64,000 bases of DNA from Eledone cirrhosa (lineage: Eukaryota). A program made the translations under genes and the position numbers. Under the pieces are notes generated by a model. That model had not been told where the DNA came from, ran no database searches, and saw only the letters and a list, made by a program, of their open reading frames with translations. The stretch covers positions 196,974,001-197,038,000 of the forward strand of contig OZ024740.1 of assembly GCA_964016885.1 (NCBI GenBank). Direction: 5' to 3'. This document shows positions 1 to 64,000 of the stretch, piece after piece (within the stretch, counting starts at the first letter, position 1; each line of letters begins with the position of its first letter).

Positions 1-300
1 ATATGTATATATATATGTATAGGTATATATATATGTATATGTATAGGTATATATATATGTATATGTATATGTATATATATATGTATATGTATATATATAT
101 GTATATGTATATGTATATATATATGTATATGTATATGTATATATATACATACAGGCACACATATATATATGCACGTATCAGTTTACCGAACATTTATTAT
201 AATGTTCGCTTTGTTCGTTTGTAAACAAACGAACAGCCTCATTTACGCTGTACAGTGTTCAGGCAACCACGTCACCTTTTTGTTCAACACTGACACAGGA

Positions 301-343
301 ACGATGTACTAGTTTCAAGCTTGTTAGCTATCGTAAGCACCGT
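301..343 (-). ncRNA. Hammerhead ribozyme family B, core-mutant copy (CUUACGA)
   Basis: Same fold as 745-787 but the CUGANGA box reads CUUACGA; probably inactive. Confidence 0.65.
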
Positions 344-744
344 ATACCTTTCCGCCAGATGGTTGAACGTTCGAAAGTATATACTTTCCTTATGAAAATT
401 AACGGCTGAGCAGCCTAATTTGCATATCGAGTGAGTTCAGTCGGCCAGGCGCACCGAAAACGATAAATGGTATAGAATGAAAGGAAATTTCATTTCTCAC
501 TCTTAGTACGGCACTTACTTAAATGTAAGTATGTATGTATACGTACATACATACATGTATACAGACGTACAGTAGCATGTATATATATATACATACAAGC
601 ACACATATATATATGCACGTATCAGTTTACCGAAAATTTATTATAATGTTCGCTTTGTTCGTTTGTAAACAAACGAACAGCCTCATTTACGCTGTACAGT
701 GTTCAGGCAAGCACGTCACCTTTTTGTTCAACACTGACACAGGA

Positions 745-787
745 ACGATGTACTAGTTTCAAGCTTGTTAGCTATCGTCAGCACCGT
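745..787 (-). ncRNA. Type I minimal hammerhead ribozyme, family B
   Basis: Minus strand: ACGGUG-CUGACGA-U-AGCU-AACA-AGCU-U-GAAA-CUAG-UA-CAUCGU; stem I pairs, palindromic stem III, GUA cleavage triplet. Confidence 0.85.
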
Positions 788-1115
788 ATACCTTTCTGCC
801 AGATGGTTGAACGTTCGAAAGTATATACTTTCCTTATGAAAATTAACGGCTGAGCAGCTAATTTGCATATCGAGTGTGTTCAGTCGGCCAGGCGCACCGA
901 AAGCATTTTGAAGACCGTAAGCTATTGTTTTTTAAAGTAGTGACAAATTCACTTACTTTGATCTCAGCAAACGGTCTTCAAAATGCTTTTAATTAAGCAT
1001 AAAGTGTATTGCAAAATACATTATATATACATCCATATATATATATGTATATATCTATATATGTATATGTATATATATATATGTATATATATATGTTTAT
1101 GTATATATATATATG

Positions 1116-1147
<32 letters not shown>

Positions 1148-1282
1148 TTGGAATAAATGCTCTGAAATAGCGATATATATGTGAATATAGACATAGAATA
1201 TTCGAAATATTCTGTATGTTTATAATAAACATTTTGAAGACCTAATCGCTATAGAATAGAATACGTCACGTATTACAATTAG

Positions 1283-1371
1283 ATTCTCGATAAAAGCAAG
1301 GGAAGTAATCTACGCGTTTCATTCTTGTTAGAAATCTTCAGGACTACATATCCAGTGCTTTTATCGAGAAT
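1283..1371 (-). ncRNA. Hammerhead ribozyme family A (inverted copy)
   Basis: Reverse complement of 1561-1649. Confidence 0.85.
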
Positions 1372-1560
1372 GACACAGCTAGAGACTTATAGAATATTAT
1401 AAACATACAGAATATTTTCGAATATTCTATGTCTATATTCACATATATATCGCTATTTCAGAGCATTTATTCCAATTTCTAATTTCTGCCGGACCGGCAA
1501 CCGCTCTTTCAAACCAGTTCCTGTACACAGCTAAGTATTCTATAAGTCTCTAGCTGTGTC

Positions 1561-1649
1561 ATTCTCGATAAAAGCACTGGATATGTAGTCCTGAAGATTT
1601 CTAACAAGAATGAAACGCGTAGATTACTTCCCTTGCTTTTATCGAGAAT
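1561..1649 (+). ncRNA. Type I hammerhead ribozyme family A, copy 1
   Basis: GUAGUC-CUGAAGA-U-UUCU-AACA-AGAA-U-GAAA-CGCG-UA-GAUUAC (1585-1627); stem I extended by a perfect 16-bp helix 1561-1576/1634-1649; predicted cleavage after 1621. Confidence 0.9.
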
Positions 1650-1870
1650 CTAATTGTAATACGTGACGTATTCTATTCTATAGCGATTAGGTCTTCAAAA
1701 TGTTTATTATAAACATACAGAATATTTTCGAATATTCTATGTCTATATTCACATATATATCGCTATTTCAGAGCATTTATTCCAATTTCTAATTTCTGCC
1801 GGACCGGCAACCGCTCTTTCAAACCAGTTCCTGTACACAGCTAAGTATTCTATAAGTCTCTAGCTGTGTC

Positions 1871-1959
1871 ATTCTCGATAAAAGCACTGGATATGTAGTC
1901 CTGAAGATTTCTAACAAGAATGAAACGCGTAGATTACTTCCCTTGCTTTTATCGAGAAT
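1871..1959 (+). ncRNA. Type I hammerhead ribozyme family A, copy 2
   Basis: Same as 1561-1649, offset 310. Confidence 0.9.
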
Positions 1960-2180
1960 CTAATTGTAATACGTGACGTATTCTATTCTATAGCGATTAG
2001 GTCTTCAAAATGTTTATTATAAACATACAGAATATTTTCGAATATTCTATGTCTATATTCACATATATATCGCTATTTCAGAGCATTTATTCCAATTTCT
2101 AATTTCTGCCGGACCGGCAACCGCTCTTTCAAACCAGTTCCTGTACACAGCTAAGTATTCTATAAGTCTCTAGCTGTGTC

Positions 2181-2269
2181 ATTCTCGATAAAAGCACTGG
2201 ATATGTAGTCCTGAAGATTTCTAACAAGAATGAAACGCGTAGATTACTTCCCTTGCTTTTATCGAGAAT
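2181..2269 (+). ncRNA. Type I hammerhead ribozyme family A, copy 3
   Basis: Same as 1561-1649, offset 620. Confidence 0.9.
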
Positions 2270-2490
2270 CTAATTGTAATACGTGACGTATTCTATTCTA
2301 TAGCGATTAGGTCTTCAAAATGTTTATTATAAACATACAGAATATTTTCGAATATTCTATGTCTATATTCACATATATATCGCTATTTCAGAGCATTTAT
2401 TCCAATTTCTAATTTCTGCCGGACCGGCAACCGCTCTTTCAAACCAGTTCCTGTACACAGCTAAGTATTCTATAAGTCTCTAGCTGTGTC

Positions 2491-2579
2491 ATTCTCGATA
2501 AAAGCACTGGATATGTAGTCCTGAAGATTTCTAACAAGAATGAAACGCGTAGATTACTTCCCTTGCTTTTATCGAGAAT
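2491..2579 (+). ncRNA. Type I hammerhead ribozyme family A, copy 4
   Basis: Same as 1561-1649, offset 930. Confidence 0.9.
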
Positions 2580-2682
2580 CTAATTGTAATACGTGACGTA
2601 TTCTATTCTATAGCGATTAGGTCTTCAAAATGTTTATTATAAACATACAGAATATTTTCGAATATTCTATGTCTATATTCAC

Positions 2683-2752
<70 letters not shown>

Positions 2753-2754
<2 letters not shown>

Positions 2755-2912
2755 CGAAGGAAATGTGGTAAGGAACATGGTGGACCATAACGCACCAAAG
2801 TACTCAATACATAGGGTAGTAGAGTGGGTAATAGGAACAAGTTTCGACGGCTAATTCTGTACAGAATTAGCCGTCGAAACGGCTGAGCTCAGCCGTCGGG
2901 GTCTTACTTGTT

Positions 2913-2917
<5 letters not shown>
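2753..2917. repeat. Palindromic short element (family E) between (TA)n tracts
   Basis: 40-bp perfect palindrome 2841-2880, 18-bp palindrome 2879-2896; homologous to 9041-9337. Confidence 0.65.
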
Positions 2918-2964
<47 letters not shown>

Positions 2965-3083
2965 CATTTATTGTACACGGAGAGGTTTGTAGCTTATAGC
3001 TAGTTATAGTGAATACAAAACTGGACAGAGCTAAACTGGCTATTTTACTATTATTTTGACAGCAGTTTACTATATTTTGGGAG

Positions 3084-3340
3084 GAAGGCGACGGATTGGC
3101 AGAGTCGTTAGAACGTTGGATAGAATTATTTGCGGACTCTGCGCTTTGAGGCCAACCTTACTTTCCATCGTTTCGAGGCCGATAAATAAATAGCAGTCCA
3201 GTTTGTCTTTCTCTCTCTCTCTCACAGAAGAAGGAAAAATCGGCTGTTCAGAACTGGAAAGGGATGGCCTCCGCCAGGTTTAAAATGTCCAAGAAACGCC
3301 ATATGTCATTACGGCACCTCTACGACTTCATCAAGGGTTA
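3084..3340 (+). mobile_element. tRNA-derived SINE with Meta-like central domain
   Basis: ggcagagtcgttaga head; ctttccatcgtttcgaggccgataaa domain; tail shared with 3775-4070. Confidence 0.6.
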
Positions 3341-3774
3341 TGTATCTCTTGCATGGCATTTCTTATGAGGTGGAAGTATTATCTCGGGCTAACAAGTGTA
3401 ATGTTGATTCATTTGGCAAAGTTCCGATTTTCTTGATTCTTGTTGGCCGGTCAAATATAAGACTTCTTCTGTGTTCAACATTGCTACTGTCTAGTTGCTT
3501 TTACCCAATATTTATTCACAGTCTATCCATAACATATGTGAGTGAGATAGAGTATTAGAAATACAGCTAAAATTCTTTGTCCAGTCCATCCTATTTGGAT
3601 AGTTTCAATAAGTGCACCAGATTTTTGGAATTTAATGTTGGCAGCGTACCTATATTCTACATTAACTCGTTCACCTAACTATAGAAATAAAAATATTAGA
3701 TATAACAATGTTGCTTGTGATAGTCTAGTTTCCTCTCTATGGGTGGGAATGGGCTAATTATTAGTTAACTTACT

Positions 3775-4070
3775 AGGTGCCGATAGGTTGCAGATTCGAT
3801 GACTGTTTTGCATTATTCGTTCTAGCTCTCTGCATTCAGGATTCAAAACCCGCCGAGGTCAATTTGGCTTTTCATCCTTTCGAGGTCGATAAAAAAAGTA
3901 CCAGTCTAGTACTGGGGTCGTCTCTTACTATCCTCCCCTTTCTCTCTCTGGAAAAAAAAACTGCTGGGTTCAGACCTGGAGCGGTTGATGGGCTCCGCCG
4001 GGTTTAAAATGCCCAAGACACGATGTATGTCACTCCGACGGCCCTACGAATGCACCAGGAGTTACAGCTT
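3775..4070 (+). mobile_element. tRNA-derived SINE with Meta-like central domain
   Basis: ttcaaaacccgccgaggtcaatttggcttttcatcctttcgaggtcgataaaa; same tail as 3084-3340. Confidence 0.6.
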
Positions 4071-5670
4071 CATACATGCATACGATTAGATACCAACCCT
4101 CTCTGCTTCTGGGGTTCGTGAAAAGGTCAACTAATAAGACATAGTCAGATATATACATACGGGCGGTCATTATACACTCACAGATATGTATATGTGTTTA
4201 TGTGTATGTATGGAAGTGATCTTCAGTTGTGTCAAGGACGCGACAAGCACCCTAGTGATGGTGACACAATAAAATGCATCCGGTACACTGTATAACGTGG
4301 CTAGTGTTAGGAAGGGCATCCAGTAGTAGAGTCCACGCCAAACAAAAAGCAGAGAGAACTCTTAGTTGTGTCAAGAACATGACAACCTCCCTAGTGTTGG
4401 TGCCACGATAAAATGCATCCAGTACACTGTAAAATGGTTGATTATAGGAATTGCATAACCGGGAACGCATGTAAGCGAGATGTATATATGTAAGACTAGG
4501 ACAGTAGCCCCGATTAAGTACTGACGTGATCTGTGACGATTCCTCCAGCTTTTTGGAGGATTTTTCCCTCTCGCATTACACACCAGTTCAACCTATAAGA
4601 AAACGGAGATTAAATGATATATATAACATCTCTTGGACTACTGCTATCTCGGAGATTTACCAAGATATCTTACTTCACCAACCTCTTACAGAATCACCTC
4701 TATACACTCCTTATATTTTCGTTCTTCTACACTGCGCGTACACACACACACGAACACCATACTGAGTGACACCTCCCATTCACATATATAAACTACACAG
4801 AATATACACACACACACACACGTAGACATATACACATACTGTGATACTCATATATAAACTGCACTCACACAATTCACAGAATATACACATACATACAGGG
4901 ACACACGCACGTAGACATACACACATTCTCACAAGATACTCACAACCCCGATAATCATCAATTCACTCATACCCGTACGTGCTACGACTGATACACACAA
5001 ACTGACGCGCACACACTTTAATGCACGCTCACATTCTTAACACAACCTATGCCATACATACGCATCTGGCGCACGCACATATACACACTCACAGTTAGAT
5101 CGATACATGCACATCATGAATAGATAGGCGCACTCATACGATGCACTTCAAACACAGACACACACACACCAGCAACCACTGACAGACCCAGACTCTCTGT
5201 CACCACCACTGCAATCACACTCCTACAGCCCTGTCAACTTCAATCCTTCTGATGACACTATCTGGCCTTTTTTTCTTAACATTTGCTCTCTCTCTCTCCC
5301 AACTTATCTCCTACTCTTGTTTCTTTCCTGGTGAATGACTAATGTCCGAAACGTTGAATTCACTTCTTTTTCCGTTCCATACAAAAGTGAACCAAACAAT
5401 ATATGCATATTGAATATAAGAAAAATCAATGCTAATTTGCAGAGTGCTATATGTTATTTATTAATAACTGGATATTCCGTTCCAAATTGCAAGTGCTAGG
5501 TTCGCTATTATGTGACTTTTAGGCATCGCGAGGCATGATTAATTCTTTTAATAACCTGCCACACACACAACCTCTGTTCTCAAATATCAACATATGCACA
5601 TAGAAAATAGATCTTCTTTCCCATTGTCCGGAGAGCAAAATTGTGGCAAAAATGAGTGTAAAGTGAAACG

Positions 5671-5752
<82 letters not shown>

Positions 5753-5902
5753 ATTTAAAACTGCACTATTCACAAGTGTTTTTTAACCTTCATATCATGT
5801 CTCCCGATTTTATCTGACGAAAACGGAAATGTCAACGCATGATGATATTTGTTTTTGAAATGCGCATAATAAAATACATGGAACTCTTTTAACCATCTTT
5901 TG

Positions 5903-5950
<48 letters not shown>

Positions 5951-6000
5951 CCAAAGAGGGCTCGATAAGGATAAATATATATCAAATATATATATATATT

Positions 6001-6270
6001 GGGAGGGTTATGCTGCTAATAAAAACACACGCACCTGTTGGATTTCACTTCAATTTATTATAAACTTCCAGTCAGTTAGTTTAATAACCGGGTGGTTGTT
6101 GATTGTCAAAGCTCTTTCTCGCATTCTGCGAGACCCTCAGTGACTACCTTTGACAATCAACAACTAAACAACCATCCGGTTATCAAACTAACCGACTGGG
6201 AGTTTATAATAAATTAAAGTGAAATCCAACAGGTGCGTGCGTTTTTATTGATAGCATGATTCTTCCAAAG
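6001..6270 (-). mobile_element. Inverted-repeat element family F with degenerate HHR at the centre (6105-6144)
   Basis: Arms ~6001-6110 and ~6149-6266; minus strand GUCA-CUGAGGG-UC-UCGCA-GAA-UGCGA-GAAA-GAGC-UU-UGAC; related to 11477-11856 and 34940-35270. Confidence 0.65.
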
Positions 6271-6277
6271 TATAACT

Positions 6278-6318
<41 letters not shown>

Positions 6319-8102
6319 ATAGTAGACATCTCAATGAAAAGATAAAAGATCAACCCAGAGAAGTAATTAACCATATTAAACTAAAGTTAAAGTCTCGATT
6401 AGGGAGATATAAACTAGACCAACAAAAATAAGATTGTGGCTTAATTTTAATGCTTAATTGCTTCTCTAAGTTGATATTTTATCTTTTTATTAAGAATATA
6501 TAATATGTATCGGCACACATATGCACATACTCATGAAAATTCAATGAGGGGAAAATCTAATGACATATCCATGTACAAATTATTCCTATTTCTTAGAGAC
6601 CAGGGTCTGTACTCCTTCATTTTAATTCCTATAAACGATCAATTTCATATGATATGTGGGCGGTTGAACATACAGTATACATTCTATCTCAATGAATGAC
6701 ATGTTTGGTGTATTCACACACACATAATCTATACGTTTTGTGGGAACATATATATCGAAGCAGGTGCCTAAGAAATGTTCTGTACCTATATAGATTAGAG
6801 AAGAAGGAAAAAAGTGATCAATGTCAAGTTAGTATGTTTTTTTGTTTAGCAGGCAAAAATAAAACAAAAAAAATTATCACCAACTCAACAATCCTATTTT
6901 GCTCCTTCGGAAATTCCCCGAAGGACTAAGCCCGTTGTAAAGCACATATTTATAGAGGAAAGCAGATCTTGGGGATTGATTGGTAGTTAACAGCTAAAAT
7001 GATATATGGAGTGAAAGGAAGGTTGAAGTCCTGTTGTTATAGTTTCACAATTAGTACTGCTGTCTTCACTACTAGCCTGTTTGTCACTCTTTTACCGGAG
7101 TAAATATATAAAAAAAAATAAACGCCAGCGTGTCTTGGTTAATGTTGATGAGTTCACATAGAAATATTACCATGTCCTCTGCACACTTGTTTCTAGAGTG
7201 GCGTCAAGTACAACATAAAAGTGTACCAGTCTGCTGGAGCTTACCATACATTGCAACCATGGAAAGCTAGCGACCGACCGTATCGACTGATCTCTATATA
7301 TTTGTTGCTTGTTGTATTCTGTTTACGAGAACGAAAAGTCTTTGTTTTCTTCACATTTTGGCTATAGGATTACATATGGTGTTTAATACAGCGAACTCTG
7401 TTGTCAGGTGTGGATATATTCTTTATTATTATTATTATTGTTTGTTTTGCATTCGTAAAATGTCTTCATATTATAAATGTGCGTAAACTATAAATACACG
7501 TATATTAGGCATTAATTATATAAAATATTTATAATCACAAATAACAATACCTTTATAAATATAATATATTCATTCATAATACTTAAATATATTTTATAAA
7601 TTCATTTACTTAGAATACTTTTTTCCTTAAATCTATTTTGTTGGATTGTATATAGCAGACGAATGCAATTTTAATTACGCAATACATTTGTTTACATACA
7701 CACAAACTCACTCACACCTTCAGAATTCAGGAAGCGGAAAATACGAAATCATTTTCATTAATTTTCAACGTTTAAAATTTATATGTTTATAGATGTTACA
7801 TACATATGTGAGTTATATTCATATTCTTCACAAAAACATTCTACCAAAATACTGTAGTGCGAAGCGAAAGAGTGGCTTGTTTGTTGCTATAAAGATTGAG
7901 ATTTCACATGCGTATTCATATGGAGATGTTTATTAGTTCTTTAGTTCGTTTTATTGATCATGGCTAAGGGCATTCCTGGAGGACAGTCATCAACGGGTAT
8001 AACGTGTAAATATATGTGTGTATACACATAGATATATGTCTACATTTCTATATTTGTATGTACATGAATAATATGTGGGTATACACACACACACACACAC
8101 GC

Positions 8103-9040
8103 ATATATATATATATATATATTATAAAAATAAACACACACACATATATATATAGTATATATATATATTATATATATATAATATATATATATTATATATA
8201 TATAATATATATATATAATATATATATAATATATATATTATATATAATATATATATATTATATATAATATATATATATTATATATAATATATATATATAT
8301 TATATATAAAATATATATATATATTATATATAAAAATATATATTATATATAAAATATATATATATATATTATATATAAAATATATATATATATATTATAT
8401 ATAATATATATATATATATTATATATATATATTGTATATAATATATATATTATATATATAATATATATATTATATATTATATATATATATTGTATATAAT
8501 ATATATATTATATATATAATATATATATTATATATATAATATATATATATATATTATATATAATATATATATATATATTATATATATATATTGTATATAA
8601 TATATATATTATATATATAATATATATATTATATATTATATATATATATTGTATATAATATATATATTATATATATAATATATATATTATATATTATATA
8701 TATATATTGTATATAATATATATATTATATATATAATATATATATTATATATATAATATATATATTATATATATAATATATATATAATATATATATTATA
8801 TATATAATATATATATTATATATATAATATATATATAATATATATATTATATATATATTATATATATTATATATATAATATATATAATATATATATTATA
8901 TATATATTATATATATAATATATATATTATATATATAATATATATATAATATATATATTATATATATAATATATATATTATATATATACGTATATATATT
9001 ATATATATATTATATATGTATTATATATATATATATATAA
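8103..9040. repeat. (TA)n microsatellite with TAAT/ATTA/TTGT interruptions
   Basis: Direct inspection. Confidence 0.95.
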
Positions 9041-9121
9041 AGGCTGGAGCGCAGCCGTCAGGGTCTTGAATCTTTTCATAATACCCACTCTACATGGGTT
9101 ACATTTATACATGTTATACAC

Positions 9122-9155
<34 letters not shown>

Positions 9156-9337
9156 TACATGTATAAATGTAACCCACCAGATACTGCGGACCATAACACA
9201 CTCGATACTTCGGGTAGTAGAGTGGGTATTATGAAAGGATTCAAGACCCTGATGGCTGCGCTCCCGCCTTTTCGACAGTTAGATCTGAACTCGTCGAAAC
9301 GGCCGGAACTCAGCCGTCAGGGTCCTGAATCTTTCGA
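9041..9337. repeat. Double fold-back element, family E
   Basis: 9041-9108 is inverted relative to 9164-9270, and 9272-9335 folds back again; shares gtagagtgggta and tcgaaacggc..cagccgtc with 2753-2917. Confidence 0.65.
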
Positions 9338-9504
9338 TATATATATATGTATAAAGAAATACACAGATACATGCAGACACATACATATACATGAATATAT
9401 CCACATATAACCCTGAATTTGTGGTGCCAACATCAACCGTTGTTGCTCTATGAATAACTGGGACAAGATAATCCGAATGGATGAGATTGATTCAGTATCA
9501 GAGC

Positions 9505-9638
9505 TATATAATACATTATAAAGAAAGAAGAAATATTAGATATAATTAATAAGATATACCATACCCAAAGGAATTTGGGTATGGTATATCTTATTAATTA
9601 TATCTAATGTCTCTTCTTTCTTTATAATGTATCATATA
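9505..9638. repeat. Long near-perfect hairpin (65-bp arms, 4-nt loop)
   Basis: 9505-9569 is the reverse complement of 9574-9638 with few mismatches. Confidence 0.85.
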
Positions 9639-9648
9639 TATATATATA

Positions 9649-9972
9649 TGGCTTAGTGGTTAGAGCATTGGCCTTGCAATCGAAAGGTTGTGAGTTCAAT
9701 TCTCAGACCGGGTGATGTGTTGTTTCCTTGAGCAAGACACTTTATTTTACATTTCTCCCCTTTACTCAGCTGTAGAAATGAGATGATAGAGACTGGGGTC
9801 CTATCATTCCACTGCAAAGTGGTCGTGGAGGTGCCACGGCAAAAAAGCACCATATAAATGAGGTTGGTGTTAGGAAGGGCATCCAGCTGTAGAAATCGAG
9901 CCAGAATCAGTTCCCGTCCCACCCTTGCAAGCAGGGAAAAAGCGGATGTAAAATGAAATGAATGAAATGATG
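9649..9972 (+). mobile_element. tRNA-derived SINE, CORE-like domain, RTE-derived tail
   Basis: A-box ggcttagtggttagagc, B-box gagttcaattc, ccttgagcaagacact, tail ggtgttaggaagggcatccagc...(gat)n shared with RTE 3' end. Confidence 0.8.
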
Positions 9973-10350
9973 ATATACATATATGTGATCATCATCATCA
10001 TCACCATTCAGTGTCCATTTTTCCATTTTCCCATGCCAGAGTTGGCTGCACCATACCTTGCTCCGATGAGGACAGTAAATTTGGCCAGGTATTTCACAGC
10101 TAGATGCCCTTCTTAACACCAACCACATTTAATATATATAAATATAAATATATATATAAAAATATATATATAAAGATATATATAAGTACATGTATATATA
10201 AGTATATATATATATATTATATATATATATGAATATCTATTATGTATATAGATATATTAAATATATATATGAATATCTATTATGTATATATATTCATATA
10301 TATATATATATGAATATATGAATAAATATGTATATATTTATATATATATA

Positions 10351-10396
<46 letters not shown>

Positions 10397-10399
<3 letters not shown>

Positions 10400-11066
10400 G
10401 AACTGAGGAAAAAATTAGAAATAAGAGGGATTAGATGTTGTTTACTCGAGAGAAGGCTACGTTGGTATGGTCACGTGATGCGCATGAAAGAGGACAGCTG
10501 TATAACAAAGTGCAGGGCAATAAAGATAGACGGTAGCCACGGAGTAGGCAGACCCAGAAAAACCTGGGACGACCTGATAAATTCCGACCTCACACACTTT
10601 CACCTCTCCAAGACAATGTCACTGGACCGAGATCTTTGGCGGTACTCAGTAATAGAGAAGACCCGCCTTACCAATACAAAGTAAAACCTACTACAGTCAG
10701 TAGGCATCTCTAACAAAATACACCCCCCGTCCCACCACCCCCCACTCCATCCACACCGCCCCTTTAAATGTAAAGTTATGTTGGTGCCACAACATCGAGG
10801 CCGAAACAAATGAGATCGTGTAGGTGTCACGACAAAAAAACACACAGTCCACGCTGTAATGTGGCCGTGTAGGTAACACGGTAAAAACCTCCCAGCCCCA
10901 CACTGTAAATGTGGTTGGTGTTAGAAAGGGCATCCAGCTGTAGAGAACCCGCCAGACAGTCCTATGCGAGCAAGACAACCACTCTTGCCTCAAGTGGGAA
11001 AACTCCCGTCCAAACCCATGCAAGCGTGGAACATGGACGTTAAACGATGATGATGATGATGATGAT
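10397..11066 (+). mobile_element. RTE-clade LINE 3' fragment
   Basis: [12 protein letters not shown] and GRPRKTW motifs; 3' UTR ends in (GAT)n; homologous to 34200-34872 and 21708-22396. Confidence 0.85.
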
Positions 11067-11076
11067 ATATATATAT

Positions 11077-11405
11077 GGAGGCGCATGGCTTAGTGGTTAG
11101 AGCATTGGCCTTGCAATCGAAAGGTTGTGAGTTCAATTCTCAGACCAGGTGATGTGTTGTTTCCTTGAGCAAGATACTATATTTCCCATTGCTCCAGTAT
11201 ACTCAGCTGTAGAAATGAAATGATAGGGACTGGGGTCCCTATCATTCCACTGCAAAGTGGTCGTGGAGGTGCCACGGTAAAAAAGCACCCAGCACTCACT
11301 GTAAATGAGGTTGGTGTTAGGAAGGGCATCCAGCTGTAGAAATCAAGCCAGAATCAGTTCCTGTCCCACCCTTGCAAGCAGGGAAAAGCGGACGTAAAAT
11401 GATGA

Positions 11406-11409
<4 letters not shown>
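11077..11409 (+). mobile_element. tRNA-derived SINE (same family as 9649-9972)
   Basis: Near-identical head and core; RTE-like (GAT)n tail. Confidence 0.8.
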
Positions 11410-11448
<39 letters not shown>

Positions 11449-11476
11449 TACATATGAATATATATATATATATGAA

Positions 11477-11856
11477 TATTACGTTTCTGAATTTGTTCAG
11501 CAAGATTCTTTATCTGAAAACGTGTGTTGAAACCGATATTGTTATGCTTTGGGAGAGTCATGTTGCCAATAAGAAACACACGCACCAGTTGCTTTCACTC
11601 CCATTTATTGTAATTTAAATTTATAAATTTAAGAATTTATAAATTTCTGGTTGGTTGGTTGGTTCCATAACCGGACGGTTGTTCATATATTGTCAAAGTT
11701 CTTTTGTCACACATTCTGTGACCTCTTCAGTGACTGGGGATTCTTTTCTTTGTTTTTGTGCCTCTCCTTTGTTCTGTCCTTCGCCATCTTGTTTTTGTGT
11801 GTCACAAACAAAAACAAGATGGCACACACACACAAAAACAAGACACAAAAACAAGA
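11477..11856 (-). mobile_element. Family F element with HHR-like motif (11692-11734; GAAA box reads AAAA)
   Basis: GUCA-CUGAAGA-G-GUCACA-GAAUG-UGUGAC-AAAA-GAAC-UU-UGAC; ~300 bp homologous to 34940-35270. Confidence 0.65.
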
Positions 11857-11946
11857 TATATATATATATATATATATATATATCTGTATATATATATATA
11901 TATATCTGTATATATATATATATATATCTGTATATATATATATATA

Positions 11947-11995
<49 letters not shown>

Positions 11996-12038
11996 GTATA
12001 TATATATATATCTGTATATATATATATATCTGTATATA

Positions 12039-12091
<53 letters not shown>

Positions 12092-12304
12092 GTATATATA
12101 CATATATATATCTGTATATATATATATATATATATCTGTATATATATATATATATATCTGTATATATATATATATATATATATATCTGTATATATATATA
12201 TATCTGTATATATATATATATATCTGTATATATATATATATCTGTATATATATATATATATCTGTATATATATATATATCTGTATATATATATATATATA
12301 TCTG

Positions 12305-12356
<52 letters not shown>

Positions 12357-12404
12357 TATAGATAGGTAAATATACACGGGTGTGTATGATTGTGTATAGA
12401 AGAT

Positions 12405-12769
12405 TATATTAATAAGAGGAATTCCAACTTTGTCTGATTTACTCGTTTTATTTACAATCCTTTAAAATATATATAATGGTATTATAATGAACTAGTATGA
12501 TAGAATATTAAATTCTAAGTGTTAATTGAACAAGTACTTTCATGCTTTCGCAATCTTCAGGTTCATGATATGTGGTGACAGTCGAGTTTGCAATTTTCAA
12601 CTGTCACCACATATCATGAACCTGAAGATTGCGAAAGCATGAAAGTACTTGTTCAATTAACACTTAGAATTTAATATTCTATCATACTATTTCATTATAA
12701 TACCATTATATATATTTTAAAGGATTGTAAATAAAACGAGTAAATCAGACAAAGTTGGAATTCCTCTTA

Positions 12770-12777
<8 letters not shown>
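12405..12777. mobile_element. Inverted-repeat element family C with two divergent hammerheads
   Basis: Arms 12405-12582 and 12600-12777, near perfect, 17-bp spacer; HHR at 12527-12565(-) and 12617-12655(+). Confidence 0.85.
12617..12655 (+). ncRNA. Type I minimal hammerhead ribozyme, family C
   Basis: UGAAC-CUGAAGA-U-UGC-GAAA-GCA-U-GAAA-GUAC-UU-GUUCA; palindromic stem III; mirror copy at 12527-12565. Confidence 0.8.
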
Positions 12778-12806
<29 letters not shown>

Positions 12807-12948
12807 GTATATATATATATCTGTATATATATATATCTGTATATATATATATCTGTATATATATATCTATATATCTATATATCTATATATATATCTGTAT
12901 ATATATATGTGTGAATGAAGTAATTCCATCGGAAAAGTCCAGGAAAAA

Positions 12949-12984
<36 letters not shown>

Positions 12985-13015
12985 GTATATATACATATAT
13001 ATATATATCTATATA

Positions 13016-13055
<40 letters not shown>

Positions 13056-13087
13056 TATATATATATACAGATATATATATATATATG

Positions 13088-13194
<107 letters not shown>

Positions 13195-13195
13195 G

Positions 13196-13237
<42 letters not shown>

Positions 13238-13319
13238 GTATATACATATATATATATATACAGATATATATAGATATATATATATATATATCTGTATATA
13301 CATATATATATATATATAC

Positions 13320-13353
<34 letters not shown>

Positions 13354-13420
13354 GTATATACATATATATATATATATACAGATATATATATATATATCTG
13401 TATATATATATATATATATA

Positions 13421-13480
<60 letters not shown>

Positions 13481-13485
13481 CTGTA

Positions 13486-13536
<51 letters not shown>

Positions 13537-13537
13537 G

Positions 13538-13575
<38 letters not shown>

Positions 13576-13599
13576 TATATCTGTATATATATATATCTG

Positions 13600-13656
<57 letters not shown>

Positions 13657-13725
13657 CTGTATATATATATATCTGTATATATATATGTGTGAATGAAGTA
13701 ATTCCATCGGAAAAGTCCAGGAAAA

Positions 13726-13772
<47 letters not shown>

Positions 13773-13788
13773 TATATATATCTATATA

Positions 13789-13826
<38 letters not shown>

Positions 13827-13841
13827 TATATATATATACAG

Positions 13842-13872
<31 letters not shown>

Positions 13873-13897
13873 CATGTATATATATATATATATATAC

Positions 13898-13934
<37 letters not shown>

Positions 13935-13971
13935 TATATATATATATGTATATACATATATATATATATAC

Positions 13972-14007
<36 letters not shown>

Positions 14008-14096
14008 GTATATACATATATATATATATATACAGATATATATATATATATCTGTATATACATATATATATATATATACAGATATATATATATATA

Positions 14097-14135
<39 letters not shown>

Positions 14136-14202
14136 GTATATACATATATATATATATATACAGATATATATATATATATCTGTATATATATATATATATA
14201 TA

Positions 14203-14263
<61 letters not shown>

Positions 14264-14274
14264 GTATATATCTG

Positions 14275-14325
<51 letters not shown>

Positions 14326-14326
14326 G

Positions 14327-14381
<55 letters not shown>

Positions 14382-14382
14382 G

Positions 14383-14429
<47 letters not shown>

Positions 14430-14430
14430 G

Positions 14431-14464
<34 letters not shown>

Positions 14465-14472
14465 TATATCTG

Positions 14473-14523
<51 letters not shown>

Positions 14524-14583
14524 GTATATACATATATGTATATATACAGATATATATATATATATATCATATATATATATCTG

Positions 14584-14644
<61 letters not shown>

Positions 14645-14679
14645 TATATATATATCTGTATATATATATATATATCTGT

Positions 14680-14860
<181 letters not shown>

Positions 14861-14866
14861 CATACA

Positions 14867-14939
<73 letters not shown>

Positions 14940-14943
14940 ACAG

Positions 14944-15021
<78 letters not shown>

Positions 15022-15025
15022 ACAG

Positions 15026-15057
<32 letters not shown>

Positions 15058-15093
15058 ACAGATATATATATATATATATATATATATGTATAC

Positions 15094-15155
<62 letters not shown>

Positions 15156-15195
15156 ACAGATACATATATATATATATATATATATATATGTATAC

Positions 15196-15243
<48 letters not shown>

Positions 15244-15247
15244 ACAG

Positions 15248-15280
<33 letters not shown>

Positions 15281-15493
15281 TGTATACAGATATATATATA
15301 TATATATATATGTATACAGATATATATATATATATATATGTATACAGATATATATATATATATATATGTATACAGATATATATATATATATATGTATACA
15401 GATATATATATATATATGTATACAGATATATATATATGTATACAGATATATATATATATATATATATGTATACAGATATATATATATGTATAC

Positions 15494-15599
<106 letters not shown>

Positions 15600-15649
15600 G
15601 TATACAGATATATATATATGTATACAGATATATATATATATATATATAC

Positions 15650-15720
<71 letters not shown>

Positions 15721-15766
15721 GCTGTGTGTATATATATATATATATATATACATATATATATCTGTG

Positions 15767-15843
<77 letters not shown>

Positions 15844-15874
15844 GTGTATATATATATATATATATATATCTGTG

Positions 15875-15906
<32 letters not shown>

Positions 15907-15941
15907 ATCTGTGTATATGTATATATATATATATATATATA

Positions 15942-15974
<33 letters not shown>

Positions 15975-16009
15975 CTGTGTATATATGTATATATATATAT
16001 ATATATATA

Positions 16010-16046
<37 letters not shown>

Positions 16047-16207
16047 GTGTATATATGTATATATATATATATATATCTGTGTATATATGTATATATATAT
16101 ATCTATATATCTGTGTATCTATGTATATATATATATATATCTGTGTGTATATATGTTTATATATACATATATATAAATATCTGTGTGTATATATATATAT
16201 ATATATA

Positions 16208-16259
<52 letters not shown>

Positions 16260-16453
16260 GATAAATCTACCAAGAGTTTACGGTAGTGTCCAATCCGTAT
16301 GAAGAACTCAATGTATTCCGGATATCATGGAAAGAAGAGATGTAATGAAAAATCACTTTCGGTGAAAGATAAACGGTATACAGAGTCAAGATAAAATATT
16401 AAACAAATAATGAATAAAACAATGAAACAGTTCCTTATATTAAACAAAAAAAG

Positions 16454-16607
16454 TTCATTATTTAACGATCGTTTCTAGGATATATATGTGTTAGAATTGG
16501 CATGCATATTCAACAGATCTATGTACAAAATTATACAAAATTATACAAACTATCAAGATTAAATATACATACCAACACATATATACGCCGTCTTCAGAAA
16601 TAATGAA
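16454..16607 (-). ncRNA. Hammerhead-like motif with greatly extended stem II, family H
   Basis: 10-bp stem I UUCAUUAUUU/AAAUAAUGAA; CUGAAGA (16591-16597); GAAA-CGAUCG-UU (16464-16475); 14-bp helix within the 115-nt stem II domain. Confidence 0.65.
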
Positions 16608-17186
16608 ATATATTTATTGATAATAACAACAATTCAAAATTTCAGGTCCGTTTGGGAACAAAATTGACCAATGAAAATACAAAAGGTTTTATGCAGTTCG
16701 GTGTGTGTATATACGTGTAACTACCCTTACACATATTTTACAAAAATGTATGCTCAACATGTATACGCATACCAAAAGGATGGATGCAAATACAAAATGT
16801 CAAGGTTAATGTCTCTGTAAGTTTATAATGCACAGATAAGATGCGTATAGACACATAAATATGAAATAAGTGTATACACATATTCTCATACTCACACATA
16901 TCCGTACAATCACACACACGCGCGCGTATATGCATAAACATACACATAATTACGAACATACAAACACACACACACCCCCACTCACATATATATATGTGGA
17001 TATAATATCATAAGCACATGGATATTAATTCACTCACATAAACACTGTCACACACATTTAGATCAAGATACAGAAATTAGGTGGGAGGGGGGGAGAGGTC
17101 AGTATTCAACGGTTTGGGCAGACTGCTTATTATAGATGTATCTATAAACTAAGAAAATAAAAAGAAAAAAGAAATATATCAAGAAA

Positions 17187-17245
<59 letters not shown>

Positions 17246-17351
17246 CATATATATAAAAACACATACATACATATACACACATCCACACTTAGAACATACA
17301 TACACACACATATATAAACATATACATATATACACACATATACACACATAC

Positions 17352-17402
<51 letters not shown>

Positions 17403-17532
17403 TACACATATAATCACCCATACTATATAGACACACATATATATACACACATACACGCACATATACATACACATACATACTTATATACATACAGATATAC
17501 ACATACATACCTATATATAGACGCAAATTCAT

Positions 17533-20072
17533 GTCTTGTTAACAACATAGTCTATAAATGTATTGGCCCAGGCCATGTCTAACTTAATAGCACCACCTGG
17601 CGAAGTCTTTCAATTCAGGATTTGGGCACCATGGCCCATTCGAGAAGAGAATTACTGTTTGCGGAGACATATCCGGGTGTGGGTGGTTTGTCCGGGATTA
17701 CTTGGAGGAATTTGTCCAAAGACTTCTTGAATTTTGTGTGGTCAGTTTCTGTTTTGACGTGTCCTGGTGTGATGTTGAAGAGAGCAGGGCCGATTGAGGT
17801 GAAATAATTGTGCCGTATTGTTGTTATGAGTTGCGATTTAGATTTTTGAATGGGACGGATAGCACGGGGCCCAAGCCTTGGGTGTATCTTGAAGGCGATG
17901 CCAACATCATTTGGGCAGTGATGATGGAACATTTTCCACATCATGCAGATAATATAACGCTCACGGCGACGTTGGAGTGAGTAAAGTTTCAGGTTTTCCA
18001 ATCGACCCCAGTAGTCAAGGTCTGACATGCCATCTATCTTTTTCGTGATTGCCCTTTGAGGAGCTTCAAGTTTCATGATACTTTGTTTCGTGTGGGGAGA
18101 CCACAGTGGACAACAGTATTCAAGGTGTGGTCGGGCGAAAGTAGAGAAGAGAAGGATAATGGTGCGGGAATCTCTCGACTGGAAGGTTCTGAGGATCCAG
18201 GAACACATTCTGCGGGCCATGTCAACTTTGCTGCTTATATGCGTGGTCCAGCTTATGTTGCTGTCCACGGTTACTCCCAAGTCTCTGATGTTGTTAGATG
18301 CCACGAGAGTTTCCCCGGAGGGAAGGGAGTACGGGAGTTTCAGAGCATCCTCTTTTCCAAAGTGGATCAGTTCGAATTTGTCTTCGTTCAGTAACATGTT
18401 GTTCTTTTCTGCCCATTGGGTAACAGCCAGTAGGTCTGACTGAAGGCTTATCCGGTCATCCACGCCATTGATGACCTTTTGGAGCTTGGAATCATCAGCG
18501 AAAATTTTAATGTTGCTGTGTTTGATGATGTCAGTGATGTCATTAATATAGATGATGAAGAGAAGTGGGCCCAACACAGTGCCTTGTGGGACTCCACTAC
18601 TGACTTTGGCTGGGCTTGATTTGACTCCCTCAACTACAACATGTTGGGTTCTGTTTGACAGGAAGCTCTTGATCCACTGCAGCAGCTTTCCAGTGACACC
18701 AATATTGGACAGCTTTCTCAGTAGAATGTTATGATCAACCCTGTCAAAGGCCTTGCTGAAATCAAGGTAGATAACATCAGTGTTGGAACCCTCTCCCAAG
18801 GCTCTCAAAATGTCATCAAAGTGATGCAGTAGTTGCGTCAGGCAATCCCTTCCATTACGGAATCCATGCTGGTTGGAGTTCAGCATATTGTTACTCTCAA
18901 GGAAGTGGGTCATTCGCGATCTCACCACTCGCTCAAATACCTTAATGATATGAGAGGTGAGTGAGATTGGACGGTAATTCACGGCAAGGGATTTGTTTCC
19001 CTTTTTGAAAACTGGGACAACAGACTGGGATAGAAGGTTTTCTGGCACATATCCAGCATCCAGTGAGTTCCGCCACAGATTGGCAAGAGGAGAAGCAAGT
19101 TGGTGTTGACACGCCTTCAAGACACAAGCAGGGAACCTATCGGGACCTACTGCTGAATTATGCTTGATTTCCTTTATTGCCGCCAAGACATCAGGGGCGC
19201 CAAACGTTATGTCCGATAAGGTGTAATGGGGAGTAACATCGCCGATACAGCCCAGATCGGCCATATCAGGATTGCTGAAAACAGAGCAGTATTGTTTCTG
19301 CAGTATCTCACCCATGGTTTTAGCATTGTCTTGAAGAGTGCCATTTTCATCAATTAGAGGGCCAACAGTAGAGCCAGTGATTTTGTGTTTTTTTGCAAAT
19401 GAAAAGAACACTTTGGGATTGAGTTTGATCTTCTCAATGGCCCAGGCCTCTTCAGCTCTTCTCTGATTGTTGATGAGGGACATTATGTTGTTTTGGAGGT
19501 TATGTTTTTTAATCTCTAGTGATGAAATGGCAGTCAAGTTGATGTGTTGCTGCTGACAGTATTTCAGCTTGTTGATTTTTTTGTTCGTTCTCTTAATTTT
19601 TCTGATGAGCGTTTTTCTATTTCTAGGGATTCTGCTCTTAGATTTGTTTATAGTTCTTAATGGGGTGTGTTTAGCACATATGTTTGTAACAGTGTCCACA
19701 AATGTCTGCCAGGACTTTTTGATGTTAGTGGGTGTATGAGTGTGCGTGAAGGACCAGTCGACATGTGCAAGATCATGACTGATCGCTTCCCAGTTTGCAT
19801 TGTGGAAATCCATAGCGTCAAACGGATGGACAGGAGAGATGACATTGGGTTTGTATATTGGACGGTGGAATCTCAGATCACAGAGAACCATGTCATGATC
19901 AGAGAGTAGAGTTTTCTCCACTGCAATATTGTGGATATTGTCAGTGTGATTGCTGAAAATTAAGTCTAGGACGTTTTTGTGGCACCTCGTTGGTTCGAGC
20001 ACTAGTTGGGATAGGAAGAAATCATCCATGAAGTCAAGAAGCGATTCCACAGCTTCCCTCCACAGCTTCCCT
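17533..20072 (-). mobile_element. 5'-truncated CR1/L2-group LINE
   Basis: Open ORF2 plus short 3' UTR; 5' end fused to (TA)n. Confidence 0.9.
17615..20072 (-). CDS. LINE ORF2 (C-terminal part of APE endonuclease plus reverse transcriptase), 5'-truncated, ~820 codons open
   Basis: PTR..NVLDLIF, LSDH; [50 protein letters not shown]; the upstream IY stretch of the 919-aa ORF is microsatellite. Confidence 0.9.
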
Positions 20073-21501
<1,429 letters not shown>

Positions 21502-21608
21502 AGTAATAATAAAATTGAAGACTAAAATCCAAAGAGGGCTTGATAAGGAAAATATATATCAAATATATAAGAACCGAAGAGCAAATATTTATTAAAATAA
21601 CAGATTAA

Positions 21609-21659
21609 AGTTTAAGCAAAGAATCGCTGCTTTCACCCTTAACGGGATCTTCTGAAACT
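21609..21659 (-). ncRNA. Hammerhead ribozyme family G, single core variant (CAGAAGA)
   Basis: AGUUU-CAGAAGA-U-CCC-GUUAA-GGG-U-GAAA-GCA-(9 nt)-UGC-UU-AAACU; host element 21502-21662, fragments of it at 5945-5990 and 25991-26030. Confidence 0.65.
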
Positions 21660-21707
21660 AACATATATATATATGTATGTATATATGTATATATGTATAT
21701 ATGTATA

Positions 21708-22396
21708 TCATCATCATCATCATCATCAACGTTTAACGTCCGTGTTCCACGCTTGCATGGGTTTGGACGGAGGTAGTCCCACTTGAGGCAAGAGTGATTG
21801 TCTTGCTCGCATAGGACTATCTGGCAGTTTTCTATAGTTGGATGCCCTTCCTAACACCAACCACATTTACAGTGTGGGTCTGGGAGGTTTTTACCGTGTT
21901 GCCTACACGGCCACATTACAGCGTGGACTGTGTGTTTTTTTGTCGTGACACCTACACGATCTCATTTGTTTCGGCCTCGATGGCGCGGCACCAACATAAC
22001 TTTACATAGAACGGGGTGGTGTGGATGGGGTGGTGGTGGGACGGGGTGTATTTTGTTAGAGATGCCTACTGGCTGGAGTAGGTTTTACTATATATTTAGG
22101 TAAGGCGGGTCTTCTCTGTTACTGAGTACCGCCAAAGGTCTCGGTCCAGTGACATTGTCTTGGAGAGGTGTAAGTGTGTGATGTCGGAGTTTATCAGCTC
22201 GTCCCAGGTTTTTCTAGGTCTGCCTATTCCGTGACTACCGTCTATCTTTATTGCCCTGCACTTTGTTATACAGCTATCGACTTTCATGCGCATCACGTGT
22301 CCATACCAACGTAGCCTTCTCTCGAGTAAACAACATCTGATCCCTCTTATCTCTAATTTTTTCCTTAGTTCGTTTATGCTTTGCCGTTCACGTATA
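21708..22396 (-). mobile_element. RTE-clade LINE 3' fragment
   Basis: GRPRKTW ORF end; (CAT)n tail on + strand; inverted homolog of 10397-11066. Confidence 0.85.
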
Positions 22397-22403
22397 TTAC
22401 TGT

Positions 22404-22404
<1 letters not shown>

Positions 22405-22448
<44 letters not shown>

Positions 22449-22467
22449 ATATATATATGTATATATG

Positions 22468-22498
<31 letters not shown>

Positions 22499-22515
22499 GT
22501 ATGTATATATATATG

Positions 22516-22548
<33 letters not shown>

Positions 22549-22685
22549 GTATATGTATATATGTATATATGTATATGTATATATGTATATATGTATATGT
22601 ATATGTATATATGTATATATGTATATATATATATATGTATATATGTATATATATATATATGTATATATATATATGTGTGTATATA

Positions 22686-22746
<61 letters not shown>

Positions 22747-22757
22747 GTATATATATG

Positions 22758-22807
<50 letters not shown>

Positions 22808-22925
22808 ACTATTATATATGTATATATATATATGTATGTATATATATATATATGTATATATATATATGTAATATATGTATATATATATATGTATATACAT
22901 ATATGTATATATATATGTATATATG

Positions 22926-22958
<33 letters not shown>

Positions 22959-23041
22959 GTATATATATGTATATATATATGTATATATGTATATATATAT
23001 GTATATATGTATATATATATGTATATATATATATATATGTG

Positions 23042-23076
<35 letters not shown>

Positions 23077-23881
23077 GTATATATATATGTATGGTCACCA
23101 GTTGGTGCTACTGGTAACATGTATCCCAGTACAACCTGTCCCATGGTCGGGTCGTTGGCGACTAAACTGGCAACCCCACCAAGGTTTCTTGGTGAGGAGG
23201 GTGACTTTGGACATCCTGCAGGACTAAAAACAAAACCTGTCAAAGGGCAAAGGAGCTCTTAAGAGTCAATGGCCATCCAAAATCACCGGGAGAGATGACC
23301 CCTTAGCCTTTGTCAAGGCAGAATTCTGGGAGAAGGAAAACTCTGATATAACACCTGCAACCCTGATGGTATCCAATGATGTTGACTTGTTCTTCTTTTT
23401 GGTACATATCATCTTGTTTAAGAGAGTGGGACTGGCTTTGTGCAGTGCCTTTGCTCACTATAAAAGCTTCACGGCACAGGCATTGCTTTATATCTGGAGA
23501 TCTCTCTGCACTTGTCGTCAGATGGTACCATGGGCCCAGCACTATGTGTCAATAATTGTCAAAAGTGTAGTGTTTGTACCAGAGTTTTCAAATAGCTGGC
23601 TGGACTAAAAAGTCACACTCGTTCAGCGCATCCGTAGGGGTTCTCCTACATGGATATAAAGTAGTGGCCGTACTCGAAAACGAGTTGGCAGCCACCATAT
23701 GTATGTGTATATATATATGTGTATATATATATGTGTATATATATATATGTGTATATATATATATGTATATATATATATGTATATATATATATATGTATAT
23801 ATATATATGTATATGTATATATATATATGTGTATATATGTATATATGTATATGTATATATATATGTGTATATATATATATG

Positions 23882-23912
<31 letters not shown>

Positions 23913-23975
23913 GTGTATATATATATATATGTGTATATATATATGTATATATATGTATATGTATATATATATATG

Positions 23976-24006
<31 letters not shown>

Positions 24007-24115
24007 GTATATATATATATGTGTATATATATATATATGTGTATATATATATGTATATATATGTGTATATGTATATATATGTGTATATATATATATGTGT
24101 ATATATATATGTATG

Positions 24116-24146
<31 letters not shown>

Positions 24147-24156
24147 GTATATATAC

Positions 24157-24202
<46 letters not shown>

Positions 24203-24263
24203 GTATATATATATATGTATATATATATGTATGTATATATATATATGTATATATATATGTATG

Positions 24264-24295
<32 letters not shown>

Positions 24296-24318
24296 TGTAT
24301 ATATATATATATATATAT
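22405..24318. repeat. (TA/TG)n microsatellite tracts flanking a 0.6-kb insert (23093-23697)
   Basis: Direct inspection. Confidence 0.9.
23093..23697 (+). mobile_element. Probable retrotransposon 5' UTR-like fragment (RTE-type) inserted in (TA)n
   Basis: GC-richer island; ggcag..ctgggagaaggaaaactctga resembles RTE 5' UTR motifs (from memory, unverified). Confidence 0.35.
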
Positions 24319-25019
24319 AAATGGAATAGAATGAAAGGAAATTTCATTTCTCACTCTTAGTACGGCACTTACTTAAATGTAAGTATGTATGTATACGTAC
24401 ATACATATATGTATACAGACGTACAGTAGCATGTATATATATACATACAGGCACACATATATATATGCACGTATCAGTTTACCGAACATTTATTATAATG
24501 CTCGGTTTGTTCGTTTGTAAACAAACAAACAGCCTGAATTACGCCGTACAGTGTTTAGGCAACCACGTCACCTTTTTGTTCGACACTGACACAGGAACGA
24601 TGTACTAGTTTCAAGCTTATTAGCTATCCTCAGCACCGTATACCTTTCTGGCAGATGGTTGAACGTCCGAAAGTATATACTTTCCTTATGCATATTAACG
24701 GCTGAGCAGCCTAATTTGCATATCGAGTGAGTTCAGTCGGCCAGGCGCACCGAAAACGATAAATGGAATAGAATGAAAGGAAATTTCATTTCTCACTCTT
24801 AGTACGGCACTTACTTAAATGTAAGTATGTATACGTACATACATATATACATACAGGCGTAATTCAAGCTGTTTGTTTGTTTACAAACGAACAAACCGAG
24901 CATTATAATAAATGTTCGGTAAACTGATATGTGCATATATATATGTGTGCCTGTATGTATATATATACATGCTACTGTACGTCCATATATATATATGTAT
25001 GAACGTATACATACATACT

Positions 25020-25020
<1 letters not shown>
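24319..25020 (-). mobile_element. Family B retrozyme-like element: 442-bp monomer, partial direct repeat and inverted segment
   Basis: aaatggaatagaatg at 24319 and 24761; ~24856-25020 is the inverse of ~24380-24545; HHR at 24597-24639(-) with CUGAGGA core. Confidence 0.8.
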
Positions 25021-25054
<34 letters not shown>

Positions 25055-25149
25055 ATATATATATATCTGTATATATATATCTGTATATATATATCTGTAT
25101 ATATATATCTGTATATATATATCTGTATATATATATCTGTATATATATA

Positions 25150-25190
<41 letters not shown>

Positions 25191-25491
25191 GTATATATAT
25201 ATCTGTATATATATATCTGTATATATATATATATCTATATATATATATACATGTATATATATATGTATATATATATATATATGTATATATATGTATATAT
25301 ATATATATATGTATATATGTATATATATATATATATGTATATATGTATATATATATATATATATGTGTATATGTATATATGTATATATGTATATATGTAT
25401 ATATATGTATATATGTATATATATGTATATGTATATATATATGTATATATATATATATGTATATATATATATGTATATGTATATATATATG

Positions 25492-25542
<51 letters not shown>

Positions 25543-25679
25543 GTATATATATATGTATATGTATATATATATGTATATGTATATATATCTGTATATATAT
25601 ATATCTGTATATATATATATATATCTGTATATATATATATATATCTGTATATATATATATATCTGTATATATATATATA

Positions 25680-25737
<58 letters not shown>

Positions 25738-25813
25738 TATGTCTGTATATATACATATCTGTATATATATATATCTGTATATATATATACATATCTGTAT
25801 ATATATATATATA

Positions 25814-25867
<54 letters not shown>

Positions 25868-25927
25868 TATATCTGTATATATATATATCTGTATATATAT
25901 ATATATATCTGTATATATATATATATA

Positions 25928-25994
<67 letters not shown>

Positions 25995-26038
25995 ATAATA
26001 ATAAAATTGAAGACTAAAATCCCAATAATAAATATACA

Positions 26039-26069
<31 letters not shown>

Positions 26070-26200
26070 CTGTATATACATATATATATATCTGTATATA
26101 CATATCTATATATATCTATATATATCTGTATATATATCTATATATATCTGTATATATATCTATATATATCTGTATATATATCTGTATATATATCTGTATA
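25020..26200. repeat. (TA)n tract with TCTG/TG interruptions
   Basis: Direct inspection. Confidence 0.95.
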
Positions 26201-29200
26201 TACTCTTTTACTCTTTTACTCTTTTACCTGTTTCAGCCATCCGGCTGAGGCCATGCTGGGGCACCGCCCTTGTTGCTACACATTTTATCTCCAGCCTGTA
26301 TAGGTTGGCCACTGGTGTAGGAGGGAGTTTGTTGCTGCTGCCCTTAGGTTTCCCTCGTGTCTTGCTGTGGGCTCATCCGGGATCCTGGATAACAAGGTGT
26401 CGAGATGTTTCTTAAAGACATCCACCTCCACGTCATGCAAGTCTCGCAGATGCCTCGGCAGCCTGTTGAAGAGTTGAGGGCCCTTGAATCCCAGGCTATT
26501 GCAATACCTGCTCCTTATTCTAGATGTGGAAGACGGGACCTTTGGCACCACACAGTGACGTCCTGTTCGACGGTTGGTCCAGCTCCCAATGCCAAAGTTT
26601 GGTGCTAGTCCCTCCAGGATTTTCCACATGTAGATCACTGCGTATCTCTCCCGTCTTCGCTCCAAGGAGTAGAGGTTCAGTTCCTTCAGCCTCTCCCAGT
26701 AGCTTGTCTCCCTCATCTTGGCAATCCTCTTGGTGTAGCTTCGCTGGATTGCCTCAAGCTCTGTAGTTAGTCTGACACTATGGGGTGACCACAGCTGGGA
26801 GCAGTAGTCCAGGCGGCTTAGGACAAAAGTCCTCCACAGTGTCAACATGGTGTCTCGATCTCTTGTAAGGAAAGTCCTCAAGATCCAGCCAGCGAATCGT
26901 CTACATGCTGTCGCCACCTTCATGATGTGTGAAGAAAAAGATGCATCATCGCTCATGTCTATGCCCAGGTCTCGTATCGATTTTGACACGGGGATATCGG
27001 TCCCTCCTGGTCCTGTGTAGCTGTGTTCCGCTATATTTGTGTTTGTGTTTGCAGGTTTGTATTGTAGGGCTTGGAATTTGCCAGCATTAAACTGCATGTT
27101 GTTTTCTTCCGCCCATCTGTATATGGCATCCAGATCCTGCTGTAAGAGGGCAGCGTCAGCCGGGTTTTTGATTGCCTGTGCTACCTTAGTGTCATCAGCA
27201 TAGCTAGTGAGGGATGTTGTTGCATGCACCACAGAGGGCATGTCCGAGAGAGCCACGAAAAACAGTAGTGGTCCCAGGACTGTCCCCTGAGGCACCCCAC
27301 TTGTTATCGGTGTTTCCCTCGAGAGGGCCCCATTTGCTGCGACTGCCTGGCTTCTGTCCCTTAGGAAGCCATGCAGCCACTCACCTACTTTTCCAGTTAT
27401 GCCGAGTCCGTGTAGTTTGTGACATATCATTCCGTGGTCGACCTTGTCAAAGGCCTTCGCAAAGTCAAGATATATCACGTCTACATGTGAGCTGTCTAGT
27501 AGTTGTCTCAGTACCCAGTCGTAGTGATGTAGCAGCTGTGTAAGGCAGCTTCTTCCTGGGCGGAAGCCATGTTGCGTGCTAGTCAGGCGGTCATTTTCTT
27601 CGAGGAAAGTGATTAGTTTCTTTCTGACGACTCGCTCCATGACCTTACTGATATGCGACGTCAGGGAGACTGGCCTATAGTTCTTGGCCTCCGCTCTACT
27701 ACCTCCTTTATGGATAGGGCATATTGTGCCTTCTTTCAGCTCCCTGGGTAGTACACCGCTAGCCAAGGAGCTTCTGAAGAGTATCTTCAGTGGAGTTGCT
27801 AAGGCCCGCTTACATATTTTTAGGAGAACTGCTGGGAATCCATCAGGTCCAGCAGCTTCTAATTTCATCAATGGCGTACACCACATCCTCCTCCGTTATG
27901 TCTATGTGGTTGATGGTTGCCATTTCTTGATGTAGTGTTGTGGCATCAAAGAACTCCTCTGGCTTCGTTATTTGCATGTGCCTCAGTGAACATGTGAAGA
28001 CACTTTTGTACTGTTCGTTCAGTATTTCACATATCTCTTGGGGATTTTCGGTTAATGAACCGTCCGTGTGGAAGAGTGGTCCAATCTTGCAGTGTACTGA
28101 GGCAGTTTCTTTTGCAAATTTAAAGAAGGCCTTAGGGTTTGTTTTAATGTTTTCTATGGCCCTGTTCTCTTTCCTTGCCCTCTCATTCTCATGTGAAAGC
28201 TTGAGTGCAATCTCGGTGTCAAGTAGTGCACGTTTCAAATAGGATTCCTTCTTGTTTTGGTTTTGTTGACTATTCAACTGGTTTGAGAGTTTAGTTCTAC
28301 GTCTCATAAGGATTTTCCTATCTCTGGGAATAAGATTTTTGTGTCTGTTTGCCTCTTTCTCCGGGACACACTTTTTGCATATGGTGTGTATCGTTGTCAT
28401 GAAGTGTTGAAATTGTGTGTTAGTGTCTTGTGTGGCGATGTTTGCACTCCATGTTTGCTTCCGGATTTCACTCTTAATCTTCTTCCAGTCAGCCCCGTAG
28501 AAGTTAAGGCTGGATAGCATCCCGGAGCTTCTTGGTGGTTTTGTCTCTGTTGGTTCTCTTGGACCACATATCATTAGCTCTACCAAGTTATGATCCGAGA
28601 GAATTGTTGGTGTCACCTTTACATTGTGGATGAGCACTTCGTTGTTTGTAAAACAGAGGTCCAGGACATTTTCGCCTCTTGTTGGGAGGAGTATTGCTTG
28701 CTCCATGAACAGCCTGTGTGTGAGGGCCAGCAGGGATTCCGTCTGTCTCTGTTCTATTGACGTCATTCCAGGGAGGAGGTGGCCCTCAGGCCATTTGACC
28801 TTTGGTAGGTTGAAGGCTCCCAGCAGTAGGATGTTGAGACCCTGGTCCAGTTTGTCAAGGACCTCTTCTATCCTACTTAGGCTATCCTCAAATTTACCCT
28901 CATGACTGGGGGCATCGGGCGGCCGATATGTGACACATATTACCGTCTGTAGTTGCTTCATATGTATTATCAGTGTGTCACAGACTGAGTTTGAATGTGT
29001 CAACAGTACAATTGGTGTGACATCTTCACGGATATACAGAGCAACCCCACCATGAGTTCTCTCCTTCCTGTCCGAACGAAATACAGTATATTTCGGTATA
29101 TGTATTTCTGCATCTGCTATACTGCTTGTCAGGTGCGTTTCGGTTAGTGCCATGCATAGTGCTTGATTGCTTATGGCTAAGTCTCCCAGGTAGGAAATTT

Positions 29201-29430
29201 TACTCATGTTGCTGAGTTTCACCAGGCCCCTGACATTCAGCAGCAGTACTGGTGTGACTTTTGGGGTGCCAGTAATGGCTGTCGGTATGACACCTGGTCT
29301 GGTGTCAGCGGTGGCCACTCTGGGTCCCTTAACTGCGGTGGTCTCGAGTGTTGGTGTGGATGACCCTGGCTCTGGAGACGATGCAGCCAGGTCAGCTGTC
29401 CCACAATCTTCTCTGCCATCACTAAAAAAT
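26201..29430 (-). mobile_element. CR1/L2-group LINE with nearly complete ORF2, frameshifted
   Basis: EN plus RT ORFs; 3' tail of 8-bp (TAAAAGAG) repeats at 26201-26227; both ends in (TA)n. Confidence 0.9.
26285..29318 (-). pseudogene. LINE ORF2 endonuclease-reverse transcriptase, frameshift near 27857
   Basis: EN motifs LLNVRGL, LTETHL, HGGVALYI, YRPP, GAFN (for GDFN), LSDH; RT motifs NYRPVSLTS, YLDFAKAFD, GVPQG, YADD. Confidence 0.9.
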
Positions 29431-29482
<52 letters not shown>

Positions 29483-29579
29483 TATATACAGATATATATA
29501 TATATACAGATATATATATATATATATATATATACAGATATATATATATATACAGATATATATATATATATATATATTC

Positions 29580-29646
<67 letters not shown>

Positions 29647-29989
29647 TATATATATATATACAGATATATATATACAGATATACATATATATACAGATATA
29701 CATATATATACAGATATACATATATATATATATATATATATAGATATATATATATATATATAGATATATATATATATATATAGATATATATATATATATA
29801 TAGATATATATATATATATACAGATATATATATATATATACAGATATATATATATATATTCAGATATATATATATATATACAGATATATATATATATATA
29901 TACAGATATATATATATATATACAGATATATATATATATATATATACAGATATATATATATATATACAGATATATATATATATATACAG

Positions 29990-30021
<32 letters not shown>
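29431..30021. repeat. (TA)n tract with CAGA/AGA interruptions
   Basis: Direct inspection. Confidence 0.95.
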
Positions 30022-30022
<1 letters not shown>

Positions 30023-30155
30023 GTTTTAATATAGATGAGATTCTACAGGACTAGAACTGTTTCATTCATTTGAAATCATCAGGAATCAGGATTCCTGATG
30101 ATTTCAAATGAATGAAACAGTTCTAGTCCTGTAGAATCTCATCTATATTAAAACT
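30022..30155. mobile_element. Inverted-repeat element family D with two divergent hammerheads
   Basis: ~65-bp perfect arms around 30088; HHR at 30039-30087(-) and 30090-30138(+). Confidence 0.85.
30090..30138 (+). ncRNA. Type I hammerhead ribozyme family D
   Basis: GAUUC-CUGAUGA-U-UUCA-AA-UGAA-U-GAAA-CAG-UUCUAGUC-CUG-UA-GAAUC. Confidence 0.8.
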
Positions 30156-30750
30156 GTTATACTCTGCTATGTATTGAGTACCTTACTTACTGTGGTTACC
30201 TCCGATTCAACCCGGAATAACGTATATATATATATATATATATATACAGATATATATATATATGTAAGTATATATGTATGTGTGTGTGTAAGTGTTTTTG
30301 TATGTGGTTGTGCGTATGTAAATATATTTTATTCTTTCCATCCTACTAAAACACTCTGGCCACCTGTGGCTTGTATGTTAACTTGACCACTCACCCCAGT
30401 CTGTGCCATGCTTCGGTCTTGTTAAATGTTTAATTTCTATTACCAACCCACCTAAAAAATTTCCCTACTATATATCTGTTGAATTACTATTCTTGGGGTT
30501 TTTATTTATTTATTTTTTGTTTAATTTTTGTTTAATTCTTTATTTATTTTATTTATTTATTCATTTATTTATTTATTTACTTATTTATTTATTTAAAAAA
30601 AGCACTCTGGCTAATTGACCACTCCCCATAGAAAAAACGGCCTGTGCCATGTAGTGGTCCTGTGTATCTAAATACCCCCCCCCCCTCCCCATCACCACCC
30701 TCCCTTGCCACTACCTAAATGTATAAATACCAGAACTTAATATGACACCC

Positions 30751-30801
30751 AGCTTCCTGAAGATTTCATCTGAATGAAACAGTACTAGTCCTGTAGAAGC
30801 T
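30751..30801 (+). ncRNA. Type I hammerhead ribozyme family D, diverged copy
   Basis: AGCUUC-CUGAAGA-U-UUCA-UC-UGAA-U-GAAA-CAG-UACUAGUC-CUG-UA-GAAGCU; stem I covaries with the 30090 copy. Confidence 0.85.
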
Positions 30802-30831
30802 CCTTCTATAAAATATATATATATATATATA

Positions 30832-30868
<37 letters not shown>

Positions 30869-31009
30869 GTATATATATATATATATATCTGTATATATAT
30901 ATATATATATATATATCTGTATATATATATATATATATATCTGTATATATATATATATATCTGTATATATATATATCTATCTGTATATATATATATATCT
31001 ATCTATCTG

Positions 31010-31088
<79 letters not shown>

Positions 31089-31089
<1 letters not shown>

Positions 31090-31707
31090 GGTTAATCGGC
31101 CGGGGCACCGAAAACGATAAACGGAAAAAATGAAACGAAATTTCATTTCTCACTCTTAGTACGGCTGTTACTTAAATATAAGTACGTCTGTATACATATA
31201 TGTATGTACGTATACATACTTATATTTAAGTAACAGTCGTACTAAGAGTGAGAAATGAAATTTCGTTTCATTTTTTTCCGTTTATCGTTTTCGGTACCCC
31301 GGCCGATTAACTCACTCGATATGCAAATTAGGCTGCTCATCCGTTAATATGCATAAGGAAAGTATATACTTTCAGATGTTCAACCATCTGGCAGGAAGGT
31401 ATACGTTGCTGACGATAGCTAATAAGCTTGAAACTAGTACAGCGTTCCTTTGTCAGTGTTGAACAAATGAGCAACGATGGTTGCTAGACACTGTACGGCT
31501 TAATTCGGGATGTTTGTTTACAAACACACCGAGCATTATAATAAATGTTCGGTGAATCCATACGTACATATATATATGTATGCATGTATGTATATATATA
31601 TATACATACTTCTGTATACATATATGTATGTACGTATACATACTTATATTTAAGTAACAGCCGTACTAAGAGTGAGAAAGGAAATTTTGTTTCATTTTTT
31701 CCGTTTA
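31089..31707 (+). mobile_element. Family B retrozyme-like element: inverted head, 424-bp monomer and partial repeat
   Basis: Fold-back 31089-31312; direct repeat at 31187 and 31611; HHR at 31403-31445(+). Confidence 0.8.
31403..31445 (+). ncRNA. Type I hammerhead ribozyme family B
   Basis: ACGUUG-CUGACGA-U-AGCU-AAUA-AGCU-U-GAAA-CUAG-UA-CAGCGU. Confidence 0.85.
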
Positions 31708-31756
31708 TATATACATCGATATATATATATATATATATACATCGATATATATATAT

Positions 31757-31827
<71 letters not shown>

Positions 31828-31885
31828 GATATATATATATATATAATATATACACATCGATATATATATACATCGATATATATAT

Positions 31886-31955
<70 letters not shown>

Positions 31956-32314
31956 GTGAGGTTTTTTTCACAAAATGAAAATAACCGAGGTGGTCCTACT
32001 CGAGTGAAAGTAAAAAAAAAAAAAGATGAAATCGAAAATGCAACTGGAGTCTTATTTTAGAAAAATATATATATATTTATTTGGTTCCTTTACCCGGTTT
32101 CGCAGTTCTTCTGCTTTTCAAAAGTAGAGTTGAGATGGAGGGTCTGTGGTTTTTTCTCACATCTATATATATATAGAGATATATAGATATATATATCAGC
32201 AGACTGACCAGTCAGTTTCCTGTATACGAGCGATAAATAGCCTGCTTTGCCAGATGCAAATAAAATTGAGGCTTGTTTACAAAATTGCAAACGAATCGAA
32301 TGTTATTATTAATA

Positions 32315-32504
32315 GGGGGCGGTGGGATTGGCAGTATAGGGAGAGGGTCGGACACCATGCTTTGACGTATAGAGTTACGGCCCTTGCCATTCTGTGTTCA
32401 AATCCCGCCGAGGTTAACTTTGCCTTTCATCCTTACGGGGTCGATAAAATAAAGTACCAGTAATGCACTGGGTAATTGATGGCATTGTGCTGAACGTAGA
32501 AACA
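32315..32504 (+). mobile_element. Meta-like SINE with 10-bp TSD
   Basis: ATTATTAATA at 32305-32314 and 32505-32514; empty-site paralog at 32880-32995. Confidence 0.8.
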
Positions 32505-33006
32505 ATTATTAATATTCGAAAAAACTCAGATTACATTTATTTGATTCAGCCATGTAGAGCGAAATTTTCTTTTTTACTTGAATTTGGCAAAGCCTGCCAT
32601 TTATTGCTCGTATACAGGAAACTGGCCAGTCTTCTGATTTGCAAATCTGGCTGATCAGTGGATCTGACTGATCAGCCAGTCTGCTAATATGCAAATCAGG
32701 CCGATGAGTCACTGTGTATTTTTTGAAAATAGCATATATTTTCACTAGCTCTGACAGTTTGGCAGGTGAACAGTGAGCTGTACTGATGAAGGGTGATACC
32801 CAGAAACATTAGTGCCTGCAGTTCTGTTCGTATGCCAACACAAGAGCAAGATTGAAGTGTTCATTCCACTGACATGGCTATAAAATTGAGGCTTGTTTGC
32901 AAAATTGCAAACAAATCGAATGTTATTATTAATATTTGAAAAACTCAGATTATATTTATTGTATTCAGCCATGTAGAGCGAAAATTTCTTTTTTATTATA
33001 TATATG

Positions 33007-33067
<61 letters not shown>

Positions 33068-33069
<2 letters not shown>

Positions 33070-34870
33070 ACTGGCGTAGCAGCATCATTAACTGCTACAA
33101 TGGTAAAGGAGATGCCCTAGATAGGGGAAACTGTAGAGGTATTAAATTAATTGACCAGGTCATGAAGGTCACAGAAAAAGGTATAGAGCAACTAATCAGA
33201 GAGCGAATTGATCTAAATGAAATGCAGTATGGGTTTTTGTCGGGTAAAAGTACCACAGACTACCTTTTCCTTGTACGACAACTACAGGAGATGCACCTAG
33301 CTAAAAGGAAACCCCTATACTTAGCTTTTGTCGACTTGGAGAAAGCCTTTGACAGAGTTCCGCGCGCCATTATCTGGTGGGCCCTTAGAAAACTAGGGTT
33401 TGATGAATGGCTTGTGAGAGCTATACAAGCTATGTATAAAGAAACAGTCAGCAAGGTTAGAATTAACAACGAATATAGTGAAGAATTTAGCGTAAAAGTT
33501 GGTGTTCATCAGGGCTCCGTCCTTAGCCTCCTCCTATTTATTATTGCCCTTCAGGCTATAACAGAGGAGTTCAAGACTGGCTGCCCATGGGAACTTCTAT
33601 ATGCAGATGATCTAACGCTCATAGCTGAATCGATGGCTGAACTAGGGAAGAAATTCCAAACATGGAAGCATGGCCTAGAATCAAAAGGCCTTAAAGTTAA
33701 CTTGTCTAAGACTAAAGTTCTAGTGTGTAGGAAGGAAAATAGGGCACAGGTCCCCTCTGGGAAATGGCCATGCTCAGTGTGTAGGAAAGGTGTAGGCAGA
33801 AATACCATTTTATGTCCCAAATGCAAAGTATTGGTGCATAAAAGATGTAGTGGGATCACAGGTAAGCTATCTAAGAACGTAGATTTTATATGTGGCTGGT
33901 GCTCAGGTGCAATAAGTAGCAAGTGCCCACAGGATACTAGCTCCTTCTATTGCCCAGACGGCTCTGTAGAAATAGTAGACACCTTCCGTTAGCTGGGTGA
34001 CAAAATCAGCAGTGGTGGAGGGAAGTTCAGAGAGCTTATACAACTATTAGCCGCTGAAGTTTTCTCTCTAAAAATGAAAGGCAGACTGTATGATGCCTGC
34101 ATACGAACAGCAATGTTACATGGCAGTGAGACCTGGGCAGTGTGTGCAGAGGATCTGCGCAGACTGGAGAGGAACGAAGCATGGATGCTCCGTTGGATGT
34201 GTAATACGTGAACAGCAGAGCATAAATGAACTAAGTGAGAAATTAGGAATAAGAGGGATCAGATGCTGTTTACTCGAGAGAAGACGACAGCTGTATAAAA
34301 AAGTGCAGGGCGATCAAAATTGACGGAAGAGTACGGAGTAGGCAGACCCAGAAAAACCCGGGACGATTTGATAAATTCCGACCTTTCACACTTACACCTC
34401 TCTAAGACAATGTCACTGGACCGAGATCTTTGACGCTACACAGTAATACAGAAGACCCGCCTTGCCTAAGTACAAAGCGAAACCTACAGTCAGTAGGCAC
34501 CTCTTAATCAAATATACACCCCATCCCACTACCTCATCACCACCCCACCCCCATCAACACCACCCCTTTCTCTGTAAAGTTATGTTGGTACCACAACATC
34601 CAGTCCTAAATAAATGAGGTCGTGTAGGTATCACGACAAAAAAAATAACCAGTCCACGCTGTAATGTGGCCCTGTAGGTAACACGGTAAAAACCTCCCAG
34701 TCCACACAAAACGTGGTTGGTGTTAGGAAGGGCATCCAGCCGTAGAAAACCTGCCAGACAGTCCTATACGAGCGAGACAACCAATCTTGCCTCAAGTGGG
34801 ATAATTCCCGTCTAAACCAATGCTAGCGTGGAAGATAGACGTTAAACGATGATGGTGAGGATGATGATGA

Positions 34871-34872
<2 letters not shown>
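33068..34872 (+). mobile_element. 5'-truncated, decayed RTE-clade LINE
   Basis: RT ORF 33162-33992 (FVDLEKAFD, GVHQGS, LLYADD) followed by a Cys/His cluster; stops and frameshifts downstream; (GAT)n tail. Confidence 0.9.
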
Positions 34873-34934
<62 letters not shown>

Positions 34935-34939
34935 AAGGA

Positions 34940-35270
34940 ATATATTTATGTATTTCGTTTCTGAATTTGTTTAGCAAGATTCTTTATCTGAAAACGTGTG
35001 TTGAAACCGATATTGTTATACTTTGGGAGGGTCATGTTGCCAATAAGAAACACACGCACCAGTTGCTTTCACTCCAATTTATTATAAATTAAATTGTAAA
35101 TTTAAAAATTTATAAATTTCCGGTTGGTTGGTTCCACAACTTGACGATTGTTCATATATTGTCAAAGTTCTTTCGTCACACATTCTGTGACCTCTTAAGT
35201 GGCTGGGGATTCTTTTTTTTTTTGTATTGTGCCTCTCTTTTGTTCTGTCCTACGCCATTTTGTTGGTGAT
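34940..35270 (-). mobile_element. Family F element with HHR-like motif (35161-35203; CUUAAGA core)
   Basis: Homologous to 11477-11800; GAAA intact, CUGA box mutated. Confidence 0.65.
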
Positions 35271-35286
35271 AAATTGGTGTGTGTAT

Positions 35287-35359
<73 letters not shown>

Positions 35360-35679
35360 CTGTATGTATATACATATTTGTATGTGTCTGATTCTTTAGC
35401 ACTCTCCGACGATGCAACCTATCCGGTTGCGAGAAAATGAGAGAGAGAGGGTGGGAGAGAAATAAGAATCCTCCATCGTATATCATTGGGCATATTTATT
35501 GCTTACAGAGTGTTGGAATGCAAAGTTGATATTAGCAGGATTTGAATGCGGACAGGAAGGAGCCAGAACCATCATAGCATTCATTTTAATTATGCTTTAC
35601 GAATTCTGACAATCTCCCGCTTTGTGGCTAATTACACAAAGTCTGAGAGAACTAAATTGGTCTGCCTAACCTGTAAAGT

Positions 35680-35975
35680 GGAGGCGCGTGGGCTAGTGGT
35701 AAGAGTATTGGACTTACGATCATGGTTTCGATTCCTAGACTGGATTGTGTGTTGTGTTGCTGAGCAAAACGCTTCATTTCACGTTGCTCCAGTATACTCA
35801 GCTGAAAATGAGTACCAGCAATAGCTGGGGGTTTAACCTAGCACTGGACTGAGGTCCTGTCCAGGGTGGGAGAGAGTGGGTGATCTTGTACTCTCAGTCA
35901 CTTAACGCCATGGAAGCCGGGAGAAGCACCGACCTGATGAGCCTCGGGACTTGAGACACACTTTAGACTTTTTTT
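35680..35975 (+). mobile_element. tRNA-derived CORE-like SINE
   Basis: ggaggcgcgtgggctagtggtaagagt, gtttcgattcc, ctgagcaaaacgctt; homologous to 44689-44971. Confidence 0.7.
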
Positions 35976-36177
35976 TTTAATCTGCATAATGCAGGCACTA
36001 GGATGAATAATGATTAATAAACACACATTTTTAGCATCTCAATCAAAAGTATATTATGTGGTTCAGCCATATATTTTACTGTAACCCAGAAAAAGATATG
36101 ACGTGTGTATACATATGAATCTGTTTATATATTTTCACGTATATACACACTGATACACACACACATTTTATATATAC

Positions 36178-36251
<74 letters not shown>

Positions 36252-36680
36252 AACTAGAGAATTTGAGAATTCATATATGGGTTAAAGGAGGAGTATATAT
36301 ACCGAGCAGAATAGTAGGTAAATAGTGAGATAGATAGGCAAAGGAATGTGGGAGTGCGTGCACACATCTACTGAGCGTTTCTACGAAGATGCGTTTTCTT
36401 TGGGTTTTTTGACAAATCAAAATATGTATTCATTTTCTCAATTTTTTTCTTTATCGCAAATCCCTGATTTTAAAAAAAAATGCTCTTTGTATACGGATCC
36501 TTTTTACCAAATGCAGACGTCGCGAATTCATTTTACTATATTTATTTATTATTATATATTATCACATTTCTATTTATCTAATATTGCGCACAGAGGCTAA
36601 CGTATACTCCCAAACTACTCGTCATATGACAAGTAACGCTCTAGTATTATTAATATTCTGTCAAGTTCCATCATATATAC

Positions 36681-39134
36681 CAGGGGTTCCCAACCTTTTT
36701 GTCGTTATCGCCCACTTTTCCACACACAAAAATTCCCATCGCCCCCCTGTGCAGTAATTTTAAGGACGCAAAAATAAAGCATTATTCAGAATGGTTGCTT
36801 AAAAAATGAAATATTTATTGAGATGAAATATTGCAAAATGGGCATTCGGAGTTGAAACGTTATTAAGAAGAATGAAGTTTTTGATTGCTAAATGTTTCTC
36901 AAGGAAACAAAATTGAAAAATGTTCCACAAACACACCATGTTTAGTTTTCACTGTGATCCTTGAGGCTGATACGACGCAGCTAGTGCAGACACATTTGGT
37001 TGTAAACTTGTCAATATTAATCGCAAGTCTCCTCATTTGGCTACATCCAGTCCACTTCTGCTTTTAGAAAGTAAAGTACCAACGTGGCTGAAACCAGATT
37101 CGACCAAGTACGACGTTGGGAAGGCAAGCAAAATTAATTTCAAATGCTTCTATAGGTTGGGGTAAGAATTCAATATACTTTGATGATACCACAAGCCTTC
37201 TTTGCCATGAAGCCGATATCGCATTGTGGCCTCATTATCATTTTGCAATTCGATTAGCTCCTCCTGAACGTCGTCCTCGCAATAGACTGCTTGGACTTCA
37301 AACAGATTGCTATACCAATTTGGAATATTCAATGTAATAACATCTTGAAATCGCTCCACCATGTTATCATGCAATGATTGTAGATAGTCACGATAGGTAA
37401 CGATATTCTCGTCAACCAATTCATCTTTCAAAGAATCCAGTTGTGGAAATTAATGCAATTGACGTTTGGAAATGTTTATTTTATACAGGACCAATTTCGA
37501 AATGAAGGCGGTGATAAATGATTTACAGTCGACAAGAGTTTTTTGCTTTCCTTGCAACAACTTAATCAAATCCTTAAGTTTAGTGAATATATGGCTCAGA
37601 AAGAAATATCACGCTTTGCAGTAATCAATGAAGCCGACAGAGGAGTACTTTCAAAGAAAGATATGATCACATGAAACAGTTGAACAACGCGAACAACACA
37701 GTTGCCCTTTGACAGCCATCGTACTTCGGTATGGTACAAAAGCCTAACAAAGTCATCATCATTATCGAGACACAGTTGACGGAAAATTCGATCAGACAAG
37801 GAATTTGATTTCAGTTTATTCACAGTCTTGATAACCAACTGCAGCGCATCATTCAACTGACCATTGATATTTTTTGCCACTAAATATTGTCGGTGTATGA
37901 CACAATGAATTGTTAAAATCTGTTGAGAAATTTCACGCTTTAGGAGAGATGAAAAACCTCTGTATCTTCCAAGCATGGAAGGGGGCCCCATCAGACGCAC
38001 AGGCAATAATAGTGGTCAGTGGGATATGATGTTCAGAAAGGAAACGCTTAAGCATATTGAATCAAGTAGCAAGTTCTCTGTGAACAGCATTTCCTCACAA
38101 GGTTGAAGGTATTCATTGAAATATCGAACATAAACCATCATCTAACATTGTTATCTATAACGGTTGACTCATCCACTTGTAGAGAAAATTCAGAACACTG
38201 GAGAATTTAAATGAGTTGATGTTTGCTATCGGTGGCCATTTCATCTATTCGTCGAGAAATTGTATTGTTACTAAGTGGAATTTTCTTGATAATTGTGTCG
38301 GACTTCTCGTGCATTACAGTCGACAGAACTTCTTCAATGACAGGTCGAAGCAATGTTTCTCCTATAGTGTGGGACTTCCCGATCTTTGCGACCAGTAATG
38401 CAATATTGTACGACGCAACCATACTGTCATTTTCCTGTACAGTTGCTTCCCTAAACATCGTGTTCAATGTTTTCCGCTTTTCGAAAGAGGCCTTAAGCTG
38501 CAAAAAAATATGACAACGGTTTGTCTTTTTTGTCAGAATGCTTGGAATCAAAATGATATTTCAAGCATGAAGGTTTCGTGGCTTCATTGCTCAAAGTTTG
38601 CTGGCATAGAAGACACATGGGTAGTTGAGAGTTCTGAGGAGAAGCAATAAATCCATATGATAAATAATCAATGCTGTACTGGCGACAAGTTTTCTTTACC
38701 GGAGGCATCAGAGAAATTAAAATTCTAAAAAAGAATTCATAGAGGCGGAATCGGCGAAGGCAGAAATTCACGATGCGCGACTACAGTAGTGTTAACACGT
38801 TTTGCCGTTGGTCTTGCGTCATCACCTGTTTTAGCTTACCGATGCACGCGGATGTGTGCGTGTCCAATGCGAGCTGTCCATGTGAGCTGTTCGGCAGCCG
38901 TAAACTGCTAGACATGAATCAGTTGAAAACAGATGAATTACAGTCATACAGCTGGATACTACTTCCTTAGTCTAGACTAGGGAAGAGCGAATCCGAGCTC
39001 TGTGATTACAGCATACCAGCCATTATATGATCAATAACATACTTAATTACCGAAAATCCTTTGTTACCCACCAAAATTTTAGATAGCCCACCATTTCCTA
39101 AAATTTCGTTCATCGCCCAGGCTGGGAAACCCTG
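36681..39134 (-). mobile_element. hAT DNA transposon (Buster/Charlie-type), full length but decayed
   Basis: TIRs CAGGGGTTCCCAACCT (36681-36696) and AGGCTGGGAAACCCTG (39119-39134); 8-bp TSD ATATATAC on both sides. Confidence 0.92.
36950..38709 (-). pseudogene. hAT transposase, fragmented by frameshifts and stops
   Basis: RQYSIDYLSYGF..CLLC..H BED-like finger; KSHTIGETL; PLSNNTISRRIDEMA; HCVIHRQYL; LYHTEVRWLSKG. Confidence 0.88.
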
Positions 39135-41725
39135 ATATATACCCTTCTCTAGAATGTACGTTAGAAGTATTTTATGTAAGAAACATTTTAAAGAAACTTC
39201 ATTCGGGTATATTCTTATACCAACCGATTTCTTCAAGAGCAGGTGAGAGGGTGTGGGTGAGACATGGATATAGAAGAAGAATCGACCTTTTTTTTTTTTT
39301 TTTTGTCAACCTCGAAAGGAGGAAAGCAAATTTGATTTTGGCGAGATTTAAAATCAAAGCGCGCAGAGCCGGAACGAATACCACAAAGCATTCTATCCGA
39401 CGTTCTAGTATAAAATACGTCGTGTAAATTTCTTTTCATCATTTTATACTTTCTATGTAAGAAAATATATTTTATGATACTATAAATATGTACACGTGTG
39501 CAACACAGTTGATAATATATACATGTATGTATAAACAGCTGTTAAAGTTTTTGCCGCTAGGCATGTTAGCGCCATCTGTCAAATGTTACTTTTACTTAAC
39601 TTAATTGTATTTGAACACTCACATGTGGTATATCTATATACTTAGAAATCACTTATACATTCACACGTGTTTTTATCTACAAGTAATTTTAAGGGTATAT
39701 AAGTGTGTAGACTTTTAAAAGACACTGCATATACAGCATCCTGATTACATAGCAGGCATAGACATGTAGTTACAACGTTCACTTCTGGGGTTCAGTCCTG
39801 CTGCACGGTATTATTGACAAGTGTCTTCTACTATAGCATAAGGCTGATAAATGCTTTGTGAGTGAAATTTGGTAGGCGGAAACTGAACTGCAGAAGACCG
39901 CCCTGTGTGTATGTGTGTGTGTGTATATATATGTATGTATGTATGTGTGTATGTATGTATGTATGTATGTGTGTGTGTGTGTGTGTGGAGAGAGAGAAAG
40001 GACCATATACCCAAGAGAATACACAATGTATTGTATATATACAAAGCACATATTTAAAAGAAAAATATGTACTCAGACAGAACAGGCGTGGTATATTTAT
40101 TTCCCATAACTTAGTGGTTCAAAAAATAAATCGATAAAATAAGTATCATCAAACTGGGAAAAATAGGTACCCTAGCATCGCCGCAGCCAAGTGGCTGAAG
40201 CTAGTAAAAAAAAATTGAATTATCATATAGTGATTATTTTTTCATTTACAAACATGTTTTATTAATAAAAAATATTTTTAAAATAGTAAACAAATATATT
40301 TCAAATAACAACAACACTACAGATATAGTGATTTAAAAAAATATATATATATAGTGACGCGTTTGTGTGTATATATAAACACATGAACAAAAAAAAGTTT
40401 TCTTTGAGAGTTATCTACCCTGATTATCAAACTTTTCCCTTTCGATCCTTATCTGATGGTCTTAATTTCGCTAGAGATGAAAGAGAGAATATTATTTGTC
40501 GAAGATTTCAGCTTCTGTGTATGTATGAATAGTATATTATGTGGAGGTATGTATGTCCGAAGGGGAGAGTCAATACTAGGCTTCATCTAGGTTATGATTC
40601 TAATATATTTGGGTGAGGCTATTGAAAAATGTGAACACAGATGAAATTCTAAATGCAAGCAATACTTGTTTGGTAACTAGTCTTCTTGGGATAGAACCTA
40701 TTGGAGAAGCGTCTGCTATGTTTGGATAGCAGAAGGATTATATAAGGTTAGAACAGAGATCAGCAACTTCTTTTTAATAACCAACGTCTTGCTCATACGT
40801 CTTGTCATTTTTGACATGGTTTCTAAAGATGGATGCCCTTCCTAATGTCAATGACTTTACAAATTGTAATTTGTACATTATACCTTGACACCAGCACTAC
40901 CTCTTTACAGAGAGAAGACCGGGTGCATTTTATTGTGGCATCAGCACTACCACTTTACAAAGTGTACTGAGTACATTTTATTGTTAGTGCATTTATCAAT
41001 GTATATCTTAGATATTAACATTTGAAAAGAAAACATAAATGGGTCACTTTTGGACCACAGCCCAACTGTTGCCAACTTCTGGGTTAGAAAGAGAGAGGTG
41101 GATGTAATGTTTGAGAAATCAATCGACTATAGGTGAACACAACAATTAGACCGAAAGTAGAATGTATGTGTGTGGAGGGGGGGGGGGGGGTACTTGTAAA
41201 TATAAAGAAATTTTGAATGTGTTAAGATTTTTAGTTATGTGAAAAATGAAGGTGTCTCAAGAATGCGTTGAAAATTGTTAGGTACATTAACGTTAGTAGA
41301 TATGTATCTATGTGCAAACATACTGGCATATGTACTTGTCTTGTGAGAGGGTATGTCTCTGTGTGTATATAAATATATATATATATATATATACACAGAG
41401 ATTGTTGGTTTCAATGAACAGGAGAAAAAGTACTCAGTAGCATCGAATATAAGTGTTTAATTTAGATGATGCCAAAATAAACGTTTGTGTGTATACACGT
41501 GTATGTGTATACACACACACATCTATCTCTCTATCTCTCTATCTATCTATCTATCTATCTTTATATATATATTTATATATATGTCCATGTGTGTGTGTGT
41601 GTTATATTTACATAATAGATGGAGCACTGTCACCTCAGGAAACAGGAATTTGTGGAAATGCTGAGTAGCAGAGCAAAATGCCAAATAAATTCAATAATTA
41701 TATCCTGCAATGCAATGTATGTACA

Positions 41726-41780
<55 letters not shown>

Positions 41781-42049
41781 GTGTGTGTGTGTGTGTAACT
41801 CCTGATGGAGTTGTAGGGTCGTTGGAGTGGCATATGATATGTTAGGGGAATTTTTAGCCCGGCAGAGCCCATCATTTCTCTGGACTTGAATACAGCCAAT
41901 TTCTTCCAGAGAACAAGAAAGACAGGAAGTAAGAAAGAGATACAGAATAAGAATCGACTCCAGTACTGGCATAGTTGACCTCGGTGGGATTTGAATTCAG
42001 TGCACAGAAAGCTGGAACGAATACCGTAAAGCATTCTAACAACTCTGCT

Positions 42050-42405
42050 AACCCACACTGTAAAGTGGTCATTTTGGTGCCACAACGAACAATCAGTGCA
42101 ACTGTTCAGTCGTCGTGTTGGTGACAACAAAAAGTTCCCATCGCACACTGTAGAGTAGTCATGTAGGTGTCACGACAAAAAGCACCCAGTTTGCACTGTA
42201 AGGTGGTCGTGTAGGTGTCACGACAAAAAGCACCCATTCACACTGTAAGTGTTGTTGGTGTTAGGAATGGTATCCAGCTGTAGAAACCAAGCCAGAATCA
42301 GTTCTGTATGAGCAAAACACGGTCATCTGACCTGGCTTGTCTCAATGGAACAGCTTGTCTAACCTATGCTAGCATGGAAAATGGACATTAAATAGTGATG
42401 ATGAT
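42050..42405 (+). mobile_element. RTE-tail-derived repeat with internal tandem duplications
   Basis: Repeated cactgta..gtggtc..gtaggtgtcacgacaaaaagcaccc followed by ggtgttaggaa..catccagc and (GAT)n; similar copies at 43497-43725 and 59968-60170(-). Confidence 0.6.
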
Positions 42406-44688
42406 GCTGTGTGTGTGTACATACACATAGTATTTCTATCTGTATGTCTTACAGCCCTGTTTAAATGTCTTGCCCAATTATTCCTGATAATGCTGTGGGG
42501 GCAGATCCCTCAGATATGCCTTCCAGAGTGTACTATCAGAAACAACCATCTCCAATTGATCCAGATGGATCCCCAAGTGAACACAATGAAAGTTATGGAT
42601 TGTTATCCATCCATCTTTCCCATGGTCTACCTTTGGGTCTCTTGCCGGTTGATTTTGCCTGTAAAATCTGTGCAATAATCTTTCCTAAGTCATTCTAACC
42701 ACATGTCCATAGTATTGGAGCTGTGATCTCTCTATTCGGAGAAGTAGTGACTCTACCTGCAGCAACTCTTTTATCTCTGAGCTATGCACCCTACTGAGTA
42801 ACGTTACTCCAAAGACCCTTCAGAGGGACCCCATTTTGGCTCCTTGTATTTGCAATCGTATTCTTTCGGTCATTACCCAAGATTCATATTTGAAGGTGAT
42901 TAATTAAATGTCTTAACTAGCTAAACCTTTTCTATATTTTCAAGGCTACATTCTGTATTCTTCTAAAGACTTATCTCTGACTTTTAAAAAAAAATGATTA
43001 TATGTTATTTCCTTAAAGTTTTATAAATAACTTAATTCTGAAAATGGATCTTAAATTTATATATCTAATTATTGAAGGGCCAATAACTTCATGTCTTCAT
43101 ATCTAAATCCAGATTTGTTAGTTACTTCCTTTATTGTTCAATGTATCCTGTATATTCTAAAGTACTTGAATAGAAAGTGATAGTTCTTGATTTGTTTTAA
43201 GTATGGTACTTCTTCATAGTTACTTTGCATTTAAAATTGAAACAAACAGTATATAAATTAGGGTTAGTGTTAAATAATTGTTGCTTCAATTTGAAATATG
43301 GGTTAATAATGAAAACGTGCCTTAAGTATTATTATCAGAATTAATACCTTTCAATATTATCCCAAATATACTCATTAAGAAAATAACCTGTCTAAATTTC
43401 ATTTCCTGGGTTTTCACATTTGATATTTTATTTAAATATTATTTGCCTGAAATATTTCCTGCTGTTGTATATGAGTATATCTATGTTTCAGAATGTAACT
43501 GTAAAGTGGTTGTGTAGGTGTCACGACGAAAAGCACCCAGCACACACAGTAAATGTCGTTGGCATTAGGAAGGGCATCCAGCCATAGAAACCTAGCCAGA
43601 AACAGTTCCATATGAGTAAGACATGGTCACCTGACCCAACTTGCCTCTAATTGGGCAACCCGTCTAACCCATGTTAGTGTGGAAAATGGACGTTAAATGA
43701 TGATGATGATGATGATGATGATGATTATTTAAATATATTTTGTAATTTTGTATATCCATCCATCCATATGAGTAAACATATTTTATAGACTAGATTTGAT
43801 GGTTAGCACTCATTCATTCCATATGTTCATGAAAATTACGAAAAATTCTGTAAACAATATATTTTTGGTAATTGCTGAGAAAAATAGGCCTGGAACATAT
43901 ATTGACTACAGAATATAAAATAGCTTACACATTATGTTTATTGCTTAATATAAGTGCATTACTCTAAATCTCTGTATTGGGTGCTACATGTTTTTTCATA
44001 TTATTTATCAAGCACAGCACTATATATGTATATCTTAATTTTTCCTATTTCCTATGCTGAATTTTGCATTTTCTTACTTTTTCCTTGTATGTATATGATA
44101 TAACTTTCTGGCTTTCTATGTTAATTTTCTTAATATTTCATTAACAGAAATACAGATGATGTTTCCTAATAGCCTTTATGTTATAACTTTTAGTCATGTT
44201 TTACTAATTATTGTGTTTCTATGGCTACTAATGTTCAGCACATGAACTTTGAAAATTCCTATTATAATTATTTTCTTCGCTCACAGCTCCTGTTTCTTCA
44301 ATAAAATATATGTATGTGTTAATGTGTGCATTTATTTTGATTGTGATGAATCTTTACAAAACAAGGATACAGTTCTTGAATCATATAGTTTACAAGTGAC
44401 ATTTCAATTCTATTTATAATTCTGGTAGCTCTTGAGTGTCTACATAGATATAGGTACATTCTGTTTATCTTCAACAGTCAAGTTGAAGTCTTATCTTATA
44501 GTTGGGGTGAATGCTGTCAAATACTGACATATTTAATCCTGCTTGATAATTTGTACTGCCCAACTATATAATCCTTTATGTCCAGTTATAATTCATAATA
44601 TCCAACTATAATTCATCCATATAATCCATAGTTTGTGAATTGACAGTTGTTAGAGTGTAGAACAAAATGCCTTAGAGTATTTGTTCTG

Positions 44689-44971
44689 TAGGCGTGTGGC
44701 CTAATGTTAAGGGTGTTGAACTTACAATCATAATGTCATGGGTTCAATTCCTAGACTGGGTTGTGTGTTGTATTCTTGAGCAAAACACTTCATTTTATGT
44801 TGCGTCAGTATACTCAGCTGAAAATGAGTACCAGCAATAGCTGGGGGTTTTACTCTGTGATGGACTGGTAGGCTATCCAGGGGAAGTATTGTATTCTCAG
44901 TTGCTTAACACCACGAAAACAGGGATAAGTACTGGCCTGATGAACCTCCGGGCTCAAGACAGACTTTAGAC
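44689..44971 (+). mobile_element. CORE-like SINE nested in a Meta-like SINE, 8-bp TSD
   Basis: TTGTTCTG at 44681-44688 and 44972-44979; host SINE halves ~44635-44688 and 44972-45060. Confidence 0.7.
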
Positions 44972-45352
44972 TTGTTCTGGCTCTCTGTACTCAGCTCCCA
45001 CCGGGGTCAATGTTGACCTTTTATCTTTTTGGAGTCAATAAAATAAAGTATTGGTACAAAGCAGTGGATATATAAAATTGTTAGAGCATTGAATGAGATC
45101 ACTCGCAGTATTTTTTCAGGCTTTTTTCTTTTAAGTTCAAATCTTGCTTTGGCTAACTTGGATGGTAGACTATATCTGTTGCCAAATTGAATACCATTTA
45201 CTGGCCTTTGGGTGCCTTTATCAAAATCCACTGTTTTACAAGCATTTGGGCAAGGTCTCTGGTTTGAGAGTACATTCCTCTCTCCTCCCTGCAATCTTGG
45301 AAGCCCTGAAAAGAGTTATAGGGACTTCCCTTCCTGACTGAACTTATATATA

Positions 45353-46275
45353 TCATCATCATCATCATTTTACGTCTGCTTTTCCCTGCTTAGCATCTCT
45401 CCACTTGTCACGGTCCTTCGTCATCTCCTCGGTGAGCTTCAGCGATCTGAGGCCTGCTCTCACCACCTCCGCCCATGTTATTTTTTGTGTTCTTCCTCTA
45501 CTATGTCTTCCTTCAACTGGCATTTCTTGGCACTTCTTTACCCAGTGGTCATCCTCCATGCGCATCACATATCCATACCATCGCACACTACAACTTATCC
45601 CTCTTATACACAGTTTCTCTCTCAACACATCCATGCTCGGTCGTTCACGCACATTGACATTGCACATCCAACGGACCATGCTTGCCTCATTTCTCTCCAT
45701 CCATCGCATATCCTCTACAGTTGCTGCCCATGTCTCACTACCATGCAGCATCGCGCTCCTCACACGGGCATCATATAACCGGCCTTTTGTACGCAAGGAG
45801 AAACCCTTCTTCGTCAGCAGAGGAAGCAACTCCCTAAACTTCTTCCAACCCATCTTTATTCTAGATACTATGGCCTCGGAACCCCCCCCCCCCCCCGATG
45901 CTAATCTGGTCACCTAGGTACCGGAAGCTATCAACCACTTCTATAGAACCCACCTGCATTTGAAAAATGTGTCTATCAATGCGACTTCTACTGTCAAATT
46001 TCCATGTACACGTATTTTTCCTGACCTGTTAGTTTGCCTGCTATCCCACTACATCACTTGTGTACCCAAGATCTGCATTGTGTACATTTTATAGAATTTA
46101 TGCCAGTTCCTTTTCTGCATATCGAACATGGCCATTTTCCTGATGGAATCAGAGTTTTGTCCTCTTTTCTACTTTTGTCTTAGCTAGGTTCACTCTCAGT
46201 CCTATTAATTCCAACTGCTGTTTCCATAGCCAGAATTTATTCTCTAGCTCCTCTACTGATTCTGCTATAAAGATT
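45353..46275 (-). mobile_element. Decayed RTE-clade LINE 3' portion
   Basis: WKKFRELLPLL, AMLHGSETW, RWYGYVMRM; degenerate Cys cluster upstream; (GAT)n tail. Confidence 0.85.
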
Positions 46276-46827
46276 GTTGTAGATCAGTTCTAATTTACTT
46301 AGTTGATAATCTTACCCATGCTAACGTGGAAAAATGGACATAAAACGGTGACGATGATGATGATGTTACCATATTTCTAATCAAATACACTGTCAATGTG
46401 TTTCAAATAATTTTGAAAATAATCAAGAATTTGAAGGAATTTAATAAAATAATTAACTTTTTATTTAGGAAGCTGATGTTTGCAACATTACTTGACAAAA
46501 ATTTCTTAAATAAAATTGTTGGAATATTTTAATGTAAGTCTGAATACTTTAAGATGAGCAACTTTGTATCATAAAACCAAGGTGGTTTTAGACAGTTTGC
46601 TATCAACAGGGCTAATGTGATCCTCATTCAATGGAATTCATTTTTTTTTTTAAATTAATTTTTAATTAGTAACTAGTCTAGATTTAAATAAAATGGTAGT
46701 GGGTCCCCTTGAAAAATAATGTAATCCACTACATGTAACCCAATCCCAAAACTCTAACTTTGAAAGACTTGCATCCCCAAATTCCCAAATCCCCCTTTCT
46801 CTAGAGCCAATACATGTAATCATTAAT

Positions 46828-47035
46828 TAGCAGTATCGGTAGAGCATCAGACATCATGCTTCATGGCATAAAGTTACGGCCCTTTATGTTCTGAGTTCAA
46901 ATCCCACTGTGGTTAGCTTTGCCTTTCATCCTTACGGGATCGATAAAATAAAATAACAGCCATGCACTAAGGTCGACTTAATCGCCTTTCCCCTTCCCCA
47001 AAATTGCTGGCTCTGTGCCTATAGTAGAAATCATT
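46828..47035 (+). mobile_element. Meta-like SINE
   Basis: gagttcaaatccc..ctttgcctttcatccttacgggatcgataaaat; similar copies near 39270-39410(-), 41960-42050(-), 53600-53700(-), 62775-62990(+). Confidence 0.7.
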
Positions 47036-50000
47036 AATTAATGGACACCTCTGATCATGAAAAGTAAAGCAATTGACTCTATTCATGCTATTTGTATGAA
47101 AGACAAATACTAGGTGTTTTATTATTTATTGTAATCATTTGTAGTGTTTTTAATAATCCATCTGTGGTAAGAGATGTAGCATGTCTATAAAATATGCTCT
47201 CATTCAGCTCATCATGAATTATAGTCAGGTTTCTTTCTGTAAGATATCATGTAAGATAAGAAAAAAAAGGAACATATTTACATATTTCACATTTTGCCAT
47301 TTATCTAAGATAAAGTTTTGTTGTGATTTATTTAGCGGTAAGTATTTATAGTTTTTTTTTTCTCCATAATAACGTAGGTTGAACGAGACTTTTTGTTTGT
47401 TTGTTTCTGAGGCATGTTTCTACAATTGGATGCCCTCCCTAATTCTGAATTGTATATATATATAGTAGACCCAGCAGGACTTATATTTAAACAACACAGC
47501 ATGTTGTTATCTATACCAGCTTTCATGACTCTATTAATGCCTCCTCTTTTGCTAAACTTGCTCAAAACTACTGGCAGTTCATTCATCCCAAGAGAATCGA
47601 GACTACTTACTACATGGGGAATTTCAGTTTTTAGAAAACTTCATTATTGTTATTACTTCTTATTTTCTAAGATGATATGGTGTACTTTTAGGATAATTTG
47701 TATCCTGGCCAAGGTCAACTTTACCTTTCATCCTTTTGAGATCATTAAAATAAAGTAGCAGCCCACAACAGTAGATTGGCAGAATTGTCAGAACCTCAGA
47801 TGAGACAACTTGTAGTAGTTGTTCTGGCCAATTGTGTTTTGAGTTCAGATCCTATTTTGGTGATAGACTTAATCCATCATTCAGTTTAACACCACCACCT
47901 GGCCCTTGAGTTCACTCTGTTGCAAGCATTTGGACTGGGTCTCTGGTTTGAGGATACCTTCCTCCTATCCACCAATATGGAAAACCCTAAATCAGGCCAT
48001 GGACACAGTCCTTCTCTCCCTGGCTAAACCATGAAAAGAAGATCCAATAGTAGCTTCAGTAGCTTCATGAGGTCTTAAATGGATGTAAAGTAAAGTTGTA
48101 AAAGTCTTGTTTTATCAGAAGCTGTGCCCATTTACTTACTCTTTGGAATATTGTTAAGAACATAATGCAAATTAGATATGTATATAATTGGTTGTTAAGA
48201 GTTATAGAACTTTGGTATAGATATAAACATTAGAATTAGAAGAGAGCAATGATTATAACTTTTACAACTTTAGATGTGATATTTATATTCAAATCAAAGT
48301 ATCCTCTCCTTTTTCTTCATCATCGTCATCATGGCAACTTTTATATGCTGGCATGGGGTGGACAGGACTTTTTGAGGCAATCTTTTACAGCTGAATTCAC
48401 TTTCTAATACCAACCTTTTAGTCACTTCTTACAAAATGCAGAGACACAGTCAGTGTACCTATACAATGTGTGTGTGGGTGTGTATATATATATGGCTGTC
48501 TAAATACATGTTTTCCTCCAGTGAAAAATTGTTTTTCTGTTACTTTCTTTTCTTACTCTTGCCTATCTTTCTATTTCATTCATATATATCTTAATTCATA
48601 TTCAACAAATTCCCTTTATCTACATCTTTTGGAATCATTATGAAATTACTGTGACTGCCTATAGTAAATATCATTTGTTCCTTGACTGATGTATCATCAT
48701 TTATACTAATATGTTGTCTCTGTCAGATTTTAAAGATTTTTAAAAAAATCACTCAACAAAAATATCAATTTGTTTTGCTTAGTAGTTCTACTTGCAATGA
48801 CCCTGCTTTTGTTTTTATTTAAAATTAAAAGTCCCTTTATCAAAAATATGCTGATTAGTTATCAAGATCATGTTAATTATCAAATGTATAATGATTAATT
48901 AATTGGTCTGTAAATTGACACTCTAAAGTAGAAACCAGAGATGGGATAGCTGATATCTACATGTGCCACATGAGTAAATAGACAAGTTGGTGCATGAAGG
49001 GGATCATATTAAAATATAAATATAAAGGCATAAGTAGTAAACCAGTTGAAGACATGTTATGCATTGTCATATAACATGGCCTTGTGATGTCAACATTGTA
49101 TTATATATAACACATCAAGCTGTAGATAGTTGCTGTGGTTTCACACTGCTTATCTATTTTATTATTGATTAATAAAGCTTAATCTGAAGTAGGACTAGGA
49201 ATATGAGTAAATGACTAAAAATACTATATGGTCCAAAGCTTTTAATTTAAAACGTTGGCACTCACTCCCATAGTCAATCTTGTCTTATTTTAGAAAATTC
49301 AATAATAATAAAACTGTTCACCTAAATTACTGCCAACTAACTGTTACAGGAAATTGTAATGACATCAATTCTAAATATATTATTTTATTTTATTCCTTTC
49401 AATGTGTGTACGACTGTGTTTTAATATCTTTGTTGAAGCAAATTCATATCTATGAAGTATACTATACTTAATAATTTCATGTTAGACTAGTACTTAGAGA
49501 GAACAACATATACTTAATGAGCTGCTTGAAATGGAGCCTACAGTTCACTTCTAGTCTGGGTCTGATACCAGCTTTGAGTCTATGTTTTATATCTGACATT
49601 ATCCTATTACCGCCTTTGGTATAGGCCTGGATGTGTTCCTTGGTAAACTTCATCTGTGACCTCATTTTGTTTCCGAATTAGTGTTGTTTTATTTCACATC
49701 TTATTAATGTCATACATAAAGGTATAAGTGTTACAATATCCTAATAAAAGTACAAATAATGCAGTATCCTATTTCTTTCTCTTAAAAATCTGAGGTCTGA
49801 TGTATAAGAAAAGGTTAATGATACCTAATATCTATATCTTATGAAGAGTTCTTACCTTCAATTCTTGGTCTTACAAGCTATCTAAATCCTGATCAGCCTA
49901 ATCATGGAAAGGTGAAGATTATCAAATCTCACAAAAGACATTCACCACCCTTTAAACTTGTCGATTGATTTTTAAAGGGTGGTGATGGTTCTTAGAGGAG

Positions 50001-52264
50001 TTCAATTATCTTAGCCCTAACTTATAGCAAACCAATGAGAGAGAATCTACAAAATTGCTTAACCTACTAGAAATAGCAACTAATTCTCTCTCAAAGCATA
50101 CTCTATTAATCATCATCATCTCATGTCCATCTTCTCTGCTAACAAGGATTGGATGGGTCTTCACAGACCAAGTCAGTACTAAAATGGAGCTACTGACCTC
50201 TAAGACAGGCCAGGAGCTTACAGCCTGTTTACATATGTTCCCTTACATATGTTCCCATGAATTACTGTGTGTATTTTATTATGGTGCTAACACCAGGGAA
50301 GTTGTCATATCTTTGACACAGCTGAAGAGTCCTGACCATTTGTTTAGCAGGTTTTCTATGGCTAAATGCCTTTCCTACCATCCACCACTTCACAAAATGT
50401 ACTGGGTGCATTCATCATATAAGTCACCAACACTAGGGAGGTTGTCATGTATTTGATACAACTGAAGAGTTATTCTGACCCTATTGTCTTTAAAAGGGAA
50501 GGACATATTACATAATCTAGTTTGAGATAAATTATATTTGAATATTTGGGATGGTCACAGCTAGAATGCCTTTGATCATAGGTGCTAGGTTAGAGTTTAT
50601 CTGGAGCTTATCAGCACAACAGGTGGTGCTCTTCATTAACCATAGTCTATTGGCTGAAACAAGTAGAAGAATAATCTTTAGTAGTTATTCTTTAAATATA
50701 AAATGGAATTTTAACTTTGTATGCACTGATACCTTTATTTCACATCATCTAACATATCTAGCTAACCAAAAGTTAAGTGACACTCATTTGTTCTAATCAT
50801 CTCTAGTATTTCATAAGCAGAAGCGTGACAGGGAAAATAGCGCCTATGCCAAGCAGTGAAATTGCGCTCTTGCCAAAACATAATTTATATAAATGGTTTA
50901 ATGATCCAACCACCATAGTGCTTCTCACCCAACACAATCAATGACATACATCTGAAGTTTCTTTTTTCACTCTCCGATGATAGCTTATCTAACATTAATA
51001 GAAAGTGTTCCTAGTTCAAGTGACGCCCATGGCACGTGCCAGGCTTGTCATACTCGTTATACATCTGCTCATAAGACACCGAAATTGGGAAGTCCAATTT
51101 TTTTTTTGTTGTTGTTTTAAATTATTAAAGATTACTAAGCAACATTTTAAAAAGTTTTTATTTTCGAAAAGTTTGCTTTTTTATCACTTAGTCTCGCCGG
51201 AAGGCCCACATACGCGCAGATTAGTGAGAGGAAGGGGACACTAATCTATGACATGGCCCGAATGCGTCAACAGGGTGAACTCTGTTAAAAGCATTAAAGT
51301 ACCAGGGAGTGGCACTAGGCGAGCCATTAAGTGTACCTCTTAAATAAACGACAGCAAGATTTAAACTTAGAATGCAAAGCTACAGAACAAATTCGGTAAA
51401 GCATTCTAAAATTCATGCTAGTTCACCATCCTGGACTGCTAAAATAAACAGTGCGGTTCGATGCAACTAGTGTTGGACTGCGCCGGCAATTAGTGAATCA
51501 AAAGTGTAATAAACGGGTTTGTCGTCTGCAACAAAGGTTACGACTTGAAACATTAGATTTTGACTCTTGCTAGCAGCAAACGAATTTATCATACTTTTGA
51601 ACTGTGTTAATATCAGCTGAATGATATACGGGTAATACGAAAAAATGAACTCAATTCACCGAAATACGAAATATACCAGAAATATATCCATTCGCATTCA
51701 TAAGCAAAACAATTTATTCCGGATAATGGCGACTATAGTAAATTTGTTTGTACAATGCAAAAATATGTGAAAATACCGACAACGTTATAGAGAGAAAAAT
51801 TCTCTATTTAGACTGTCAGATAATTTTTTCTGCTTATATGTTAAAAGAGCAATGGACGCATAGCACATTCCTTCTACTTGTTAATGTTTCTTTAAATCTA
51901 CAAATAAAATGTTAAACAATGTTCATTAGCTATAGAAACTCTTATCTTTTATATTCAATGATATTAGTTGGATCTATGGAAACACAGTTTTAGTTTCTAT
52001 AGATAAAAAAACACGAGAGTTGTGTGTGTTTCCACATTCATGCTGAAATCCCAATAATATATCATTTGTAAACAGAAATTAAATCGATAATGAATATAAT
52101 ACCTGGCCTGTTTTCTTAATCTATTTATACAGCTCTGCCTCTTTCTTTTACATTCACTAACTCTCTTTCTCTTAACCTCCCACCCCCTTTTCGTTTCCTC
52201 TTCTTTCTATCTCATCCTCTTTCTTTTCTGTCTTAATTTCCTGTTCTTTATTTTCATTCTCCCT

Positions 52265-52334
<70 letters not shown>

Positions 52335-54210
52335 TCTTGTTCTATCTTCCATTCGTCTTTATTTTCTCTTTTTCATTTTTCAGTATTCCTTATCCCTCAC
52401 AAGTTTACTTACTCTCTATCCTATCCTATCTAAAACTCTTCCACTCACTCCCCCTCTCTTTCTCTTTCATTGAGTCCTCTCCTCTCGACTATTTTTTTTT
52501 ATTATTATTTAGAAGGACTTTTCCACCGTATCTCAAATTACTGAAAAATGGCTTATTAATTTCTGCTTTACTGACTTGCCTATAAAAATAGGGTGTGATT
52601 AGTTTATTGATTGACGTCACTTACATAAACTGGAAACAGTTATCTATAGTAAAGTCTTCTTCCTTTGTGTGTGGGCGTGTGTGTTTGTGTGTCAGAAAGA
52701 TTGTATTATCGAACTACTAGATCCACGAGGCGTTAATGTTCCATTAAATGAGTTTTATTGTGTTACAACTAGTTGAACAAGACACTTAACTATATTCTCT
52801 TTAGTTGTCGTTCTTGGGCTCCAGGTTATTCCTAATCAACAAATCTATGGTCAGAAGCGTTAGTGGGTGGTAGGGGGGGGGGCAGTTTGCCTATGATTTT
52901 GAGGGTAGGAAGGGGGCTACTCATCTCCAGTTCTTGTTCTTTTATTCTGTTCTGATATTTTTAAGTACATCATGTACAACACATAAACATGTATATGCAC
53001 GTGATCTCTAAACAAATCACGTGTATTTAGCACTAATTACTATAATAATGTGTGGGTGGTTTGAATTGGAGCCTAAATTTCATATTTGACCAGGGCTGAC
53101 TAGCAGCTTTGGGGGCTTACATTTTACATCCACCATGAGCCTATTACTAGCTTGGCAGGGCTACATTTTATATCTGGTCTGTTACCAACTTTGCTTGAGC
53201 TAAGTTGTAACTAACCTGACCTAAAAGAATGAATGACAAAGTGGACCACGACAGGAATTGAACTTAGTGTGGAGAACTGGAACAATTCACTGTCTCAGGA
53301 TCCAGGCAAAGCTCGTAACAATGTGTGTTGCCAAAAAAAAAAGAGAAAAAAAGAAAAGAAAGAAACTAAATGAAAATCTTCATTTTCATTTCTTCAAAAG
53401 AACTCTACTTACCCAAAACATTAGAACTCATTGTACACACACCTATTACATAATTTTATTGTTTTTGGTTATCGGTTTGTTGATGTTTTATTTTGTGAAA
53501 TAGGTTATACGAATAATTCTATTTTATGGAAAAGATTATCTTAATTTCTTGAAGTTGTTTTACATTGTCCTCTGGATTTCTTCAATGAAGTATATTTTTG
53601 AAAAAAGGCTGAGAGACAAAATGGACATTAGTGGGATTTGAACTAAGAATACAAAGACCTCTAACAAATATCCAATGCTCTAATGACTCTGCCAGAATGA
53701 TGACCTTAGATCTGAACCTAACTTCAGTAATATTGTAGTTTGTGGCAAGATAAAATAATGACCATCGCATGACCTTAAAGTGATGTTACTAATATTGCTT
53801 AACAATTGCCAGAAATATGTTTGTGGTGTCTCGATATTTAAGCATCTTTGTCTCAAATCAGAGAGCTAAATCAATGGAGGGTAAGATGAATACTGTGACT
53901 CACTAAATGTCAAACAACACCCACTGAATGAAGAAATTTTGGAAGATTACTCAAATTTCTTGATCCTTTCATGCTGTATTTAATCATCAAGATAGATATA
54001 CTATGGAAACTAAAAAATGTGAATCGAGTTTACTGAATGAATCAACTAATGGAAGTATCAGTGAAGATAAAGCAGTGTTGCAAAACAGCGAACCATGGCA
54101 TAGCTAGTGTAGGTCTACAAGAATAAATATGAGGGTACTAGTGCTAAAGCACAGTCTTTAGAATGAATGTAATAAGAAAGGCAAAATATAACATTAACAT
54201 ATAACATTAA

Positions 54211-54409
54211 CCCTTTAGCATTTACATTACTTTATATTTACTATTGTATTTTCACAGTAAACACTTTATCTCACATAATATCGAATCTACAATTTTGATA
54301 TTATTCATTTTGAGACTTAACATAAGTCTGAGCAGCCAGTTACAGCCAGTTTGAACAGAAAAAGGTGAGAGAATTCTGGCTGGATACAGCCAGTTTAAAT
54401 GCTAATGGG
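54211..54409. mobile_element. piggyBac-like MITE
   Basis: TTAA|CCCTTTAGCATTTA ... TAAATGCTAATGGG|TTAA. Confidence 0.75.
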
Positions 54410-56342
54410 TTAATATGATAGCATTTCATGCTTACTATATTGTTTGGTTTAACCCAACTCCTAGATGATCAGTGTTATTAAATATAACTACCAGTTTGAC
54501 AAAAAAGCTGGTTTATTCAGTTAAAGGAGACTTCCAGAGCCTCTTACATCTGTGTCTATTTTCAATAACACTTTATCATAAGACTACATTATTTAGCTTA
54601 GAATCACATTACCCAATATATCTATTTTTTTAAGACATGATATGAATGAAATGTGACTACTATTTCTAGCAGATCGAGTGACAACTGAGGGGCTTTTTTG
54701 TTAGCTTGGAATCAACTGGTTTTAAGCATAGATACCATGAAATATTTGTATATACATAACCTTGACAATATGATTTTGGAATCCTAGATTTAGAAAGAGA
54801 AGGAGGGTTGATAAAGTACCATATACAGTTTGTCAATAAAAGTCCTTTTGATTGAACATCACCACACTCTAATACAATAGTATTATTGTTAGCAAAATTC
54901 ACTTGAATTAAACATTTGTAAAAAAACACTTATCCTTCATTTTCCCACTCCCTCACTCTCCAACAGATAACTTTGATACCTATAATTGTGACAAAAATAA
55001 TTAAAAAGAAATTAATGTACTACGAAGTCTGTGTTGTTTGGTGAGTAATTGTTTAATGGGTTATATATGCTTAATATAACGCAGAAAAATTAGAAAGTAT
55101 ATAGAAATGATTAATTTGAAACAGTAAATCTACATAAAACTAAGTTTACACAATAGAGTATAACAGTGTAGCAAGAAGTAAAGAGAATTCTAATTGTGCA
55201 TGCACATACTCTGTCTGAGTAACTTCATTGAATTGATCTTTGGTGATGCATTGCACATTACTGCTAGTTCTGTGTAATTCCAATTGTTGTTTAACCCCAG
55301 GCCAGAGCCATAGTCAAAGGCATTTCAACCATAACCATCCCATTTCTTTTCAATGCATAGTATATATCATCATCATCATCAGTCCATTTTCCTTGCTAAC
55401 AAGGATTAGATGGGTCATTACAGACCAAGTCAGTACTTAATTGGATGAGCCAGGACCCATCTCACATATGTTCCCACATTCTGCTAAGTGAGAAATGCTG
55501 TGCAATCTTGGTATTAGAACTAGAGAGGTCATGATGTCTTTGACACAACTGAAGAGTCCTCTCTACCCTTTGTTTGACAAGTTTTTTTATGGCTGTATGT
55601 CCTTCCTATCATCAACCACTTTACAGTGTGTATTAGGTGTATTTTATCTAATGTATTCTGTTTTAAGATGGTTGTGTACTTAACACAAAGTTTCTCAATA
55701 TAAACATTAATGTCAAAAATCAAATGTTTATATAATCCGATAGTTGGTTCTATTCACATAAGTTGATATATATTTTATTCCATAACCAAATGGTGTGTAT
55801 TAAATTATATATGAGAAAGAAAGAAAACAAAAAGTAGATAAACTATTCACATCTAGAATGTATTATAAGATTGGGTCTTAGTACTTCAATATTTAATGAA
55901 TGAAGCATAGTTTATCAATTATAATTTATGAAAAAAAAAAACAAATTAAAAATGAATCAGAAAAAAAGAAAAAAAAACCCTCCCCACTCTTTCAATCACA
56001 GATTACACCAAAGAATGTGGGTGTTGCTCTTTAAACTTTTTTGAAATAATCTAAAACACTTGAAGTAATCTAAACAACTGGTCAGCATGACTGGAGTGTT
56101 GAAGCAACCAGGTATCTCCATGAGCATCACCTAATACTTTAGTAAAACAAGCCACCAATGATGACAAAAACTTAAAAACTTCATTGCCCAGCTCCCTTGA
56201 ATGTCTCAGATTTTACACACTGAAAAATATAATTCACCAATACATTATGATATTTCAGTAATGTATTCCATTTTGCTATGAAGGCAGTAACTTCCACCGC
56301 CATCACAGCATTTAGAATTTGTGAAAGAGTCACTGACAGTAA

Positions 56343-56693
56343 CATCCTATGTAAAGCATCTATCTCTAGCTCAATGACAAACACTAAGTCTGTCAGGCCT
56401 CAACTATTGACCCTAGACAGACTTGACGGACTTAGTGTTTGTCATTGAGCTAGAGAGAGATGCTTTACATAGGATGCCCAGCCGGTTCTTGGCTGGTATT
56501 TTATTTTAGCAACTTGACGGACTTAGTGTTTGTCATTGAGCTAGAGAGAGATGTTTTACATAGGATGCCCAGCTGGTTCTTGGCTGGTATTTTATTTTAG
56601 CAACTTGACGGACTTAGTGTTTGTCATTGAGCTAGAGAGAGATGCTTTACATAGGATGCCCAGCTGGTTCTTGGCTGGTATTTTATTTTAGCA
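56343..56693. repeat. 3 x 91-bp tandem repeat preceded by an inverted partial copy
   Basis: acttgacggactta at 56421, 56512, 56603; 56343-56396 is the reverse complement of the unit's first ~54 bp. Confidence 0.9.
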
Positions 56694-58356
56694 ATCTCAG
56701 AAGAATGAAAAACAAAGTTGACCTTGACAGGATTTGAACTTGAACGTAAAGCTTGTAGCTAATCACCACAGGCATTTTATTGTCTCTGACAACAGTCAGA
56801 AGCTAGAAAAAGCTGTTGAATATGTTTAACTAGAATATGTGACCTAAAAACTTATTTTCAATAAATTTATTTTTAATTGTAAAGTATACACTTTACCTAC
56901 CAGTGGGTTTGTGTGACATGAACACATACTCTTCTTTTTTCTCTTTTCCAATCAATCTATATATAATTGTATATATGCATTACACATACAAAAATAATTG
57001 GTTTATTGATCTTATCTGTTCCATATTCATTGGAATTACTAGAAATAACGCACAAATTTTCCTCATATCATATCTTACTATTTTTAATAAAAAAGGATAC
57101 ATTCTTTGGGTAATAACCGAAAGAATATGATTCTGGATACAAGTGGTCAAAATGGGGTTCCTCCAAAGGGTCTTTGAAGTAACATTACTTGATACATTCC
57201 CAGATAAAATGTCTAAAAATAAGAAATCATGGCTCAAACGCTTTTGATCTGAGTAATTTCCTTCAATAATTTATTTTTGATCATAGCTCTGCTCAGCCAG
57301 AGCACATCCATGGCTAAACAACAAAAGCACCCAAGGCTAAGAATAATTGCACTCAGGGTTAAACAACAACTGCACCCAGGGCTAAAAAACAGTAACAACT
57401 ATCTATCCTATTACTTAGTTGGTCAAGCTTTTAATTAATAACAAGTTTTAATGGGGTGAATCATTGATTAACTTTGGTTTCTGAAGTATTAAGTGTATAA
57501 AATGCATATATTCCTATGCAAGATACTAATGTATAGTATGCAGACATTCCTTGAAAAATCAGCTGTCCATTTCATTCTAGGTGAATTAAGGCAATGCAGA
57601 ATGAAGTGTTTTAATCTGCTGCCCAGAAACACAACAAAGTAAATTTGAATCCCCAATTTATCAGCTAATCTTCCAATCTCTTAGGCTTCCTTCAGTCATG
57701 GCTGACCATGGGCTGGCAGTCTACACCTGGAAAGTTCCTCTCCAAGGTACAGGCCTAGAAAAATGTTTTTCCATTTCTTTTTGTATAGAAGGCTGACAGC
57801 ACTCATGCATGCAAGTCTACCTTGTCCTCCTCCATTTCATTCTATGAGAAGCATCTCATTCTTGTTAATTCCAAAGTTATAAAAAAAAATAGTAATAAAA
57901 TAAAACTATTGTAAATAAATGAAAAATAAAACTTTCCTGGTTTCAAACACACACATACCCCCCCCCCCTACATACACACACACTTAAAATCATCAACACC
58001 ATGTTAAGTCTGTTTCCATGTTGCTGTAGGTCATCATAAACTGAAGCAGTTCTTATTTGGAGTTACTGTCCTTTATGTCTCACTAATACACACTCCATTT
58101 TTGGCATGATTTCTATGGCTGAATGCCCTTCCTAACATCAGCCAGCTTACAGAATGTACTGGGTGCATTTTATCGTGGTACCAGCACTAAAGAGGCTTTC
58201 CTATTTTCAGCAGATTTATATGGTCCCCTTGACTTATCATTGTCTCTATACATTTGCTGACTAATTTACAGAGTGTATTGAGTGCATTTTATTGTGGCAC
58301 AAATACTAGAGATTGCAAGACTATATAGGCAGTCTATGGAAAATATTTTGTTCTAA

Positions 58357-58574
58357 CCCTTTAGCATTTAAACTGACTGTATCTGGCCATAATTCTCTCA
58401 CCTCCTGTTCAAACTGGTTGTAACCTGCTGCTCATACTTATGTTAAGGTATTGTTCTCAAAATAAATAATATCAAAATCTCATAGATTCAATATTATGTG
58501 AGATAAATATATGAGGTAAAGTCTTTACAGTAAAAATATAATAGTAAATATAGAGTAATGTAAATGTTAAAGAG
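58357..58574. mobile_element. piggyBac-like MITE, second copy in opposite orientation
   Basis: CCCTTTAGCATTTA start; internal sequence is the inverse homolog of 54211-54409. Confidence 0.65.
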
Positions 58575-58721
58575 TTGAAAATACTAAAATCAAAAAACGA
58601 AACAGAAAAAAACAATAAAATAAAATAAAACTTGAAGTTTCCATCTTGGTTTCAAATACAAACATATTAAGAAACACTCAATCCTTCTTCTTTTGAACTA
58701 CAGCCCTCAATCCATGTTTAC

Positions 58722-58790
58722 CTGGCAGACATTCAAGATGAACATCAACTGCATTCAGCATTTTCTTCTTTCCCTGCCTCACTCTTTGGT
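58722..58790 (-). CDS. Candidate 69-nt internal exon (QRVRQGKKKMLNAVDVHLECLP)
   Basis: Pyrimidine tract plus ttag acceptor, CAG|gtaaac donor, length divisible by 3, open in phase 1; protein not recognised. Confidence 0.35.
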
Positions 58791-59893
58791 CTAAGAATAA
58801 AGAAAAATAATTAATTAAAATATATATGAAATTATATAAACACCGAAGTAAAATAAATGAACAATTCTTTTTTTTCTGAATGAATTTCTAAGTTATAGAT
58901 TTCCATGAATTAACAACATTTTTGTTGTCATGGGTTTGTTATTCCTTTTTTAAAAATATTTTTCAGTAAACATGGGCCGAGAACGTTTTTTTTTCTTTCA
59001 CTATATCTTCAGTATACATCTGTATTAGGTTATTTATTATTGACTATTATACATAGCTAGAAAAAGAAACTCCACCTAGTTTTGAAATATAACCAACCAA
59101 CAGTTTTGTTTGCTTGAAAACTAATACAATCTTCTTTCCTTTCTCTTTATCTTCACTTCTATTTCTTTCTTTTACTAAATATTCTCCTCTCACCACCACC
59201 ACCACAGTTAACATAAATAGATGTTATCTACACATTTGCACACACAAACATCAAAATCTGCAACAGCTGCACTTTTAACCAAACAAAACCGGTTATTCAA
59301 CAATAATTAGTTTAAACGATAATAATTATATTTTTTATGGAAGCCACAAGGCTTTAAAATGAATGTGGTGGTAATGAGAATAGGACAAGAAATGAGATTT
59401 TGTGATATTCATGCTTTTTTGCCAAAAATGTTATCATTATGTATTATTAGCAATGCTAATGTGAAGGGAGAATAATGGATGTAAACTGGGAATTGAAAAG
59501 CTAGGTTTCTATATTTTGCTTTGCATGAGTTTATCTCTATACTGAGATAAACTAAAACGTTTGCCAAAAAATCTGGTACACTTGGCACCTTCTTTCACCT
59601 GACACATTTCTCTTCCATATTTTATTTCACTTTACCAATTTCTACTTTTTATTATTGTTCTTTTCCTGGTTTCAGTCAATTAGTTGTGGTTATGTTGGGG
59701 CACTACTATCAAGGGGTTTTATCAGTTGTACTCCAGTTATACATACAAATATGAGGTATCAAAACATATCAAATATGTTTGATTTTTGTGCTTCTCAATA
59801 AAAAAGCTCAATAGACATAGTCTGTATTTTTCTATGAAATATGTGCTTTGTATATATACAATATACTGTGTATTCTCTTGGATATATGGTCCC

Positions 59894-59953
<60 letters not shown>

Positions 59954-60242
59954 TAATTTTGAATTCATTATCATCATCGTTTAACATCCATTTTCCATGC
60001 TAGCAGGGGTTAGACGGGTTGTCCAATTTGAGTTAATTTGGGTCAGGTGACTATTACTCATATAGGACTGTTTCTGGCTAGGTTTCTACAACTGGATGCT
60101 CTTCCTAATGCTAACCACGTTTACAGTGTATGCTGGATGCTTTTTGCCGTGGCTCCTACATGACCACTACATGTAGGATCCCAATGTAAATCAGGAGGCA
60201 ACCACTATCAAAAAGGTACTCTATGTTAGAAGAGTATAAGTA

Positions 60243-60355
60243 TACTCATTTTATTATTGAAATGACTTCTACAGAACTAGCACTGTTTCCTGGTGATTTC
60301 TTATGAACGAAACAGTTCTAGTCCTGTAGAAGTCATTTCTATAATAAAATGAATA
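60243..60355. mobile_element. Decayed family D fold-back with degenerate HHR (CUGGUGA)
   Basis: ttc-CTGGTGA-tttcttatgaac-GAAA-cagttctagtcctg-ta-gaa, preceded by an inverted arm. Confidence 0.65.
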
Positions 60356-61834
60356 CATACATACAGAGAATGATAGGTAGATGCTGGCCTTTCATCCAGT
60401 CTCTGTCTACCAAATTTCAGTTATAAAATATTGTTCAGCTGAATGCTATGATAGACGACACTTACCCAATGTACCATACAGTAGGATCGAAGCTGTAAAC
60501 ATATATCATTTTTAATTTTCTTTAATATTCTTCGGAAATAAGCTGCTGTTTGTTGTTAAAACAAAAAACCAGAAATGGTAATCTCTTCAATTACACTTGT
60601 TGCTATAAATCAATGCTCCAGTATGACCTTAGATATGATGACTAAAACAAACTAAAGAACAAAGTATGTGTCATCATCATAATCAGTTTTTCATCAGCTC
60701 TAGTGCTGATATGGGTTGAAATTTTGAAGTATTGCTTTATACATGTGAATGTCCTTTGTGGTGCTAGACTTTAAAAGCATACGTACTGATGTCAATATAA
60801 TTGACTAAATAAAGGTTATGTCCCCGGTAAAAAAATTAAAGAATATATATACTCTTTGTATATCTATTATATATACTCTTCATATCGACAGTCGATCGAC
60901 TTTCAGCAAATCGGACCAAGGAAACAATGTTTCCGTTGGTCTTTCCAATTGCTAATACTATCTATTGGTTGCAACTCCAGGTAGAAGGAGCAACGTGAAG
61001 TAAAGTGTCTTGCTCAAGGACATAACGCATCGCCCGGTCCAGGAATCAAAATCACAACCTCACGATTGCGAATCCAATTCTCTAACCACTCAGCCTTTAT
61101 ATATCTATTATATATTAATCATTATTTTTGTTTAACCTCAGATTAGCAATGATCCAGCAAACATGATTTATGTTCCACTGTGACCATTCTATTGTTTGTT
61201 TGTTTTTTTTCAGACACAGTGTATCTAGGACTACATTGTCCAATGTGTCCTTTTTTAAAGGTGGGGTTGTGTACTTTAAAAGAGAGATTTGGTTTCTATT
61301 TCTAGCAGAGCGAGCAACCACATGGAAGTGCCTTCATTGACCCTATATTACATGAAGATGAAGATTTTACTGGTGTCTCATAGCAGGATGGGCCACTGCC
61401 AAGCACCTTGATCTACTATAAATAGTACTCAAATCTCTTTCAAGTCACACTCCACTACTACTCCGACTACTACTATTTTTTAGTACATTGGATAATGTGA
61501 TCTTAAATACAATGTCTGAATAGAAAAGAGAACACTTTTGATCATAGTTCTGTTGGACCATGTCTAAATTAGAGGTTAAACCCAATAACCACCATGCTGC
61601 TTTGATAATCAATATGTGTATTTTATTATGCACCATATAACTAGAGTAGTCAACAGTATTTTCATGGCCTAAATAGTGTGTATTGTTTTTATGTAGTGGT
61701 ATATACGTAATATTTTTGGTGGTTTTAAAGACAGGAGTGTTTTGTTTTTAAGGATTTTGATATTTATCACATTTTGAAGTAACACATGGTTTATAGTGTT
61801 GTTAGGCTTGTAATAATACATGGTTTATAGTGTG

Positions 61835-62175
61835 AAGGTACATGGCTTAGTGGCTAGAGCATTGGACTTTCATTCGGGAGGTTGTAATTTGATTCCTGGA
61901 CTGGGCTGTGTGTTGTATCTTTGAGCAAGACATATTATTTCACGTTGCACCAGTTCACTCAGCTGTAGAAATAAGTTGCGACATCACTGGTGCCAAGCTG
62001 TATCACCCTGTTCCTTTTTCTTGGATAACATTGGTGGTATGAGAGGGATGACTGGTATGTGTAGGCAAATGTTGGTCTTCCATAAAAGTACCTTGCTTAG
62101 GCTTGTGCCTCTGCCTCAGAGGGGAACTTTCTAGGTGCAAATCCCATGGTCATTCATGACCAAAGGGAGTCTTCA
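61835..62175 (+). mobile_element. tRNA-derived CORE-like SINE
   Basis: catggcttagtggctagagc, tttgattcc, tttgagcaagaca; a minus-strand relative lies at 60960-61095. Confidence 0.7.
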
Positions 62176-64000
62176 CATTTTTTTTATAGTTCTGTTATAT
62201 GCTTGCTTTTTTAATGTTACTGTGGGTATTTTAGGTGTACAGGTAGTCAGTTGGCAGTCATTAGAGTGCCTGCTGTATTTTTCTGGTTCTCTCTGCTCTG
62301 GAGTCAAATCCTACAAAGATCAAATCTCATCCTTCTGGGATTGATAAACAAAGTACCAGTCTAGGGTGGTGCATTGACAGAATTGTCAGCGTCAAGTGGG
62401 ATCACTTGCAATTTTTTTTGTTTTTTTTTTTCAGCCCTTTGCATTCTGAGTATGCTTACAATGGTACAGGCACCAAGCTATATTGGTCATTGTCTTGCCT
62501 TTTCCCTAGATAACAATCAGTGACATGGGCAACTTCTGGTTTTCCACAAAACCAAAATATTTTTAGAACCTGCACCACGCCGAGGAACTTTCCTAGTTCA
62601 GATCCTTGGCCTAAAGTGATATATGAATGCCCTCTGTTTATTAGCTTTTAAATGTAACAAAAAGAAAAACAAAAATGGAGAGATTCTTTGTTAACATGTT
62701 TTTTCATCATTAGACAGGCTCTGAAAAGTGTTCAAATTTCAGACAAAAAAATTTATTATTAAATGGCTAAAGGGCAGTGGATTCTCAGAATCGGTAGATC
62801 GCCTGACACACTGCTTCGCATCATAGTGTTACGGCCCTTTATATTCTGAATTCAAATCCCATCAAAGTTAGCTTTACCTTTCATCCTTATGGGGTGTCGA
62901 TAAAATAAAGCTCCAGTAATGCACTGGGCTCGTTTTATTCGACTTTCCCCTCTCCTAAAAGAGCTGGCTTTTTGCCTATAGTATAAATCATCATTAAATG
63001 GCTAAGTATCTAAAATGAGTTGTAGTTAATTAGGATTATAATTTTTTAGTCTATTAATTGACCTCATCTTTAGATTTGAAATATTTATTAGAATATTTTT
63101 TCATAATTGCATCTACACATCAGATGTCATATTTTTAGATATGCATGTAGATAGTACCAGACTGGATTTGTCAGTGGGCTAATGGATAAGAGTATACTAT
63201 TCTTAGTTTAGAAATATAGGTTATTAGTTCAATTTGAGATTGGTACTATGTAATTATCTCATAAAAATACACCTGATTATGATTGGAAATCAAACTGATT
63301 AAAACATAGTCTCATAAAAGTATTATTCATCTCTAAAGATGAGGTTAATAGTCTAAACAATTATAATCTTGTTGTATAGCAAAAAGCTTAGCACACCTAC
63401 CTCAGGAGCCGTTTCCTGTTGTTGGTCTTGTCCAGATGGGATATATCCTTGAGTGCCCTACCTACCTAATATCTGGCCAGAACCTATCAACATATCTCAA
63501 GCTCACGTGGCAAAACAGGTCCGTTTGACATGACAGTCCGGAAAAAAGAGAGGCACACCACACTGGTCCTACTTCCATTTATGTGATGTCACTTGCTCTT
63601 ATGCTTCTGGCCAGGCCCTCCTGTCCCATAATGTCACTGACCCTTATACTTCCTGAAAGGTCGCCGGCCCCACAAATCTAAAAATTCATATTTTTAATAG
63701 AACAATTCTTTTTCCCCCATGAAAGATCTCTTCATAAAAATGGTGATTAAAGGTAGATTTATCTTTAGCCTCTGACGTGGAACAGTATTGTTTCTGTGTA
63801 CAGTGTTGACTTACTTTTACCACAATTATTATACTGTTTATAGATTTGATTAATCCTACTTAAAGTATGTCAAACAACACAAATAAAGATCATATTGTTT
63901 TTTTCCTTTTGTATTCATTGCCATCACTGCCAGGTGTCATGGTGTACTGGAGCTTATCACACTTTTCAAAATGGTTCAGTAATAGTGTGTGTGTGTGTAT

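Follow-up and report, generated by a model that had tools for sequence, protein, structure and literature searches.

Animal non-LTR retrozymes and endonuclease-bearing PLEs are the described systems closest to the repeat analysed here. For animal retrozymes, the accessible text of one study reports circles and dimer-enhanced cleavage, proposes that tandem cDNA is made from circles and names PLEs as candidate mobilisers (Cervera 2020, PMC7229834). A later study, in its accessible part, reports cleavage for one of nine dimer constructs (frog) and phylogenetic support for PLE dependence, and states that the mechanism is still to be worked out (Li 2026, bioRxiv 10.64898/2026.07.22.740005). PLE insertions are described, in the portions of the sources available, as tandem and inverted copies with short duplications and a bias for microsatellites, the typical form being an inverted copy with a tail of 30-40 bp at one end (Craig 2021, PMC8557442; Arkhipova 2013, PMC3846280). 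In vitro, a purified PLE protein cleaves AT-rich DNA on both strands and extends each of them, initiating in the RNA at two internal sites between which the tail lies; the main substrate is RNA that has stayed uncut, and hammerhead mutants insert normally (Frangieh 2024, PMC11167929).

The locus studied here lies near the start of the window, by which we mean the whole stretch of 64,000 nucleotides of Eledone cirrhosa DNA that was analysed. The original prediction described four identical 310-bp units preceded by an inverted copy of about 250 bp with a fifth hammerhead, lying in (TA)n and devoid of any meaningful reading frame, and this description is borne out. The direct arm (1395..2690, + strand) shows perfect period-310 identity (100%) over 4.18 units, and the inverted arm (1147..1396, - strand; 250 bp or 0.81 unit) is identical to the unit except for a 1-nt deletion. 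No frame of 120 aa or longer occurs within 1148-2690. (TA)n stands on both sides of the insertion (1022-1148 and 2683-2753, with the left and right target tracts annotated at 1022..1146 and 2691..2753), and inside this microsatellite the target duplication of the window locus cannot be delimited.

Units are numbered from the first base after the predicted cut, so that unit position 1 is window position 1622. The two arms meet head to head with a 2-nt overlap (1395..1396), the direct arm starting at unit 84, inside a palindrome at 79-95, and running to a short end at unit 130-139 that merges into (TA)n; the outer end of the inverted arm is a long ('tail') end at unit position 165. The inverted arm carries 26-35 nt past the point where the direct arm stops, a feature that was absent from the original prediction. 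This tail covers unit positions 140-165 (1147..1172, - strand), or as much as 35 nt when 130 is used as the short end, and is present at one insertion end only. Both end points are contained in a terminal module (unit 59-165; 1680..1786, + strand) that has 75-78% identity to the ends of older sister families and that we infer to be a candidate region for recognition and start by the reverse transcriptase. Just 3' of the tail lies a small hairpin (1797..1809, + strand) with 96% of cells paired in the 310-bp family and its sisters, and with no two-sided change across them. As for the surroundings, an older sister family has left a short remnant with two arms, including the terminal module, directly left of the insertion at 903-1040, and a nested palindromic element with a related copy in L100 occupies 2820-2915 between TA tracts.

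Every unit contains a hammerhead that fits the type I motif, scanned as CUGAAGA / stem II / GAAA / CGCG / UA with a 6-bp stem I. Core and stems I-III are complete in all five copies of the array (four direct, one inverted), and the scan agrees with the cut positions put forward before. In the inverted arm the hammerhead lies at 1305..1347 (- strand, predicted cut after 1311), and in the direct arm at 1585..1627, 1895..1937, 2205..2247 and 2515..2557 (+ strand, predicted cuts after 1621, 1931, 2241 and 2551, respectively). Across the window the motif scan returned 14 matches, against 0 in 60 local shuffles. An exact 16-bp helix, formed by 1561-1576 with 1634-1649 and already proposed as an extension of stem I, closes that stem and gives unit 1 an extended hammerhead domain (1561..1649, + strand) that recurs each 310 bp. 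A U-U mismatch, overlooked before, opens stem II at its base; according to the accessible text of the retrozyme study, cleavage by the axolotl HHR_Amex2 hammerhead, which has the same U-U, is weak in the monomer and improves in the dimer (Cervera 2020, PMC7229834). Stem III is a palindromic CGCG, and the dimeric folding that it was said to permit is found in the predicted minimum-energy fold of two neighbouring motifs, a double hammerhead joined by a 6-bp ACGCGU helix III; palindromic or near-palindromic stems III are also present in units of the sister families. The 310-bp unit folds with a z of -5.4.

The Rfam check suggested with the original prediction gave no hammerhead call: the 52 rows obtained over 1-6000 held zero hammerhead rows at the gathering score and only microRNA noise from the TA repeat, and the best match over 1540-1670, Hammerhead_HH9, reached 16.5 bits (E 0.083) against a threshold of 52. 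Covariation was scored on ten units, seven of them from sister families. The outer helix is 94% paired with two-sided changes in 7 of 14 pairs, stem I is 93% paired (4 of 6 pairs) and stem II 78% paired (3 of 4 pairs). Cells with two-sided change number 72, against 29 in shuffles, and overall pairing is 81%, against 31-46% in slid controls. In the register of the window unit, pairing is poor for the terminal-module helices (55% for the outer one). Since the rows are related sequences and the structure was taken from the window unit, this evidence is treated as supportive and is given no probability; it supports the view that the hammerhead and its closing helix would have been kept by compensatory changes across the older sister families.

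Other elements of the window deserve mention in their own right. A second hammerhead family (150-900, - strand; 24633, - strand; 31409, + strand) has a unit of about 444 bp and a palindromic CUAG stem III, and its tandem copies in L100 are about 480-510 bp apart. A third family (30025-30212 and 30757) combines a long stem III with a stem II resembling that of the 310-bp family, and its copy at 30025-30212 is a two-armed element between (TA)n tracts. At 5814-5868 (+ strand) there is a hammerhead-like motif with a long stem II and a palindromic UGCGCA, found also in L095 and L106. Long frames of LINE-type endonuclease and RT-like character, flanked by TA arrays, occupy 17615-20070 and 26285-29432 (both - strand).

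The family is large. A search for genome copies had been recommended, and exact pattern matching finds at least 13,525 hammerhead copies in the 3.0-Gb genome, about 4.2 Mb or 0.14% of it as a lower bound; 806 of them match the CUGAAGA hammerhead of the window copy, which belongs to a minor subfamily, and 12,719 the CUGAUGA forms that make up the majority, with 0 matches for a reversed-pattern control. Older sister families with units of 312-321 bp share the same layout, and one 30-nt motif of theirs has 2,570 exact matches. Comparison of 70 arms from 39 loci (38 top matches and the window) revealed 91 differences from the window unit in 81,066 bases, a divergence that is biased low by the choice of loci as top matches. 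The original prediction had read the identity of the units as the sign of a very recent insertion. Youth stands at the level of the family, given this low divergence, but the identity within an array mainly reflects copying at insertion and not age alone.

The 310-bp unit is also present in six sequencing runs of undefined kind that carry four organism labels, none of them listed as an RNA run. Three of the four runs examined contain one 340-nt contig that closes on itself, which is not used as evidence for a circle because a collapsed tandem gives the same contig. The run variants 1595T, 1598A and 1606G were considered as an RNA quasispecies and rejected, as they correspond to the genomic subfamilies that form the majority (12,719 copies). 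A further candidate class, fixed variants that seemed private to a locus, was given up too: two of eight were tested, and both are subfamily markers (819 and 793 copies). Under other organism labels, runs X2, X3 and X6 each hold one low-depth contig of the majority-type unit, which could stem from related hosts or from traces of host DNA.

The anatomy of the insertion was followed across 59 mapped loci, 39 of them being the top matches plus the window and 20 coming from the exact hammerhead matches (14 from the first of the CUGAUGA matches and 6 from the CUGAAGA matches). Two arms stand head to head in 48 of the 59 (33 of 39 in the first set, 15 of 20 in the second); both outer ends are resolved in 46 of these 48, and 13 of the 59 are single-armed or lack resolved ends. 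At 45 of the 46 resolved two-armed loci (30 of 31 and 15 of 15) one arm ends at unit 127-139 and the other at 163-172, a pattern whose chance under independent choice of ends is of the order of 1e-14. The tail may be on either arm and no resolved locus has two ends of the same kind; the lone exception, L053, combines a tail end with an end at unit 74. A pile of tail-arm stops at unit 138-139 (4/45) was also considered and falls short of significance (p 0.2-0.36). At 37 of 45 loci the flanking sequence is TA-like on both sides, and target duplications of 12-16 nt were found at the five informative loci among 45 (L043, L051, L067, L158 and L167), with the duplication at L043 overlapping the last bases of the element at both ends.

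Junctions between arms are mostly short overlaps or short fillers. Among 45 loci there are 44 distinct junctions, the sole repeat falling in the 16-bp helix, and 13 of 90 arm starts, including that of the window junction, cluster at unit 79-90 within the palindrome (p 0.006). In this sample of 90 arms, drawn from loci picked for holding a full unit or hammerhead, 81 arms exceed one unit and 59 exceed two. Arms may reach 19 units (L050), and both are multi-unit in 36 of 45 loci. None of the 90 starts within 5 nt of the predicted cut. An inverted head, as in the window, is the rule; it belongs to the usual shape of a PLE-type insertion, in which the tail is confined to one end.

Because the insertions combine two arms, one short and one tail end, TA targets and duplications of 12-16 bp, we consider it very probable that the 310-bp family is mobilised by a PLE. 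The genome has many PLE-type GIY-YIG loci. One young family encodes an RT with a C-terminal GIY-YIG, with more than 100 copies identical over a 140-aa segment and many copies retaining open 775-aa frames. The hammerhead of its 4,204-bp unit has the U-U of the 310-bp family and a palindromic loop of 4 nt, and the 775-aa RT-GIY-YIG frame follows an initial frame of about 470 codons; a full unit lies at L186:3050-7254 (G000:C26 near 20.70 Mb), where each arm has two units. Insertions of this PLE into (TA)n are likewise two-armed and multi-unit, with a short and a long end, and the window contains one. This window copy, a two-armed pLTR stump at about 12331-12777 that is 99.3% identical to L093, has hammerheads at 12560 (- strand) and 12622 (+ strand) and a short and a long end in (TA)n. 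The long end of the young PLE lies about 177-190 nt after its cut, its tail of about 50-63 nt being longer than that of the 310-bp family; an earlier equation of this end with unit 165 was dropped.

The young 4,204-bp PLE is an internal control for the two-armed architecture and not a demonstrated partner. Comparison of the 310-bp unit with it gave no match (score 38, with shuffles at a mean of 32 and a maximum of 52). A search of 40 GIY-YIG loci, out of 150 scored from 10,595 candidates, yielded no autonomous partner sequence, the matches being sister-family insertions nested there and, in one weak case, another hammerhead family; a search in 30 sister-family loci found no partner either. Apart from these comparisons, the PLE that adjoins L165 lies across an assembly gap, and L090, L107 and L108 hold, 3' of their ORFs and near their 3' ends, other PLE families with degenerate hammerhead-like cores in which a palindromic CCGG stem III was read by eye.

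Turning to the template, if the hammerhead had cut the RNA to a linear monomer, arms would stop at the cut and be no longer than about 165 nt, so the observed arms did not come from such a monomer, and the integrated copies begin and end away from the predicted cut site. Since the arms are multi-unit, carry a single haplotype and in none of 90 cases stop at the cut, the RNA template was either circular or a multimer left uncut. At 14 of the 15 two-armed loci of the second set, whatever distinguishes the locus from the window unit as a fixed variant is fixed in the one arm as in the other; the fifteenth has the window haplotype, and about 12 haplotypes occur among the 20 loci. Uniformity of haplotype by itself proves no monomer template, because the two variants tested are subfamily markers. 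Given PLE mobilisation, a circle is the likely template. Its competitor is two-site PLE insertion from an uncut linear multimeric transcript of long donor arrays, for which the hammerhead would be dispensable or act later. The in vitro behaviour of uncut RNA and of hammerhead mutants speaks for it (Frangieh 2024, PMC11167929), as do the eight of nine dimers without cleavage in the accessible text of Li 2026, the 19-unit arms of L050 as possible donors, the two-unit arms made by the autonomous 4.2-kb PLE and one variant whose unit index is identical in the two arms of L170. It nevertheless appears unlikely: no arm at the 59 mapped loci continues into donor flank, where a toy model of linear read-through of typical arrays expects 29-46%, and junctions are unshared apart from one helix-guided pair. 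Copying from a linear donor, moreover, cannot lengthen arms but only shorten them, whereas 59 of the 90 are longer than two units, and the compensatory changes that keep the hammerhead and closing helix across families also count against a linear multimer.

Growth of the arrays after insertion would account for the repeats in another way, as a minisatellite that arose from a truncated PLE end and expanded locally by unequal crossing over, a route discussed in the accessible text of Li 2026 (bioRxiv 10.64898/2026.07.22.740005), where frog retrozymes are also linked to pLTRs. At 6 of the 59 loci (L031, L046, L047, L048, L050 and L171) some variants recur periodically in a subset of the units of one arm, which points to some duplication at the DNA level. 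As a general origin, such expansion is improbable, in view of the 36 of 45 loci that are multi-unit in both arms with one haplotype common to both, the dispersal of the arrays with fixed ends and the lack of a pLTR match in the PLE loci compared; within-array variants, moreover, are mostly singletons (in the first set of 39 loci). Far more remote still is an assembly artefact as the source of the tandem or the inversion. No contig from the run data spanned the window junction and some arrays abut gaps (L049, L165), but dozens of loci repeat the architecture, with unique junctions and with haplotypes that extend over the whole locus, and in one independent run the same two ends are seen to pass into TA (loose ends at 1450 and 1481).

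Our preferred reading, to which we assign a probability of roughly 70%, is that a young, high-copy, non-coding hammerhead repeat was copied into (TA)n by the RT and endonuclease of a PLE, probably from circular monomer RNA. The cycle could run as follows. The 310-bp arrays would be transcribed, and neighbouring hammerheads would fold as a double hammerhead and cut, releasing 310-nt monomers that would be ligated into circles. The PLE protein, perhaps as a dimer, would nick both strands of an AT-rich target, and reverse transcription would begin at two internal RNA sites separated by about 35 nt (unit ~130 and ~165), one for each strand, with short matches between RNA and target aiding the start. 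Each copy would then circle the template for a variable number of turns, and joining of the two cDNAs by microhomology would leave two arms from the same template. A more specific proposal, which we offer tentatively and hold at somewhat less than even odds, is that the insertions preserve in the genome the traces of twin-primed rolling-circle reverse transcription, in which one PLE complex copies one 310-nt circle twice, from start sites 35 nt apart on opposite target strands and for up to about 19 turns, the circle being recognised by its structure rather than by pLTR sequence. If true, this would tie the proposed circle cycle of retrozymes to the two-site mechanism seen with PLEs in vitro, and would explain the tandem and inverted structures of PLEs generally.

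Compared with plant LTR retrozymes, which have a type III hammerhead in two LTRs and a 4-bp duplication, the 310-bp family differs in each respect, having a type I motif, tandem units and duplications longer than 4 bp. Its architecture is that of animal non-LTR retrozymes, as originally predicted. The unit is non-coding, within the range of 150-450 bp and low in GC, it is dispersed and multi-copy, a complete type I hammerhead with a predicted weak palindromic helix III is present in each unit, and the duplications of 12-16 nt at the five informative loci exceed 4 bp. The accessible texts on that class describe the same combination of a low-GC, non-coding tandem unit of 150-450 bp, one type I hammerhead, a palindromic stem III, a double-hammerhead fold, duplications longer than 4 bp and coexistence with PLEs (Cervera and de la Pena 2020, PMC7229834; Li, Clavereau and Pollet 2026), and the U-U at the base of stem II is shared with axolotl HHR_Amex2 (PMC7229834). 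The family departs from described animal retrozymes in that its sequence is new and, unlike 24 of 57 frog retrozyme families that match known elements in the available part of Li 2026, it has no pLTR homology in the loci compared. A two-armed head-to-head insertion with a one-sided tail is not described for retrozymes in the accessible text of Cervera 2020 (PMC7229834) or Li 2026, and a literature search, with most subscription journals, Repbase, Dfam and supplements outside its scope, returned no prior account of the 310-bp family or of this signature in retrozymes.

With endonuclease-bearing PLEs, as far as the accessible texts describe them (PMC3846280, PMC8557442, PMC11167929), the family shares tandem copies with an inverted, 5'-truncated head-to-head arm, a tail (30-40 bp in PLEs) at one end only, ends internal to the unit and downstream of the hammerhead, AT-rich or microsatellite targets and short duplications, as would suit a PLE dependant. 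It differs from them in that the whole unit measures 310 bp, has no RT or GIY-YIG frame and forms arms of up to 19 units. Chlamys MRC1 is likewise a non-autonomous PLE dependant with multicopy head-to-tail insertions, according to the accessible text of Craig 2021 (PMC8557442). In the same source, Chlamys non-autonomous elements generally resemble an autonomous family at the 3' end, whereas the 310-bp family gave no partner match, and the Chlamys clade is reported to lack canonical hammerheads, whereas the 310-bp family has one. Since the predicted RT start sites (unit ~130 and ~165) are exact and an intact young PLE lies nearby, a direct in vitro test can be designed, so that the mobilising enzyme of animal retrozymes and the circle as template become testable. 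Judged from its sequence, the 310-bp repeat is a new family of a described class, the animal non-LTR retrozymes, and being young, abundant (at least 0.14% of the genome) and stereotyped it is useful for testing PLE mobilisation and rolling-circle copying in that class.
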